A stretch of DNA of 64,000 bases from Candidatus Latescibacterota bacterium (lineage in GTDB: Bacteria > Latescibacterota > UBA2968 > UBA8231): assembly GCA_965204725.1 (NCBI GenBank), contig OZ242005.1, positions 1,856,001-1,920,000 on the forward strand. Direction: 5' to 3'. The notes beneath the pieces are model-generated. The model worked only from the letters and a program-made list of their open reading frames with translations. It had not been told where the DNA came from and made no database searches. The translations under genes and the position numbers were made by a program. Numbering within the stretch: the first letter of the stretch is position 1; every line of letters starts with the position of its first letter. Below, piece by piece: positions 1 through 64,000 of the stretch.

Positions 1-42
1 GCTTGGATGCTGAACGCATATATCTCCTTGTTAGGTTTTAGG

Positions 43-1491
43 CTATGATGTTGGTTTGCGGAAGGTGCCGATGGCGCAGACCGCCGCGTTGACTACCAAA
101 CCAATGACCCCGGCGTGAAAGCCCCAGACCATCGGCTTGCCCCCCAAGGTCAACCCCAGTGCCACCGCCAGCCCGCAGACCATGCCGACCAGCGCGGTCT
201 GCGCCGCAAGCCGCTTCCAATACAGGCCCAAAAAAAAGCACGGCACAACTTGGATCAAGACCTCGAACTTGAGTTCCAACAGCCGCACCAACGTCGCCTC
301 GGTGCCAATAGCCACGGCGACCAGCAAAGCGACGATGACCCACGAGCAGAGCTTGCCCACCTTCGTCAACTCGGCCTCGGTGGCCTGCGGCCGGAAATAC
401 GGCAGGTAAATGTCCTTGGTGAACATCGACGAAATCGACAACAGCGCCGAGTCGGCCGTGGACATCAGCGCCGCTAGCACCGCGGCAAAGATCGCCACCA
501 CCAGCCAGTAGCCCAGCGCGGAGTCGCCCATCACCAGCGCACAGAGCCGGGCCAGCACTTGGTCGCTTTCGGCTTTGCTCAGATCGGGCAACACCACCGC
601 GGCCGTCAAGCCGCAAATGAGGGCTATCAAGGTCGTCGTGAGCGGCATAAAGGCCATCAGGGCCAGCGAGCGCTTGAGCACCGCGACCGAGCGGCTGGCG
701 TAGAGCCGTTGGATCGCTTGCGGGTAAATGGCCGCTCCGCATCCCAAAAGCAGGGCGTAGCTGATCCACTTGTTGGCCCCCTCCAAGCTCGGCGCTTGGA
801 CCTTGGGCGGATCCATTTCGCTCAGTTGGGCTACGACCTGCCCCAAGCCCCCCCCCAGCTTCTGCGGGATGAGGAAGGCCAAGATGCCAAAGCCCAGCAG
901 CAACACACCCCCCTGCATCACATCCGTCCACGCCACCGAGCGCATTCCTCCCAAGGTCTCATAGACGACCATGATCACCGCCAAGCCGATAATGCCGTAG
1001 CTGCCTGGGACCGCGCCGTCGGTGATCCCCTCGACGGCCGCGCCCATCGCCTTGAGCTGGGCCAGCGCGTAATTGCCCAGCGCGTAGATCATCAAGGCCG
1101 TGCTCAACAGGGTCAGTGCCGACGAGCGGAAGCGGTGCGTAATGTAGTCGCCCGGGGTGATAAACCCCTCCCGCCGCGCCAGCGCGACCAAGCGCGGGGC
1201 AAAGAGCATGTAGCCGACGATGACCGAGAACATAAAGAGCACCGACGCCGTCCACTCGAAGCCGATGCGGTAGGTCTTGCCCGTGTAGCCAAAGAGCGTG
1301 TTGCCGCTGTACTGGGTTGCATACAGCGTCAAAAAGAGCACCAGCAGGCCCATTGAGCGCCCGGCCAGATAGAAGTCGGCCATGCTGTTGGAGCGGCGGC
1401 GCGTGCGCGCAATCCACCCCACGCCGATCATCGAGACCAAGTACAGCCCCACTGCGATGAGTGCGCCCGGACCAAACACCATGCCGCCCAT
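43..1491 (-). CDS. Sodium:solute symporter (SSS, PanF/PutP-like)
   Basis: 482-aa polytopic membrane ORF with SSS motifs (FYLAGRSM, GGMRSVAWTDVMQG, AALMSTADS). Confidence 0.9.
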   Translation of the reverse strand: MGGMVFGPGALIAVGLYLVSMIGVGWIARTRRRSNSMADFYLAGRSMGLLVLFLTLYATQYSGNTLFGYTGKTYRIGFEWTASVLFMFSVIVGYMLFAPRLVALARREGFITPGDYITHRFRSSALTLLSTALMIYALGNYALAQLKAMGAAVEGITDGAVPGSYGIIGLAVIMVVYETLGGMRSVAWTDVMQGGVLLLGFGILAFLIPQKLGGGLGQVVAQLSEMDPPKVQAPSLEGANKWISYALLLGCGAAIYPQAIQRLYASRSVAVLKRSLALMAFMPLTTTLIALICGLTAAVVLPDLSKAESDQVLARLCALVMGDSALGYWLVVAIFAAVLAALMSTADSALLSISSMFTKDIYLPYFRPQATEAELTKVGKLCSWVIVALLVAVAIGTEATLVRLLELKFEVLIQVVPCFFLGLYWKRLAAQTALVGMVCGLAVALGLTLGGKPMVWGFHAGVIGLVVNAAVCAIGTFRKPTS

Positions 1492-1730
1492 CAGTCTTGC
1501 TCCTCTGCGTCAATCCAGTAGCGATGGATCACCCAGCCTGTCCAAGCGGCCAACAGCACCACCGCCCCCAGCGACACGGCCACCCACAGCGGAAAGCCCA
1601 ACACCAGCGGCCCCCGATACCCCTCGGGCCAGTACCAAGGCACGGCCAGCGCGTAGAGCAGCAAATAGACGATCCAGACGTAGCCGACTTTGCGCGGCTC
1701 CGAGATGAGTTGTTCTTGCGAGTCATTCAT
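1491..1730 (-). CDS. Small two-TM SSS partner protein (DUF3311/DUF997-like)
   Basis: Motif PWYWP...VLGFPLW; stop overlaps the SSS start. Confidence 0.75.
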   Translation of the reverse strand: MNDSQEQLISEPRKVGYVWIVYLLLYALAVPWYWPEGYRGPLVLGFPLWVAVSLGAVVLLAAWTGWVIHRYWIDAEEQD

Positions 1731-1740
1731 AATGAGCAAA

Positions 1741-2955
1741 TCAAAGCGCAGACACCGGAATTGACAAGGCCGCTTCCGCCAGCGGCAGCGATTGTGCAGC
1801 CAAACAGACCACGCCGCCGCATCCTACGGGTCGGTTTAATTTTTTCAGTGCTTGGAAGTGGCGGACGTGGTTTTTATTAGGCGAAGCGGTCTTTTTGAAC
1901 TCCAGCGGATAAATAGTGCCGTCCTGCAGCACGAGCAGATCAATTTCTTTGCCATCTCGGTCCCGATAATAATAGAATGGGGCTAGGCGACCGTTGTGCC
2001 GGTAGCTTTTCAGCAGTTCGCTCACGATCCAAGACTCCAAGATGGGGCCGGACAGGGCCCCGGCTTCTAGGGTCTCCGGGCTGGCCCACTCGGTCAGGTA
2101 GGCGCACAGCCCGGTATCGACAAAATAGAGCTTGGGGCTTCTCACCAGCCGCTTGGTGAGGTTGGTATAATACGGCTCCAAAAGATAGACCATTCCAGAA
2201 GCCTGTAAAATCGAAAGCCATGTTTTTGCGGTATTGGGAGCGACATCGGCATCGCGCGCCAAGTCCGAAAGGTTTAGCATTTGTCCGGTTCGGGCCGCCG
2301 CGGCCCTCAGAAAGCGGAGAAAGGCCAGCTCATCGCCCACTCGGGCGAGGTCGCGAATATCGCGCTGGAGGTAAGTCTGCACGTAGGCGCTATAAAAAAG
2401 GCCCCAATCCATTTGCTCATCCAGCGCAATGGCGGGAAAATCGCCGCGCCATATATGCCGGTAGAGTTCCTTTAAGCCGAGCGAGCCGCCCGTGCGGACC
2501 CTATCGCCCACAGCGTCGGGGGTCGGCAAAAACGGCGCAGCAGGCCCTCTGCCCATTCGCTCGCGCCTCGAAAGCCCCAAAAGCTGCACGATGCCCACTC
2601 GCCCGGCCAAGGATTCGGACACGCCTTGCATCAGGTGAAAGTGCTGGGAACCTGTAAGCCAAAACTGACCGGGCGTCCGCTGTCGATCTACGGCCATTTT
2701 GATATAGGGCAGCAGTTGTGGAGCGTATTGGATTTCGTCGATGAGGACCGGCGGCGCGAACCGCTGCATGAACAGGGCGGGGTCCTCCCTAGCCAAGCTC
2801 TGGACTAGGGGATCGTCTAAGGTGACGTAAGTGCGGTCTGATTGGCTTGCATGTTGCAACAGGGTCGTCTTGCCGACCTGTCTGGCCCCGCAGACCATGA
2901 GAACGGGAAATCGGCAAGACGCAACAAAGGCTTCGAGCGTTCGGGAGACGTACAT
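1741..2955 (-). CDS. AAA+ ATPase with DUF4143 C-terminal domain
   Basis: GARQVGKT Walker A, LIDEIQ Walker B, LTGS, KLYFVDTGL, EIDLL...EFK; start taken at MYVSR. Confidence 0.9.
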   Translation of the reverse strand: MYVSRTLEAFVASCRFPVLMVCGARQVGKTTLLQHASQSDRTYVTLDDPLVQSLAREDPALFMQRFAPPVLIDEIQYAPQLLPYIKMAVDRQRTPGQFWLTGSQHFHLMQGVSESLAGRVGIVQLLGLSRRERMGRGPAAPFLPTPDAVGDRVRTGGSLGLKELYRHIWRGDFPAIALDEQMDWGLFYSAYVQTYLQRDIRDLARVGDELAFLRFLRAAAARTGQMLNLSDLARDADVAPNTAKTWLSILQASGMVYLLEPYYTNLTKRLVRSPKLYFVDTGLCAYLTEWASPETLEAGALSGPILESWIVSELLKSYRHNGRLAPFYYYRDRDGKEIDLLVLQDGTIYPLEFKKTASPNKNHVRHFQALKKLNRPVGCGGVVCLAAQSLPLAEAALSIPVSAL

Positions 2956-2966
2956 GCTGACCTCAA

Positions 2967-3019
2967 ATCGGCTAATTTGCAATCTCACTGCAAATTAGCC
3001 GATAATCGGGTGCTGTCAA
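2967..3019 (-). promoter_or_regulatory. Perfect 15-bp inverted repeat overlapping a candidate promoter of the DUF4143 ATPase
   Basis: ATCGGCTAATTTGCA-7nt-TGCAAATTAGCCGAT (2967-3003); minus-strand TTGACA at 3019-3014 followed 16 bp later by TAATTT. Confidence 0.6.
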
Positions 3020-3027
3020 GGCGATGC

Positions 3028-3045
3028 TGTCGTGTACTTAGGGAT
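3028..3045. repeat. Isolated MITE-type end, inverted relative to 14158-14175
   Basis: TGTCGTGTACTTAGGGAT is the reverse complement (17/18) of ATCCCTAAGTACGCGACA at 14158. Confidence 0.65.
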
Positions 3046-3060
3046 TTCGCTCTGAAATGC

Positions 3061-4680
3061 TTATGGGGTAGTGCTCGTATAATTAAAATGCTCGGCAATG
3101 GCGTCCAATTTTTCGACTACTTCTGGGTGAATTTCCTCTTTTGTCATCTGTGCTGCAATCAGGTAATACTCGGTTTCTTTGACATCTAATCCCGCCTCAT
3201 TAAATATATTAGCAAGAACTTTTTTCGCCTTAGGCTCTAGTAGGTAAAGAGACGATTCAAAAGGGGCCTCGTAGAACACTGGGGGGAATTGTCTCTTCAT
3301 GTACACCCTTGCCTGATCTGCCGCTTGTTTTCCTCTGGTGCTCTCCACGAAACGAGAGATCGCTTCTGGGTGAATAAGATAACTTTCAATTTCGTACCGA
3401 TCCCAGTACAGGCGGCTCATGCCTTTGGGAAGCGTAGGTGTCTTGCTGTGATCTTTGCCATCACTATCGAGTAACTCCACTCCACGTAAGTCGGGAACCA
3501 TCAACTGCATAGCGGAAAAATGTTTTACAGCAGGCCATTCTTTTTCGGCAGTTTCCCGGCTAAACGGCTTTTCCAAAAATAGCAACAGAGAATGTCCCAA
3601 AATGCGCGCCCATTCCCTCAATATGGGAATGTCCGTAGGGCCTTCAACGTACAAAATTCTTGGCTTGGTCTCTGTCTCTGCAAGCATGATTTCTGTATTT
3701 TCCAGATATAAGGTATCCTTTAGTTTTTTATTCTTGACCTTCTTCAGTTCGTTGGCTAACAAGCGCAGGTTGTCTTGGTCGGCGGCGTTGATGAGTCGCT
3801 CTGAATGCGTGGCAATAATTAGTTGCGATCTGTTTTGGCGGGTATATTCACACAATTTGCAGTACATTTTGTCCTGCAACAAGATATGCAGATGTGCGTC
3901 CGGCTCATCAATGAGCACGATCGACGCTTCTTTGTACAGTATGGCAGCATAAACTAGCAACACCTGTAAGAAACCACTTGCTGCGCTACTCAGATCGTAA
4001 AATGGGCTTTGGGCTGAATGTCGGTAACGAGCAAGTATTTCCGCTGCGCCGCTTGGGGACCCCAATTCGTAATCAAAAAAAGAACGGACGACCTCCTGCA
4101 ATGCCTGCCACTTTTGGGGGTCTTGGCTGATGGCAAGTAGCAGATTGCGCAATACACTACCGGCTTGTGCCCGTGCAAGTTGTGCTGGAATCACTTCGGG
4201 ATTAAAAAATTTCTCTTTAATGTCTAGCCCTGAGAGGGGAGGGACATATATGGATATGAGAGGTTCACGAATGTATTGTTCTAGATCGTCCTCTTTCACC
4301 TTTTTCGCCGGACGGATAGCGGCTAACTCTTGTTCCTTATATAGGACTTCAAAACCGATGGTCCATTGGTCTGTATCCAGCCATAAGGAAGTAGGATGCT
4401 GAACATTTTTACTTGGCCACAAATGATCGAAATCCGCTAAGGGCACCGAGTGAAAATTTAACAAATTGAGGTTGATGCTTGGATAATTCTCGTCTTCCTC
4501 ACGTGCTAGGTCGGGCTTATTATTGGACCAATGGAAGGCGATCTCCGACCACGCGGCAATGGCTTGTAGAAGCGTCGTCTTACCGCAGTTGTTCGGCCCG
4601 GCAATGACGAGGTGATCTGGAAGTTCAAATTCCAAGTGCTCAAATTTCTTAAAATTTTTGATAACCACTTTGTTAATCAT
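3061..4680 (-). CDS. OLD-like ABC/AAA ATPase with C-terminal TOPRIM domain (putative nuclease effector)
   Basis: IKNFKKF start, GPNNCGKT, SAASGF signature, LIDEPDAHLH, IATHS; TOPRIM YVEGPTD, LDSD, EIESYL; start overlaps the DUF6527 stop by 8 bp. Confidence 0.8.
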   Translation of the reverse strand: MINKVVIKNFKKFEHLEFELPDHLVIAGPNNCGKTTLLQAIAAWSEIAFHWSNNKPDLAREEDENYPSINLNLLNFHSVPLADFDHLWPSKNVQHPTSLWLDTDQWTIGFEVLYKEQELAAIRPAKKVKEDDLEQYIREPLISIYVPPLSGLDIKEKFFNPEVIPAQLARAQAGSVLRNLLLAISQDPQKWQALQEVVRSFFDYELGSPSGAAEILARYRHSAQSPFYDLSSAASGFLQVLLVYAAILYKEASIVLIDEPDAHLHILLQDKMYCKLCEYTRQNRSQLIIATHSERLINAADQDNLRLLANELKKVKNKKLKDTLYLENTEIMLAETETKPRILYVEGPTDIPILREWARILGHSLLLFLEKPFSRETAEKEWPAVKHFSAMQLMVPDLRGVELLDSDGKDHSKTPTLPKGMSRLYWDRYEIESYLIHPEAISRFVESTRGKQAADQARVYMKRQFPPVFYEAPFESSLYLLEPKAKKVLANIFNEAGLDVKETEYYLIAAQMTKEEIHPEVVEKLDAIAEHFNYTSTTP

Positions 4681-5035
4681 GTTTGTTTGCCTCTGGTACA
4701 AAAAAGGGAGGGCTTTCACTCCAGACGATGCGCCCTTTTCGCAGCCAATAGTGGCAGCGGCAGGGCAAGCCGGTTACGTGAACTGAAGGTGATAGCGAAA
4801 TCTGTCCGTCCGCATGTTCTGTTATGCTCCACCGTTTGTCAACTTGGGGCGACACATCCAAGTGAACAACTTGTCGGCATGCCTTGCGAGGGCAGACAAT
4901 AGCCGCATAAAACGGGTGTTTGCGTCCGCCAATGATGTACACCGTATTTTTGTGGAGATCGTCCGGCAAATCTTCTACCCACTCAGTGCGGTAAGGACGG
5001 AAACGCGCCCATATATTGAAAATCCATCTAAACAT
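4673..5035 (-). CDS. DUF6527 family protein (Bub-operon associated)
   Basis: CP-x-x-x-C, W...ISLSPSVH...CRCHYW pattern; lies directly after the JAB-E1 gene. Confidence 0.8.
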   Translation of the reverse strand: MFRWIFNIWARFRPYRTEWVEDLPDDLHKNTVYIIGGRKHPFYAAIVCPRKACRQVVHLDVSPQVDKRWSITEHADGQISLSPSVHVTGLPCRCHYWLRKGRIVWSESPPFFVPEANKHD

Positions 5036-6422
5036 GGCTAGTGTTATTTTTTACGAGTAAACTCCTGTCTCCTGTTCCCATGTATCGTACCATCAATGGA
5101 TGTGGAACTCCCTCGTCCGCGGCGTTTTCATAGCATCCATGCACGAGGCGAAATCGTTGAGTCGAAAATTCGGCGTTGGCATCAAAGCGATAGGCATGAA
5201 TGCGGGCCATGAAATCGTTAAACGCCATACACGCCGCCTGCATGTTGACAGACATAACCGCCGGTTGTTCCTCGCCGACAGCGACTAAATAGCCGGCCAC
5301 GCGCTGTCGTTGGTAGTACGTCGGGTCTTCTCGCTGCCAAACTTCGGCCGTCACCTGTTCCATAGTGTACGCGCCGCGAGATAGCAGGCTTTCGCCTTCT
5401 GGATGAATGTAATGCGATACGGCATCGGCGGTGGTGATACCACCTTTACCGTCGGCTTCAAGATGGACTCCCACGTCAAAATAGGGAATCAGGTAAGCAC
5501 TTGCTAGGCAATCGAGGTGGTATCGTCCAAAGGCGGAATCCACGCAGCCGAAGATCACATCGCAATCTACTAAAGCGGCGACGACATCCGGTGAATCCGT
5601 CAATCCTTGGTACGCATCTACTTTGGTTCCCAAGCCGATCTTCTGAATAGCCCGTTCAATCGCCCCCACCTTTGGCTGCTGCTTGCGGGCGTCATCTATA
5701 GTACTGTTGATGAGGCGGTTCAGATTTTTCTCTTCTACTATATCATCGTCCACAAGGACCAACTCACGCACGCAATTACGCATGAGTAGTTCAATGATTA
5801 TGCTTCCCGTGCCTGAACAGCCCACAACCCCCACTCGCATAGTGTGCAATAAATCCAACGTGCCCTTGCCAAAGGTTTGCGCTAGCTTTTCTTGGTACGC
5901 TGTTTGGCTTCGGGATTTGTGGGCCTTCCAGATGTGGATATTATCGCCGACTGCGGCGACCGTTGGCATATCGGAGAACGTTCCACGTGCGTCCACTGTG
6001 CGGGCCGCGATCTGGCCATTCGACAACATAATGGCGGAGCCATTTGGTCGCCCGTCGTCAAACCAATTGCATACAGAAGAAAACAATTCTCGGTCGTTGC
6101 GGTCGTCAATTTTTGAAAACCGGCCACATCCTTTGGGATGGGAATGAATAGTGACTATAGACTGTTCGTCCCTGTCTATATTGCAGATTTTTCCTGGCGA
6201 CAGGCAGTCGCCAAAAGGCCAAGAGACAAAATTCTCTTTTCTCTCCGACAGATGATGTGGCGGACACAAAACATCCGCAACGATGAGGCGGCGATGCCTC
6301 TTCCCTGTCCCTTGGTTGCACAACAAAATGGCGGCGGCCTCCAGCCCGTCTCCAGGGAAAAGGTGGTTTTTAACCTCCTCATACCGACTCGCGGTCATAG
6401 TCAGGATAGTGGTTGTCATCAC
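5028..6422 (-). CDS. JAB peptidase-E1 (ThiF) fusion, BubCD-like
   Basis: N-terminal LEAAAILL and JAB motif IHSHP...FSKID; C-terminal VGCSGTGS, DDDIVEEKNLNR, GCVDS; no CxxC zinc motifs. Confidence 0.88.
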   Translation of the reverse strand: MMTTTILTMTASRYEEVKNHLFPGDGLEAAAILLCNQGTGKRHRRLIVADVLCPPHHLSERKENFVSWPFGDCLSPGKICNIDRDEQSIVTIHSHPKGCGRFSKIDDRNDRELFSSVCNWFDDGRPNGSAIMLSNGQIAARTVDARGTFSDMPTVAAVGDNIHIWKAHKSRSQTAYQEKLAQTFGKGTLDLLHTMRVGVVGCSGTGSIIIELLMRNCVRELVLVDDDIVEEKNLNRLINSTIDDARKQQPKVGAIERAIQKIGLGTKVDAYQGLTDSPDVVAALVDCDVIFGCVDSAFGRYHLDCLASAYLIPYFDVGVHLEADGKGGITTADAVSHYIHPEGESLLSRGAYTMEQVTAEVWQREDPTYYQRQRVAGYLVAVGEEQPAVMSVNMQAACMAFNDFMARIHAYRFDANAEFSTQRFRLVHGCYENAADEGVPHPLMVRYMGTGDRSLLVKNNTSHV

Positions 6423-6805
6423 TCGACTTCGGCTCTTAGCTCGTTTTTTACGTACTCAATATGACTGACGATGGAATCGACCCCCGGCTGCCATGAGTAA
6501 TGACGCGACCAACGCTGCCAAGTCTGACCAAAATGAGTCTCAGAGGCCAGAGTACCTATTGGTGATCCATTTGATTTGCCAAGCGGAGGCCAAAAGTAAA
6601 ACATGTCCAACATCGATCCGGGATAGCCGCTTGGAATGAGCACCATCAGCTTGGATTTTTCTACCGTGTAGCCTTTGGGAATGGGAAAGTCGTCAATGAG
6701 TAGGCCATACGTGCCGTTTCCCTCGGCGACCTTCTTCCATTTGGACGGATAACTCGCATCTAGATATTCGGTGTCCTCCGGCGGTAACTCGTAGAGATTA
6801 ACCAT
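6419..6805 (-). CDS. E2-like protein (Prok-E2 family E, BubB-like) with no cysteine
   Basis: FPIPKGY, IPSGYPGSMLDMFYF, WQRWSRH; start ATG overlaps the Ubl stop. Confidence 0.85.
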   Translation of the reverse strand: MVNLYELPPEDTEYLDASYPSKWKKVAEGNGTYGLLIDDFPIPKGYTVEKSKLMVLIPSGYPGSMLDMFYFWPPLGKSNGSPIGTLASETHFGQTWQRWSRHYSWQPGVDSIVSHIEYVKNELRAEVE

Positions 6806-7523
6806 GGCCTTGCTGTGCCTGTCGCCGAACGGTCTCAAAGCGTTCAATGCCGGGACGGGATAAATCAACCACGTCATTGGCTGCGATTCTTTCTCTTTTA
6901 CCACCGTGCAGCTTCTGGTTGAGAGACCATTCATCATCGCGCTTGTCGGCCAGTGCCAAAATATCGGCCCCGGTGATTTCAGCAGAGTCCACGGTGTACT
7001 TGTCGCCGTCTATGCGGATGCGATATTTGTGCCCTTTGGGTGGACGGCGGTCGTTCTTGCCGCACTCCTCAAGATCAATGGCTTCGCCCGAGGCGGGAGG
7101 GATAACAAAAAACGAGTCCTCATCTTGGACGACAATCGTCATGTCATCCGTAACTTCCACATCCACACCGCCTTCAATGTCGGCAAACAGACGCCCCTGC
7201 GGGAACTTGTCATCCCGCTCTTTGAGTGCTTTACCAGTAACTTTTGCTTGTGGAAGGGCGAGATTGCGCGATCCGTTGAATTCTGGCCGCACTTCATTTC
7301 GCAACGGCGGGTTCTCTTCGATGGAACTTTTCCCCACTACAAACCGTTCCCCACCTCGAATAAGGAGATACTCCTCTGACAGGAGGGGAACATCTATGCC
7401 ATCTTCGCGGCTCAGAAAAATTCGTCCCTCGCTGCAATCGGCGATTTCGTAGAGCTCGTCAACAGAAACAAGCCCCGAATGGATTGGCTTTTCCTGCCCG
7501 TTAATTTGGATAGTTGGTTTCAT
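6798..7523 (-). CDS. Multi-ubiquitin-like protein (about three beta-grasp domains), BubA-like
   Basis: Repeated units (IQING, FNG...VTGKAL, IRIDG...ITGADILALA, VDL..PGIERF); C-terminus QAQQG-HG; GGAGG RBS. Confidence 0.85.
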   Translation of the reverse strand: MKPTIQINGQEKPIHSGLVSVDELYEIADCSEGRIFLSREDGIDVPLLSEEYLLIRGGERFVVGKSSIEENPPLRNEVRPEFNGSRNLALPQAKVTGKALKERDDKFPQGRLFADIEGGVDVEVTDDMTIVVQDEDSFFVIPPASGEAIDLEECGKNDRRPPKGHKYRIRIDGDKYTVDSAEITGADILALADKRDDEWSLNQKLHGGKRERIAANDVVDLSRPGIERFETVRRQAQQGHG

Positions 7524-7616
7524 CTTGATTTCCTCCAATCTTGTGTTTAATGGGTCTCTTGTCTAGTGTACAAGAGAAGCTCGCAAGCGCAAGTGGCCAT
7601 CTGCGGTCTTATTAGC

Positions 7617-7645
7617 AAGATAGTATAATCATGCGTTAATGTCAA
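7617..7645 (-). promoter_or_regulatory. Sigma70-type promoter for the Ubl operon
   Basis: Minus-strand TTGACA-17bp-TATCTT in the AT-rich divergent intergenic region; a second TTGACATT lies on the plus strand at 7741. Confidence 0.6.
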
Positions 7646-7776
7646 TGAAAAAAAGCATAAATTGCCTTTTATCACAAACATTAACATTAAAAATATTCCT
7701 CTTGCGATTATATAAGTATCTGCCCTTTGCTTTTTATTGCTTGACATTCTCCCTAAGATCCTATACCTATATATAG

Positions 7777-8157
7777 ATGCGACGGAAACCTGATTCAGAG
7801 AAGCTCTACGAACTCGTAGGGCAGAAGGTGGAACGGCAACGGCGCGAGGCGAAGCTCTCGCAGACCCAACTCGCGCAACGTTGTGGCCTCGCCCGAGGCT
7901 CGATTGCCAATATTGAGAGCGGAAATCAGCGACCGACTCTCCACACGCTCTGGTCGCTCGCCAATGCGCTCAAAGTTGACGTGCGTTCGTTTTTGCCCTC
8001 TCGGGACGAGTTCCTAATGAGCGAGGCAGATACCGCAACCCCTAAAATCACAGGTTGGCTGAAGGATGAGGCAGTAAAGAGCCAAAACCAAGTCAATTCC
8101 TTCATCGCCGAGAGTCTAGAGAAGGTCGGCCCTAATGTCGCTGGAGAGAAAAGCTGA
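7777..8157 (+). CDS. XRE/Cro HTH regulator (CapH-like)
   Basis: LSQTQLAQRCGLARGSIANIESGNQRPTL; divergent from the Ubl operon. Confidence 0.85.
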   Translation: MRRKPDSEKLYELVGQKVERQRREAKLSQTQLAQRCGLARGSIANIESGNQRPTLHTLWSLANALKVDVRSFLPSRDEFLMSEADTATPKITGWLKDEAVKSQNQVNSFIAESLEKVGPNVAGEKS

Positions 8158-8638
8158 ACAGTTGCTCGCAGAGGCGGGACTGGATACTGTTCCAATTCCT
8201 GTGGAGCAAATCGCTGCTTACCTAGGCATAAAGGTCGAGTTGGCAGAGCTCGGCGAAGATTGCTCAGGAGTGCTCGTCCGAAATGAAGGCCGCGCTGTCA
8301 TTGGTGTGAACCAAGACCACCACCCCAACCGGCGGCGTTTTAGTATTGCACACGAGATCGCCCATTTCGTTCTCCACAAAGGCGATACGTACATCGACAA
8401 GGGGTATCTCGTGCATTTCCGCGACCGGGAGTCTGGTTCCGGCACCAAGTGGGAAGAGATGGCGGCCAATGCGTTTGCGGCGGCACTCCTCATGCCGGCG
8501 AAGCAGGTCAGGGATGCTTTCAAGCAGCAGCCCTTCGACCTAACCGAAGACAATGTCCTAGAGATGCTTGCCAAGAAGTTCAAAGTGAGCACCCAAGCGA
8601 TGACCTACCGTCTGATGAAGCTAAGAATGATCTCTTAG
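8135..8638 (+). CDS. ImmA/IrrE family Zn metallopeptidase (CapP-like)
   Basis: RRRFSIAHEIAH (HExxH), EMAANAFAAALLMP, FKVSTQAMTYRL. Confidence 0.9.
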   Translation: MSLERKAEQLLAEAGLDTVPIPVEQIAAYLGIKVELAELGEDCSGVLVRNEGRAVIGVNQDHHPNRRRFSIAHEIAHFVLHKGDTYIDKGYLVHFRDRESGSGTKWEEMAANAFAAALLMPAKQVRDAFKQQPFDLTEDNVLEMLAKKFKVSTQAMTYRLMKLRMIS

Positions 8639-8689
8639 CCGTTCGTCAACCTAAACGCCCCATTCCATCCGGCCTCTATCGCTTTACCT

Positions 8690-9526
8690 CTATAGATGAT
8701 GAACAGCGGCAGCGGCAAAGGCTTCGTGATATTCCTCTTTAGCGACGAGGTGCTGCTCTAGCCGATCAATCAGTCCCATAAGCTCATCAACCTTGGCGAC
8801 GATGCGGTGTTGCTCGGCGAGGGGTGGAGTCGGTATAGAAATGAGCGCGAAATCCTTGCCTGATATTTCCTTAAAGGTCGTTCCCGTGGCCTGAGCGTCG
8901 ATTCCAGGACCTGCTTGTCTGAGGAAGATATAAAGGAACTCGGACATGGCTGGAATATAGGGCACACAAGACTTGAAGCCTTGGTTGGTGCTGAGCGGGT
9001 TAGCAGCGACACCAACGTGTCCAATCGGTGCCCGGCACGAAAACAAGACCGAACCTATCGGCAGCATCTGAGCAGACGATCTATTGAGTCCCTCAACGGT
9101 AATGTCGCGAGCTCCCCGCGAGATGTAACGGGAGGGCTGATTTCGCATATCAGCGGGTGTTACCCAAGGAATATCTTGCTCATCGCTCCAAAAAGAAGAT
9201 TCACTACTTCTCGGAGTGCCGCCTCCCACTATCGCACTAACATCACCTAGACGAAGCCACTGCCACGTTTCGGGAGTTTCAAAGGGTTTTTGTTCAACAG
9301 AGATTCCGCAGGAATAACGGGGTTTGGTGATCACTTTTTCTGAAAGGAGCCGTTGCTTACCCTCCGCCAAATCGGCAATCAACCTGCCCACCGGCTCGTC
9401 ATCCGGCCTCTGTTCCACCAACCGCCCCCGCACCGCAAGCCGAAGCACCAACGCCCTGAGCCGCTCAACCCCTCCCGGTGCCTCGGCGATCACATCAAAC
9501 GCGGCGATGAACTCCCCCAGCGTCAT
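8690..9526 (-). CDS. hsdS: Type I R-M specificity subunit with a single TRD (half-size)
   Basis: LAVRGRLVEQ, PFETPETWQWLRLG, GGGTP, RAPIG, TNQGFK, PPLAEQHRIVAKVDELM; only 278 aa. Confidence 0.85.
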   Translation of the reverse strand: MTLGEFIAAFDVIAEAPGGVERLRALVLRLAVRGRLVEQRPDDEPVGRLIADLAEGKQRLLSEKVITKPRYSCGISVEQKPFETPETWQWLRLGDVSAIVGGGTPRSSESSFWSDEQDIPWVTPADMRNQPSRYISRGARDITVEGLNRSSAQMLPIGSVLFSCRAPIGHVGVAANPLSTNQGFKSCVPYIPAMSEFLYIFLRQAGPGIDAQATGTTFKEISGKDFALISIPTPPLAEQHRIVAKVDELMGLIDRLEQHLVAKEEYHEAFAAAAVHHL

Positions 9527-11031
9527 GCCGTCCGCTCCAATGCCTCAGCCAACGCCCGCTTTAGCTGCGCCCGCACTTTTGCCGCTGCCGCTCGTTCCTG
9601 CTCATACAACGCCAGCAGTTCACCCGGGTCGCCGTGTCCGCCCGCAACCGCGTTGGGATTGGCCATGTCGAGGTTGAAGCCGCGCTCGCGGATTTCGTCG
9701 ATGCCCACCTTCCAAGCGAACTCGTTTTCAGCCCGATTGTCCCACCACGCCTTCTCCGGCGCAAACTCCTCAATCCGCATCGGCTTGGTCTTGGAGTACG
9801 ACTTGTAGCCCTCTGGGTAGGGATGCTCGTAATACCAAACCTCGGTGGTCGGCCTCCCCTTCTCGAAAAACAGCACATTGGTCTTGATCCCGGTGTACGG
9901 CGCGAACACCCCGTTGGGCAGGCGCACGATGGTGTGCAACTCGCACTCGGCAAGCAGGCGTTCTTTCAGGCGCGTCTTCACCCCTTCGCCAAACAACGTG
10001 CCATCCGGCAACACCACCGCAGCCCGCCCCCCGAGCTTGAGCAACTCAACGATCAGCACCAAGAACAGGTCCGCAGTCTCGCGGGTGCGGAACTCATGCG
10101 GGAAATTATGCTCAATGCCGTCCTCCTCCATGCCGCCAAACGGCGGATTGGTGAGCACCACATCGACTCGGTCGCCCATGCCGATGTCGCGCAGGGGCCG
10201 GGCGAGCGTATTATCGTGCCGAATGTCCGTCGGCACATCAAGGCCGTGGACGATCATGTTGGTGACACACAGCAGATGCGGCAGGGGCTTCTTCTCGACC
10301 CCTTGAATGCTCGCCTGAAGCTGCGCCTCTTGCGCTGGCGTCTTCACGTCCCGCCGCCGAATGTGCTCAATGGCGCACGTCAAAAAGCCGCCGGTGCCGC
10401 AGGCCGGGTCTAAAATGGTCTCCCCGAGGCGGGGATCAATCATGTCAACCGCGAATTGAGTCACCGCTCGTGGCGTGTAGTATTCGCCGGCGTTTCCGGC
10501 ACTCTGGAGGTCTTTGAGCAGTTGCTCGTAGATGTTGCCGAACAAGTGCCGGTTCGTAGCGTCGTTGAAGTCGATGTCAGCCTCGATCTTGTTGACCACC
10601 TGCCGCAGCAGGGTGCCGGACTTCATGTATTGGTAAGCGTCCTCAAAAACGCCGCGCACCAAGCGACGGCGGCTCATCCGCACCCCCTCTTCCGCACTCG
10701 GCGGCTCAACCTCCATGCCCTTGAGCGCGGGAAACAGCGTCTCGTTGACAAAGGCGAGCAGCCTATCGCCGGTGGCCCCTTCCCGGTCCGCAGCCCAAGC
10801 ACTCCAGCGCAAGTCCTCAGCGGTGCGGGTCTCGCCTTCCTCCATCCAAGTTACGTCAACCAACGGAGACGCAAAGCCCTCTTCAAGCAGTTCCAATTCC
10901 TGCTCGCGGTCATTCCATATCTTGAGAAACAGCAGCCAGACGAGTTGACCAATGCGCTGGGCATCGCCATCGACACCCACGTCCTTGCGCATGATGTCTT
11001 GGATAGACTTGATGGTAGTAGATAGAGACAC
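9523..11031 (-). CDS. hsdM: Type I R-M N6-adenine methyltransferase
   Basis: IKSIQDIMRKDVGVDGDAQR, GEYYTPR, DPACGTGGFL, NPPF. Confidence 0.95.
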   Translation of the reverse strand: MSLSTTIKSIQDIMRKDVGVDGDAQRIGQLVWLLFLKIWNDREQELELLEEGFASPLVDVTWMEEGETRTAEDLRWSAWAADREGATGDRLLAFVNETLFPALKGMEVEPPSAEEGVRMSRRRLVRGVFEDAYQYMKSGTLLRQVVNKIEADIDFNDATNRHLFGNIYEQLLKDLQSAGNAGEYYTPRAVTQFAVDMIDPRLGETILDPACGTGGFLTCAIEHIRRRDVKTPAQEAQLQASIQGVEKKPLPHLLCVTNMIVHGLDVPTDIRHDNTLARPLRDIGMGDRVDVVLTNPPFGGMEEDGIEHNFPHEFRTRETADLFLVLIVELLKLGGRAAVVLPDGTLFGEGVKTRLKERLLAECELHTIVRLPNGVFAPYTGIKTNVLFFEKGRPTTEVWYYEHPYPEGYKSYSKTKPMRIEEFAPEKAWWDNRAENEFAWKVGIDEIRERGFNLDMANPNAVAGGHGDPGELLALYEQERAAAAKVRAQLKRALAEALERTA

Positions 11032-11056
11032 GGCTCAGGATCATCCTTTCGCTATG

Positions 11057-11216
11057 TATAGCCGTCCTAAATGACTTGCAAGTGTAGAGATGCTTCGACT
11101 GCGCTTCGCTTCGCTCAGCATGACACACAGACGGGCACTTCGTGCCCCAGATCCTGTCATACTGAGCGAAGCGAAGTATCTCATACCCAAAACGCCATGC
11201 AGAACAGCCCTTATGA
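11057..11216. repeat. REP/MITE-like palindromic element (family C, TGTCAT.CTGAGCGAAGCGAAG.ATCTC)
   Basis: Inverted arms near 11087-11124 and 11156-11182; 11157-11217 recurs inverted at 35169-35230; the TATAGCCGTCCTAAATGACTT end recurs inverted near 61906-61926. Confidence 0.75.
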
Positions 11217-11232
11217 ATAATGAACTCAGGCA

Positions 11233-13545
11233 CTAGGCGGCGGTATCGTAGATGGCCGCTGCGAGCTCCTGCACGGCGGCGATGTACTCGTCTCTACCGC
11301 CGAAGTGCCGAACCAACTCCATCGGGGTCCCGAGGTCGGACAGCGGCTGCACACGCAGGACGCCCAAGTCTTCAACCGAGGCCAGTCCTTCGTCTGCATA
11401 CTTATCGAGCAGAGCATCGAGCACGGCGCGGGCCTGTGCGCCGTAGCGGGTAAATACATCCCGCTTCTTCACGTTCTCAGCCCGCTCGCGCCGAGTGAGC
11501 GGGGGCTGGCCATAGACCACGCGGCAGATCAGGTCAAAGGCGTCCAGGTCTTGGCCTCCCTGCTCGCGCAACTCCTCGAACAACACGCCCTGCTCGCGCA
11601 ACTCCTCGATCACCTCGGCCTTGCGGTCCGCCTCAGACCAGCGGCGCAAGAAGGCGTCTAAGGTGGCGTACTCTCGCTGCACGGTCTTGCGCGTGTAGTC
11701 GGTCAGGGACTCGGTGATGAGCCGACCGTCGCGGTCGAGATACTGGACGCGCTCGGCCATGACCTCGACCACGACATCGCTGACGACGTACCGCGTCGCA
11801 CCTTTGGGCGATGGGTCCGCCTCGCTGGCCTCCAAGATAACAGACTCGCCGCTGCCGCCGGGTGCATAAGCGATGACCGGCTCGCCATCAAAGTCCGGGT
11901 CGGCGAACAACTCGGTCGCCTTTTTGAAATCCATGATGGTGAACCAAAACTTGCCCGCGTCCTCGTGAATGCGGGTGCCGCGCCCGATGATCTGCTTGAA
12001 CTCAATAAGCGACTCAATGCGCTGGTCGAGCACAACCAGCTTGCAGGTCCTCACATCTACTCCGGTCGTCAAGAGCTTCGAGGTAGTAGCGATGACTGGA
12101 TAGCGTCGCTCGGGGTGAATGAAGTCGTCGAGCGCGAGCCGACCCTCCTCGCTGTCGCCGGTGATGCGGACCACGAACTTTGAAGCATTACCCGCTTCCT
12201 GCGGCAGACGCTCAGCGACCTCGTTGACGAATGCCGAACGCATTCGCTCGGCATGATCGACGTTCTCGCAGAAGACGATGGTCTTGCCGTAGGGGTCCGT
12301 CTCCAACAGATACGCGACGACCTTCTCAGCGACGCGCCGGGTGCGCTCGTTTAGGACCAGTTCCCGATCCATATCGCGCTGGTTATAGACGCGATCTGCG
12401 ATCTCCCGGCCGAGGTCGTCGGTCATGCCGGTCGGGGGCCGCCACCCCTGCAAGTCCTTGTCGAGGTCAACGCGCACGACCTTGAACGGCGCGAGAAAAC
12501 CGTCGTCAATGCCCTGCTTGAGACTATAGGTATAGATGGGATCGCCAAAATAACGGAGCGTACTAACCCCGGGGGTCTCCTTCGGCGTCGCCGTAAGCCC
12601 GAGTTGGACGGCCGGCTCGAAGTAATCGAGGATCTCTCGCCAAGCACTCGCCTCGCGGGCGCTGCCCCGGTGGCACTCGTCAATAACCACCAAGTCGAAA
12701 AATTCCCGGCTGAACTGCCGGTAAATGTTCTTCTCCTCCTCGTTGCCGCTGACTGCTTGGTAGAGCGCGATGTAAATCTCGTAACTCGGGTCCATATCGC
12801 GGTTGCGGACCTTGGTCATCACCGAGCCAAAAGGCTTGAAGTCGTTGGTGACGGTCTGGTCCGCGAGGATATTCCGGTCCACGAGGAACAGCACCCGCTT
12901 GACCTTCCCGGCCTTCCACAGCCGCCATATAATCTGAAAGACGGTGAACGTCTTGCCGGTGCCGGTGGCCATGACCATCAGCACCCGACGCTGTCCCCGT
13001 GCAATGGCCTCGACCGCCCGCTGAATGGCAACGCGCTGATAGTACCGAAGCTCCTTGTCGGCTAGGTCTGCATAGTAAGGCTGCCGTGCGAGCTTATCGG
13101 ATGCTTCGTCGAGTCCCTTCCAAGCCCGGTATCGCCGCCACAACTCGTCCGGGGACGGGAACTCGTCCAGACCGATTTGCTTTTCTATGGAGGCCGACTG
13201 GCCGGTGCGGTCGTGGAACAGGAAGGCGTCGCCATTGGACGAAAACACAAACGGCACGTCGAGAGCTTCGGCATAGCCAAGTGCCTGCTGCATCCCACCG
13301 CCGACCGGGTGGCTGTTGTCCTTGGCCTCAACTACGGCGAGCGGAAGGTTCGGCTGGCAGAATAGCAAATAGTCAGCGCGCTTCTTCTTGCCGCGTACTC
13401 CTAACTTGCCCCGGACAATGACCTGCCCAGCAGTAAAGGTGTATTCGCGGCGGACCTGTGTGCGCTGATCCCACCCTGATCGGACGATCGCCGGGGTGAT
13501 AAAGGCATCGCATATCTCTGCTTCGTTCAGGAGCTTCTTGTCCAT
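11233..13545 (-). CDS. hsdR: Type I R-M restriction subunit (EcoAI/EcoEI-like)
   Basis: ADYLL..VVEAK nuclease motif, MATGTGKT, IDECHRGSA, LTATP, QIIGRGTR, EcoEI-type C-terminus. Confidence 0.95.
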   Translation of the reverse strand: MDKKLLNEAEICDAFITPAIVRSGWDQRTQVRREYTFTAGQVIVRGKLGVRGKKKRADYLLFCQPNLPLAVVEAKDNSHPVGGGMQQALGYAEALDVPFVFSSNGDAFLFHDRTGQSASIEKQIGLDEFPSPDELWRRYRAWKGLDEASDKLARQPYYADLADKELRYYQRVAIQRAVEAIARGQRRVLMVMATGTGKTFTVFQIIWRLWKAGKVKRVLFLVDRNILADQTVTNDFKPFGSVMTKVRNRDMDPSYEIYIALYQAVSGNEEEKNIYRQFSREFFDLVVIDECHRGSAREASAWREILDYFEPAVQLGLTATPKETPGVSTLRYFGDPIYTYSLKQGIDDGFLAPFKVVRVDLDKDLQGWRPPTGMTDDLGREIADRVYNQRDMDRELVLNERTRRVAEKVVAYLLETDPYGKTIVFCENVDHAERMRSAFVNEVAERLPQEAGNASKFVVRITGDSEEGRLALDDFIHPERRYPVIATTSKLLTTGVDVRTCKLVVLDQRIESLIEFKQIIGRGTRIHEDAGKFWFTIMDFKKATELFADPDFDGEPVIAYAPGGSGESVILEASEADPSPKGATRYVVSDVVVEVMAERVQYLDRDGRLITESLTDYTRKTVQREYATLDAFLRRWSEADRKAEVIEELREQGVLFEELREQGGQDLDAFDLICRVVYGQPPLTRRERAENVKKRDVFTRYGAQARAVLDALLDKYADEGLASVEDLGVLRVQPLSDLGTPMELVRHFGGRDEYIAAVQELAAAIYDTAA

Positions 13546-13569
13546 CGCTGGTCCTTCAACAAGCGTCCC

Positions 13570-14118
13570 TCAAAATACATCGTCGATCGTCAACGCGAAG
13601 CCCCCCAACGTCGGCGACTCCAACGTCTCCCCTTCCCCGTAAATACCCTCGACCGCAAAGCCGCGCTCGCCCAACAGCAGGACCGTTATGGTCTTTGCAT
13701 CCGTATCCACCATCCAGTACTCTCCCACGCCATGCTCGGCATACAGCGCATATTTGAACGTCTTGTCGCGTTCCGCTGTCGAGGGGGACAGGATTTCGAC
13801 GACTAAGTCCGGTCCCCCCTGAATGTTCGCCGGGGTGATGATGTGAGCACGCGCATTGGAGACGAAAATCAGATCGGGCTGCACCACGTCCCAGTCCGAC
13901 AGCACCACGTCAAAGGGCGCGGAATACACCTTCCCCAAGCGATTCTCCGCCACGAATTGAACCAGTTTCCATCCGAGCCGGATAGAAACGCTCTGGTGAC
14001 GTTCTCCCGGTGCAAGGGCCATAACCAACTCTCCGTCCAGAAGTTCGTAACGCTCGTCTTCCGGCGCATTTAGGTAATCTTCGTAGGTAAACTTGATTGC
14101 GGGATTGGGAATGGCCAT
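13570..14118 (-). CDS. Uma2 family endonuclease
   Basis: TYEDYL..PEDERYELLDG, VVQPDL, PDLVVEILSPST, YAEHGVGEYW; start at MAIPNP. Confidence 0.9.
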   Translation of the reverse strand: MAIPNPAIKFTYEDYLNAPEDERYELLDGELVMALAPGERHQSVSIRLGWKLVQFVAENRLGKVYSAPFDVVLSDWDVVQPDLIFVSNARAHIITPANIQGGPDLVVEILSPSTAERDKTFKYALYAEHGVGEYWMVDTDAKTITVLLLGERGFAVEGIYGEGETLESPTLGGFALTIDDVF

Positions 14119-14157
14119 GGTTGCTATCCTCTCTCGGGTCTCGGGTATAAGAGGCGG

Positions 14158-14297
14158 ATCCCTAAGTACGCGACACTTACTTTGCTTAGACCTTTTTCGG
14201 TTCCCGCTACGTCCCCAGGATCGAGGGCGTCCCGCCCTCGACGAGGGCAAGATGCCCTCGATCCTTGGAAGGCTAGCGGCTAGTGTCGTGTAGTAAG
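14158..14297. mobile_element. MITE-like element containing a family A REP doublet
   Basis: Imperfect TIRs CTAAGTACGCGACAC ... GTGTCGTGTAGTAAG; internal GGATCGAGGGCGTCCCGCCCTCGACGAGGGCAAGATGCCCTCGATCC (14218-14264). Confidence 0.7.
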
Positions 14298-14455
14298 GGC
14301 GGAGCCTCCTCACCTATTCAGGTAAATCTGTCTATAAATTAAACAATCGGCAAAAATCCCCACGGTTCGCTCCGCTTTTTCTCCCCAACCTCTTTTTCTA
14401 ATTTACCAACTCATAAAAAAGTCGGCATGGCAACGCCTCGAGAAAGGATCACAGC

Positions 14456-15412
14456 GTGAAGGTCGTACTGACATTTGACATGGGAGCGGCCTACGTCGAA
14501 GAATTGCGGATGGCGTTTCCCGAGTTAGACTTTTGCCCGGCGTATCGCGAAGCCGAGCAGGTGCGGGAGGTCGTGGATGCGGAGGTTGTGTTTGGACTGA
14601 TTACGCGGCCGGTGTTTTTGGCCGCTCCCCAACTCAAGTGGTTTCACTTTGTGGGCATCGGCTTCGACCCGGTCGTGCGCGCGATACCGGAATTTCGCAC
14701 GAGTTCGGTGGTGATGACCAATGCGCGCGAGACGCACGTCATCCCCATGGCCGACCACGTCTTGGCCGCGATACTCGCCCACGCCCACCGAATTCCCGAG
14801 CTGCTCAAAGACCAGCGCAACCGCCAGTGGAACACCGAGCACTACCTGCGGCGCATCATCGAATTGGCCGGCACCAAGATGGGCGTACTGGCGATGGGAG
14901 ACATTGGCCGGGCCGTGGCCACGCGGGCCGCGGCCTTTGGGATCGAGGTGTACGCGGTGGATATCTTGCCGATGACGCCACCACCGGGAGTGTGCGCGGT
15001 GTGGCCGGTCGAGCGGTTGGACGAGATGCTGGAGCAAAGCGATTGGCTGGTGGTGACGGCCCCGCGGACCGCGGCGACAGCCGGTATGCTCAACCGGCAA
15101 CGGCTCGCCTTGCTCAAAGAAGGGGCGTTTGTGGTCGTCGTCTCGCGCGGAGGGATCGTCGATGAGGATGCGCTGGCCGAAGGTTTGCACGCCGGCCGGA
15201 TCGGCGGCGCCGCGCTCGACGCGACGGCAATCGAGCCGCTGCCGCCCGACAGCCCGCTGTGGGACGCGCCCAACATGCTGATCTCGCCGCATGTCTCGGC
15301 CGAGTCCGTGCAACTGATCGAACGCCGCAAGGCCATCTTCAAGGAAAATTTGCGCCGCTATGTAGCGGACGCAGCCCTGTTGAACGTATGCGATCTAGAG
15401 AAAGGGTACTAA
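14456..15412 (+). CDS. D-2-hydroxyacid dehydrogenase family protein
   Basis: MTNARE, GDIGRAVA, VSRGGIVDEDAL, LDAT..EPLP, ISPHVS. Confidence 0.88.
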   Translation: MKVVLTFDMGAAYVEELRMAFPELDFCPAYREAEQVREVVDAEVVFGLITRPVFLAAPQLKWFHFVGIGFDPVVRAIPEFRTSSVVMTNARETHVIPMADHVLAAILAHAHRIPELLKDQRNRQWNTEHYLRRIIELAGTKMGVLAMGDIGRAVATRAAAFGIEVYAVDILPMTPPPGVCAVWPVERLDEMLEQSDWLVVTAPRTAATAGMLNRQRLALLKEGAFVVVVSRGGIVDEDALAEGLHAGRIGGAALDATAIEPLPPDSPLWDAPNMLISPHVSAESVQLIERRKAIFKENLRRYVADAALLNVCDLEKGY

Positions 15413-16662
15413 TGACGGCCAAACCCCACCTGCCCCCATCCCCCATAGACGCGGGCAAAGTCACCGTAACCGCGATTGAGTCGGTGCAGCCGCTCGATTT
15501 GTTCCCCGACTTGCTGCTGGTGCGCGTCCACACCGACGCCGGCCTCATCGGCCACGGCGAAACGTACTATTGCGCCGAGGCCGTGCAGGCCATGCTACAC
15601 GACTGGATGGCGCGTCGGCTGTTGGGCGAGGACGCGCTGGCCATTGAGTCTCACTGGCGCTTCCTCTACGAGCGGGCCGCAAATTTTGGCGTCCGCGGCA
15701 CCGAGCTCCGCGCCTTGTCGGCGCTGGACGTGGCGCTGTGGGACCTGCTCGGCCAAGTCTGCAACCAGCCCATATATCGCCTGCTCGGCGGGCCGGTGCG
15801 CGACAAAATTCTGGTGTACAACAGTTGCGGCAATCCCCAGTACGGGCCGAGTACCACCGGGCGCAGGGGGTGGCCGGGCTTTGGCACCATTGGCGAGCCG
15901 GGGCCGCTGGGCGATTCGTGGAAGCTGTTCCACGAGCCGGTCGCGCTGGCCGAGGAGTTGGTCGCGCTGGGCTATAGCGGGTTAAAGGTCTGGCCCTTTG
16001 ATCAAGCGGCCATCCAGTACGGGCCGGCGCGCATTCCGCACCGCGCCATTGAAGAAGGCGTCCAGCCCTTGCGTGCGATCCGCGACAAGGTGGGGATGGA
16101 CCTCGACATCTTCGTCGATGGCCACGCCCATTTCCAGCTCCCGGCGGCGCTGCGCATTGCCGAGGCGTTGCGCGAAGTGCAGCCGCTGTGGCTGGAGGAC
16201 GTGATCAAGATGGACAACCTCGACACCGTAGCCGACTTCCGCCGCCAGAGCCGGATGCCCATCTCCGTGAGCGAGATGCTGCTAAGCCGGGCCGATTACA
16301 ACTCCGTCCTCATGCACCAAGCCGCCGATTACGCGATGATCGACCCGACTTGGGTCGGCGGGATTTCCGAGACAGCGCGAATCGCCCATCTGGCCCAGAC
16401 CTATAACGTGCCGGTCAGTATGCACGACTGCACCGGCCCGCTGACGCTCTTTGCCGGCTTGCACGTGGGGGCCGCAGTGGCCAACTGCTGTTATCAGGAA
16501 ACCGTGCGGGCGCAAATCCAGACGGTGTATCGAGAATTGATCGACGTAGAGGTAGAAATCAAAGACGGATACGTGCGTCTGCCCCAAGGCAGCGGCTTGG
16601 GGGTCCGCCTAAACCCCGATTTGTTCAAGCCAGAACGACCGGGCTATCGGATTTCTCATTAG
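15412..16662 (+). CDS. Mandelate racemase/enolase superfamily (galactonate dehydratase-like)
   Basis: VHTDAGLIGHGET, ALDVALWD, GLKVWPF, WLED, HDCTGP. Confidence 0.88.
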   Translation: MTAKPHLPPSPIDAGKVTVTAIESVQPLDLFPDLLLVRVHTDAGLIGHGETYYCAEAVQAMLHDWMARRLLGEDALAIESHWRFLYERAANFGVRGTELRALSALDVALWDLLGQVCNQPIYRLLGGPVRDKILVYNSCGNPQYGPSTTGRRGWPGFGTIGEPGPLGDSWKLFHEPVALAEELVALGYSGLKVWPFDQAAIQYGPARIPHRAIEEGVQPLRAIRDKVGMDLDIFVDGHAHFQLPAALRIAEALREVQPLWLEDVIKMDNLDTVADFRRQSRMPISVSEMLLSRADYNSVLMHQAADYAMIDPTWVGGISETARIAHLAQTYNVPVSMHDCTGPLTLFAGLHVGAAVANCCYQETVRAQIQTVYRELIDVEVEIKDGYVRLPQGSGLGVRLNPDLFKPERPGYRISH

Positions 16663-16692
16663 CTTTTCACTTTCCACCGCAAGGAGCTTCCC

Positions 16693-17916
16693 ATGAAAAT
16701 CGCCCATATCGAGCAAATCCCCATCGCCATGCCCCTAGCCCAGCGCTACGACAATCACGCCGGCCGCATGCGCATGTACGACATGGACCAACACCTAGTG
16801 GTTAAAGTTCACGGCGACAACGGGTTGGTCGGCTACGGTGACTACGAGGACAATCCCAATCCCACCCCCCAAGCCGCGATTGACGCGCTCATCGGCACCA
16901 GTCCTTTCGACTATTTGCTCAACAATTTCCACCTCGCCTTGGGCATGGCACTCTACGACCTGATGGGCAAGTACTTGGGCGTCCCCGCGTACAAGCTAAT
17001 GGGGCAAAAAGTGCGCGACGTCGCCCCCTGCGCCGCTTGGACCCGCCCCTGTCCCCCCGACGTTTTCGCCGGCGAGATCCAGCGCGCCGTAGATCAGGGC
17101 TACCGCGTCTTCAAAATGCACTCGGACGCCCGCTACGACGTCATTGAGCAGACCCGAGCGGCGGAAAAAGTGGCACCGCCCGGCTTCAAATTGCACTGGG
17201 ATCTCAATCACAACCGCACCCTAGGCACGGTCCTGCCCATTGTCGCCGAGTTAGAAAAATCACCGATCGTCGGGTTTATCGAAGACCCGCTGGTGTGGAG
17301 TGACATTGATGGCTGGCGCACCCTGCGCGAGAAGACCAAAATCCCCCTCGTCATGCACGTCCCCCAGTTGGGCGGCATCCAAGAAGTGATCCGCGGCGTC
17401 GCCGATATCTACATGATTGGCGGACGCCTTGGCGACACCCTGACCTCGGGTTTTGCCTACGGCAAGGCCAACGTCCAGTGCCTAATCCAGCAATGCGGCA
17501 ATACCCTGATGAAGGCCCTCACCCTGCACCAAGCGGCCGTCCTGCCCACGGCTTCGGCCCATATCATCACCCTAGACGACCAGTTCGAGTCCGATATTGC
17601 CGAAAAAATTCCAGTCGTTGAGGGCTTTTCACCCGTACCCGAAGGCCCGGGGCTGGGCGTGGAAGTACGAGAAGAAGCGCTGGCTCAAGCCGCGGCCCGC
17701 GCCCATCTGCCTAGCGCCTCCTACATCGGCGTGCTGCATTTTGCCGGCGGCCATAAAGCCTACAGCTTGGGTAGCCCCAACATCAACCGCCTGACCGGCA
17801 CCGAAGAGGGCCGCCTTGCTGGCCTCAACTTTGAGTACTGGACCGACGACGGCTCGGCCGAATACGCCCGCGTCCTCAAGCGCTTGCAGGAGGAAGGGCC
17901 GTTTATCGAGGGCTAG
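16693..17916 (+). CDS. Mandelate racemase/muconate lactonizing enzyme family protein
   Basis: MALYDLMGK, FKMH, WDLN, FIEDP, VPEGPGLGVEV. Confidence 0.85.
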   Translation: MKIAHIEQIPIAMPLAQRYDNHAGRMRMYDMDQHLVVKVHGDNGLVGYGDYEDNPNPTPQAAIDALIGTSPFDYLLNNFHLALGMALYDLMGKYLGVPAYKLMGQKVRDVAPCAAWTRPCPPDVFAGEIQRAVDQGYRVFKMHSDARYDVIEQTRAAEKVAPPGFKLHWDLNHNRTLGTVLPIVAELEKSPIVGFIEDPLVWSDIDGWRTLREKTKIPLVMHVPQLGGIQEVIRGVADIYMIGGRLGDTLTSGFAYGKANVQCLIQQCGNTLMKALTLHQAAVLPTASAHIITLDDQFESDIAEKIPVVEGFSPVPEGPGLGVEVREEALAQAAARAHLPSASYIGVLHFAGGHKAYSLGSPNINRLTGTEEGRLAGLNFEYWTDDGSAEYARVLKRLQEEGPFIEG

Positions 17917-19376
17917 TCGTACCAGTCCCGCAACGCCGGATAAAGCGCCCGGTAGCGCTCAAAAGCCCGCCGGTACTCTGCGGCTCGCGCCCGGTCGCAG
18001 CGCACCGTCTCAGCCAACTTGACCGTGCGCTGGCAAGCGGTGGCAAAATCCGCATAGAGTCCGCCGCCGACGCCCGCTAACAACGCCGCCCCGATCGCCG
18101 ACAGATCGTCGGTGGCGATCCGCACCACGTCGCGCCCCAAAATATCGGCCTGAATCTGCCGCCACACCTCTGAGTGCGCTCCGCCCTCGCCTATCCGCAG
18201 TTCGTCGATGGGCAAGCCGATCTCGGCAAAGCAGTCGAGCGAGTGCCGCAAGTCGAAGACGACCCCCTCTAGCACGGCCCGCACCAAATGCCCCTTCGTG
18301 TGCCCCAGCGACAGCCCGACAAAGCCGCCGCGGGCGCGGGCGTCGGGCCGCGGCGTGGCCCTTCCTTCGAGCCAAGGCATGAAAAACACGCCCTCGGCCC
18401 CGGCCGGAACCGCCGCCGCCGCCGCGGTCAACTCTTCGTAACAGCCCCCGAACTCCTCCTTGAACCACTTGAGCGAGGCCCCCCCGGTAAATGAGCAGCC
18501 CAGCCAAGCGTATTTGCCGGGGATGGGATGGCACATCGGCCAGAGCTTGTCAAAGGCCCGCTGATCCAGCGTCTCGGCAAAAGCCGTGGCGTGTGCCGCC
18601 GTGCCAATGCCCAAGCCGATAATGCCCGGCTCAATGACCCCAGCCCCGAGGATCATGCAAGGCATGTCCCCGCCGCCCGCGACGACGGGCGTGCCCGCCG
18701 CCAGCCCGGTCTGCTCGGCAGCCGCTTGGGTTACGGCCCCGACCACGACCGGCGAATCGACCAAGCGCGGGAACAGCCTCATATCGACTTCCAAGGCCGC
18801 TAGAATTTCCCCGCACCACTGGCGCTCGTGTAGATCAAACGCCGCCGTTGTCGAGGCATCCGACACCTCGGCTGCTATCTGTCCGGTGAGCCGGTAGCGC
18901 AGCCAATCCTTGGGAAGCAGCACCCAGCGGCTCTGCTGGTAAACGTCGGCTGCATGGTCTTTTACCCATAGCACCTTCGCTAAGGTATTAACCGGCCCCA
19001 ACCGCATGAGCGTCCGCTCCCGCAGCAAGTCTCCCGCCCGCTGCTCGGCCCAATCGCACTCTGCTTGCGAGCGGTGATCGAGCCAGATCGGCACCCGCTG
19101 CAAGGGCTGCCCAGCGCGGTTGACAAATACCGCGCCGTTGATCTGCCCCGACAGGCCGACACAGGCGACCTGCGCTGGGTCCCTATCGGCGAGTGCCTGA
19201 CGCGCCGCCGCGCACAGCCCGCGCCACCAGTCCTCCGGGTCCTGCTCAACCCACCGCGGATGCGGCTTGTAGAGCGGATACTCGGCCTGCCCTCTAGCGA
19301 TGAGATCGCCCGCCTCGTCGAGGAGGACGGCCTTGGTGCTTCCCGTGCCCAAGTCAATGCCCAGTGCGTAGCGCAT
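17913..19376 (-). CDS. xylB: Xylulokinase / FGGY carbohydrate kinase
   Basis: GIDLGTGSTK, EQDPEDWW, WLDHRS, LLPKDW, LVRAVLEGV. Confidence 0.8.
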   Translation of the reverse strand: MRYALGIDLGTGSTKAVLLDEAGDLIARGQAEYPLYKPHPRWVEQDPEDWWRGLCAAARQALADRDPAQVACVGLSGQINGAVFVNRAGQPLQRVPIWLDHRSQAECDWAEQRAGDLLRERTLMRLGPVNTLAKVLWVKDHAADVYQQSRWVLLPKDWLRYRLTGQIAAEVSDASTTAAFDLHERQWCGEILAALEVDMRLFPRLVDSPVVVGAVTQAAAEQTGLAAGTPVVAGGGDMPCMILGAGVIEPGIIGLGIGTAAHATAFAETLDQRAFDKLWPMCHPIPGKYAWLGCSFTGGASLKWFKEEFGGCYEELTAAAAAVPAGAEGVFFMPWLEGRATPRPDARARGGFVGLSLGHTKGHLVRAVLEGVVFDLRHSLDCFAEIGLPIDELRIGEGGAHSEVWRQIQADILGRDVVRIATDDLSAIGAALLAGVGGGLYADFATACQRTVKLAETVRCDRARAAEYRRAFERYRALYPALRDWYD

Positions 19377-19385
19377 CTTCCCCTC

Positions 19386-20633
19386 CTATCCGAATCGATC
19401 GACGTTGCACAAACTCAGATTAAAACCCGGCTCCTCGCCCTGCACCACGCGCGCGGTCACCGCCCCAGTAACCGCCCCCAGCGAGACCCCAATCATGGCG
19501 TGCCCGGCGGCCACCGTGAGATTGTCGTAGGCGCGCGCCCGCCCTAAAAAGGGCAGGCCATCCGGCGTACAGGGCCGCAGGCCCCGCCACACTTCGATTA
19601 AGTCCAGCGCATCCGGCGTCCACGCCGGTACGTAGCGCGGCACCGCATTGACAATCGCGGCAACCCGCCGGCGGTTGATCGACATATCCATGCCCGCCAG
19701 TTCGAGCGTACCGGCAAAGCGCAGCTTGTCCCCCATGGGGGTCGCGCCAACGCGAGCCTCCACCAACATCAGGGGGACCGCCGGGCACGGATGCGGCTTG
19801 TGGAAGGTGACGCTGTAGCCCTTGGCCGGCTGCACCGGCAGGGACAAGCCCAGCGCGCGGGCCACGCCCGGCGACCACGCCCCACTGCACAGCACGACTT
19901 CGGCCGCGACAAAATCCCCGCGCGTCGTCTCGACCACTTGGACGCGACGCCCCTTTTTGCCAAACCCCAACACCTCGGTTTTTTCCCTGAACTGCACCCC
20001 GCGCTCGACGCAGCGCGCGGCTAACGCACGCACGAGACGCGCTGGATCCAAGTGGGCGTCTTGCGCGTAAAACGCCCCGCCCACGCAGTCCAATTCTACG
20101 GCCGCACTCTGCCGCGCCTGTTGGGCATTGACCATTTCCACCTCCAGCCCTATCTCCTGCATCAGCTCGGCTTCTTCGCGGACGTGCTGCAAGCCTTGTT
20201 CGTTCTTGCACAACAGGAGCCGACCCTCGTGCCCAAAGGCAAAATCCAATTCCGCGGCCAAGCCCTGATAAAGCCGCAAGCTCTCCAAGTGCATATCGCG
20301 CAACAGCGGCATGGCCTGCCGCACCCGCCGCAGGGTGCTGGCCTTGCGGAATTGCCACAGCCAAGCCATTAGCGCGCGCTCCCAGCGCCATTTGATGTAG
20401 AAGGGGCTGTCTGGGTCAAACATCCACCGCAGACCTTGGGCCATAACCCCCGGCTCGGCCAGCGGTACGCTGTGGCTGGGCACAATAAGCCCAGCGTTGC
20501 CATAGGAACTCCCCGCGCAGACCTCGTCCTTTTCGACCACCGTGACCTCGCGGCCCTGCTCCTGAAGAAAGTGCGCTGCGCAAATACCGACGACTCCGCC
20601 GCCGATGACCAGCACATCTACCTGTCGCGTCAT
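19386..20633 (-). CDS. FAD-dependent D-amino acid dehydrogenase (DadA-like)
   Basis: IGGGVVG, SSYGNAG, PAKGYS, WRGLRPCTPDGLP, GHAMIG. Confidence 0.88.
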   Translation of the reverse strand: MTRQVDVLVIGGGVVGICAAHFLQEQGREVTVVEKDEVCAGSSYGNAGLIVPSHSVPLAEPGVMAQGLRWMFDPDSPFYIKWRWERALMAWLWQFRKASTLRRVRQAMPLLRDMHLESLRLYQGLAAELDFAFGHEGRLLLCKNEQGLQHVREEAELMQEIGLEVEMVNAQQARQSAAVELDCVGGAFYAQDAHLDPARLVRALAARCVERGVQFREKTEVLGFGKKGRRVQVVETTRGDFVAAEVVLCSGAWSPGVARALGLSLPVQPAKGYSVTFHKPHPCPAVPLMLVEARVGATPMGDKLRFAGTLELAGMDMSINRRRVAAIVNAVPRYVPAWTPDALDLIEVWRGLRPCTPDGLPFLGRARAYDNLTVAAGHAMIGVSLGAVTGAVTARVVQGEEPGFNLSLCNVDRFG

Positions 20634-20753
20634 AGCCAAGCCTCGCGTTGGGTTGATCCGGCGTCTTGACGCCGGGCGCGTTTCGCGCTACGTATTCGAG
20701 GGAGATTATACGCCGAAAACCTGCGTTGAGCCACCAGCAGAAAGGAACTATCC

Positions 20754-21800
20754 ATGCTACATCGCGCCGTGCGCGTCGGAATGATTGGCTGCGGCACCCA
20801 AGCCAACGTTCACTTTGCCGGCATCGAGGCCCTCGGCGCAGCCCAAGCGACGGTTGCTGCGGTCTGCGACCTCGACGACGACCGCCTCAACGCCGCTTGC
20901 CAGCGCTGGCCCGAAGCCCGGGCCGCCCAAGACTATCGGGCCATGCTCGCCCCCGGCGACCTCGACTTGGTCATCGTCGCCACCATGCCCAACACGCACG
21001 AGGCCATATCGTTGGCCAGCCTCGACGCCGGGGCCTGCGTGTTGTGCGAAAAGCCTTTTATGATGAATGTCGCGCAGGCCGAAGCGGTCCTCGCCAAGGC
21101 CGCAAAAACCGGGCTGCAAGTCCAGCTCGGCACCAACATGCGCTATATGCCGAGTTCGCGGTATTTGCGCGATCTGGTCCAAACCGGCTCCATCGGCGAG
21201 CCCGTGTTCGCCAAGGCGTGGGGCTGCCACCACGACCCGCCCGTTTGGGGGCCGCACTATCACCTCGCGACCTCTGGCGGCGGCGTCCTCGCCTCGACCT
21301 TGGTCCACACGCTCGACTTGGCGATGTGGGTCGGCGGCTCGCCCAATCCGCTCACCGTTAGCGCGGCGACCCGACGCCTCTTCCCCGGCAAGCGCGGTCC
21401 CAAGGTCCATGCCGCCATCCACGCACGCTACGACGCCGAAGACCTCATCAGTGCCTTGGTGCGCTTTGACAACGGCACCTTTTACTCTTTGGAGGGCAAC
21501 TGGTGTAGCGAGGGGACCGACTTCCACAGCTTTGAGCTAACCACCACCCAAGGCACCATCACCGGCGCACCCTTTGCGGTCAAGGTGGATGTCCAAGGCG
21601 CGATCGTCGATCAAACGCCCCAACTCGACAGCGACGACGACTGGTTCCAAAGCGTCCACACCCAAGACGCCGCCCTCATCGCCCAACTCCGCGCCGGCGA
21701 GCCTTGGGCCATGCAGGACGCCCGCCAACTACTCAACCTGCAAAAGGTCGTCGATGCCTGCTACGAGTCGGCGCGTATAGGCCGAGAGGTTGTACTATAA
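20754..21800 (+). CDS. Gfo/Idh/MocA oxidoreductase
   Basis: IGCG, LCEKP, GGGVL...HTLD. Confidence 0.88.
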   Translation: MLHRAVRVGMIGCGTQANVHFAGIEALGAAQATVAAVCDLDDDRLNAACQRWPEARAAQDYRAMLAPGDLDLVIVATMPNTHEAISLASLDAGACVLCEKPFMMNVAQAEAVLAKAAKTGLQVQLGTNMRYMPSSRYLRDLVQTGSIGEPVFAKAWGCHHDPPVWGPHYHLATSGGGVLASTLVHTLDLAMWVGGSPNPLTVSAATRRLFPGKRGPKVHAAIHARYDAEDLISALVRFDNGTFYSLEGNWCSEGTDFHSFELTTTQGTITGAPFAVKVDVQGAIVDQTPQLDSDDDWFQSVHTQDAALIAQLRAGEPWAMQDARQLLNLQKVVDACYESARIGREVVL

Positions 21801-21823
21801 CATACACGGCTGCAACGAGTTGA

Positions 21824-22882
21824 CTAAGGCCGCATGGCCTCGCCGCGCAACAGGATGGCGCGGATGTCGTAGCGGCCCGGGCGCTCGACCGGCAAATCCC
21901 CTGCCTCGATCATCACCTCCAGCGGCGAAGCCATCGTCCGCAGCGGCAGCGCGGTCACTTCGCGTAGCCGCGCCGACTCGTACGTGGCCATGATGATCTC
22001 CACCGCCGCCCGGCCGTTTTCCGCTTGACCGCGATGCTCAACCCGGCCTTCGATCCACTCCACGATCGCGCGCTGCTGCCCAACGCTGGGGTCCTCGCCC
22101 TCGCCCGGATGCTCTTCCCAAGTGCCGGTCTGGGGGTTGAGCAGCCGCACCTTGCGCTCGTCGAGTTCAATGATCCCCTCCGAGCCGTAGAAGACCCCGC
22201 CTTGGTAATTCGGGCCAGCCAACTCCTGCAAAAGCTGGCCGATGGCCCCGTTGTCGAACTGGACCACGCACAGACTGCGATCCTCAATGGGGATGTCGCG
22301 CTCAAAGCGCTCGGTTTTGCGCTCGATATTGCCCATGACCCACACGGCCTGCGGATCGCCCATCACGTAGCGCATCATGTCCAACAGGTGCGAGCAGTCG
22401 TTGAGCAAGCCCTGTCCGCCGCGGGCGTTGACCTGTCGCACCTCGCCAATGGCCCCGGCGGCCACCAGTTCCTTGGCCAAGGTCCACGCCGGATTGAAGC
22501 GGCGCTGATGGGCAATGGCCAGCTTGACGCGGTTGCGCTGGGCGGCGATGAGCATGGCGTCGCAATCGCCCAAATTTGTCGCCATGGGCTTTTCGCACAG
22601 CACGGCTTTGGGTTTGCGCGCACAGGCGGCAATCGTCTGCGGGGCGTGCAACTTGTGCCAAGTGCAAATCGAGACGATGTCGAGCACTTCCGCGTCAAGC
22701 ATTTGGCGAAAATCCTCGTAGCGTTGCGCGATCCCATGCCGCGCGCCGAACTCCTCCCGCGCCGCAGCCACCGGATCGGCCAGCGCCACCACCTCGACTT
22801 GGTCCACCCCGTTCCAGCCTTGGAGGTGATAGTTGGCAATGCTGCCACAGCCGATAATGCCCACTCGGTATTTTGCTGCCAT
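21824..22882 (-). CDS. Gfo/Idh/MocA oxidoreductase
   Basis: IIGCGSIA, LCEKPMA, HQRRF, SHLLD. Confidence 0.88.
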   Translation of the reverse strand: MAAKYRVGIIGCGSIANYHLQGWNGVDQVEVVALADPVAAAREEFGARHGIAQRYEDFRQMLDAEVLDIVSICTWHKLHAPQTIAACARKPKAVLCEKPMATNLGDCDAMLIAAQRNRVKLAIAHQRRFNPAWTLAKELVAAGAIGEVRQVNARGGQGLLNDCSHLLDMMRYVMGDPQAVWVMGNIERKTERFERDIPIEDRSLCVVQFDNGAIGQLLQELAGPNYQGGVFYGSEGIIELDERKVRLLNPQTGTWEEHPGEGEDPSVGQQRAIVEWIEGRVEHRGQAENGRAAVEIIMATYESARLREVTALPLRTMASPLEVMIEAGDLPVERPGRYDIRAILLRGEAMRP

Positions 22883-22903
22883 GTCGTCTTCCTTTGTTGG
22901 AGG

Positions 22904-24787
22904 TTAATTGATCCATTCGACAATCGCGTCCGCGCTCAGGCCCTCAGCCTCCACCACGAGTTGCGCTTCCGTGCCGGCCGCACGGTAGCATTGCCTAGCG
23001 ACGCGCTCTGGGAAGTGCGCCCCGGCCCCGTGTACCAACAGCCGCCCCGGCGCACACAACGATAGGGCCGTCCGCACGTCGCCCAAGGCGCGAATCCCCG
23101 GCGCGAAAAGTGCTCCGGTCCACGCTTCGTCGGCGCTGAGATCGCGGCCATCCCAATCTACCGCCGTGCGGTCGACGCCCTCAGCCAACGCCCGCGCAAA
23201 CAGGCACCAGATGCCGGCCTCGCCTTGGCCGACGAGGTGGCACTGGTCCACGCGCAGGTGCTGGTCCAAATAGGCCAGACCCGTGAGCAGGTCCTGCACC
23301 CGGCAAGCCATCGTCGCCTGATTGTACGTGTGGTACAGGGGATCCATCTCATCGTGCCCCACCCGCTCTGCACCATCGGTCAGGAAGGGGGCGACAATCA
23401 GCACGGCCCCACCCGCCTGCAACAGACCCTGCGCCAGCACCCCCGGCTCGTCGCCGCCCCAGTGTGCATCGGCCAGCAGCGTCGCTGGCATGTTGCCTTG
23501 GGGACCGCGCGGAATGAAAAACGCCGCCCGCACCCGCTCCCCTCGGCCCACGCGCCCCAGGACCAGATCTTCGACCACATAGCCCTCCTCCCGCCGAAAC
23601 CCCAAGCTCTCGACCGCCACTGGAGGCGCGGCATCCACCCCGAGCAGACTCGCCAACGCCGGGCGCGTCGGCTGCTCGAAGCGTCCCAACCGCTGCTCGC
23701 TGCGGGCAATCACGGCGGCAAAGACCCCTTGCGCGTCGAGCGCGTGGGCCGGTTTTGCGCGCCCGCTGAACACCAGCAAATCCTCGTCCCGCTCCACGGC
23801 AAACGCCTGTTCGGCGACCGGCCCTTGCCCGCCGAGCAGGTGGTGCTTAAAAAACGCGTACACCGCCTCGCGGCTCGGCTGGTTGTAATTGTGAGGGGCG
23901 TCTATTTGCACCTCGCTCACCTTGTTGTGCGCTCCGTAGAGGCCGTAGATCGCCTGCACTGCCGGGAACTCAACCTCCGGCGTGTTCGCCGTCCAGTCGC
24001 CGGTACACGACACCAGCAACAAGGGCCTCGGTGCCATGCAACTGGCGATTTCTACGTTGTTGATGTCCAGCCGCAAGTGGCCCTGATTCTCGCAGCGACA
24101 GCCGCCCTGCATAAAGGCCGAGACCATGTTGACCGGCGCCGCGGCCTTGATTCTCTCGTCAACCGCCATCAGCAAAAAGGTCTGCGTCCCCCCGCCGGAC
24201 GCGCCCGTGCAGCCTAGGCGCTCGGCCTGTACATCGGCCAGCGAGGAGAGAAAGTCAACCACCCGAATGCTGTTCCACAGTTGCAAGCTCAACGCGCCGA
24301 TCCCCCACAGGGCCTCGCGCCGCCCCCCAATCTCCCGATGCACGAATTGGTCGCTGTCGTTGTACCCGACCATGTCGTACGAAAAGGCGACCATGCCCTG
24401 CCGCGCAAAATTGATGCAGCGCCCGGCAATCGACCCCAACTCGGTGTTTTCGAGCCGCCCGCGCTGCCAGTGGCCGTGCGGACAAGCAAGCGCCGGAAAA
24501 GGCCCCTCCCCGAGCGGCCGGTACAGATTGCCGCAGACGAAAAAGCCGGGCAGGCTCTCAAAAAAGACCTTTTCCACCGCATAGCCCTCCCGCTCAATCC
24601 GCCCAAAAATCTGCGCCTTGAGCGGCGTCTTGGCCGGCAGCGGCCACAAGCCCGCGCAGACGAGAATGTGCCGGCGAATAGCCGCGGCCCGCTCTTCCCA
24701 CTCGGCCAGCGTCCGATAGCGGCGCAAGGCCCACGGCGTACTGACGTGTTTGACCTCGCCTAGCCGCTCATCCCGTACAACAGTCAT
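22904..24787 (-). CDS. Acetylxylan esterase-like alpha/beta hydrolase (two domains)
   Basis: FESLPG, CPHGH, GASGGGTQT nucleophile elbow, HNYN. Confidence 0.82.
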   Translation of the reverse strand: MTVVRDERLGEVKHVSTPWALRRYRTLAEWEERAAAIRRHILVCAGLWPLPAKTPLKAQIFGRIEREGYAVEKVFFESLPGFFVCGNLYRPLGEGPFPALACPHGHWQRGRLENTELGSIAGRCINFARQGMVAFSYDMVGYNDSDQFVHREIGGRREALWGIGALSLQLWNSIRVVDFLSSLADVQAERLGCTGASGGGTQTFLLMAVDERIKAAAPVNMVSAFMQGGCRCENQGHLRLDINNVEIASCMAPRPLLLVSCTGDWTANTPEVEFPAVQAIYGLYGAHNKVSEVQIDAPHNYNQPSREAVYAFFKHHLLGGQGPVAEQAFAVERDEDLLVFSGRAKPAHALDAQGVFAAVIARSEQRLGRFEQPTRPALASLLGVDAAPPVAVESLGFRREEGYVVEDLVLGRVGRGERVRAAFFIPRGPQGNMPATLLADAHWGGDEPGVLAQGLLQAGGAVLIVAPFLTDGAERVGHDEMDPLYHTYNQATMACRVQDLLTGLAYLDQHLRVDQCHLVGQGEAGIWCLFARALAEGVDRTAVDWDGRDLSADEAWTGALFAPGIRALGDVRTALSLCAPGRLLVHGAGAHFPERVARQCYRAAGTEAQLVVEAEGLSADAIVEWIN

Positions 24788-24813
24788 TACGTCCTCCTTT
24801 GATTGCTATTCGA

Positions 24814-25935
24814 CTACCAAGGAATGGCGTCGTACAAAAAGGCCGCTGCCTCGGCATGCGCCCGACTGTTGGGATGAAAATCCGTCGGGTGAACCCAGTA
24901 CTCCCGGGCGTCCTTGCCAGCGAATAGCGGGAGCAGGTCCACGTGGTGGATCCCCTCCTGCCGCGCCACGGCCTCGAGGATTTCGTGGACCTCTGTTAGG
25001 GGGTAGGCGTCCAGTTGGTAGAATACAGGCCAGACGACCAAAGAAAAGGCAATCCCCTTCGCCGAGCAGTACGTCTTCATCTGGCGGAGCAACTGCTGGG
25101 TCTGGGGCCAATGGGGGTTGTTGGTGTAGAGTTGTCGATACCACTCAATGGTTTCGCCAGCGATCTGCCGCCGCTGCAAGCGCCGGGCAAACCAACGCAG
25201 GGTATAGCTGTCCCGTCCCGCCAAAAATCGGACGGAGTCGGCATTGGACCGGAATTCTCCTTCCAACCTCACACGAGGCCCGTTCTTATTAAGAATACCT
25301 CTCAATTCCCACTCATCCATACGTCCTTTTCTTATTGGATCATTTAGGAAAAACGAATACACGACGCGATCAACCTGAGCAAGGGACTTGGCATAGCGCT
25401 CCATTCTCTGGGCGATCAGCTCGATATTCCAAGTCGGCTTACAGCCCCTGAAGAGTCGATAGCGCTCGGCTGGGTGCTCTCGATTCAATCGGAGCTCCAA
25501 GACATTCGAAAAGTGATCCACCACCCGCACCCCGACACCAAAGCAAAAGGAGTCGCCGACCAACAAGACGATTTTGTCCTGCTCCGCATCGAACGCAGCC
25601 ATGGGCCGCTCGCGCAGTCCCTCTTCGTTGCGGCGTATCTCAATGGCATTGGGCACTTTACGCGGCGATAGATTGGCGAGAGCGGGATCTTTGCTGGCAT
25701 TCCACCGATAGGTCAACTCCCCAAACGGGTGTGCCTGCCGTAGATCCCAGTCGGGCGTACCCGCAAAGTGGTCGTCGTAGCACGACAGGCTAAGGCTTGG
25801 ATCGTCCGTCTTGTAATAGACCATGGGATAGATCGGCTCGGCCTGAGCGAGGAGCCAAAAAGAGACTTCAACCACGAGCGCACTAACGGCCAAACTGGCA
25901 ACGGCCAACAGCAGCGTACCGCCGATCTTGCTCAT
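24814..25935 (-). CDS. Membrane-anchored SGNH/GDSL hydrolase, copy 3
   Basis: N-terminal TM helix, NEEGLRE, GDSF, NDP, DFHPN. Confidence 0.82.
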   Translation of the reverse strand: MSKIGGTLLLAVASLAVSALVVEVSFWLLAQAEPIYPMVYYKTDDPSLSLSCYDDHFAGTPDWDLRQAHPFGELTYRWNASKDPALANLSPRKVPNAIEIRRNEEGLRERPMAAFDAEQDKIVLLVGDSFCFGVGVRVVDHFSNVLELRLNREHPAERYRLFRGCKPTWNIELIAQRMERYAKSLAQVDRVVYSFFLNDPIRKGRMDEWELRGILNKNGPRVRLEGEFRSNADSVRFLAGRDSYTLRWFARRLQRRQIAGETIEWYRQLYTNNPHWPQTQQLLRQMKTYCSAKGIAFSLVVWPVFYQLDAYPLTEVHEILEAVARQEGIHHVDLLPLFAGKDAREYWVHPTDFHPNSRAHAEAAAFLYDAIPW

Positions 25936-26010
25936 AAGGCGGCCGGCTCCTGCTGCCCACAGGCGACGACCACCGCCATGCCCCGTGCGCTCCACATCGA
26001 CAAATGGGCA

Positions 26011-26058
26011 AGAGGCCCTCGATCCTTAGAAGGCTGGAGGCTGGTGTCGTGTAGTAAG
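26011..26058. repeat. Partial family A/MITE right end
   Basis: CCCTCGATCCTTAGAAGGCTGGAGGCTGGTGTCGTGTAGTAAG matches 14255-14297. Confidence 0.65.
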
Positions 26059-26410
26059 TGGGGTACTAAAAGAGGCGTGGCTAGCCCTAGGCCGCATGGC
26101 ACTGCGAGGGCCTTGAGGCCGTGCAGCAAGCCCCTCGCTACGCCAAACGGCCTCGCACGATCGGTGGGCCGATGCTGAGAAGCAGAGAATTTAGTGCTTA
26201 GTGATCGAGAAGAATTTGTGGGGGGTGGGGATAAATCGTTGTTATTAAATGACTTATGAACCATTAAATCGACGATAACTCCAAGCACCCAACAGGGCTC
26301 GGCACTCGCAGCAAGGCCCCCGTCTGATATGGAATGATCAAACATTATGTCTCGTTCGTCCTCTAACTGGCGGCACCAAATTTGCCGCCAAAAAAGGGGT
26401 TACAATGCAC

Positions 26411-26481
26411 CTTAGTACGCGACACTTACGTTGAGTACCGCCCTCGATCCTTGGAGATTGGCCGCTGGTGTCGTGTAGTAA
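26411..26481. mobile_element. Internally deleted copy of the MITE at 14158
   Basis: AGTACGCGACACTTAC ... CGCCCTCGATCCTTGG ... GGTGTCGTGTAGTAA. Confidence 0.65.
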
Positions 26482-26660
26482 TGTAGTAAGGTTGGTGGTT
26501 AAAAGTAGGGGCTGAAAAAGCAAAAGTCCAATACCCGCTTTCCCCATTCCACAACGGGAACTCCGACCCGGGCATAGCGAGCATTCAAGACGCCCGCGGC
26601 CAGCGTAGTGCCCACGCCGCGTCAATCCTCGGGGGGCTGGCGCGCCCTTTAGCCCTCGCA

Positions 26661-27788
26661 CTACCAAGGAATGGCGTCGTACAAAAAGGCCGCGGCCGCG
26701 GCATGCGCCCGACTGTTGGGATGAAAATCCGTCGGGTGAACCCAATAGTCCCGAGCGTCCTTACCAGCGAATAGCGGGAGCAGGTCCACGTGGTGGATCC
26801 CCTCTTGCCGCGCCACGGCCCCGATGATTTCGTGTGCCTCTGTTAGCGGATAGGCATCAAGTTGGTGGAATACAGGCCAGACGACCAAAGAGAAGGCAAC
26901 CCCCTTCGCCGAGCAGTACTTCTTCATCCAGCGGAGTACCTGCTGGGTCTGGGGCCAATGGGGGTTGTTGGTGTAGAGTTGTCGATACCACTCAATGGTA
27001 TCGCCGGCGATCTGCTGCCGCTGCAAGCGTAGGGCAAACCAACGCAGGGTATAGCTGTCCCGTCCCGCCAAAAATCGGGCGGCGGCCTTGGACCGGGACC
27101 GCAAGATCATAAAATCGTTAAATTCACCTTCCAACTCCAGACGACGCCCGTTCTTTTTTGTAATACCTCTCAATTCTCTTTCCCACTTAGAAAGACGCCC
27201 CTTAAAAATTGGATCGTTTAGGACAAACGAATACACGACGCGATCAACCCGAGCAAAGTACTCGACATAATGCTCCATGAACTCGGCGACCTGCTCGATA
27301 TTCCTGCCCGACATACAGGCATTGAAGAGTCGATAGTGCTCGGCTGGGTACTCCCGATACAAGCGGGTCTCCAAGACATTCGAAAAGCGATCCACCACCC
27401 GCACCCCTTGACCAAAGCAGAAGGAGTCGCCGACTAACACGACGATTTTGTCCCGCTCCGCATCGAACGCAGCCATGGGCCGCTCGCGCAGTCCCTCTTC
27501 GTTGCGGCGTATCTCAATGGCATTGGGCACTTTACGCGGCGATAGATTGGCGCGGTTGGTCAACTCCCCAAACGGGTGTGCCCGTCGCAAATCCCAGTCG
27601 GGCGTACTCGCAAAGTGGTCGTCGTAGCACGACAGCCTAAGGCTTGGATCGTCCGTATCGTAACCGACCGAGGGATAGACCGGGTTGACCCGAGCGAGGA
27701 GCCAAAAAGAGACTTCAACCACGAGCGCACTAACGGCCAAACTCGCAACGACCAACAGCAGTTTACCGCCGATCTTGCCGCGCTCCAT
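26661..27788 (-). CDS. Membrane-anchored SGNH/GDSL hydrolase, copy 2
   Basis: Same motifs as copy 3; AAGGAGG RBS before MERGK. Confidence 0.85.
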   Translation of the reverse strand: MERGKIGGKLLLVVASLAVSALVVEVSFWLLARVNPVYPSVGYDTDDPSLRLSCYDDHFASTPDWDLRRAHPFGELTNRANLSPRKVPNAIEIRRNEEGLRERPMAAFDAERDKIVVLVGDSFCFGQGVRVVDRFSNVLETRLYREYPAEHYRLFNACMSGRNIEQVAEFMEHYVEYFARVDRVVYSFVLNDPIFKGRLSKWERELRGITKKNGRRLELEGEFNDFMILRSRSKAAARFLAGRDSYTLRWFALRLQRQQIAGDTIEWYRQLYTNNPHWPQTQQVLRWMKKYCSAKGVAFSLVVWPVFHQLDAYPLTEAHEIIGAVARQEGIHHVDLLPLFAGKDARDYWVHPTDFHPNSRAHAAAAAFLYDAIPW

Positions 27789-27902
27789 GTTCGGAATTTC
27801 CTCCTTTAACGCGAATAGTGAGCATTCAAGACGCCCGCGGCCAGCATAGCACCCCACGCCGCGTCAATCCTCGGGGGGCTGGCGCGCCCTTTAGCTCTCG
27901 CA

Positions 27903-29045
27903 CTACCAAGGAATGGCGTCGTACAAAAAGGCCGCTGCCTCGGCGTGCGCCCGACTGTTGGGATGAAAATCCGTCGGGTGAACCCAGTACTCCCGGGCGT
28001 CCTTGCCAGCGAATAGCGGGAGCAGGTCCACGTAGTGAATCCCCTCCTGCCGCGCCACGGCCTCGATGAGTTCGTGGACCTCTGTTAGGGGGTAGGCGTC
28101 CAGTTGGTAGAATACAGGCCAGACGACCAAAGAGAAGGCAATCCCCTTCGCCGAGCAGTACGTCTTCATCCGGCGGAGCACCTGCCGGGTCTGGGGCCAC
28201 TGGGGGTTGTTGGTGTAGAGTTGTCGATACCACTCCACGGTATCGCCGGCGATCTGCTGCCGCTGCAAGCGTAGGGCAAACCAACGCAGGGTATAGCTGT
28301 CCCGTCCCGCCAAAAATCGGGCGGGGCTGGTCCTGGTCCGTAAGTGCATAAAATCGTTAAATTCACCTTCCAACTCCAGACGACGCCCGTTCTTTGAAAT
28401 AATACCTCTGCTCAATTCTCTTTCCCACTTCGCCAGACGCCCCTTAAAAATTGGATCATTTAGGACAAACGAATACACGACGTGATCAACCCGATCAAAG
28501 TACTCGACATAATGCTCCATGACCTCGGCGATCCACTCGATACCCCGGTCCCGCTTACAGCCACTAAAGAGCCGATAGTGCTCGGCTGGGCACTCCCGCT
28601 TCAATCGGGCCTCCAAGACATTCGGAAAGCGATCCACCACCCGCACCCCCTGACCAAAGCAAAAGGAGTCGCCGACCAACACGACGATTTTGTCCCGCTC
28701 CGCATCGAATGCAGCCATGGGCCGCTCGCGCAGTCCCTCTTCGTTGAGGCGTATCTCAACGGCATTGGGCACTTTGCGCGGCGATAGATTGGCGAGGGCG
28801 GGATCTCTGTTGGCATTCCCCAGATAGGTCAACTCTCCAAACAGGTGTGCCCGCCGCAGATCCCAGTCGGGCGTACCTGCAAAGTGGTCGTCGTAGCATG
28901 ACAGCTCAAGGCTTGGATCGTCCGTCTTGTAATAGACCATGGGATAGATCGGCTCGGCCTGAGCGAGGAGCCAAAAAGAGATTTCAACGACGAGCGCACT
29001 AACGACCAAACTCGCAACGACCAACAGCAGCTTACCGCGATCCAT
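27903..29045 (-). CDS. Membrane-anchored SGNH/GDSL hydrolase, copy 1
   Basis: Same motifs; AAGGAGG RBS before MDRGK. Confidence 0.85.
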   Translation of the reverse strand: MDRGKLLLVVASLVVSALVVEISFWLLAQAEPIYPMVYYKTDDPSLELSCYDDHFAGTPDWDLRRAHLFGELTYLGNANRDPALANLSPRKVPNAVEIRLNEEGLRERPMAAFDAERDKIVVLVGDSFCFGQGVRVVDRFPNVLEARLKRECPAEHYRLFSGCKRDRGIEWIAEVMEHYVEYFDRVDHVVYSFVLNDPIFKGRLAKWERELSRGIISKNGRRLELEGEFNDFMHLRTRTSPARFLAGRDSYTLRWFALRLQRQQIAGDTVEWYRQLYTNNPQWPQTRQVLRRMKTYCSAKGIAFSLVVWPVFYQLDAYPLTEVHELIEAVARQEGIHYVDLLPLFAGKDAREYWVHPTDFHPNSRAHAEAAAFLYDAIPW

Positions 29046-29097
29046 GTTCGGAATTTCCTCCTTTAACGTGAGTTCCGGTTCCGGGCATAGCGAGCAT

Positions 29098-30132
29098 TCA
29101 AGACGCCCGCGGCCAGAGCAGCGCCCGCTCTGGGTCAATGCGCGGATACACGGTCTCGCCCGGGGCAAAACGCCGCTCCTTAGACGCGGTGATGTGGATG
29201 GACGCCCCGGCCCAATCCACCCATAAAATCCATGCGGCCCCGGCGTCCTCCACCACGCGCACCACGCCCGGCACCCGCCCCCCGGTGGGCGCGATGTCCT
29301 CCGGCCGGACGCCGAGCAGCATCTCGCCCGCGCCGCTCTGGGCCGGCATCCGCTCGACCTCGTTGGGGCCAATCCACCAATCCCCGCGCCGCTCGACGCG
29401 CAGGATGTTGATCGCGGGTTGACCCAACTGGCGCGCCACTACCGGCGAGACCGGCCGACGATAAATGACCTCTGGGCGGCCCTGCTGCAAAATCCGCCCT
29501 TCGGCCAGCACGGCAATGGAATCGCCCATGGACAGGGCCTCGGCTTGGTCGTGGGTCACGTAGATCGCCGGAATGCCCAGTTCTTGCCGCAACAGGGCCA
29601 GCTCTAGGCGGAGGGACTCCCGCAGCTTGGCGTCCAAATTGGTCAGCGGCTCGTCGAACAGAAACAGCCGCGGCCGCCGCACAATCGCCTGCCCAATGGC
29701 CACCCGCTGCATCTCCCCTCCCGACAGGCGGGCCGCCGGCCGGTCGAGCAGGCGTTCGATCTTGAGCAGCTCGGCCGCCCAGCCGACGCGGCGGTCGATC
29801 TCGCCGCTCGCTAGCTGCCAACGCGGTGCCTTGAGCGGAAATTCCAAATTGCGCCGTACGCTCCAATCGGGATACAGGGCGAAGTGCTGAAAGACAAACG
29901 CAACGTCGCGGTCGGCCGGCGGCCAGTCCGTCACCGCTTCGCCGCCCATCTCGACCCGGCCCGCATCGGGCGCGTCCAACCCCGCGACGATCCGCAGCAG
30001 CGTAGTCTTACCCGCGCCGGTCGGCCCCAGCACCACCAGCATCTCGTCGGCCCCCAACGACAGGTCAATGCCCGACAGGACCTCGGCCCGGCCAAAGCAC
30101 CGCCGCACCCCTCGTAGCTGCAACCAAGCCAT
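29098..30132 (-). CDS. Sugar/polyol ABC transporter ATP-binding protein
   Basis: GPTGAGKT, LSGGEMQR, FDEPL, YVTHDQ; start at MAWLQ. Confidence 0.9.
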   Translation of the reverse strand: MAWLQLRGVRRCFGRAEVLSGIDLSLGADEMLVVLGPTGAGKTTLLRIVAGLDAPDAGRVEMGGEAVTDWPPADRDVAFVFQHFALYPDWSVRRNLEFPLKAPRWQLASGEIDRRVGWAAELLKIERLLDRPAARLSGGEMQRVAIGQAIVRRPRLFLFDEPLTNLDAKLRESLRLELALLRQELGIPAIYVTHDQAEALSMGDSIAVLAEGRILQQGRPEVIYRRPVSPVVARQLGQPAINILRVERRGDWWIGPNEVERMPAQSGAGEMLLGVRPEDIAPTGGRVPGVVRVVEDAGAAWILWVDWAGASIHITASKERRFAPGETVYPRIDPERALLWPRAS

Positions 30133-31172
30133 CAGAGCCGCTGGCCGCTCGTCGGGTCGAACAACAGCGCCCGGTCCAAGTCCAAACCCAAAGCCGCTCC
30201 CACATCCATCCGCTGCCGAGCGGGCACCCGCATGACCAGCCGACCGCACTCGGCCTGTAGGTGGATGTAGCGGCACGCGCCTTGGTATTCGTCGCGCACC
30301 ACCTCGGCCCGCAGCCGCGCTTTGGCGGCCGGCCGCACGAACTCCGGCCGCACCCCCAAGGTCGCCGGTCCCGACCGCACCGGCTCGGCCAGCGGCCAGT
30401 TCAACCCCGGTGCGACAAAGCAGCCCGCGCGAACTTCCCCGGTGATGAAGTTCATGCTGGGGCTGCCGATAAAACGCGCCACAAACAGGTCGGCTGGCTG
30501 GTCGTACACCCAAGCCGCGGCCCCGCGCTGGCGAATCCGGCCCTCGTCCATGACCACCACTTGATCGGCCAAGCTCAGGGCCTCCTCCTGATCGTGGGTC
30601 ACGTACAAGGTGGTAATTCCGGCGTCGAGCTGTTGGGCGCGGATCATCTCCCGCATCTCCAGCCGCAAATCCGCGTCAAGCGTGCCCAACGGCTCGTCCA
30701 TCAGGTAGAGCTGCGGCCGCCGCACCATGGCCCGCGCCAAGGCCACCCGCTGCTGATCGCCGCCGGCGAGCTGCCGGGGATAGCGCCCGACCAACGCGCC
30801 CAACCCCAACCGCTCGACGATGTCGGCCACCCGCTGCCGCCGTTCCCCCCGACTCAACCCCATGCTCTCCAGCGGAAAGCCGATGTTGTCCTCGACCTTT
30901 AGGTGCGGATAGAGCGCGTAAAACTGAAACGCGAACCCCACGTCGCGCTCGGCCGGCGAGCGGCCGGTGATGTCCGCGCCGGCCAGCACAATCTGCCCGG
31001 CCGTGGGCTTTTCGAGGCCAGCGACCATCCGCAGCGTCGTCGTCTTGCCGCACCCGGAAGGCCCCAACAGCACGGCGAACTCGCCCGCGCCGCAGCGCAA
31101 GTCAATGCCGCGCACGGCGTGTGTGCCGTCCGCGTAGGTCTTGGTCAAGCCCGCACAAGCGAGAAAGCTCAT
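30132..31172 (-). CDS. Sugar/polyol ABC transporter ATP-binding protein
   Basis: GPSGCGKT, LAGGDQQR, MDEPL, YVTHDQ. Confidence 0.9.
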   Translation of the reverse strand: MSFLACAGLTKTYADGTHAVRGIDLRCGAGEFAVLLGPSGCGKTTTLRMVAGLEKPTAGQIVLAGADITGRSPAERDVGFAFQFYALYPHLKVEDNIGFPLESMGLSRGERRQRVADIVERLGLGALVGRYPRQLAGGDQQRVALARAMVRRPQLYLMDEPLGTLDADLRLEMREMIRAQQLDAGITTLYVTHDQEEALSLADQVVVMDEGRIRQRGAAAWVYDQPADLFVARFIGSPSMNFITGEVRAGCFVAPGLNWPLAEPVRSGPATLGVRPEFVRPAAKARLRAEVVRDEYQGACRYIHLQAECGRLVMRVPARQRMDVGAALGLDLDRALLFDPTSGQRL

Positions 31173-31333
31173 CGCTCATCGCTCTGCCAGTGCGTAGTAA
31201 TGATGTGCAGGATGGTAAAGAGCGCGGTGGCAAAGAATCCGTAGCGCAGCCCCGCGCCCCAAAGCGGCTGCAACATCAATCCCACGCCGGCGACCATGCC
31301 CGCGAGGGCGCAGCGATCCAACCACCGGCTCAT
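31169..31333 (-). CDS. 54-aa two-TM protein inside the ABC operon (not in the ORF track)
   Basis: MSRWLDRCALAGMVAGVGLMLQPLWGAGLRYGFFATALFTILHIITTHWQSDER; ATGA overlaps with both neighbours. Confidence 0.75.
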   Translation of the reverse strand: MSRWLDRCALAGMVAGVGLMLQPLWGAGLRYGFFATALFTILHIITTHWQSDER

Positions 31334-32193
31334 CGCTTAATCGTCCCAAAGGTGACGCCGCGCAGCAGGTGCTGGCGCACCAAGACCGTAAAGACGATGA
31401 TCGGCGCGACAAAAACGAGCATCCCCGCGCTGATCTGGGCCCACGGCAAGCCCGACACATTGCCCTGCAACCCGGCGAAGTAAACCGGCACGGTAACGGC
31501 CTTTTGGTTGTTGAGCGTCATGGCAAACCCGTACTCGTTCCAAGCGGAGATCAGGCAGAACACCGCGGTGCCTGCCATCCCGGGCACGGCCCGCGGCAGG
31601 ACGACCAAGCGAAAGGCTTGGAAGCGCGTGTAACCGGCCACCAGCGCGGCCTCTTCGTACGCGGTGGGTATTTCGTCGATAAAGCCCTTCATCAGCCACA
31701 CGGCCAGCGACATATTGAACGCCGTGTACAGCAAGACCAAGCCCATGTAGCTGTTTTGGAGATCGAATTGGCGGTACATCATCAGCATCGGCACGACCAC
31801 GGCGAGGGGCGGCAAAAAGCGCGTCGAGAGGATGAAAAACAGCCAGTCGCGCCCCCCGGGGATGGCAAAGCGGCTAAAGCCATAGGCCGCGCAGGTGCCA
31901 ATCAGCACCGAGCACAAGGTGCTGCAAAGGCCAATGACCAAGCTGTTGCCCAAGTAGTGGAAAAAGGCGTGCTCCCCGCCGGCGTACACCGCGGCCAGTT
32001 GGCGGTAGCCATCGAGATTGGCGCGGAAGTAAATCCCGTCGGCCGCGACCTCGCTGGCCCAAGTGGGCGCGAACTTGGGATGCACGGCAATGCTGTCGTC
32101 CCGCGTCTTAAACGAGGTCAACAAGAGCCAGACTAGCGGCAGCATGGCCACCGCGAAGTACCCCCCGACCAAGGCGATGCGCAGCGCCTTCAC
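31330..32193 (-). CDS. Carbohydrate ABC permease (MalG-like)
   Basis: LLTSFK, AAYGFSRF, EEAALVAG (EAA loop), AWNEY; GTG start. Confidence 0.9.
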   Translation of the reverse strand: MKALRIALVGGYFAVAMLPLVWLLLTSFKTRDDSIAVHPKFAPTWASEVAADGIYFRANLDGYRQLAAVYAGGEHAFFHYLGNSLVIGLCSTLCSVLIGTCAAYGFSRFAIPGGRDWLFFILSTRFLPPLAVVVPMLMMYRQFDLQNSYMGLVLLYTAFNMSLAVWLMKGFIDEIPTAYEEAALVAGYTRFQAFRLVVLPRAVPGMAGTAVFCLISAWNEYGFAMTLNNQKAVTVPVYFAGLQGNVSGLPWAQISAGMLVFVAPIIVFTVLVRQHLLRGVTFGTIKR

Positions 32194-33053
32194 GAAGCCC
32201 TCGCCTCCTCGCGCCGCTGCACCGCGCTCAAGTAGCGCACAAACGCGCTGGCCAGCGCGATCACCAGCACCAGCACCACATACGAATACGCCGCGCCCAA
32301 CCCCACCTTGCCGTCGCGGAACACCACCTGATAGAGCAGCGCACTCACCGTTTGCGTTGCGGGGTCGTTGGGGCCGGTGATCGCCATGACCAAATCGAAC
32401 TGCTTGAGCGCGTCCGTGGCCCTCAGCAGCACGGCCAAGCCCAAAAGCGGCGCACACAACGGCAGGGTAATCCGGCGAAAGACCTTCCACCGCGAGGCCC
32501 GGTCTATGGCCGCGGCCTCGTACAGGTAGCTGGGGATGGCGTTGAGTGCCGCCAGCGCGATCAGCATCATAAACGGCGTCCACATCCACACGTCAACCAG
32601 CAAAATCGACAGGAGCTTGAGGTCGGGGTCGGTAATCCACTGGGGTTGGCCCAGCCCCAGTGCGGCGAGGCATTGGTTGAGGATGCCGTAGTGCCCGTTG
32701 AGCACCAACTTCCAAAAGAGCGCGATCACGGCCGGCGGCAACATCATCGGCACCAAAAGCGCGGTCAGGGCAACCGCCCGGCCGCGGAAGCGATCTTTGA
32801 GCGCCAGCGCCAAGGCAAAGCCCAAGACCAGTTCGGCGGTCACGGCCGTGCAGACAAAGAGCGCGGTCGTCCGCAACGCGGCCCCGTATTGGGCAAACTT
32901 GAACGCCACCGCGTAGTTGAGCCCCCCCACGAATTTCCACGTCCCGCCGACCAAGTCCACATTGGTGAAGCTGAGTGCGATGCTGTACAGCAGTGGGAAG
33001 ACATTCACGCCAATGAGCAAGACGAGGGCCGGCCCCACAAACGCATAGCCCAT
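32190..33053 (-). CDS. Carbohydrate ABC permease (MalF-like)
   Basis: GLNY, DVWMWTPF, YEAAAIDRAS. Confidence 0.9.
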   Translation of the reverse strand: MGYAFVGPALVLLIGVNVFPLLYSIALSFTNVDLVGGTWKFVGGLNYAVAFKFAQYGAALRTTALFVCTAVTAELVLGFALALALKDRFRGRAVALTALLVPMMLPPAVIALFWKLVLNGHYGILNQCLAALGLGQPQWITDPDLKLLSILLVDVWMWTPFMMLIALAALNAIPSYLYEAAAIDRASRWKVFRRITLPLCAPLLGLAVLLRATDALKQFDLVMAITGPNDPATQTVSALLYQVVFRDGKVGLGAAYSYVVLVLVIALASAFVRYLSAVQRREEARAS

Positions 33054-33060
33054 TCCCGTT

Positions 33061-34365
33061 CTACTCCATCTTTAGCAAGCCCGCTTCCAGCAGAATCATC
33101 TCGTGCTCAGCGGCCAGCGCGGCGAGGGCCTCGGCGCTCGCGCTCGTTCCGTCGAGGGCCGCGCCCAAGTGGCGCACGGCCGCGGCCAACAGCTCGTTGT
33201 ACACCGGCACGTTCCAAAAGTCCTGCAAATAATCCAGCGATGCGGCGAACGCGGCGTTGTACGGCGCGGCCACGGCAAATTCCGCGCTCGCCAGCAACTC
33301 GGTATTGGCCGTGAACGAGCCGGGATAGGCTATCCACTTCTTCTGAATGGCGGTCTGGGAAAACCACGCGATAAACTGCTTGGCCCATTCCTGCTTTTGC
33401 GGCGCGGTCTTAGTTGAAATGCTAAACCCCTGCCCGCCCAGAGAGATGACGCGCTTGTCCGCGTGGCGCGGAACCTTGAAGAAGCCAGCTTGGTCGCCCA
33501 TGCTGGCGACGATGCCCGGGTAGAACGGAAAGTAGTCCAACACCATGGCCGTAGAGCCGTTGGAGAAGGCCTCCAAGTTAAAGAAGTAATCGGCGTTTGT
33601 GCCGCCTGCGGGCGCGAATTGCAGCAGGGACTTGAAAAACTCCAGCCCGGCCACGGCCCCCTCTGTGTTGAGGTGGCCCTGCACCTTGTAGCTTTGCGGG
33701 TCGCCCCAAGCGCCGCCCCAAGCCCAGAGAAAGGGCTGAAAGCCCATGACGATGGAGTCGTACCCCCGGCCGGTCAGCAGCGAGCAGCCATAGCGCTTTT
33801 GTTCCGGGCGGTGGAAAAACTCGGCTAGATCGCGGAATTCCTCCCACGTATCGGGCGGGACCAGCGGCCGGCCGTAGCGGGCGGCAAACGCCTCCTGCTC
33901 GCCCGGGTCGCTAAACCAGTCGCGGCGATAGACAAAGCCAATGGCATCCGTCTGACAGGGCGCGGCGAAAAACCGACCGCTGCCCGGGGGGTATTCGCAC
34001 AAATAGCGCGCGGCCCGCGGATGGATCGCGCCCAAGTCAACGGCCTCGGGCAGCCAATCGGTCAGTTCCAGATACAGCCCCTTGGTCGCGCCGCGCCCGA
34101 TCCATTGGCTGTCGCCCACGACGATGTCGAAGTCGGTCTGCTTGTTGCCAAAGTTGAGAAAGACTTGGTCCTGATACGCCGGCCAAGGAATTTGGTACAC
34201 CTCAACGGCAATCCCGGTCTCTTGGGCGAACTCGTCGCCCAGCGCTTGCAGGGCCGCAGCCGGATCCCACTGCGCCCACCAGATGGTGATCTTTTTGTCT
34301 TCAGCGCGTCCTGCTTGCACCGCGAATAGCAGAGCCGCAGCCAGCCCGATCATCCACATTCTCAT
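33061..34365 (-). CDS. Sugar/polyol ABC substrate-binding protein
   Basis: Signal peptide, DIVVGDSQW, YRRDWF, PDTWEE, LGGQG. Confidence 0.88.
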   Translation of the reverse strand: MRMWMIGLAAALLFAVQAGRAEDKKITIWWAQWDPAAALQALGDEFAQETGIAVEVYQIPWPAYQDQVFLNFGNKQTDFDIVVGDSQWIGRGATKGLYLELTDWLPEAVDLGAIHPRAARYLCEYPPGSGRFFAAPCQTDAIGFVYRRDWFSDPGEQEAFAARYGRPLVPPDTWEEFRDLAEFFHRPEQKRYGCSLLTGRGYDSIVMGFQPFLWAWGGAWGDPQSYKVQGHLNTEGAVAGLEFFKSLLQFAPAGGTNADYFFNLEAFSNGSTAMVLDYFPFYPGIVASMGDQAGFFKVPRHADKRVISLGGQGFSISTKTAPQKQEWAKQFIAWFSQTAIQKKWIAYPGSFTANTELLASAEFAVAAPYNAAFAASLDYLQDFWNVPVYNELLAAAVRHLGAALDGTSASAEALAALAAEHEMILLEAGLLKME

Positions 34366-34413
34366 AGTCTCCTCCTTATAAGCATTTTTAACGTCGGTTT
34401 GAATTCGGTGCGC

Positions 34414-35109
34414 CTAGCATCCCTCGTTCTCGGCGGCGTTCAGCTTGTCTAGCACCTGCCACTTTTGCCGCTGGCGGCTTTCGGCCGAGTCAAAGACCTC
34501 GCGGATGAAGTGGTCTCGGCTTTTGCCGCCGGCCAGTTCGGCTAGGCGGTTTTGCAAGTCGTCGTGCGAGGGGTCGCGGCCCAGTGCCGCGCGATAGACC
34601 CCGCACACGAAATCCGCTTCGGCCGCTTCGTCGAGCAAGTCTTGGGCCTCGTAGGCAAAGGCCCTGAGCGTATGAGCTAAAGAGGCGGCCAACCAAGCCT
34701 TGTGCTCGGCCAACGGCCCCAACGTGGCGTACAACTCGGCGCACAACTCGGCATCGCCCGCCCCCTGCTGAGCCTCTTCTACTGGTTTGCCCTCAGACCA
34801 CGCTTGCAGGGTTTGGATATAGGTCTTGGCCCGATCTCGACGCCGGTCGTCCACTTCCCAAGCCCGCGTGAGCACATCCACAGCCGGCCGGCCGGGATAG
34901 GTGCCCTCGCCGATGGCGCGGGCGAGCAGGTTGAGGTTGTCAAAGGCTCGGTAGTGCGTCAGCGAGTCGAAGCGTGCGATGAGGGCGCGGATGTGGCGCA
35001 CCGCGTCGGGCAGCTCCTCCAGCGGCGCGACCCGGGCGTCAATGCGCTGCATGGCTTCGTCGGGTTCGTCGCCGTGGTGCAGAATATTGCGCCAGTGGGA
35101 AGGGGGCAT
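34414..35109 (-). CDS. Hypothetical protein with C-terminal DUF4214-like domain
   Basis: FVCGVYRAALGRDP...W-type helix...FDSAE pattern at the C-terminus. Confidence 0.6.
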   Translation of the reverse strand: MPPSHWRNILHHGDEPDEAMQRIDARVAPLEELPDAVRHIRALIARFDSLTHYRAFDNLNLLARAIGEGTYPGRPAVDVLTRAWEVDDRRRDRAKTYIQTLQAWSEGKPVEEAQQGAGDAELCAELYATLGPLAEHKAWLAASLAHTLRAFAYEAQDLLDEAAEADFVCGVYRAALGRDPSHDDLQNRLAELAGGKSRDHFIREVFDSAESRQRQKWQVLDKLNAAENEGC

Positions 35110-35150
35110 CTGTTTCTCCTATTGGGTTGGGGCTTCGGGATATTCACGAA

Positions 35151-35231
35151 TATAGCCGTTCTACATCCTTCATAAGGGATGTTCTGCATGGCGTGTTGGG
35201 TATGAGATACTTCGCTGCGCTCAGTATGACA
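35151..35231. repeat. Family C REP/MITE fragment
   Basis: Reverse complement of 11157-11217, preceded by TATAGCCGTTCTA. Confidence 0.7.
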
Positions 35232-35389
35232 AGGGCTGGAAGACGAAGCCCTCGTCTGTGTGACTTTTTCTAGACAAAAAGACGCTGGTCAATCTATGCC
35301 CTTGAGGAGGGCGAGGGCAAGCCGCCTTGAGCGAGAAGAGGCCGCCCGCTATAATACCCTGCCAACCCAGCAAGCCAAAAAGGAGCACC

Positions 35390-36535
35390 ATGGCCCCACT
35401 CTACGATGTCCTACTCAAAAACGGGCACCTCATCGACCCCAAAAACAACGTGGACGGCCCGGCCGACCTCGCCGTCAAAGACGGCAAAATCGCCGCCGTG
35501 GGGCCGCAGTTGCCCGGCACCGCGACCCGAGAAGCCGAGGTCGCCGGCCTCTATATAACCCCCGGGCTCATCGACATCCACCTGCACGTGTACGGCGGCT
35601 TTGATGCTTGGCTCTTCCCCGACCCGCACACCCTGCCGCACGGCGTCACCACCTGCGTCGATACGGGCGGCGCGGGGTACAGGGATTTTGCGGATTTCAA
35701 AGAGACCATCATCGACCCGTCCATCACCCGCGTCCTCGCCTTTGTCAACATCGTCGGGGCCGGCATGACCGGCCCGCCCGAGCAAGACACCACCGATATG
35801 GACCCCATCCCCTGCGCCGCAGCCGTTGAGCGCTACCCCGAGCACATCGTCGGGGTCAAGTCGGCCCATTTTGGCGGCCCGGGCTGGGAATCTACCGGCG
35901 GGGCTATTGAGGCCGCGCGGCGGGCGGGCAGCCTAGTCATGGTCGATTTCTCGCCCAAGCCCACCCGCACGTACCCCGAGCTGCTCGCCCGCTACAGCCC
36001 CGGCGACATCCACACCCACTGCTACTCCCGACGCACGCCCATGCTCGACAGCGACGACCGCGTCTTCGACTTTGTCTGGCAGGCGCGGGAGCGCGGCGTG
36101 ATTTTCGATCTGGGTCACGGCAACGCCTCCTTCCGCTTCCACATTGCCGCACCGGCCATGGCCCAAGGCTTCCCGCCCGATACCATCAGCACCGACCTGC
36201 ACCGCCGCAGCCGCCTGCTGCCCAACGCCACCATGAACATCACCATGTCGAAAATGCTGGCCCTCGGCATGCCGCTGCAAGAGGTCATCTACCGCTCGAC
36301 CCAGCGCCCGGCCGAAGTCATCCGTCGGCCCGAACTGGGGCACCTGAGCGTAGGGGCTGAAGCCGATGTAGCGGTGCTGGCCGTCCACGAAGGCCGCTTC
36401 GGCTTTGTCGATGCCACCCGCAGCACCCTGCAAGGCCGCCAAAAAATAGAGGGCCGCATGACCCTGCGAGCCGGCGAAATCGTCTGGGATCAGGACGGTT
36501 TGAGCTTGCCGTCTTGGGAGGAAGGGGCGCGCTAG
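35390..36535 (+). CDS. Amidohydrolase/deacetylase (dihydroorotase-like)
   Basis: PGLIDIHLH, GVTTCVDTG, GDIHTH, DLGHG, ISTDLH. Confidence 0.88.
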   Translation: MAPLYDVLLKNGHLIDPKNNVDGPADLAVKDGKIAAVGPQLPGTATREAEVAGLYITPGLIDIHLHVYGGFDAWLFPDPHTLPHGVTTCVDTGGAGYRDFADFKETIIDPSITRVLAFVNIVGAGMTGPPEQDTTDMDPIPCAAAVERYPEHIVGVKSAHFGGPGWESTGGAIEAARRAGSLVMVDFSPKPTRTYPELLARYSPGDIHTHCYSRRTPMLDSDDRVFDFVWQARERGVIFDLGHGNASFRFHIAAPAMAQGFPPDTISTDLHRRSRLLPNATMNITMSKMLALGMPLQEVIYRSTQRPAEVIRRPELGHLSVGAEADVAVLAVHEGRFGFVDATRSTLQGRQKIEGRMTLRAGEIVWDQDGLSLPSWEEGAR

Positions 36536-36567
36536 GCACTCCCCACTTTCCGCCTCCTACCAACCTC

Positions 36568-38529
36568 ATGTCGCGCCTCGGAATTCGCTGGGTAGTTCTC
36601 TACTTCCTGTCCATTCTCGTGCCAGCGGCCTTGCTCGCTTTTTTGGGTGTGCGCTCGCTACGCGATGTCCGCGACAGCGTGAGCCGGGAACTGCGCTCCA
36701 AGGCGGTGCTGGTGCAGGACGTCTTCGACCGCTTGATCAACAGCCGCGCCCAACTCCTAGCCGCATTTATTGCAGAGGGCGGCATGGACCCGCGCCGGTA
36801 CGCGGGTTTTTCCGAGATTGAGCAAATTTTCGCCGTCGGTCCCACCGGGGTGCTGCGCCATCCGGCGGTGCGGCCCTTGCGCTTGCAGACGCCCCAACCG
36901 GCCTTCGTCGCGCAGATGAAGCAGGCCGAGCAGCACGAGTTCGGCCTGCAAGACTGGGCCGGCGGCGCCGAAGGCTACCACCAAGCCTACGAGGCCGCGA
37001 CCAGTCCTGCAGAAGAAGCCGAAGCCCTCAATGCCCTCGCTCGCTGCGCCCATAAAGGGCAGGACGCGGCCACAGTCGCGGCGGTCCACCAGAGGCTGGT
37101 GGCGGACTACGGCCCGGTCTTTGACGCCGATGGAGCGCATCCCGTTACCCTGAGCCATTTGCGCTTGGGACGCCATGCCGCGCCCGTAGAGGCCCAAGCC
37201 AGCCTGATGGCGTGGGCGCAAGCGCTGCTCGAAGGCCGCTATCCCCTCTACCCCGGCTGCCAACAAGCCCTGCAAGAGGCCCGCGCATTGGCCCAAGGTC
37301 GGCTAGCGGCCATGGCAGACCGTCCCGTCCTGCTAGAGCGTTTGGCCCAAGTCAAGCAAGCCATTGATTTTGCGACGCGCTTCGGCGCGGTAGTGGAAGA
37401 CCAATGGGATGCGGCGCGGGAGCAGGGCTACCTGTCGGGCGTGGATGCCGACGGGACGAGTTTTCTGCTGTACTTGAGCGCGACCGCAGAAGGCGGCGCG
37501 GTGGGCATTCTATTCGACTGGAACGCGCTGACGGCTCTGGTGCAGGAGCAGGTGCCGCTGGCCGAGCGGGGTTTTGCCCTCGCCCTGTTCGACGCCGACG
37601 CCGAGGCCGCCTTTGTCGCCGCGCAACGGGAGGCCATCTACCAGACCGGGCCGGCCAGCCGCTGGATGGACCGGGTGCGGCTGGGGCTTTGGGCGACCGA
37701 TACTTCGGCCGCCACCGGATACTACCGCACGCGCAACTGGCTGGTGGGCGGCGGCATCTTTGCCTTGGCCGTATCCGTAGTCCTCGGGGGATTTATGATC
37801 CTGCGGGATGCTGGGCGCGAGGTGCAGGTGGCCCGCCTGCGCTCCGAATTTGTCGCCAATGTCTCGCACGAGTTGCGCACCCCGCTCACGTCCATTCGCA
37901 TGTACGCCGAGACCCTGCTCATGGGCCGCTACCAATCGACCGAGCAGATGCGGGCCTATCTGACCACCCTCTTGCACGAGAGCCGGCGGCTGTCGCACTT
38001 GGTGGATAACGTGCTCGACTTCGCCCGCATTGAGCGAGGCGACCGGACCTACCAGCGCCAACCCTGCGACCTAGGGGGGGCGGCCCGGGCCGCGCTGGAA
38101 ACCTTTGGCGGGGTATTGGCCGCAGAGGGCTTTGCGGTAGAGCAAGCCGTGGCCGAGGCCCTGCCTCCGGTGCTGGCCGACTCAGAGGCCGTGGAAGGGG
38201 CGGTGGCCAATATGCTAGGCAACGCCGTCAAGTACTCGGCCCAGCACAAGGCCATCCGCCTAGCCGTCAACCAGCGCGGGGCCGAGGTGGTGATTGAGGT
38301 GGCCGACCGCGGCATCGGCCTCCCCGCGGGCGAAGAGGAGCGCGTCTTTGAGCAATTCCACCGCGGCGTCAACGCGGCCAGCACAGCGGGCACTGGGCTG
38401 GGCTTGTCCCTAGTCAAAAACGTGGTCGAGGCGCATGGGGGCCGAGTGGAAGCCGCCAATCGGCCGGGCGGCGGCAGTGTCTTTCGTCTGTACTTCCCGG
38501 TTCACACCGAGGACCAAGCGCATGCCTAG
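36568..38529 (+). CDS. Membrane sensor histidine kinase
   Basis: Two TM segments, VSHELRTPL, NAVKYS, DRGIG, GTGLGL. Confidence 0.92.
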   Translation: MSRLGIRWVVLYFLSILVPAALLAFLGVRSLRDVRDSVSRELRSKAVLVQDVFDRLINSRAQLLAAFIAEGGMDPRRYAGFSEIEQIFAVGPTGVLRHPAVRPLRLQTPQPAFVAQMKQAEQHEFGLQDWAGGAEGYHQAYEAATSPAEEAEALNALARCAHKGQDAATVAAVHQRLVADYGPVFDADGAHPVTLSHLRLGRHAAPVEAQASLMAWAQALLEGRYPLYPGCQQALQEARALAQGRLAAMADRPVLLERLAQVKQAIDFATRFGAVVEDQWDAAREQGYLSGVDADGTSFLLYLSATAEGGAVGILFDWNALTALVQEQVPLAERGFALALFDADAEAAFVAAQREAIYQTGPASRWMDRVRLGLWATDTSAATGYYRTRNWLVGGGIFALAVSVVLGGFMILRDAGREVQVARLRSEFVANVSHELRTPLTSIRMYAETLLMGRYQSTEQMRAYLTTLLHESRRLSHLVDNVLDFARIERGDRTYQRQPCDLGGAARAALETFGGVLAAEGFAVEQAVAEALPPVLADSEAVEGAVANMLGNAVKYSAQHKAIRLAVNQRGAEVVIEVADRGIGLPAGEEERVFEQFHRGVNAASTAGTGLGLSLVKNVVEAHGGRVEAANRPGGGSVFRLYFPVHTEDQAHA

Positions 38530-39202
38530 AATTTTAGTGGTCGAGGACGAAGCGACCATTGCCCGGATCCTGCTCGATAACCTGATCTTTGAAGGCTATG
38601 AGGCCGAGGCGGTCGCCGATGGCGCGGACGGACTGGAGCGGGCCTTGGCTTGGCGGCCAGACCTGATTCTGCTCGATGTGGTGCTGCCCACGATGGATGG
38701 GTACGAAGTGTGCCGTCGGCTGCGCGCCCAAGGGGCGGCCACGCCTATCATCATGCTCACGGCGCGGGGCGAGGAGGTGGACAAAGTCTTGGGCTTGGAG
38801 TTGGGCGCCGACGACTACGTCACCAAGCCGGTGGGCGTCCGCGAACTCATGGCCCGAGTTAAAGCGGTGTTGCGGCGGGGCGAGTCGGCTCCGGCCGCGA
38901 GCGCGGTGCTGGCGTTTGGCAAGGCGCGAATCGACTTCGACCGCTACGAGGCGTCCGTGGAGGGCCGGGCCGTGCATCTGTCCCCCAAGGCTTTTGGCGT
39001 GTTGCGCCTCCTGTGGGAAAGCCGGGGCCGCGCCCTGACCCGCGCCCAGATCTTAGAGCAGGTGTGGGGCTACGAAGTGTACCCCACCACGCGCACGGTG
39101 GACAACCACATCGCCGAATTGCGCCACCACTTGGAAGCCGACCCAGCCCAGCCGCGCCACATCCTCACAGTACACGGAGTGGGATACCGCTTTGTGGAGT
39201 AA
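38522..39202 (+). CDS. OmpR-family response regulator
   Basis: ILVVED, LLDVVLP, GADDYVTKP, TRTVDNHI, GVGYRF. Confidence 0.93.
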   Translation: MPRILVVEDEATIARILLDNLIFEGYEAEAVADGADGLERALAWRPDLILLDVVLPTMDGYEVCRRLRAQGAATPIIMLTARGEEVDKVLGLELGADDYVTKPVGVRELMARVKAVLRRGESAPAASAVLAFGKARIDFDRYEASVEGRAVHLSPKAFGVLRLLWESRGRALTRAQILEQVWGYEVYPTTRTVDNHIAELRHHLEADPAQPRHILTVHGVGYRFVE

Positions 39203-39233
39203 CGGCAAGCCGGGACGCGAGGAGCGCGAGACC

Positions 39234-39482
39234 ATGAAGAAAGCTAAGTGCAACTTCTGCGAAAGCGAGCACTGCGAAGATCGGCGCATCGACTACCTTT
39301 ACAGTCACCAAGGCCGATACCTGTTGGTGCCCAACACCCCGGTCGAAATCTGCTCTCAGTGTGGCATGGTGTATTACGATGCGACCGTGCTCAAGGAAAT
39401 CGAACGGTGCTTTTTCGCCATTCAAAACAAAAAAGAAGAACCCGATCAGTATATCGAGATGCCGACTAAATCGTATATGTGA
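39234..39482 (+). CDS. YgiT/MqsA-type zinc finger protein (orphan antitoxin-like)
   Basis: CNFC ... VPNTPVEICSQCG. Confidence 0.75.
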   Translation: MKKAKCNFCESEHCEDRRIDYLYSHQGRYLLVPNTPVEICSQCGMVYYDATVLKEIERCFFAIQNKKEEPDQYIEMPTKSYM

Positions 39483-39498
39483 GATGCCTTTTGGAAAT

Positions 39499-39640
39499 CT
39501 CAGAAGCTGTCTGAAAACTCTGGTAGTCGTCCCTTGCGTCTAAACGATACCGGCTGGATTCCCGCTTTCGCGGGAATGACGGATCCTGTCTCTACGGCTT
39601 GTTCAACAAGACCCAAGGTGGGTTTTCAGACAGCCTCTCA
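39499..39640. mobile_element. MITE-like element with a family B REP (CTGGATTCCCGCTTTCGCGGGAATGAC)
   Basis: TIRs AGAAGCTGTCTGAAAAC / GTTTTCAGACAGCCTCT; about 70 bp repeated directly at 41745-41813. Confidence 0.7.
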
Positions 39641-39668
39641 GGTACGAAAGTACAACCTTTTTGCACGT

Positions 39669-39688
39669 CCATGACAAAACCATGACAA
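39669..39688 (+). promoter_or_regulatory. Candidate OmpR-type binding site (CCATGACAA direct repeat, 11-bp period)
   Basis: CCATGACAA-AA-CCATGACAA about 75 bp upstream of the 39764 gene, next to an OmpR-family two-component pair. Confidence 0.55.
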
Positions 39689-39763
39689 CTCGGGCTGCGC
39701 CGCTGTGTAGGTTCAAGGTGAGCGTTCAATCGCACATTCACCCGCCTAACAAGGAGGCGCATC

Positions 39764-41578
39764 ATGGAGCGCGTTATAGCGGTCCTCTTGAGTAGCGCGT
39801 TGCTGACCGCCAGCGGCCTACTGGCCAGCAGCGTTGAGGAGACTTATCAGGCGGCCCTCATGCAGGAAAAGGGCGAAGGCGACCTAAAGGAGGCCATACG
39901 CCTCTACCAGCAAGTGATCGAGGCGCACGAGAAGGGCGAAGGCGACGAGAGCTTGGCGGCCCGGGCGCAACTCCGCATCGGGATGTGCCAAGAGAAGATG
40001 GGGCTGGCCCAAGCGCGCCAAACCTACGAAGCGGTACGCGACCAGTACCCCGACCAGTCCCAAGCGAAAGAGGAAGCGACGCAACGCCTAAAATCGGCGC
40101 ACCAGCGCGAGGCGACGATCGAGGAGCCATCCACCCCTTCCCCTAAAGCCGCGGTCCGTGCCTACTCGGGGTTCAGCAACGAGCAGGTGCGCGGACAGTT
40201 GGAAGCCGTCCAGCGACAGCTAAAACTGGTCGAGCAACAACTCAAGAATTTCCAGCAGCAGGGCGTCCGGTCCATCTCGTTCCGAAAGCAGGGCGGCCGA
40301 TCCATCCCGTTCCAGCAGAAGGACATCCGGTACATCCCGAGCTTCTTGTGGCATCTCCGAGCGGATCAGCGCTACTACCACTACGCCAACTCGCCTCCGG
40401 TGGTCCCCTACGCCTATAAAAAGGTGGCGGAGGTGCCCGTGCAGTGGAAATTCCGCCTCAAGGAGGGCGAGCATCCGCAGCAGCCCCGCACCTACGCCGC
40501 CCCGGACTTTGACGATTCGGGCTGGGACGAGATCGACATTGGCCAAGCCTGGGAGGATCAGGACTATGACGACTACGACGAGGGGGCTTGGTATCGCGCC
40601 CGGATTGAGATAGAAGCCGAGGAGGGCTGGCCGGTGCTCATGGCCTTCGGCGGCGTGGATAAGGACGCTTATCTGTACCTCAACGGCCAATGGATCGGCC
40701 AGCACCACCTGTGGAACCAGCCCTTCATTCTCGACATCAGCGACCACGTCGTGCGCGATGGCGAGAACATAGTAGCCCTGTATGTGTACGACGGGATGGG
40801 CATGGGAGGCATCTACGGCCTAATCAATGTCCACCAACCCACGGGCGAGGTGGATACCAATGACTTTGCCGCCAATCGAGGCGGGAATTTGGAGATGGTG
40901 GAGGGCAAGAACGGCTGGCCGGTTTTCAAGGCCCACCTCGCCCGCGGCGAGCCTTACCGCCGCTATGCTCACCGGTCGCCGCACCTTCCCTACGCCTACA
41001 AAAAGGTGGCCGAAGTCCCCGTGCAGTGGAAGTTCAGACCCTACGCGGAAGAGCACCAAGCACACCAAGACGCCACCCTGAGCCGCGTGGATTTCGACGA
41101 CTCGAATTGGGCTACTATCGACATCGGGCGGGCTTGGGAAGATCAGGGCTACGACAACTACGACGAAGGGGCTTGGTATCGCGCCCGGATTGAGGTGAAA
41201 GCCGAGGAGGGCCGGCCGGTGCATCTGGCCTTCGGCGGCGTGGATAACAGCGCCTATGTGTACGTCAACGGCATCTTTGTGGGAGAACATCACGGGTGGA
41301 ACACCCCGTTCATCCTCGATATTAGCGAGGCGGTTGATCGCAAGGGGCCAAACGTGGTTGCTGTGCGGGTGTTCGATGGGTGGAACATGGGCGGCATCTA
41401 CGGCACCGTAGAAGTGATACAGCCCACGAGCGATGAGAACCTCGACCGCTACCTAGCCAACTCGGCCGCAGGTCTCCGCTTCCACCTCCAGCAAAAATTT
41501 GGCGCGTCGGTCGCCGATCCGAGAAGCCGCGACGACTCGGCCAAGAAGAGCTTTTGGAGCCGCTTAAACCCTTTTTAG
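39764..41578 (+). CDS. Secreted TPR + coiled-coil + two GH2-type sugar-binding (jelly-roll) domain protein
   Basis: Signal peptide, TPR-like helices, two internal repeats WKF...FDDS.W...WEDQ.Y..YDEGAWYR...FGGVD...Y.NG...GGIYG. Confidence 0.75.
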   Translation: MERVIAVLLSSALLTASGLLASSVEETYQAALMQEKGEGDLKEAIRLYQQVIEAHEKGEGDESLAARAQLRIGMCQEKMGLAQARQTYEAVRDQYPDQSQAKEEATQRLKSAHQREATIEEPSTPSPKAAVRAYSGFSNEQVRGQLEAVQRQLKLVEQQLKNFQQQGVRSISFRKQGGRSIPFQQKDIRYIPSFLWHLRADQRYYHYANSPPVVPYAYKKVAEVPVQWKFRLKEGEHPQQPRTYAAPDFDDSGWDEIDIGQAWEDQDYDDYDEGAWYRARIEIEAEEGWPVLMAFGGVDKDAYLYLNGQWIGQHHLWNQPFILDISDHVVRDGENIVALYVYDGMGMGGIYGLINVHQPTGEVDTNDFAANRGGNLEMVEGKNGWPVFKAHLARGEPYRRYAHRSPHLPYAYKKVAEVPVQWKFRPYAEEHQAHQDATLSRVDFDDSNWATIDIGRAWEDQGYDNYDEGAWYRARIEVKAEEGRPVHLAFGGVDNSAYVYVNGIFVGEHHGWNTPFILDISEAVDRKGPNVVAVRVFDGWNMGGIYGTVEVIQPTSDENLDRYLANSAAGLRFHLQQKFGASVADPRSRDDSAKKSFWSRLNPF

Positions 41579-41621
41579 TTTAGCACCCAAGCCGGTCACA
41601 GCCGCTGCGGCAGCCTAATCC

Positions 41622-41662
41622 AGCAGGAGCGTCGGAGCCGGCCCGACGCTCCTGCTGCGTTT
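41622..41662 (+). terminator. Hairpin, likely intrinsic terminator
   Basis: GCAGGAGCGTCGG-loop-CCGACGCTCCTGC followed by a short T run. Confidence 0.55.
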
Positions 41663-41730
41663 GTGCAGGCCGACGACGAGGGCTTGTTGCGCTGGCGTGA
41701 AGAGGGCTTCAATGTGCATGGAGCAATCCT

Positions 41731-41813
41731 AAAGAAGCGGTCAGAAAACTCTGGAGGTCGTCCCTTGGATCTAAACGATACCGGCTGGATTCCCGCTTTC
41801 GCGGGAATGACGG
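41731..41813. repeat. Family B REP/MITE copy
   Basis: Near-identical to 39503-39583. Confidence 0.7.
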
Positions 41814-41823
41814 AACCTTAGGC

Positions 41824-42867
41824 TCAGTCGTCCTCAGCCAGCTCCCACACCCGCTCCTCCAGCATGCCCTCGCATTGCCGCCCATCCGCAAAAACCACCC
41901 GCACCTCCACCTGCGTCCGGTCGAAGTCGGCCGGCAGTTCCCACAAATGCGTCGCCAGACCGCGCGACGCCTCGGCCTGCGGATCAATCGGCACCAGCGG
42001 CCCCAAGTCCTTCACCTCGACCTGTGTGCGCGGCGAACCATCGAACACATTGACAAAACGGCGACCCGAAGGCCGATGCCGGCACAGTTCCATCGCCTCG
42101 TCTTGCGCTGGCTGGAAGGCGTGATACTGGCTTTTGAACCCCCCTTCCCCATCGACTTCAACCACCCGATACCCCTGCGGCTCTCGCCCTTGCGGGCCGC
42201 GACTTTCCAGCCCGGTCTTCCACCAATTGCCGGCCACCGCAGCGGTCGTCATCACCTCCATAGAGCCGACGAAGTGGCGGCCGTTTTCGTGTTCGTGGCC
42301 GTGCAAGGAGATCACCTGTTCAAAGGGCTGCAACAGCGTCAGCACGCGCCGCGCCCCGACCATCTCGTTGGTGGGAAAGGCCATGCCCGGCGTCTGGCCC
42401 GCACGCTGGGGGAAGGTCGTCGAGAAAGGCACGTGGCTGGCGACCACCAGCGGCCTAGCCGGGTCCAGCCCGGACAAATCCGCAGCCAGCCACTCCAACA
42501 GGGCCTCGTCGGCCAAGACATGCCAGTTGGCCGGGTGGTCCTCCGTCGGCTCGAAGTAGCGCACGACGTCCAGCAAGACAAAGTGTACCCCGCCCAGATC
42601 GACGCTGGCGTGCATCGTCCCCCCTTGGTCCCGAGGCCGATAGCCGCTGCACATTTCGTGGTTGCCGTGGCTCAGCAACACCGGCACTTCGACCCCCTCC
42701 ATGATCTGGGCGTACTGGGCGAGTGCCTCGGGCGTGACTCCTAAGTCGCCGCCGTTGATCAGAGCTTCGGGCTGATGCGCCAGCATGGATTCCACGCACA
42801 ACTCAAATCCCCGGCGGGCGTCTATCCCGGTGTCGAGATGAATGTCGGTGAAATAGATGAACTTCAT
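41824..42867 (-). CDS. Calcineurin-like metallophosphoesterase
   Basis: TDIH, GGDL, GNHE, SHVP, GHEH. Confidence 0.88.
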   Translation of the reverse strand: MKFIYFTDIHLDTGIDARRGFELCVESMLAHQPEALINGGDLGVTPEALAQYAQIMEGVEVPVLLSHGNHEMCSGYRPRDQGGTMHASVDLGGVHFVLLDVVRYFEPTEDHPANWHVLADEALLEWLAADLSGLDPARPLVVASHVPFSTTFPQRAGQTPGMAFPTNEMVGARRVLTLLQPFEQVISLHGHEHENGRHFVGSMEVMTTAAVAGNWWKTGLESRGPQGREPQGYRVVEVDGEGGFKSQYHAFQPAQDEAMELCRHRPSGRRFVNVFDGSPRTQVEVKDLGPLVPIDPQAEASRGLATHLWELPADFDRTQVEVRVVFADGRQCEGMLEERVWELAEDD

Positions 42868-42960
42868 CGGGTTATCTCCTACTGGGAAGAACGGCAGATG
42901 CGCGACAGACATAGCCGCCGCGCATCGGTGGGTTTAGTTCCTTTGGAGACCGCTCGCAGT

Positions 42961-43599
42961 TCACGGACGCCACGTTGCTTTCAGGTGGCCCCAAGAGGTT
43001 GGGGCGACCGCAGTGGAGGCCCCAACGCGGTGGAATGGCCACGTTTCGACCTCGCCTTTCTCCGTGGTCGTAGTAATGAACAAGGTTTCGCCCTCAATCT
43101 CGTAGGAGACGAAGAGATCGTAGCGGGCGAGTTGTCTATCGAGAAAGCCCCCGACGAACCCGGCGATATACTCCTCTTCAAATGCCGGGTAGTCCTCTTC
43201 GGGGAGTTGACTCGCGTCCGCTACGGCACGGGCCAAGTCGCGGGCGATTTCGGTAAAAAATTCGACGGCCGGTTGGTCGCCGACGAACTGGCCGACTTCG
43301 TTGCCTTCGATCCACAGGCTGTCGCCTTCGGTCCGGTACGTGCCGTTGACATGGGCCGCAAGCCCCTGTATTGGGGGCACCAACTCGCTCAGTTCCGGGG
43401 GTATTTCAAAGAAGTTGTCCGGGAGGAATGCGATCATTTGGCAGGCGCCATCGGCCTGAAAGGTCAGGCGGAAAACAACCTCGCCTAAATTCTCCGCAGC
43501 GATACTCCCTTCCCAAACGCCGATGAGGGCCTCGTCTTGGGCGGCGAGCGGCAGGGCGAGCAGGCAGAGGATCGCGATAGACGACAGAAACGGGTGCAT
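42961..43599 (-). CDS. Secreted hypothetical protein with C-terminal STAVAPTSWGHLK motif
   Basis: AAGGAGG RBS, signal peptide, LIGVWEG start of a lipocalin-like strand. Confidence 0.7.
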   Translation of the reverse strand: MHPFLSSIAILCLLALPLAAQDEALIGVWEGSIAAENLGEVVFRLTFQADGACQMIAFLPDNFFEIPPELSELVPPIQGLAAHVNGTYRTEGDSLWIEGNEVGQFVGDQPAVEFFTEIARDLARAVADASQLPEEDYPAFEEEYIAGFVGGFLDRQLARYDLFVSYEIEGETLFITTTTEKGEVETWPFHRVGASTAVAPTSWGHLKATWRP

Positions 43600-43678
43600 G
43601 AGGGCCTCCTTTGGGGGCAATGGGTAGTAGATAAAGGTACAGCGGGACCGCCTTGGCAGCAACGCGAAGCAGCGGCCC

Positions 43679-44947
43679 TCACTCGTCGGCCGCTTGCCGA
43701 CTTACGACCTGCTGCTCCTCTTGGACGCGCTGGTACAAGCGCTGCCATTCTTTCGAGCCATCGTCCTCCAGCACTTCGGTACGCACCCCCTCCACATAGG
43801 TTCCCGGAACATTGGGGGATTCCGTGTAGATGCAGGTGCCGTCTGGGTAGGAAACGGCGTTGATCAGCCGCGGTTTCGGGTGCGTGTAGGGCTGCCCCTG
43901 ATGCGCGTATTCTTCGAGCTTTGCCTGCGGAACTCGGTATTGCTCAACGGCCGCCTCATCCACCTCAACGCCGAGGCCGGGGCCATCGGGGACCCGCTGG
44001 TGCCCGTTGATCACCCGAACCGGCTCGGTGAGCAGATGGTGGCTGTACATATTGATACAGCTAATCGCCGGCCACCGAGCGTGCGTTAGCACCGAGCCGA
44101 GATGGGCGTCCCACGTGGTCGTCAACCCATTGCCGACGATCTGCAACCAAAACGGCATGGAAACTTCCGCCGCGCATTGCCCTTGGTGCATGGTCTGCGA
44201 CTTTCCGCCCCCAATCACCCAGCCATCGCACACTTCCTCGCGCACCGCCGTGACCAATGGCGGCGAACCAAAGTGCATGGCCACCGGCCTGTTCACCGCT
44301 TGGCGGATCTGGCGATTGCCGAGAATGTCCTCCTGCGGGATGGGCGTTTCAAACATGGCCACGTTTTCGTAGCGCTCGAGCCGCTTCATCAGGGGAATGG
44401 CGTTGGCCGAGTTCTCCCAAGAGCCGTTGGGATCGAGATCGAGATGGAAATGGGGCGGCACCACCGCGCAGATCGCCTCAACCTGCGCGAGGATGTCGTT
44501 CCAAGGTCTCGGCTTGTTCTTGAGACTCGTGTACCCGTGCGCCACGGCCTCGGCCGCTTCGGCCGCCCAGTTTTCCGGTGAGGAGTGGCTACACCACCAA
44601 GAGATCGGCGTCCAGTCGCGCACTTTGACGCCCAGCAACCGATGCACCGGGACTTCGAGTATCTTGCCGACCACGTCGAACAGAGCCATCTGCAAACCAG
44701 CACCCAAGCCATCTTCGTGCATGAGTTCGGCCGGGCTTTGGCCAATGGTGCGCGCCACCGCGTCATCGGTCACCCGGCCGTAGGTGTAGTGAACGACGGT
44801 TTCTCCCCAGCCTATGTGGCCGGTGTCGGTGGCTACCTTACACAGCTCGAGGATGGACCAGTTGTACACTGACTGGCGAGTAATCTGCTGCTGTCGAGGC
44901 GTGAACGGGACATCGACGATAATGCGTTCGACATGCGTGACTTTCAT
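43679..44947 (-). CDS. Enolase superfamily protein
   Basis: TDTGHIGWGE, MALFDVVGK, LKNKPRP, DLDPN, FETP, VPDGPGLGVEVD. Confidence 0.85.
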   Translation of the reverse strand: MKVTHVERIIVDVPFTPRQQQITRQSVYNWSILELCKVATDTGHIGWGETVVHYTYGRVTDDAVARTIGQSPAELMHEDGLGAGLQMALFDVVGKILEVPVHRLLGVKVRDWTPISWWCSHSSPENWAAEAAEAVAHGYTSLKNKPRPWNDILAQVEAICAVVPPHFHLDLDPNGSWENSANAIPLMKRLERYENVAMFETPIPQEDILGNRQIRQAVNRPVAMHFGSPPLVTAVREEVCDGWVIGGGKSQTMHQGQCAAEVSMPFWLQIVGNGLTTTWDAHLGSVLTHARWPAISCINMYSHHLLTEPVRVINGHQRVPDGPGLGVEVDEAAVEQYRVPQAKLEEYAHQGQPYTHPKPRLINAVSYPDGTCIYTESPNVPGTYVEGVRTEVLEDDGSKEWQRLYQRVQEEQQVVSRQAADE

Positions 44948-45188
44948 GGGGTCTCCTTTCAGCCGAGGCGAGGGGGGCAGGGGTTGAAAGGCCAGTGAGT
45001 ATCTATCATCTTTAGCGGACGCAGAAGCGGCCCCGGCTGTTCACGAGTAAGATAACAGAACTAGCGTACCCTGCCACCACAACCGCGAGATGGCCTCAAT
45101 GACGGACCGCAGCAACGACGGCAAGGCCCCCAGACGCCGCCCGCCCCGAATTCGCCTAAACGCGGGCGCTTGGAGTCCGCTCGTTGAC

Positions 45189-46658
45189 ATGATGGACATT
45201 TTTCCGGGACACCGCGGCGCCAGTCGGCACGGCGAACTCGCGCTGTATGACGCCCCGATTGGCATCCGCTTTGAGATTGAGGAGGCCGTTAAGTCCGACC
45301 CGATTTTACAGGCGGCCATGGAGTGGGAAGGCCGCCACATCTCGCCGCTCTACGTCTGGCAGCGGGCCGGGCGCTATCACTTGCTCTACGACAGCGAGGG
45401 CGGCCAGTGTTACGCGGTCAGCGACGATGCGTATCGCTGGACGCGACCCGTCCTCGGCTCGTCTAACAACAACCTAATCCCCAACTCGTGCAAAGGGGCC
45501 ACCGGAATTTTCCAAGACCCTACGGCCCCGCCCCAAGCGCGCTTCAAGGCGATGGGCGGCCGCATGTACTGGTGGGATCCGGCCAGCGGCCAAGAGCTGA
45601 CCGGCGATGAGCCGGCCCGGCGCATCCAAGCCGAACAAGAGCAAGCAAACTACACCGGCCCCCGCGCCGAAATCACCGGCCAGATGTTGGCTTGGACGTC
45701 CCCCGATGGCCTCGATTGGACTCCGGTCGCAGAGCCGCTGGCGCACCGGCCGGTCAACGGCGGCATATCGGCCCGTTACGACGAACACCGCGGCAACTAC
45801 TTCGCTTACATCCAGTTGATGGGCTACCCGGCCGAACTGCTCGCAGGCATCGGGGTCAACCGGCTCGAACAGGGCATCCAAGTCCGCGCGATCGGCTTTG
45901 CTCGCACCGACGACTTTGCCCACTGGCCCGCCCCCAAGCTGGTCCACTATCCCGACACCGAGGACCCGCCCGACATCAGCTTTTACGGCGCCAACTACTT
46001 CCCCTACCCGGGCCGCGACGACCTGCACGGCATGCTCATCCCGGTGTACCACCAAATCGCCAGCACCATCGACGGGCAAATCGCCTTCAGCCGCGATGGC
46101 CTCTACTGGTCCCGCCCCGAGCGCCGGCCCATCCTGCCTCTCGGCACCGAGGGAGAAGGCGACGAGTGCATGGCCCACTTCTGGCGCAGTGGCCTCGTCG
46201 AGCTGCCCGATGGCTACTGGGCTTGTCCATACGCGGCCTTCTCGGTCATTCACGATTGCCCGGCCGACGAAGTAGATGCGCTCTTTCCGGCGCGGCAGCC
46301 GCAGCAAATTCGCTGGGCGCGCTGGCGTCCGCACCGGTTCTGCGGAGTGCGCGCCCGCACCGAGGGCCGCTTCTCCCTGCCCTCCCTCTTCCGCGTCCAC
46401 GACGAGCTGCGCCTCAACTACCGCTGCGACCCGGGCGGCTGGATTCAGATTGAGCTGCTGGAGAAACTGCCATCATTGATGCGCCCCGATGCCGACCCGA
46501 TGCCCGGGTTCTCCTTTGACGAGTGCGACCGCCTAACCGGGGATTGCGAAGACCGGGTGGTTACTTGGCAGGGCCGCTCCAACATCGCCGCGGCCGGCGA
46601 GGCAGTCGGGATCCGAGTGCGCCTACTCGGCGCCAAGCTATTTGCCTATCGCGTCTAA
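45189..46658 (+). CDS. Five-bladed beta-propeller, GH32/GH130-like hypothetical protein
   Basis: WE motif, YAVSDDAYRWTRP, SPDGLDW, FSRDGLYWSR boxes; start position uncertain. Confidence 0.6.
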   Translation: MMDIFPGHRGASRHGELALYDAPIGIRFEIEEAVKSDPILQAAMEWEGRHISPLYVWQRAGRYHLLYDSEGGQCYAVSDDAYRWTRPVLGSSNNNLIPNSCKGATGIFQDPTAPPQARFKAMGGRMYWWDPASGQELTGDEPARRIQAEQEQANYTGPRAEITGQMLAWTSPDGLDWTPVAEPLAHRPVNGGISARYDEHRGNYFAYIQLMGYPAELLAGIGVNRLEQGIQVRAIGFARTDDFAHWPAPKLVHYPDTEDPPDISFYGANYFPYPGRDDLHGMLIPVYHQIASTIDGQIAFSRDGLYWSRPERRPILPLGTEGEGDECMAHFWRSGLVELPDGYWACPYAAFSVIHDCPADEVDALFPARQPQQIRWARWRPHRFCGVRARTEGRFSLPSLFRVHDELRLNYRCDPGGWIQIELLEKLPSLMRPDADPMPGFSFDECDRLTGDCEDRVVTWQGRSNIAAAGEAVGIRVRLLGAKLFAYRV

Positions 46659-47365
46659 TGACTCAGAGGAGGCAACCTGTGGTAGAAGTACAAAACCTGT
46701 GGAAGCGATACCCCGGGGCAACGGCCTTGAGGGGCATCTCCCTAACCGTCGAAAAGGGCCGGGTGATGGGCGTTCTCGGGGAAAACGGGAGCGGCAAGAG
46801 CACGCTCTTCAAAATCCTCGCCGGCGTCACCCGCGCCAGCGAAGGCAGTGCGCGGATTGCCGGCCAGCCGGTCGGCGTCCAAACGCGCCGCATCACTTCG
46901 TACCTGCCCGAGGTCAGTCCGTTCTACGACTCAATGTACGTGGCCGAGCAACTCGAATTCCTAGCCGCGTTCTATCCGGGCTGGGACATGGGCAAAGCCC
47001 ACGAGTTGCTCGGGCTGATGAACGTCGATAGCCACCGGAAAATCGGCGCGCTATCCGATGGTCAGCGGGCGCGGCTGAAGGTAGTGACCGCGTTTTCGCG
47101 GCCAAGTGCGTTGGTGCTAATGGACGAGCCGCTCGGGCGCATTGACCCGCCATCGCGGCGGCGCATTCTAGAGACCTTGCTGAGTGAGTTTCGGGTTGGC
47201 GGGCAGACGATTCTGCTCTCGACGCACCTCGTCAGCGAGGTGGAAGCGCTGATCGAAGAGGTGGTGTTCCTGCGCCACGGCGAGATCGCGATTAGCGGCA
47301 ACGTCGAAGCGTTGCGGCAAGATCGCGGGTCGCTCAGCGACATTTTCGAGGAGGTGGTAGCGTGA
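46658..47365 (+). CDS. ABC exporter ATP-binding protein
   Basis: GENGSGKS, LSDGQRAR, MDEPL, LSTH. Confidence 0.9.
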   Translation: MTQRRQPVVEVQNLWKRYPGATALRGISLTVEKGRVMGVLGENGSGKSTLFKILAGVTRASEGSARIAGQPVGVQTRRITSYLPEVSPFYDSMYVAEQLEFLAAFYPGWDMGKAHELLGLMNVDSHRKIGALSDGQRARLKVVTAFSRPSALVLMDEPLGRIDPPSRRRILETLLSEFRVGGQTILLSTHLVSEVEALIEEVVFLRHGEIAISGNVEALRQDRGSLSDIFEEVVA

Positions 47366-48141
47366 GCACTTGGCAGACCCTGTACATAAAAGAAATAAAA
47401 GAACACCGCACCTTGTTCATCTTGCTGCCGCTGGTGACGGCCTTTCTGGAGCTCGTCGCGGTGCTGTCTTTCGACGACGAGCAGGGCCTGTCTCCCCACT
47501 TCCTGTGGAGCTTTGTGCCCTTCGCCTTTTTGCTGATTTTGCCCTTCCTGCTGGTCCACTCATTCGCCCAAGAGGTAAAGGGCCAGACCCATTATCTGCT
47601 CTTGTCGCTGCCGGTATCGCGGGCGCGAATTTTCGCGGCCAAAGCCGCGGCCGTGGCGACGCTCGGCCTCGTCTTGGGCGCGCTGAGCACGGCCGGTCTC
47701 ATCGCGGTTCTCGGCCAACTACACGCGCTCGCGGCCCGCATAATGACGCTGCGGATTGCCCCGTTCACCGCAACGGACATACTCGTTGTCAGCACGGCCC
47801 TCTACCTGTCGGCGCTGGCGGTGATGCTGGGCATGGCCGGCGGGGTCGCTGGCCTGAAGCTCGTGGTGCGCCGCTTTGCTGGCCTCGCGGCTACCGCCTT
47901 CGTCTTGGGCGTGTTGTACTGCTACTTCAGCGCCCTGCCCGAGGTGCTCGGCACATCCGAGGTGGTCTGGTTCGACTACAGTCCCAACGGGCCGGACGGG
48001 CCCAACGAGCCTAACGAGCCGCTGGGCATATCGCCGGATTTCATCAAGGTCAATTTAGTGTTCCTCGCGTACTCAATCTGCGTCGGGCTAGCGGCCATGG
48101 GGATCGGAATGTGGCTGTTTGAAAAGCGGGCCGAAGCCTAA
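47362..48141 (+). CDS. ABC-2 type permease
   Basis: About six TM segments, LLSLPVSRARIFAAK; overlaps the ATPase stop. Confidence 0.82.
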   Translation: MSTWQTLYIKEIKEHRTLFILLPLVTAFLELVAVLSFDDEQGLSPHFLWSFVPFAFLLILPFLLVHSFAQEVKGQTHYLLLSLPVSRARIFAAKAAAVATLGLVLGALSTAGLIAVLGQLHALAARIMTLRIAPFTATDILVVSTALYLSALAVMLGMAGGVAGLKLVVRRFAGLAATAFVLGVLYCYFSALPEVLGTSEVVWFDYSPNGPDGPNEPNEPLGISPDFIKVNLVFLAYSICVGLAAMGIGMWLFEKRAEA

Positions 48142-49295
48142 GGGGCGAGCAGCGGCTGGCCCGGCACCAGCCCTTGCAAAAATTCGTCGCAGGGCAGGCA
48201 GCGTATTTCCTTTATCTCGACCCGCTCGTCTCCTCGGTATAGCAAACACACCTCGGCTTCGGGATAATCTTGCTTAAAGGCGCACAGGCTGTTGAGGTCA
48301 CTCGGGCGGATGGTGCGGGTATTTTTGACTTCCAAGGCCCAAAAGCCTTCCGGGCCATAGAGGACAAAATCGACTTCGCTGCCCGACTTGGTGCGCCAAA
48401 AATACAGCGCGTAGTGCTCGCCGCCGTAGGCATTCCAAGCCCGCAGATGCTGCGCCACCAAGCCCTCTAGGGCGGGGCCGTGTATTTCTTCGGGGCGATC
48501 GAGCGGTCCGGCCGGGCGCAGCGAGCGGAAGACGCCCGCGTCGAAGAAGTAAAATTTAGGGTGGGCGGTTAGCTTCCTTTTGGCTCGCTTTGCAAATACC
48601 GGCACCCGAAAGCACAACAACAAATCCTCTAAAATGTCGATGTACGCCTCAACGGTTTTCCGCTCAATCTGGCACTCCCTAGCGACCGCGGAAACACTCA
48701 GGACCATTCCATGAGAAAAGCTAATGGCTTCCAAAAAGCGCGAGAAGTTGCCGACGTTGCGGACTAGGCCCTCCATCTGAACTTCTTCTCTCAAGTACAG
48801 AGCGGCATACGCTCCGAGCACCTCGGAGGGCGAGGCCGCGTCCACGACCAAGGGGACGAGACCAAAGCGCAGGGCGCGCGCTAGGTCAAAAGCAGCCCCC
48901 AGTTCGGCCGCCATAAAGGGGTGCATGGTCTTGAGCACGGCTCGGCCAGCGAGCAGGTCAATCCCGGTGCGCTTGAGCTTTCGCGCACTGGAGCCGGTCA
49001 GCACGAACCGAAGCGGTCGGGGCTGCTCGACGAGTTGATGCACCACGTCCAACAGCTCGGGGACCTTTTGCACCTCGTCGATGATAACGGTGTCTTGGGC
49101 GGGATGGCCGGCGACGAGCTCGCGCAGGCGCTCGGGCCGGGACGCATAGAGGCGATACGTCTCTGGAGCGAGCAGATCCACGAGCAAGGCGTCGGGCAAA
49201 TGGGCATGAAGCCACGTTGACTTGCCGGTGCCGCGGGGGCCGAAGAGGAAAAAGCTGGTCTCTGTGGCTTGGAAAAATCGCCTCTTTGTTTCCAT
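48138..49295 (-). CDS. AAA+ ATPase with DUF4143 domain (second paralog)
   Basis: GPRGTGKS, IIDEVQK, LTGSSARKL, KFYFFDAG, EVDFV...LEVK. Confidence 0.9.
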   Translation of the reverse strand: METKRRFFQATETSFFLFGPRGTGKSTWLHAHLPDALLVDLLAPETYRLYASRPERLRELVAGHPAQDTVIIDEVQKVPELLDVVHQLVEQPRPLRFVLTGSSARKLKRTGIDLLAGRAVLKTMHPFMAAELGAAFDLARALRFGLVPLVVDAASPSEVLGAYAALYLREEVQMEGLVRNVGNFSRFLEAISFSHGMVLSVSAVARECQIERKTVEAYIDILEDLLLCFRVPVFAKRAKRKLTAHPKFYFFDAGVFRSLRPAGPLDRPEEIHGPALEGLVAQHLRAWNAYGGEHYALYFWRTKSGSEVDFVLYGPEGFWALEVKNTRTIRPSDLNSLCAFKQDYPEAEVCLLYRGDERVEIKEIRCLPCDEFLQGLVPGQPLLAP

Positions 49296-49360
49296 TTCTT
49301 CTGCTTTTTTGGAAGTATGGCCTCCAAAATATAAGGTCAGAACGCGGTACGCGCCCGGCC

Positions 49361-49555
49361 TTACCCTGCCTCCACATCGGAGCGGTAGGGTACGCGCCCG
49401 TGCAGCAGCGCGTCGCAGGCCGCCCTCATCGCCGGATTGCCGCCGGTCAAGTACCCCATGGCCCGGGCTTGCGCCGCGGTCAAGCCGCCGGCAAACAAAT
49501 CCTCCGGCCCTAGCGGGCGGACCGCTAGGGCTTTGTTGTACTGGGGTTGCTGCAT
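49361..49555 (-). pseudogene. Probable internally deleted GNAT/Eis-like acetyltransferase remnant
   Basis: AGGAG RBS; GNAT-like start (VRPLGPEDL) joined directly to an Eis/SCP2-like tail (LFAGGLTAAQARAMG...CDALL). Confidence 0.4.
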
Positions 49556-49643
49556 GGTCGTTCTCCTGTTTAGGGCCTTGTCTCGTCCTCCCGATTATCG
49601 CTATTATACCCAACAATGACCAGCACTCAACTTGGAATTTGCT

Positions 49644-50426
49644 ATGAAAACCTTGCTAGCGGGCGTCCTCGCCCTCCTGCCGCTCCAGACCGCTTTGGCG
49701 CACGACGGGCCGGTGCTTGACGAAGCCAAAATCGTCGATCTGACTCATCCCTTTGACGAACACGCGATTGCGTGGCCGACCGCGCGGCCCTACAAGCTCG
49801 AAGTGGTTGCGGCCGAGCACACCCCCAACGGATGGTATGCGGCCAACAATATATGCCTTGCCGAGCACAGCGGTACGCATCTAGACGCGCCGCTCCACTT
49901 TGCCCACGACGCCCACGACGCCAGCGAAGTGCCCCTCAGCCGCCTCATCGGCCCGGCCGTGGTGGTCGATGTGCGCGAGCAGGCGAGCCGGAACGCTGAC
50001 TACCGCCTGACCAAGGCCGACCTGTTGGCTTGGGAAGCGGCACACGGTCGGATTCCAGACGGCGCAATCGTGCTGATGCTGAGTGGTTGGGGCCAATTCT
50101 GGCTGGACCGGAAACGCTATCTGGGCTCGGACGCGACCGGGGACGCGACCGATCTCCACTTTCCGGGGTTTTCCGCCGAGGCCGCCGAGTTTCTCGGGTC
50201 CGAGCGGGTCATCGACGCAATCGGCGTGGACACCCCGAGCCTCGACCACGGCCCGTCCAAAGACTTCATCGTCCACCGGATCGTCAGCCGCCTCAACATG
50301 CCCGGGCTGGAAAACATCGCCCAGCTAGAGCAACTGCCGCCGGTCGGGGCGCACCTAATCGCCCTGCCCATGAAAATTGCCGGCGGCTCGGGTGGGCCGA
50401 CGCGCATCATTGCGATCCTGCCCTGA
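49644..50426 (+). CDS. Cyclase family metal hydrolase (KynB-like) with signal peptide
   Basis: VDLTH, EHSGTHLDAP.H, GVDTPSLD, GLEN, GGSGGPTR. Confidence 0.88.
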   Translation: MKTLLAGVLALLPLQTALAHDGPVLDEAKIVDLTHPFDEHAIAWPTARPYKLEVVAAEHTPNGWYAANNICLAEHSGTHLDAPLHFAHDAHDASEVPLSRLIGPAVVVDVREQASRNADYRLTKADLLAWEAAHGRIPDGAIVLMLSGWGQFWLDRKRYLGSDATGDATDLHFPGFSAEAAEFLGSERVIDAIGVDTPSLDHGPSKDFIVHRIVSRLNMPGLENIAQLEQLPPVGAHLIALPMKIAGGSGGPTRIIAILP

Positions 50427-50454
50427 CGTATTGCCCGCGCACGGAGGCCAGCCG

Positions 50455-51333
50455 ATGAGCAAAACCCCCTTAAAAATCACGCCCGAACAACAGCGGCAGT
50501 TCGACGAAGACGGCTTCTTCCTCGTCGCAGACGCCCTGCCGCCCGACCGCATCGCCGCCCTCTTGCAGCGGCTCGACGCCTTGTACGACCGCTACCGCCG
50601 GGAACGCAATCTCGGGCCGCGCCAAGCCTTTCAAATGCGGAACATCGCGGCCGATCCCCTGTTTAAGGAATTGATCGACTATCCGCCCATTTTGCCGCTC
50701 ATCGTGGACCTCATGGGCTACAATATCCAGCTTCGCACCTCGCACCTCGACGTGCGCCCGCCGCAGGATCCAGCCGACGGGACGCACGAGTTAGGTGCCC
50801 CGGATAGCTTCTTCCCGTGGCATGCCGACGGCCCGGACTATGGCTGGCCGGCCGTCAATGGGGTGCTGCCGTTTATGGAGATGAAGGTCGGCTACTACTT
50901 GACCGACCTGACCCAACCTGTGAGCGGCGCCATTTGCGTCGTGCGCGGCAGCCATCGCCAATCGCCTTGGATCGAAGCGCATGGCACGCGCCGCATCGAC
51001 CCGGAGCGCATTGTCGAAGTCAACGTCGCCCCCGGCACCGCGCTCCTCTGGCGCACGGCCTTGTACCACTGCTTGACCCCCAATCTGTCCGACCAACCGC
51101 GCAAATGCCTGTACTACGGCTATCAGCACCGCTGGATCCGCCCCTCGGATTACGACCACCAAGCCCCGGAAGTCTTGGCCGGGTGCGGCCCAGTGCGCCG
51201 TCAGCTTTTGGGCGAGTTGGGCACCGGCAGCACGGCCTATGCGGGCGACGACCCGTTGGTACATCCCGTGTCGCGTTATTGGCGGCCCAAAGACGAGGAT
51301 ATTCCGCTCAAGGCTTGGGCGGAGAATTATTAG
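50455..51333 (+). CDS. Phytanoyl-CoA dioxygenase (PhyH) family protein
   Basis: FDEDGF, WHAD, VRGSH, LYH. Confidence 0.85.
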   Translation: MSKTPLKITPEQQRQFDEDGFFLVADALPPDRIAALLQRLDALYDRYRRERNLGPRQAFQMRNIAADPLFKELIDYPPILPLIVDLMGYNIQLRTSHLDVRPPQDPADGTHELGAPDSFFPWHADGPDYGWPAVNGVLPFMEMKVGYYLTDLTQPVSGAICVVRGSHRQSPWIEAHGTRRIDPERIVEVNVAPGTALLWRTALYHCLTPNLSDQPRKCLYYGYQHRWIRPSDYDHQAPEVLAGCGPVRRQLLGELGTGSTAYAGDDPLVHPVSRYWRPKDEDIPLKAWAENY

Positions 51334-51358
51334 CTCAGTACGCGCCCCTGCATTGCAC

Positions 51359-51412
51359 CCGGGATCGAGGGCGTCCCGCCCTCGACGAGGGCAAGATGCC
51401 CTCGATCCTTGG
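51359..51412. repeat. Family A REP doublet
   Basis: GGGATCGAGGGCGTCCCGCCCTCGACGAGGGCAAGATGCCCTCGATCC, identical to 14218-14264. Confidence 0.85.
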
Positions 51413-51456
51413 CAAGGCGCGTCGTAAGCCACTCACCCCCGAGAGGAGACCGTCCC

Positions 51457-52257
51457 GTGATCCAACAGAGCCAGACCCGTCGCATGCTCACCCCGGCCCA
51501 AGTGGAGCGCTTCCGGCTCGACGGCTATCTGACCATCGAGCATGTACTGACCGCGGAAGAAGTGGCCGTTTTGGCCGCCCATACCGACCGCATCGCCGGC
51601 GGCGGGCTAGACCACATCCCCGACACCAGCATCCAGCTCGAACCCGTCTTCCGCCGCGGCGAAAAACCCGTCACCGACCCCGTGCTGGCCGTGCGCAAAT
51701 TGTACAACTTAGCAGTGTACGACGAGGTGATGTGGTCCTTTGTCACCCATCGCAAAGTTGCCGGAATTGCCGCCGATTTGCTCGGCACCGCCGACCTCAA
51801 GCTGTACGGCGACCAGCTCTTTATGAAAGCGCCGCGCACGGGTTCGGCGCAGGGCTGGCACCAAGATTCGGCCTCTTGGCGCGACATTTTCCCCATGGAC
51901 TTGGTCACCGCTTGGATCGCCATTGACGCGGCCACTCTCGACAACGGCTGCCTCAACTTTGCCTTGGGCACCCACCGCTGGGGCATGTTGCGGGGCGAGC
52001 GCTTGGCTCCTTTTGTCGCCGATCTGGCAAGCGGCGAGTGGCCCATCCGGCCCGCTGTCCTCCTCCCCGGCAGCATCAGTTTCCACCACAGCCTAACGCT
52101 GCACCAAAGCAACGCCAATCGCACCGATACGCGCCGCCGGGGCTATGCCATACATTATATGCGCGCGGCTTCTTGGCGCGACGAATCGGTTACGGACGCA
52201 CCCAAGATGCCGCCCTTTAAGCAGGTCTGCGGCCGGTCGTTTCCCGGCCGGGTTTGA
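51457..52257 (+). CDS. Phytanoyl-CoA dioxygenase (PhyH) family protein
   Basis: FRLDGYL, WHQD, AWIAID...NGCL, TLHQS..N. Confidence 0.88.
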   Translation: MIQQSQTRRMLTPAQVERFRLDGYLTIEHVLTAEEVAVLAAHTDRIAGGGLDHIPDTSIQLEPVFRRGEKPVTDPVLAVRKLYNLAVYDEVMWSFVTHRKVAGIAADLLGTADLKLYGDQLFMKAPRTGSAQGWHQDSASWRDIFPMDLVTAWIAIDAATLDNGCLNFALGTHRWGMLRGERLAPFVADLASGEWPIRPAVLLPGSISFHHSLTLHQSNANRTDTRRRGYAIHYMRAASWRDESVTDAPKMPPFKQVCGRSFPGRV

Positions 52258-52283
52258 GATGGGCGGAGTGCTGTGTCTTAAAT

Positions 52284-52539
52284 CCAAGTACGCGACACCT
52301 ACTCTGGCGTCCGGGATCGAGGGCAAGATGCCCTCGATCCGTAGAAGCGTTCTTAACACTCCTGTTGCTTTTGGCTCGTCTTGCCTGACGACGCGAGGGG
52401 TCATTCCCGCGAAAGAACGTCACCCCGTGCCCCGACACGGGGCGGGAATCCAGAAAAGGACCAAGCCGAATCAGAAACGGAAACCCTGATTTTCAGAACG
52501 CTTCTTAGAAGTTGGAGGCTGGTGTCGTGTGTAAACTTA
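52284..52539. mobile_element. Nested MITE/REP composite
   Basis: Outer TIRs AAGTACGCGACAC / GTGTCGTGTGTAA; family A half at 52313-52340; inner TIRs AGAAGCGTTCT / AGAACGCTTCT; family B REP at 52400-52453 interrupted by a hairpin. Confidence 0.7.
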
Positions 52540-52557
52540 AAAAGAAAGAGTGAAACC

Positions 52558-52914
52558 ATGGCTGAACCAATTACTGTGCAAGTGTCTAACATCATCGGCG
52601 GCCCTCTGTGCGTATCCACCAGCGACGGCCAGCGTCTGCACGATAAGATCGCTCCGCTCTTGGAGCAGCAGACGCCGGTTGTCCTCTCCTTCAAGCGGGT
52701 GGACATCCTTATCGCCGCGTTTCTGAACGCGGCCATAGGCCAACTCTACGGCGAGTTGCCCGAGGACCGCCTTGACGAGTTGCTTTCCTTCCGCGACTTG
52801 GCTACAGACGACCGCGAAATGCTCACCCACGTCGTCGAAAACGCCAAGGCGTATTTCCGCAGACCCCAAGACTTTGACCGGGCATGGCAAGAGGAACTGG
52901 GCGATGAGGAATAA
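52558..52914 (+). CDS. STAS-like domain protein (DUF4325)
   Basis: CVSTSDGQRLH, VVLSF..VDIL..AFLNAAIGQLYG. Confidence 0.82.
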   Translation: MAEPITVQVSNIIGGPLCVSTSDGQRLHDKIAPLLEQQTPVVLSFKRVDILIAAFLNAAIGQLYGELPEDRLDELLSFRDLATDDREMLTHVVENAKAYFRRPQDFDRAWQEELGDEE

Positions 52915-52972
52915 GGCATATAACCGAGCGACCTATTCATTAAACTTGAGACTCTCGGCCGCCTGTCGATGA
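52904..52972 (+). pseudogene. Truncated start of the STAS partner gene (possibly a PIN domain)
   Basis: 22-codon [15 protein letters not shown]... overlapping the STAS end, with its stop overlapping the MTase ATG. Confidence 0.35.
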
Positions 52973-55900
52973 CGCCTCCCCGCAAAAAGCTCATCGAAGT
53001 CGCCCTGCCGCTCGACGCCATCAACGAGGCCGCGGCGCGGGAGAAGTCGATTCGGCATGGGCATCCGAGTACGCTGCATCTGTGGTGGGCGCGGCGACCA
53101 TTGGCCGCGGCGCGGGCGGTGATTTTCGCGCAGATGGTGAATGATCCGTCGGCTCGACCCGATCTGTTCCGCACGGAGGCCGACCAAGACAAGGAGCGCG
53201 AGCGGCTGTTTGGCCTTATCAAGGAATTGGTGCAGTGGGAGAATACCACTGACGAAAGGGTGTTGCAGCAAGCCCGCGACGAGATTTGGGCAAGCTGGCG
53301 GCGGACCTGCGCCGATAATGCCGATCATCCCCGGGCCGCTGAATTGTTCAGCCCGGATGCGCTGCCGGCCTTTCACGATCCGTTTGCCGGCGGCGGCGCG
53401 TTGCCGCTCGAAGCGCAGCGATTGGGGCTTGAAGCTCATGCCAGCGACCTCAATCCGGTGGCGGTGCTCATCAACAAGGCCATGATCGAGATACCGCCTA
53501 AGTTCGCCGGGCAGGCGCCGGTGAATCCGGCGTCTCGCGAGGAAAAGGGCCTGATCGAGCGCGCATGGAAGGGGGCGCAGGGGCTGGCCGAGGATGTGCG
53601 CTACTATGGGCAGTGGATGCGCGACGAGGCCGAACGGCGCATTGGGCATCTGTATCCGCAGGTTGAGATTGCCGAGGAGATGGTGCGGGAGCGGCCCGAC
53701 CTTAAACGCTACAAGGGCCGCAAGCTGACAGTGATTGCGTGGCTGTGGGCGCGGACAGTGAAAAGCCCCAACCCGGCGTTTGCCGATGTGGATGTGCCGC
53801 TGGCCTCGACCTTTATGCTTTCGACGAAGAAGGGCAAGGAGGCATACGTTGAGCCGGTGATTGAGGGGCGTGGGTATCGGTTTGCGGTGAAGGTGGGAAC
53901 GCCGGAGGATGTGGACGCGGCGAAGGCGGGGACCAAGCTCGCACGGGGAGCGAATTTTCGCTGCGTGATGTCAGGGACGCCGATAGCGGGCGACTACATC
54001 AAGGCCGAGGGGAAGGCCGGGCGGATGGGGGCACGGCTGATGGCTGTCGTGGTTGAGGGAGACCGCGGGAGAGTGTATTTGGCACCGACGCCGGAGCACG
54101 AGGGAATTGCCGCGCTGGCGGAACCGACGTGGAGACCAGAAAATGAGCTTATTGGCAAATGCCGGGACCAGCTACCGCTCTATGGCATGAATACTTTTGC
54201 CGACCTCTTCACCCCCCGCCAACTCGTCGCCCTGACCACCTTCTCCGACTTAGTGGCGGAAGCGATGGAGCGCGTCAAAAACGATCACCCGGGATCGAGG
54301 GCGTCTCGCCCTCGGCAAAGCGACGAGAGCGAGATCCCCTCCCCCCGAGGAACTGAGACCTCCGATGCGTCATCCCCAAGGGTAACCCCGTCCACTCCTT
54401 TCCACCGCACTCGTCTTCCCCACTTTGAAGCTGGCGAGGTCCCCCAGCACATTTGTTTTCGCCTCTCCGACAGCCTGCCGCAGAACCTACTCTACGAATG
54501 GGAGGAGGAATTGTCGCGGCTCGCAGAAGATGACCGCAAGACCGAGCGTCGCCGCCGGGTCGAAGCCGTGCTGGATCGCAGCTACGGTGCGTGCTGGCTG
54601 CGTCGTCCCGAGGTAGCGGCATTGGTGCGTGACGCCTTGCTCCACTTCGATGGCGTACGCTATCGGCTGCACGAATGGACGATCATGCCCAATCACGTAC
54701 ACGTGCTGGTATCGCCTCAACCGGAGATCCCCCTGTCCAGCGTGGTGCATTCGTGGAAGTCCTATACCGCAAAGCGGGCGAACGAAGTGCTGAAACGGAA
54801 GGGCTCTTTCTGGCACAGGGATTATTTCGATCGTTTCATGCGTGATGAAGAGCATTATCGGGCAACGGTCGAATACATCCGTCACAACCCGGTGAAGGCC
54901 GGCTTGTGCAGAAGCGAGGAAGAATGGCAGTGGAGCAGCCAAAACCCTCCCCCCTCTCCCCCCTCTCCCCCCTGGGATCGAGGGCATCTTGCCCTCGATA
55001 AGGAGGGCGAGACGCCCTCCCTCCTTACTACCCCGACCCCGGTTGACGACGACCAGCCCCTGCGCGACGGGGGCACCGGCGCGACAGCGTATGCCGAGGC
55101 GGTGGGGCTATATTTGGCGTTTGCACTGTCAAAGATTTCAAACGTCGGCTCATCTCTTGCTTCTTGGATGAATGATCGCGGCGCATTTCGGGAGACTTTC
55201 GCTCGACAAGCCCTACCAATGGTCTGGGATTTCGCTGAGGCGAATCCGTTCACGGACGCTAACGGCAGTTTAGAGACAGCCCTTGATAAAGGGGCAATGG
55301 CGATCAATGCGTTCCCTGCACTAAATGCTGGCTCAGGAAATCAACTCGACGCAGCCAACCAAACGATCAGTACCGGCAAGTTGGTCTCCACTGATCCGCC
55401 GTACTACGACAACATCGGCTACGCCGACCTGTCGGACTTCTTCTACGTCTGGCTACGCCGGGCAGTACGGTCAATCTATCCCGATTTCTTCGCTACACTC
55501 GCTGTACCGAAGGCCGAAGAATTGGTCGCTACTCCATACCGGCATGGCAACAAGGAAAAGGCGGAGACCTTTTTCCTTGCCGGCATGACCGAGGCGATGC
55601 GTCGTCTCGCCGAGCAGTCGCATCCGGCCTATCCAGTCACCATCTATTACGCTTTCAAGCAGTCCGAGACCAAAGGCGACACCGGCACGGCGAGTACAGG
55701 CTGGGAAACATTTCTTGATGCCGCTCTTCGCGCTGGTTTCAAGATCAGCGGTACTTGGCCGATACGAACAGAGGGGTCTGGGAGGATCCTTGCAAAGGGC
55801 ACCAACGCCCTCGCCTCGTCCATCGTCCTCGTCTGCCGCCAACGCCCTACCACCGCACCCATGGCCACTCGCCGCGAATTCGTCGCCGCGCTCAGAGCCG

Positions 55901-56577
55901 AACTCCCCACTGCCCTCGCCCACCTACAATCCGGCAACATCGCCCCGGTTGACCTCGCCCAAGCCGCCATCGGCCCCGGCATGGCCGTATTCACCCGCTA
56001 CGCCCAAGTGCTCAACGCCGAGGGCAACCCCGTCTCAGTGCGCGAGGCCCTAGCCCTCATCAACCAGATACTCGACGAAGTGCTCGCCGAGCAAGAAGGC
56101 GACTTCGACCCCGACAGCCGCTGGGCCTTGGCATGGTTCGAGCAGCACGGCTTCGACGCGGGCGAATACGGCGTCGCCGAAACCCTGTCCAAAGCCAAAA
56201 ACACCAGCATCGCCGGCATCGTCGAGGGCGGCATCCTCGCCTCCAGCGCCGGCAAGGTGCGCCTGCTGCCCCCGGACGAATTAGCCGCCGACTGGGACCC
56301 AAAGGCCGACGACCGGCTCACCGTATGGGAGGCCGTCCACCATCTCATCCGCGCCTTGGAAACCGGCGGCGAACCCGCCGCGGCGCGGGTCGTAGCCCAA
56401 CTCGGCGCACAGGCCGACATCGCCCGCGAACTCGCCTACCGCCTCTACACCATCTGCGAACGCAAACGCCGCGCCGCCGAAGCCCTCTCCTACAACAGCC
56501 TAGTCCAAAGCTGGCCCGAAATCGCCAAGCTGTCGCGGCAGGAGATGCTGGTCGAGGGCGACCTGTTCGGGGATTAA
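52969..56577 (+). CDS. DUF1156 adenine DNA methyltransferase carrying an in-frame RAYT transposase insertion
   Basis: [22 protein letters not shown], motif I DPFAGGG, motif [10 protein letters not shown]; insert at about aa 440-691. Confidence 0.92.
54286..55041 (+). mobile_element. REP-flanked RAYT (Y1/HUH tyrosine transposase) module, in frame with the MTase
   Basis: LPHF..G...[13 protein letters not shown] motif [43 protein letters not shown]; family A hairpins at 54291-54314 and 54974-55024. Confidence 0.88.
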
Positions 56578-56591
56578 GCAAGAGGAACCTT

Positions 56592-57773
56592 GTGAATCAA
56601 CGGGCAGACATCTACAGCCGAAACATTGTATTGGGACGAGGCTTGGCTCCGGTCCCAGAGCGTCTGCTCCTTGCTCATGCACGAGGAGAAGTTCTATTTA
56701 TTGCCGGGGCTGGCGTTTCAATGGATGCAGGATTGCCGAACTTTCGCGAGCTAGTCGTAAAGGTGTATAAGGAACTAGATCCAGTGGTGCATTCCGTTAT
56801 TTCAAATAACAGTCAAGGGCCTCAAGACTTGACCGATGAACAAAAGGCCGAGGTTAAGCGTTTCGACAAAGGCGAATACGATGTCGTCTTGGGTATGCTC
56901 GAGCGAAGAATCGAAGGCCAAGAGAAGACTCAGAGTCTAGTCAGGCAGAAGATCGGAAACATACTCCGCCCCACGGGCCTAAAGCCTGCTCCCATTCATC
57001 GCGCCCTGATGCGTCTATCCGATCGCGGCGGTACAGTAACAATCATCACGACGAATTTCGACCTCCTCTTTGAAAAAGCCGCTAGCAACATGAAATTTCC
57101 GATCCAGACGTACACACTCGGCGGAATACCCAGACCAACGCTGAGAGCAGAATTCAGCGGCGTCCTGCATATACACGGCACCTTAGACCGCAACCCTCAG
57201 CGCACGTCTGACCTTATCGTTTCCGACCAAGATTTCGGCGAGTTCTATTTGCGCCGGCGAATAGCCTCTGATCTGATTTACGACGCCGCACGTTTGTATA
57301 ACTTGGTCCTCGTGGGCTATAGTGCGAACGACCCACCGATGAGATACCTGTTGAGTGCGGTCGCTGCGGATACGGCGCGTTTTCCCGATCTCAAGGAACG
57401 GTTCATATTCGTCGGAATGAGCGAAGACGATCCAGTAGAATTAGCAGATTGGCGGGCGCGTGGTATTACACCGATTCAATATATCACTCAAGGCCAAGAT
57501 CACTCCCAGCTTCAGAACACATTAGCTCAATGGGCCGAATTCTCTATGTTCAACAGCAGTACGCGCCCCATCGACAGTACGCTAAAGAAAATTGTGCAGT
57601 CTAAGAGAACAGATGCCAGCCAAGACAATCGCGATTTATTCGACCACTTCATTCGCCGTAGTGCGATTGAGCCAAACGAGCGTGAACGCTTGACTGCCCT
57701 ACTTTACGATTACCAAGCAAATTTGGAATGGGTAGAAGCGGCCTCAGACGTTTGGGAGGAAAGCGAGTCGTAG
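56592..57773 (+). CDS. SIR2 (sirtuin NADase) domain, Dsr1-like N-terminal part
   Basis: VLFIAGAGVSMDAGLP, ITTNFD, LHIHG, VGYSANDP, WRARGITPI; GTG start after AGAGGA. Confidence 0.85.
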   Translation: MNQRADIYSRNIVLGRGLAPVPERLLLAHARGEVLFIAGAGVSMDAGLPNFRELVVKVYKELDPVVHSVISNNSQGPQDLTDEQKAEVKRFDKGEYDVVLGMLERRIEGQEKTQSLVRQKIGNILRPTGLKPAPIHRALMRLSDRGGTVTIITTNFDLLFEKAASNMKFPIQTYTLGGIPRPTLRAEFSGVLHIHGTLDRNPQRTSDLIVSDQDFGEFYLRRRIASDLIYDAARLYNLVLVGYSANDPPMRYLLSAVAADTARFPDLKERFIFVGMSEDDPVELADWRARGITPIQYITQGQDHSQLQNTLAQWAEFSMFNSSTRPIDSTLKKIVQSKRTDASQDNRDLFDHFIRRSAIEPNERERLTALLYDYQANLEWVEAASDVWEESES

Positions 57774-60461
57774 ATGAAACTGCTCCAGCTTAGTCTGAAT
57801 ACAAGAGATCAAGCCAAGGTGCATTCCACGGCTGCCCTTTTCAAAGGTCGCTTAGAAAAAAAAGAAACCATTGAATGGGCACTGGGTTTTGGTCCCAATG
57901 ACACACTCAAACGATGGGCGATCCTATATCTGCTAAGCACATCGGAAGGAATTAACCTCCGCGAACCTTGGCGTTCCGCTTGGCGTCTGATCGAAGAATT
58001 TTGGGACGAACCCGTTCATGAAGAACATTACGGACGGCTAGGCGTTTATGATGTTCAGGAACGCTTGCGCTCCGGGGAGCGGTCTGGCGCACTTGTGTCG
58101 GCTATCGTCGATCTCGTTGCACCGAGGCTATCGATTGAAGCCTACGGACATTGGGAACTCCAACTCCGCAAACCTCCCAAGCGGCCAAAGACGTTTCGCT
58201 ATCTTTTTCGGGCTAGTCTGACAAGTGGAGAAATTGTCGATCCAGCTTTTTGGGGCTTGCAAGAACTAACTGACGGCGAATTCCTCATTTCTCTCGCCAA
58301 CGCGTTAGATGCCGCGGTCATACGCGGACTAGATATTGGGCGACGCATCGGATGGAGACCACATCTTTTTCTCAAGCGCGTGTATTACGTATCAGAGTCT
58401 GAACGCGGCGAAGGAAATGACGAACCTGATGAGTGTGCGCAAGGAATTGCACCATCGGTAAAGCTACTTTACTCGATCGTTTCGCGGCTCGTCGATATAG
58501 ATCGCCCCACCGCGCTTGGTTTTATTAGCCGCTGGAAACGGCAAGATTCTCCGATCCATTTGCGGCTCTGGTCCGCTATGTCGCGTGATTCTCAGATTAC
58601 ACCCGCTGCTGAGGTCGGTGATTTTATCCTTCACTTAAAAAAAGAAGCCTTCTGTGACGTGGAGCACCATCCAGAAATTGCCGAACTACGCGCCCGGCAC
58701 TTCTCCGAATTAGATGACGCCACACAAAAGGCGATCACTAAAAAGATACGCAGGGGGCCATCTCGCCATTTATGGCCTAAGAATGCAGAAGCGGAACTCA
58801 TTGAGAAAGGCCGCCGCCACTGGATTGTCCGGGAACTGAAACGCATTGAAGTCGCCGGGGCTACCCTCCCGCAACACGATAAAATCTGGCTGGAATCGAA
58901 CATTGGACGATTTCCCGCTTTAGCCAAAATGAACCGAATCGATGAGGGATTTTTGGAATCCCCGCAGGGGCACAGAGTTCCGAGCAATCCCGATCGCGCC
59001 TTGGACTCCCTTGAAGGTATTGCTCGGCTGCAAGTACTGGAACAGAAACTCTCAGCCCCGCTCCATGGATGGGATGATGACTCAGCAGGCAGCGCATCGG
59101 ATTGGATAAAAGAAGAAGGCAACCCCATGCGGGTTTTACGGGATATGGAGTCAAGCCCCGATGGTGGAGCGGAGTTCCCACAGGTCTGGGAACGCTTGGG
59201 TTGGGCGCATTCTAGTTCAGAGAACCAAATTCAAAGAACCTGTGTTCGCACACTACTTGTCCTTCTCGCAAAGTTGCCCGAAAAAACTCTATCCCAAGCC
59301 ATCCAAGGCATTTCCCATTGGCTCAGTTGTTGGGAAAAAGCCATCGTCGTCGCGCCGGAATGGCCTGTGGTTTGGTGCCGTGTTTGGCCATTAGCAGTCA
59401 AGGCAACTAATGCAATGCAGCCATCAAACCAAGAGCCCGATCTTAACATTGTCATGCCGGCCGCTTCCGACGGCTCTACCGATCTGGATACATTAAACAC
59501 ACCCGCGGGAAAACTTGTTGGCGTATTCTTAGCTGCTTGTCCGAATCTAGAAAAAAACCCTCGGCCATTTAATGACGCTAGCGACTTGGGAAAAATGAGG
59601 AATGATGTTATCAACGCTCCGAGACATTCGGGCTTGATCGCCAAGCATCGGATGATAGAGGAACTAAGCTACTTTCTATCCGCCGACAAAGAATGGACTA
59701 AAGAGCACCTCATTCGTCCCCTTCGCAGAGACGATGCCGGCGCATTGGCCCTCTGGCGTGCGGTCAGTCGTCGGACGCGATTCAAAAACGTATTGAACAT
59801 TATTGGTGACGACATGGTGGAGCGAACTAGGGATGACCAACTCGACCGCAAGACCCGCCATTCGCTTGCCTTCAGCCTTGTGGTCGAGTCTCTTCATGCT
59901 TTACGAGAAAGACGCGACCCCGCGGTTGCACAAGATCGCATTCAGCAAATGATACGGTTGCTGGAAGCCGAAGTGCGTACATACTGTGCGGCAGCGATAA
60001 CTCGCTTTGTAAGCGACCTTTCGGAAAATAACGAGCATTCACCAGAGCATCTGTTCCAAGCAGCAGTCAAGCCCTTCCTGCAACAAGTCTGGCCTCCAGA
60101 GCACTCGCTGGTGTCGCCGGGGATCAGCAGGAGACTCTCCAAGCTGCCAGCACTTACTCACGGTGAATTCGCCAACGCCGTGGACACTATCGAGCGTTTC
60201 CTCATGCCGTTCGATTGCCGGACAATGTTCAATTATGGACTGTACGGCGGCGACGACAGGGATCCAAAACTGCCAATGATTGACGACGAAGCCAAAGCCG
60301 AAGCACTGTTGCGCCTTCTCGATCGGACGGTCGGGACCGCGGACAACGCGGTAATCCCTTACAATCTGGGCGATGCCCTTGAGCAGGTGCGGAAAGTCGC
60401 GCCCAATCTCGCTCGGACGCAAAAATATCGTCGGCTCGCAACGGCGGCTCGGCGGGCGTGA
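57774..60461 (+). CDS. Large helical protein, probable sensor/C-terminal partner of the Dsr1-like sirtuin
   Basis: 895 aa; ATG immediately follows the SIR2 TAG in the same frame; LNTPAGKL motif, Trp-rich helices. Confidence 0.65.
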   Translation: MKLLQLSLNTRDQAKVHSTAALFKGRLEKKETIEWALGFGPNDTLKRWAILYLLSTSEGINLREPWRSAWRLIEEFWDEPVHEEHYGRLGVYDVQERLRSGERSGALVSAIVDLVAPRLSIEAYGHWELQLRKPPKRPKTFRYLFRASLTSGEIVDPAFWGLQELTDGEFLISLANALDAAVIRGLDIGRRIGWRPHLFLKRVYYVSESERGEGNDEPDECAQGIAPSVKLLYSIVSRLVDIDRPTALGFISRWKRQDSPIHLRLWSAMSRDSQITPAAEVGDFILHLKKEAFCDVEHHPEIAELRARHFSELDDATQKAITKKIRRGPSRHLWPKNAEAELIEKGRRHWIVRELKRIEVAGATLPQHDKIWLESNIGRFPALAKMNRIDEGFLESPQGHRVPSNPDRALDSLEGIARLQVLEQKLSAPLHGWDDDSAGSASDWIKEEGNPMRVLRDMESSPDGGAEFPQVWERLGWAHSSSENQIQRTCVRTLLVLLAKLPEKTLSQAIQGISHWLSCWEKAIVVAPEWPVVWCRVWPLAVKATNAMQPSNQEPDLNIVMPAASDGSTDLDTLNTPAGKLVGVFLAACPNLEKNPRPFNDASDLGKMRNDVINAPRHSGLIAKHRMIEELSYFLSADKEWTKEHLIRPLRRDDAGALALWRAVSRRTRFKNVLNIIGDDMVERTRDDQLDRKTRHSLAFSLVVESLHALRERRDPAVAQDRIQQMIRLLEAEVRTYCAAAITRFVSDLSENNEHSPEHLFQAAVKPFLQQVWPPEHSLVSPGISRRLSKLPALTHGEFANAVDTIERFLMPFDCRTMFNYGLYGGDDRDPKLPMIDDEAKAEALLRLLDRTVGTADNAVIPYNLGDALEQVRKVAPNLARTQKYRRLATAARRA

Positions 60462-60790
60462 TGGTAAGGTTGCAAAAATCGGAAACGTTCATACCAATCA
60501 TGGTGGACCGCATCGTGAGCACCTTCCAGCCTGTACAGATAGTCCTGTTCGGATCCCATGCACGGGGCACAGCAACCGAATGGAGCGACGTTGACTTGCT
60601 CGTAATTCTGCCCAAGGTGTCCAACAAACGGAACGCGGCCGTCGAAATCCGCCGAGCCTTGGGCGATCTGCCAGTCAGCAAGGACATCGTGGTAGCGACA
60701 TCCGAGGAAGTCGCTCGCCGCGGGCACCTTGTGGGAACCACGTTGCGTTCAGCACTCCGCGAAGGAAAGATTCTTTATGAACGACCCTAA
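60458..60790 (+). CDS. Minimal nucleotidyltransferase (MNT antitoxin)
   Basis: IVLFGSHARG...SDVDLLV. Confidence 0.85.
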   Translation: MMVRLQKSETFIPIMVDRIVSTFQPVQIVLFGSHARGTATEWSDVDLLVILPKVSNKRNAAVEIRRALGDLPVSKDIVVATSEEVARRGHLVGTTLRSALREGKILYERP

Positions 60791-60893
60791 ACTCGTCGCC
60801 GAAGCGCACCGCAGGTTCGCCAAGCTGTCGAGGCAGGAGATGCTGGCCGAGGGCGGGCTGTTCGGCAAAGACAATACGGGAGGTGCAACATGA
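60777..60893 (+). pseudogene. Chimeric 38-aa remnant: presumed HEPN start fused to a duplicate of the MTase C-terminus
   Basis: [30 protein letters not shown]; 60817-60865 matches 56522-56570 at 45/49 nt. Confidence 0.6.
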
Positions 60894-61735
60894 ACACATC
60901 GAATATGACTTTCACTGAACGAATCGCAGCATATACATGGCGGATACTCAAACACTCATGGGAGTATAACGTCCGGTTGGGCGAGGAGACGCTGACTGAT
61001 CTACTCACTCTGAATTTCATGCGCTTTAAGCCGAGTTATTACATACTACTTCCAATCAATAAACAAGAGGAATCGAAGATAGGTGCTGACTTGGATATCC
61101 GAATCCACGCAGGAGATCATCGGGCCTACTGGTTTGCAGTGCAAGCCAAGAAGCTATTTCCGCCTAATAAGAGATACTCTGGGTGCTACTATACTTTCAA
61201 AGTAAAATCGTCGGGACCCTCTCAGATAGACATTCTTGAGACGTACTCTCGGAGTGTAGGTGCCATCCCATTTTATCTTCTGTACAACTACGTAGATCAG
61301 CGCAATATGCAACCATATTGGCACTGCTGTCAGTGTCTCGACAAAGAACAACTGGGTTGTACCCTAGTACCTAGCTGGACCATTCGCCGAGCGATCTCAA
61401 CTCGCAGAGGCAGAAACTTCAAGTGGATTCACAAATCATGCGACGCATTGCCTTGGCGTTGCCTTTTTGACTGCTCTAAGGGACGAAACCACCAATTGCT
61501 GCCCTCAGCCTGCCGTAGTCTGTCCATGTTTCACGAATCATCCCAACAATCGGACGATGACCAGAATTACGACTGGGTAAACTTTGAACCAGTGGACGGT
61601 GCTTGGCCGGAATGGCTGTGGGAACAACAGGGCTCAACGTTGTCGGCTGAAGATCGTCAGCGGTTGTGGGGAGACCTCGGTGAGGCTGTCGAGATACCCC
61701 GTCGTCTTCTTTTGGTCAAGGGGGGAACGGAATGA
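60890..61735 (+). CDS. Putative PD-(D/E)xK nuclease-fold protein (DUF6615-like)
   Basis: GEETLTD, EESKIGADLD, FAVQAKKL, QIDIL, PFYLLYN; lower GC than the flanks. Confidence 0.65.
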   Translation: MNTSNMTFTERIAAYTWRILKHSWEYNVRLGEETLTDLLTLNFMRFKPSYYILLPINKQEESKIGADLDIRIHAGDHRAYWFAVQAKKLFPPNKRYSGCYYTFKVKSSGPSQIDILETYSRSVGAIPFYLLYNYVDQRNMQPYWHCCQCLDKEQLGCTLVPSWTIRRAISTRRGRNFKWIHKSCDALPWRCLFDCSKGRNHQLLPSACRSLSMFHESSQQSDDDQNYDWVNFEPVDGAWPEWLWEQQGSTLSAEDRQRLWGDLGEAVEIPRRLLLVKGGTE

Positions 61736-61832
61736 GAGCTATAAATCTGGCTCAGTCCGGACGCTTTCGTGAGAGAGGATCGAGGGCCGGACGCTTGCTG
61801 CGAGCAATCGCACTGATCCATATCGTTCAAGA

Positions 61833-61926
61833 CTGGATTCCCGCTTGCGCGAGAATGACGCCTTATAGGCAAAAAAGACGGTGCCGATCAACACTTCATG
61901 CCTTCAAGTCATTTAGGACTGCTATA
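61833..61926. repeat. Family B REP plus family C terminal motif
   Basis: CTGGATTCCCGCTTGCGCGAGAATGAC; AAGTCATTTAGGACTGCTATA. Confidence 0.65.
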
Positions 61927-61937
61927 GCACGAGAAAA

Positions 61938-62288
61938 CTACTCGTCCTCTGGCCAAGCCCGGCGCAAAGCCGCCAGACCCGGCCCAAAATCTTCCGGCGC
62001 ATCGAGTACGGCGACTTTGCGAGCCGCCATTTCTTCCAATAATACGGCCACGGGCAACCCGGCCCGTTCAGCCGCACCCCGCAGATCAACCTCGGCTTCT
62101 TGGTAGGCGCGGATGGCCTCGGACACGCGGAACCGCTCCATACCAACCAGCACCCATTGACGCATGAGAGCCGCCTCTGAATAGGCCGTATTCGCCACCA
62201 AATGCGCGAGTTGGTCGGCTTCCTCCGGCCGCAGACGAATGGATTTGGTCACCCGGCAGGGCGTTTTCTTGGTAGTATGCTGGCTCAT
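61938..62288 (-). CDS. UPF0175-like antitoxin (RHH + HTH)
   Basis: KSIRL, AALMRQW, AIRAYQEAEVDLRGAAERAGL. Confidence 0.7.
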   Translation of the reverse strand: MSQHTTKKTPCRVTKSIRLRPEEADQLAHLVANTAYSEAALMRQWVLVGMERFRVSEAIRAYQEAEVDLRGAAERAGLPVAVLLEEMAARKVAVLDAPEDFGPGLAALRRAWPEDE

Positions 62289-62423
62289 TCTATCGGTCTC
62301 CTCGGGATTCGGCTGTTTTCTTCTTCATGATCTGAAAATAAACATTAGATTCTACTTTTGTCCGAATGCCAAGACTTGCAAATTATTGACTTACGCACGC
62401 GACCCTTACTTTGCGTCCGCCTT

Positions 62424-62665
62424 TTCTGCGGCTCCCGCTGCGGCCGGGAATCGAGGGCGTCCCGCCCTCAACGAGGGCAAGATGCCCTCGATCCGTGGAA
62501 GGCGCTTCTGCGGCTCCCGCTGCGGCCGGGAATCGAGGGCGTCCCGCCCTCAACGAGGGCAAGATGCCCTCGATCCGTAGAAGGCGTTTCTGCGGCTCCC
62601 GCTGCGGCCGGGATCGAGGGCGTCCCGCCCTCGACGAGGGCAAGATGCCCTCGATCCGTGGGAAG
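62424..62665. repeat. Tandem array of three ~82-bp units, each containing a family A REP doublet (BIME-like)
   Basis: Units start at 62424, 62506 and 62588: TTCTGCGGCTCCCGCTGCGGCCGGG(A)ATCGAGGGCGTCCCGCCCTC..CGAGGGCAAGATGCCCTCGATCCGT. Confidence 0.9.
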
Positions 62666-62713
62666 CGGAGGGCAGAGGGTGGGTAATAAAATCAAAACCA
62701 TAAGGAAGTACTC

Positions 62714-64000
62714 ATGGCTATTACCAATCAAGACCGCGTCGGCAAAGCCCTCGAACTCCTCAAGGCCGGGCTCGGCCCCTTTGTCGAGCGCGAGGTGCAA
62801 AACAAAATCGAGGCCGGTCGCGTCCAGCTAGACGTAATCCGGCGCTTTGTCGATGATCCACACCTGACGGACAAGCCCATCGCAAAATGGGACGTGGCCG
62901 CGCTCCTCAAGCTGATGTGGGAAACGTGGAACGACGTGTTCCGCAGTGTGCTGGGCCGGGTTGAGCGCAGCCTCGTCAGCGAAATCCGCGACCAACGCAA
63001 CAAGTGGGCGCACCAAAACAGCTTCTCCAGCGACGATGCCGACCGCACCCTCGACTCCATCGCCCGCCTGCTAACAGCCATCTCCGCGCCACAGGCCGAC
63101 GAGGTCCAGCACCTGAAGATGGAACTGCGCCGTCTGGTTTTTGAAGAGCAGGCGCGCACTGAACGCCGCCGCGGCGCGGGCACCACCGTTGAGAGCCAAG
63201 TCACCGGCAGCCTAAAGCCTTGGCGCGAGGTCGTGGCCCCGCATCGCGACGTGGCCAGCGGCGGCTACCAACAGGCCGAATTCGCCGCCGACCTGTGGCA
63301 GGTCCATCTCGGCCAAGGAACCGACGAGTACCGCAATCCAGTAGAATTCTTTCGCCGCACCTACCTCACCGAAAGCCTGAAGAGCTTGCTGAGCGGAGCG
63401 ATGCAGCGGCTAAGTGGCCAAGGCGGCGACCCGGTGGTGGAGCTACAAACCAACTTCGGCGGCGGCAAGACCCACTCCATGCTGGCCCTGTACCATCTAT
63501 TCTCAGGAATGCCAACCGGCGAGTTGCTGGGCATCAACGACCTGATGGCGGCGAGCGAAATCGCCGAGCGGCCCGAGCACGTCAAACGGGTCGTGCTGGT
63601 CGGCACCAAAATCTCGCCCGGCACCCCGTCGACCAAGGACGACGGCACCGTGGTCCGCACACTGTGGGGCGAACTGGCTTGGCAACTCGGCGGCAAGGCG
63701 GCCTTCGACAAAGTTCGGCAAGACGACGAGCGCGCCACCAACCCGGGCGACACCCTCCGCGAACTAATGAACGAATACGGGCCGTGCCTCATTTTGATCG
63801 ACGAATGGGTCGCCTATGCCCGCCAGTTGCACGACGACGCCGACCTGCCGGCCGGCCGCTTTGAAACCCACTTCAGCTTTGCCCAAACCTTGACCGAATC
63901 CGCCCGAGCGGCGAGCCGCTGTCTGCTGGTGATTAGCTTGCCATCCTCAGATACGGCGGCCTCTCCCCACGCCCAAGGCGAAGACGAGGAAGTCGGCGGC
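62714..64000 (+). CDS. Swt1-like HEPN + DUF499 ATPase (partial, runs off the window; not in the ORF track)
   Basis: MAITNQDRVGKALELL, RNKWAHQ, PWREVVAPHRDV, AEFAADL, LQTNFGGGKTH, LIDEWVAYAR. Confidence 0.9.
   Translation, partial: MAITNQDRVGKALELLKAGLGPFVEREVQNKIEAGRVQLDVIRRFVDDPHLTDKPIAKWDVAALLKLMWETWNDVFRSVLGRVERSLVSEIRDQRNKWAHQNSFSSDDADRTLDSIARLLTAISAPQADEVQHLKMELRRLVFEEQARTERRRGAGTTVESQVTGSLKPWREVVAPHRDVASGGYQQAEFAADLWQVHLGQGTDEYRNPVEFFRRTYLTESLKSLLSGAMQRLSGQGGDPVVELQTNFGGGKTHSMLALYHLFSGMPTGELLGINDLMAASEIAERPEHVKRVVLVGTKISPGTPSTKDDGTVVRTLWGELAWQLGGKAAFDKVRQDDERATNPGDTLRELMNEYGPCLILIDEWVAYARQLHDDADLPAGRFETHFSFAQTLTESARAASRCLLVISLPSSDTAASPHAQGEDEEVGG

Follow-up and report, generated by a model that had tools for sequence, protein, structure and literature searches.

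The window, the whole 64-kb stretch of DNA analysed, contains a complete RAYT (Y1/HUH) transposase that lies within a defence gene instead of forming a separate one. REP hairpins frame it, and it is inserted in the reading frame of hmaB, the DUF1156 methylase gene of an Hma system. The REP-RAYT-REP cassette is probably an in-frame, non-splicing internal domain of HmaB, made only together with the host protein. Nested RAYTs recur at more than one site in related methylases, with their catalytic motifs kept.

Reading frame and anatomy of the insert

The features of the locus are listed in Table 1. No stop codons or frameshifts were found by reading the frame through 52969..56577. The insert begins after AMERVKND, which ends at D439 (54283-54285), and after 252 codons the methylase resumes with V692 at 55042. 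A preliminary description, made from the sequence alone, had placed the insert at 54286-55041, in frame inside the methylase, and these coordinates were reproduced exactly. PADLOC matched the 1202-aa protein to HmaB with 1543 bits, split into two stretches.

Pfam placed Y1_Tnp at residues 565-639 of the 1202-aa frame. The RAYT part scored 84.5 bits against the NCBIfam model REP_Tyr_transpos (NF047646, cut-off 80) and covered profile positions 27-146 of 146. In a sequence alignment with 4ER8, HVH aligned with HMH, and Y636 in YIRHNP with YIYINP; from the TnpA-REP literature, we take Y636 to be the catalytic nucleophile. Neither the HUH nor the Tyr motif varied among 51 nested relatives or among 62 mostly stand-alone ones. 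The motifs, the NF047646 score and the hairpins agree with the earlier claim of a complete HUH/Y1 RAYT between a left REP and a right REP doublet.

The preliminary description had also noted that no in-frame Met separates the left REP from the RAYT core, and this extends to the other canonical starts: no ATG, GTG or TTG was found there in frame, the sole near-cognate codon being ATC at 54334. The earliest canonical in-frame starts within the RAYT, TTG 54511 and GTG 54568, both lie past the first strand of the fold. The cassette appears to lack its own promoter, ribosome-binding site and start codon, so that the RAYT would be made only on translation of HmaB, as an internal domain, and the predicted product is an HmaB-RAYT fusion. 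Among the 23 sequencing runs found for the locus, none was listed as RNA. No sign of an intein or self-splicing intron was found: no Pfam intein or Hint domain matched the 1202-aa protein at E<=0.01, and the single Rfam match in 53800-55500 was below threshold (23.6 bits, cut-off 42).

Table 1 Features of the hmaB locus and its neighbours, with positions in the window (strand "." for hairpins).
Feature	Position	Strand	Remarks
DUF4325 (STAS-like) gene	52555..52914	+	upstream of HmaB
HmaB/DUF1156 N6-adenine defence methylase with nested RAYT	52969..56577	+	single 1202-codon ORF
DUF1156 N-terminal domain, residues 12-82	53002..53214	+	Pfam PF06634, 107.9 bits
Methyltransferase motif I DPFAGGG	53377..53397	+	D, P, F, G, G invariant in 51 collinear homologues
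Insert, 252 codons, residues 440-691, "site B" of the methylase	54286..55041	+	alignment with empty orthologues
Left REP hairpin GAGGGCGTCTCGCCCTC	54297..54313	.	translated as GSRASRPR; peptide at least 90% conserved in 51 homologues
Degenerate second hairpin of left REP doublet	54325..54346	.	repeat family D2; compared with G007 doublet
RAYT (Y1/HUH) core, residues 478-657	54400..54939	+	NF047646; 4ER8 by sequence and fold
HUH motif HVH, H576-V-H578	54694..54702	+	invariant in both homologue alignments
Tyr motif YIRHNP, Y636	54874..54891	+	Y and N invariant in both homologue alignments
Right REP doublet, inverted; hairpins 54980-54996 and 55003-55019	54980..55019	.	translated
Methyltransferase motif IV DPPYY	55393..55407	+	D-P-P-Y invariant in 51 collinear homologues
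Dsr1-like defence gene, two abutting ORFs, between HmaB and HmaC	56598..60461	+	SIR2_2 part 56598-57773; C-terminal part 57774-60461
Three tandem REP doublets, same family as RAYT flanks	62436..62653	.	just upstream of HmaC
HmaC start (HEPN_Swt1 and DUF499 ATPase)	62714..64000	+	extends past the window; HmaA next

Flanking hairpins and predicted structure

The outer arms of the flanking hairpins (54292-54313 and 55003-55024) were 91% complementary, and the ssDNA fold of the right REP doublet had an energy of -22.3 kcal/mol (z -6.5). Stem pairing was maintained by compensatory changes. At the protein level, the REP-coded peptide GxRASRP was at least 90% conserved in the 51 collinear homologues. 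The same hairpin also flanked type-1 RAYT relatives in MAGs labelled Binatota, Thermodesulfobacteriota and Foliamicus.

Modelled alone, the RAYT domain reached a pLDDT of 93.7 and a pTM of 0.88. Its top Foldseek match in the PDB was 4er8_A (E 3.2e-8, TM 0.59/0.65), which is TnpA-REP bound to a REP hairpin, and the fold also matched 2XM3, 2F4F and 2VJV. Inside the full-length model the RAYT had block means of 69-92 pLDDT, and the segments 440-482 and 661-691 were below 50. The full-length AlphaFold model had a pTM of 0.35, with a poorly predicted catalytic methylase region and an unreliable packing of the RAYT against the methylase.

Recurrence, insertion sites and lineages

Four RAYT matches above the cut-off were found among the 31 genomes of the genus, all in frames of 1203-1288 codons. 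A wider search for RAYTs internal to other proteins, which the preliminary description had proposed, returned 323 long proteins matching the RAYT at E<=1e-10. Most hosts among the 120 matches listed were DUF1156 proteins (PF06634 in 104). Of these 120, 70 had the RAYT at site B, 12 had it at site A and 2 at both sites; the catalytic HUH and Tyr motifs were retained in 118. The same RAYT lineage was also hosted by IspG, a radical-SAM enzyme, AAA_21, a 4Fe-4S protein and creatininase.

As judged by alignment, RAYTs sit at at least two sites of the methylase, and site B hosts two RAYT lineages: a different lineage occupied the same site B in G044, and that lineage was at site A in G013 and G040. 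In a tree of 255 RAYT cores, nested and stand-alone forms were interleaved, with at least 16 changes between the two states. The RAYT studied here was 62-66% identical to stand-alone relatives and 68% identical to nested ones.

The empty site, which was to be defined by aligning DUF1156 homologues, emerged from such an alignment. Empty orthologues of the genus had frames of 970-1020 codons reading ...RD-AANADLPxD-DRPLRDGG, and the alignment showed no scar at their insertion site. Eight of the 13 tabulated genus orthologues of HmaB were empty at both sites. In-frame solo-REP scars were also seen, with the RAYT lost and the methylase frame kept. Across 67 collinear site-B homologues from many phyla, the median RAYT identity was 0.60, without gaps, and that of the methylase parts was 0.74 and 0.67; RAYT and methylase identities were correlated (rho 0.49).

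Selection on the RAYT and the methylase

Most cross-lineage RAYT pairs had saturated dS; the estimates used come only from L031/L032 and L037/L038 and, with caution, from G000/L031. In the nested pair L031/L032, with an unsaturated dS of 0.15-0.43, the RAYT had a dN/dS of 0.11, and the methylase parts had values of 0.18 and 0.10. These values indicate purifying selection on both the methylase and the RAYT. In the RAYT core, strain variants from contigs amounted to 3 synonymous and 2 non-synonymous changes, too few for inference.

Hma system around the nested RAYT

HmaC (1120.8 bits) and the helicase HmaA (1621.1 bits) were both full length and lay downstream of HmaB, separated from it by the Dsr1-like and DUF6615 genes. 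The Hma system around the nested RAYT is complete. HmaB scored 109.5 bits against NF042963, the "anti-phage-associated DUF1156" equivalog with a cut-off of 1000; HmaB here belongs to another DUF1156 subfamily than the one modelled by NF042963. In the relative G007, the whole syntenic Hma system was deleted, including the RAYT-bearing gene.

Proposed arrangement

We propose that the cassette, a ssDNA HUH/Y1 enzyme between inverted cognate hairpins, is lodged in an inter-domain linker at site B of hmaB. The RAYT would fold independently, hung on two disordered tethers that are the translated REP hairpins, and the methylase on either side of it would be intact. Apart from the displayed domain, the cell would have no enzyme to act on its roughly 100 dispersed REP units. 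Such cassettes would have entered DUF1156 methylases repeatedly, and other large proteins more rarely. The survivors would be frame-keeping insertions in permissive linkers, since a disrupted methylase would be harmful within an intact restriction-like system, and this may be the reason for the preference for DUF1156 hosts.

The first reading in the preliminary description was of a mobile domain that preserves the frame, does not splice and shelters in a gene whose loss would be costly. Its first half is favoured by the missing start codon, the lack of an intein or intron, the two sites, the two lineages and the interleaved tree. The sheltering goes further than these observations; it is plausible because the Hma system is complete, but the deletion of the whole system in G007 speaks against it.

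A wider proposal, tentative and in our view rather unlikely, is that nested RAYTs follow a distinct REP/RAYT lifestyle, in which the cassette enters, or recombines between, permissive linkers of defence methylases and uses host expression. As defence genes move between genomes, the cassette would ride along with them across phyla. In a stronger version, the Hma system may use the tethered HUH domain, coupling the recognition of hairpin ssDNA to methylation or to self/non-self discrimination.

Alternative explanations

The HUH domain could instead, as in the second reading of the preliminary description (a domesticated methylase-HUH fusion), be a co-opted, working part of the Hma methylase or of its defence function, kept for the benefit of the host, for example by targeting ssDNA hairpins or by tying self-marking to the REPs. 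The arrangement is long-lived, as the 67 collinear site-B homologues across many phyla with their gapless RAYTs indicate, the catalytic residues are invariant, and the GxRASRP peptide is at least 90% conserved. The predominance of DUF1156 hosts (104 of the 120 matches listed) and the correlation of RAYT and methylase identity (rho 0.49) would also fit a unit inherited together for its function. However, most HmaB orthologues of the genus work without the insert (8 of 13 empty at both sites). RAYTs occur at differing sites, differing RAYT lineages share one site, and the same lineage is found inside unrelated proteins such as IspG and the radical-SAM enzyme. Stand-alone relatives are also equally close (62-66%, against 68% for nested ones), and loss of the RAYT with the methylase frame kept is shown to be possible by the solo-REP scars. 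We regard co-option as an unlikely reading.

We regard an excision switch as more doubtful still. The cassette would then leave and re-enter the DNA as IS200/IS605 elements do, giving a mixed population of interrupted and restored methylases and hence phase variation. The scarless empty orthologues are what precise excision would leave, and the inverted hairpin ends resemble those of IS200/IS605, but the frame and the whole RAYT are kept by purifying selection when inserted, and the strain variants from three other studies all carried the insert. None of the contigs from four runs contained a joint skipping 54286-55041; as rare variants are lost from contigs, this absence is weak evidence. Three joints that were listed (e.g. 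54020->55219) were rejected as excision events, having short sides and probably deriving from paralogous methylases. A neutral accident, that is, a single chance in-frame insertion now decaying with the RAYT, the methylase or both inactive, is very improbable. It would fit three observations: the genome has a single copy, the second hairpin in the left doublet is degenerate, and one loop base sets the flanking hairpins apart from the dispersed family. Against it stand 252 codons without a stop, the 323 long proteins sharing the arrangement, a dN/dS of about 0.1 in nested pairs, catalytic motifs in 118 of the 120 matches listed and invariant methylase motifs; the one-off decaying insertion that the preliminary description had named as a possible objection is contradicted by this recurrence, selection and motif retention. 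The other objection named there, a chimeric assembly mis-joined at the REP repeats, has next to no probability left. Short-read assemblies do break at repeats like REPs, and depth spiked at both REP flanks (54257-54358 and 54971-55021). Yet single contigs from the runs of other studies crossed both junctions (X10, 54202-55348; X5, 54222-55400), contig X7 bridged each junction separately, and collinear homologues occur in many genomes. With both junctions bridged in the contigs of three other studies, the locus is not an assembly chimera.

Comparison with known systems

The nested RAYT resembles a REPtron (a RAYT/TnpA-REP gene, such as that of the E. coli yafM product, PDB 4ER8) in its HUH and Tyr motifs, its fold and its NCBIfam score above the RAYT cut-off, and also in being single copy, with inverted cognate hairpins on both sides and about 100 dispersed copies of the hairpin family. 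It differs in not being an extragenic gene of its own: it is an internal domain without a start codon, and its flanking REPs are translated. With IS200/IS605 elements (the TnpA of IS608 and ISDra2) it shares a Y1 HUH enzyme, subterminal hairpins, the fold and the behaviour of a unit that entered new sites. Unlike them, the cassette is single copy, lacks TnpB and keeps the host gene in frame instead of disrupting it. The single genomic copy and a score of 33.5 bits against the IS200 model NF033573 (NCBIfam cut-off 55) do not fit an IS200/IS605 insertion sequence.

Inteins and IStrons are mobile elements that reside within genes and are removed by their own activity. Like these, the cassette is a mobile element tolerated in an important gene whose product still functions; unlike them, it is not spliced, belongs to no Hint/intein or intron family and would remain in the mature protein. 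Rickettsia palindromic elements (RPEs) and intragenic MITEs are likewise palindromic repeats that are translated in frame in a surviving protein, according to the available text of PMC10969869. RPEs are short and non-autonomous, whereas the nested cassette carries the enzyme itself, about 180 folded residues, in addition to the repeats.

HmaB, or "BR-MTase", of the DUF499-centred, BREX-related Hma systems has the same DUF1156 N-terminus, N6-methylase core with a large insert after strand 2, C-terminal helical domains and linked HmaC and HmaA, as far as the available texts describe it (10.1101/2025.10.09.681413; PMC11232893). The architecture given in the main text of the former is without a HUH domain, and the words HUH, transposase, RAYT and TnpA are absent from that main text. 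The preliminary description knew of no functional account of such an arrangement, and our literature searches agree; no published description of a nested RAYT was found in the literature searched. Proteins of this kind could be among those in two supplements (10.1101/279083, Figure S1; 10.1101/2025.10.09.681413, Supplementary Data S3).

In a survey of Y1 proteins, "unexpectedly long" ones were discarded as fusions or annotation errors, as stated in its available text (Quentin et al., 10.1101/279083). Surveys that drop over-long Y1 proteins will miss the class of nested RAYTs. RAYTs have been reported to stay in the same extragenic space, to be absent from horizontally moving elements and to show no sign of self-movement (Bertels and Rainey, 10.1101/2021.07.10.451892, available text); in contrast to the RAYTs described there, those reported here occupy different sites in orthologous defence genes. 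The usual view of RAYT and REP is of a vertical, single-copy, extragenic system whose enzyme does not move itself; in the present case the enzyme lacks a separate gene. Nesting appears to have arisen repeatedly, at more than one site and from more than one RAYT lineage, with purifying selection on both partners. If confirmed, it would be a third in-gene lifestyle of mobile elements beside inteins and self-splicing introns, namely to keep the frame and remain part of the protein. Should the lifestyle reading be true, REP/RAYT systems would gain a horizontal route that was thought to be absent. This raises the questions of whether defence islands carry REP/RAYT systems between genomes, and whether a methylase-tethered HUH nuclease acts on hairpins of the genome.

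REP family across the genome

The pattern GAGGGCRNNNYGCCCTC had 14 copies in the 64-kb window, against 0 in 100 shuffles, and 175 copies in the chromosome. Genome-wide, the REP family of the RAYT flanks comprised 175 hairpins in 104 units, in line with the earlier statement that the REPs, translated as linkers in HmaB, belong to a family abundant in the genome. The hairpins flanking the RAYT have the loop GTCTC (4 copies in the genome), one base apart from the GTCCC of the dispersed family (82 copies). The nested RAYT was the only Y1_Tnp in the genome, and tblastn with the insert returned the insert alone.

The abundance of REPs does not track a resident RAYT. G007 had 219 hairpins of this REP family, yet no Y1_Tnp, and the cognate hairpins of the nested RAYTs numbered 6 in G013 and 11 in G040. 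One orthologous spacer carried a REP doublet in G000 and none in G007; its divergence is too great for gain and loss to be told apart. Stop-to-stop frames of at least 300 codons contained 35 of the 104 REP units, two of which are the flanks of the nested RAYT. In the 15 other long frames examined, the REP lay within the first 0-185 codons, before the likely start, and these 15 REPs therefore look extragenic.

A RAYT within the frame of a defence methylase

The PADLOC profile of HmaB, the DUF1156 N6-adenine methylase of the Hma defence system, matched the methylase frame with 1543 bits, the match being broken into two stretches. Between D439, the end of AMERVKND, and V692 lie 252 additional codons (54286-55041), and the in-frame insertion of a REP-associated tyrosine transposase (RAYT) proposed in the preliminary description was confirmed at exactly this position. 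The insert matched NCBIfam REP_Tyr_transpos (84.5 bits, cut-off 80) and Pfam Y1_Tnp and, with its HUH and Tyr motifs, is a complete RAYT. The outer arms of the REP hairpins around it are 91% complementary. That description also gave no in-frame Met between the left REP and the RAYT core, and indeed ATG, GTG and TTG are absent in frame from this stretch. Pfam searches found no intein domain in the frame, and no intron family scored up to the Rfam threshold at the insert.

The insert is real DNA, and not the chimeric assembly initially considered, as Logan contigs of sequencing runs from other studies cover it. Single contigs of runs X10 and X5 span 54202-55348 and 54222-55400, respectively, and contigs of run X7 bridge each insert junction; all differ from the window in ~1% of letters. 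A contig of run X3, which may be the window's own source, was identical. No joint skipping the insert was found among the Logan contigs examined.

The Hma system is complete in this genome, with full-length HmaC (DUF499 ATPase) and HmaA (helicase). Downstream of HmaB come a Dsr1-like gene, present as two abutting ORFs, then a DUF6615 gene and three tandem REP doublets, and finally HmaC and HmaA. Dsr1 models are single proteins of ~1250 residues, so the gene has either been split here or naturally exists as a pair.

Features of the hmaB-RAYT gene and its surroundings, in window coordinates
Feature	Position	Strand	Remarks
HmaB-RAYT gene	52969-56577	+	single open frame, 1202 codons
DUF1156	residues 12-82 of the frame	+	Pfam
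Methylase motif I, DPFAGGG	53377-53397	+	sequence motif
Left REP hairpin	54297-54313		translated GSRASRPR
HUH motif, HVH	54694-54702	+	sequence motif
Tyr motif, YIRHNP	54874-54891	+	sequence motif
Right REP doublet, inverted	54980-54996 and 55003-55019		hairpins 3' of the RAYT
Methylase motif IV, DPPYY	55393-55407	+	sequence motif
Dsr1-like gene, SIR2_2 part	56598-57773		between hmaB and hmaC; ORF 1 of two abutting
Dsr1-like gene, Dsr1 C-terminal part	57774-60461		between hmaB and hmaC; ORF 2 of two abutting
DUF6615 gene	60890-61735		3' of the Dsr1-like ORFs
Three tandem REP doublets	62436-62653		~82 nt apart; directly upstream of hmaC (start 62714)

REP hairpins and Y1 transposases in the genome

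The Y1 transposase is unique to the insert in the 5.43-Mb assembly: PF01797 had one match at E<=1, and tblastn of the RAYT over the genome returned the insert alone. The REP pattern occurred 14 times in the window versus 0 in 100 shuffles. The chromosome carries 175 hairpins of this pattern at 102 loci; they make up 104 units, of which 71 are doublets and 33 singles. The hairpins are very uniform, with 82 copies of GAGGGCGTCCCGCCCTC and 87 of GAGGGCAAGATGCCCTC, or their complements. A doublet folds into a single long hairpin resembling a compact REPIN. The RAYT-flanking hairpins have a one-base loop variant, GTCTC, with 4 genome copies.

Nested and empty alleles in the genus

The RAYT model had matches at E<=1e-5 in 12 of the 31 genus genomes. 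All four over the family cut-off lay in long frames (1203, 1217, 1241 and 1288 codons), and the 18 weaker ones in shorter frames, 134-302 codons long. When the long frames were aligned, they revealed two RAYT sites in orthologous methylases, site A after ...PVNP (~residue 190) and site B after ...ERVKND. Site B is occupied in the window's genome by a type 1 RAYT, in G044 by a type 2 RAYT ~50% identical to it, and in a paralogous HmaB of G008 by a type 1 RAYT between arrays of translated REPs. Type 2 RAYTs occupy site A in G013 and in both copies of G040. Both sites are empty in 8 of the 13 genus orthologues tabulated, which read RD-AANADLPxD-DRPLRDGG.

In three more genus copies, site B holds in-frame REPs without a RAYT, the third being a possible case. 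A 992-codon hmaB of G007 (L026) carries a REP doublet with left junction and frame as in the window, a G008 copy on contig C111 (L017) has junctions like those of G044, and the possible case is the second G040 copy (G040b, L022). HmaB is otherwise intact in all three, with junctions matching the RAYT-bearing alleles, and these insertions look like frame-keeping scars of RAYT loss.

The two hmaB-RAYT genes of G040 (C2:150-176 kb; L022, L021/L037) are separated by 5.7 kb, and their RAYT cores are 99% identical; a stand-alone type 1 RAYT with its own flanking hairpins is found ~10 kb upstream. A different kind of stand-alone Y1 transposase (L030; G046:C13, minus strand, 268-codon frame) has a long low-complexity Gly/Pro/Thr run between the HUH motif and the C-terminal part. 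The empty site A (window ~53530-53560; orthologues in L010-L014) natively reads ..CCGGCGTCCCGCGAGG.. (NPASRE) and has a 9-10 nt core in common with the REP hairpin centre (GGGCGTCCCGCCC), a resemblance that could be fortuitous, an old relic or a target.

Nested RAYTs beyond the genus

In a search of long proteins (661-2104 residues) with the RAYT region, 323 of 1526 candidates matched at E<=1e-10. With nested RAYTs in these and at two sites in the genus, the one-off insertion envisaged at the outset is contradicted. Their source labels name, among others, Chloracidobacterium, Caldilinea, Gemmataceae, Tectomicrobia, Methylococcaceae and Bacteroidales. PF06634 was present in 104 of the 120 matches listed. 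By anchor motifs, 70 of these 120 have the RAYT at site B, 12 have it at site A and 2 have one at each site; for the other 36, which are fragments, distant hosts or proteins lacking an anchor, the motifs gave no position. Some DUF1156 methylases thus carry two RAYTs, one at A and one at B. Other hosts among the matches listed were an IspG with two RAYTs and, with one each, a MiaB-like radical-SAM enzyme, an AAA_21 ATPase, a 4Fe-4S protein and a creatininase-family protein, all with RAYTs of the window's lineage. The two-RAYT methylases and non-DUF1156 hosts comprise P0002, P0004, P0051, P0114, P0126, P0145 and P0226.

Stand-alone relatives were also frequent: 135 of the 150 best cluster representatives had <=403 residues and 15 had >440. 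Among 27 RAYT loci in species-representative genomes, 2 were nested in DUF1156 frames, 2 lay in 495- and 652-codon frames and 23 in 158-331-codon frames. A FastTree of 255 RAYT cores (122 nested, 89 of stand-alone size, 44 unclassified) required at least 16 changes between nested and stand-alone states, and all seven nearest relatives of the window's RAYT were nested; these numbers describe the sample and not nature, because the nested set was selected by length.

Two loci, L031 and L032, from MAGs labelled Binatota and Thermodesulfobacteriota share 92% nucleotide identity across 6.2 kb, up to the stop codon of the nested hmaB-RAYT gene. Provided that these phylum labels are correct, this is a hint of transfer. 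Both carry the REP doublet family of the window's genome.

Selection and predicted structure

Sequence comparisons indicate that RAYT and methylase are both under selection. HUH and Y..NP were retained, correctly spaced, in 118 of the 120 long proteins listed, and HUH, Y..NP, motif I and DPPY were invariant in 51 collinear homologues. Across 67 collinear homologues, median identity to the window's protein was 0.74 for the N part, 0.60 for the RAYT (no gaps) and 0.67 for the C part; the two linkers were rich in gaps and reached no more than 0.41 and 0.29. Neutral decay had been raised as a possibility, but dN/dS of the nested L031/L032 RAYT pair was 0.11 (dS 0.15), with 0.18 and 0.10 for their methylase parts and 0.17 for a stand-alone RAYT pair (L037/L038). 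In the hairpins beside nested RAYTs, lineages differ by paired changes that leave the stem perfect (GAGGGCG/CGCCCTC, GCGGGCG/CGCCCGC, GCGGACG/CGTCCGC, GCAGGCG/CGCCTGC); DNA structure is thus conserved in addition to the peptide.

Modelled alone, the RAYT segment reached pLDDT 93.7 and pTM 0.88. Its top Foldseek match (E 3.2e-8) was 4ER8, a structure of E. coli TnpA-REP in complex with a REP hairpin; 4ER8 was also the sole PDB match by sequence, with HUH and Tyr motif aligned. The whole-protein model (mean pLDDT 70, pTM 0.35) placed the RAYT between helices 414-437 and 703-716, but yielded no reliable packing of this domain against the methylase. RAYT block means were 69-92, and residues 440-482 and 661-691, the REP-coded stretches and spacers, fell below 50, so the RAYT is predicted to be a self-contained domain hung on two floppy tethers.

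Proposed residence of the cassette

According to Bertels and Rainey (10.1101/2021.07.10.451892), RAYTs are single-copy, extragenic and vertically inherited, without self-mobilisation; the window's RAYT, in contrast, is nested in a methylase frame. Quentin et al. (10.1101/279083) set aside unexpectedly long Y1 proteins as fusions or errors of annotation. Palindromic repeats in frame are known from Rickettsia, as a review (PMC10969869) states. The main text of a BREX-related preprint on DUF1156 methylase architecture (10.1101/2025.10.09.681413) contains no transposase word, and no description of a nested RAYT was found in the literature searched.

The best-supported reading is a REP-RAYT cassette residing in frame within a defence-methylase linker that tolerates insertions. 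The cassette would use the methylase's expression signals, and insertions would persist only when the frame is kept. The analysis establishes the open frame, folds and motifs, the recurrence, the selection and the tie to the genome's REP family. The fusion protein would presumably be made and stay whole, its RAYT domain may act on REPs in trans, and the reason for the preference for DUF1156 hosts is a matter of inference. That the RAYT was instead co-opted for a role in defence or methylation appears unlikely, if far from negligible.

Several results complicate the picture of a resident cassette. G007 has 219 hairpins of the window's REP family and no Y1_Tnp at E<=1; its syntenic locus (L062, G007:C2:30000-46500) retains only a 121-codon 5' remnant of hmaB, the remaining Hma system being deleted. 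The RAYT-bearing gene can thus be lost, and REPs outlast it. A nested RAYT is not always accompanied by many REPs: with nested type 2 RAYTs, 6 cognate hairpins were counted in G013 and 11 in G040, versus 30 in G044; G008 has 91 of the same pattern. RAYT and methylase identities correlated moderately across the 67 collinear homologues (rho 0.49), with clear discordances, for instance in P0011 (methylase 0.65, RAYT 0.78) and P0110 (methylase 0.76, RAYT 0.53), a pattern that seems to fit cassette exchange between methylases better than strict co-descent.
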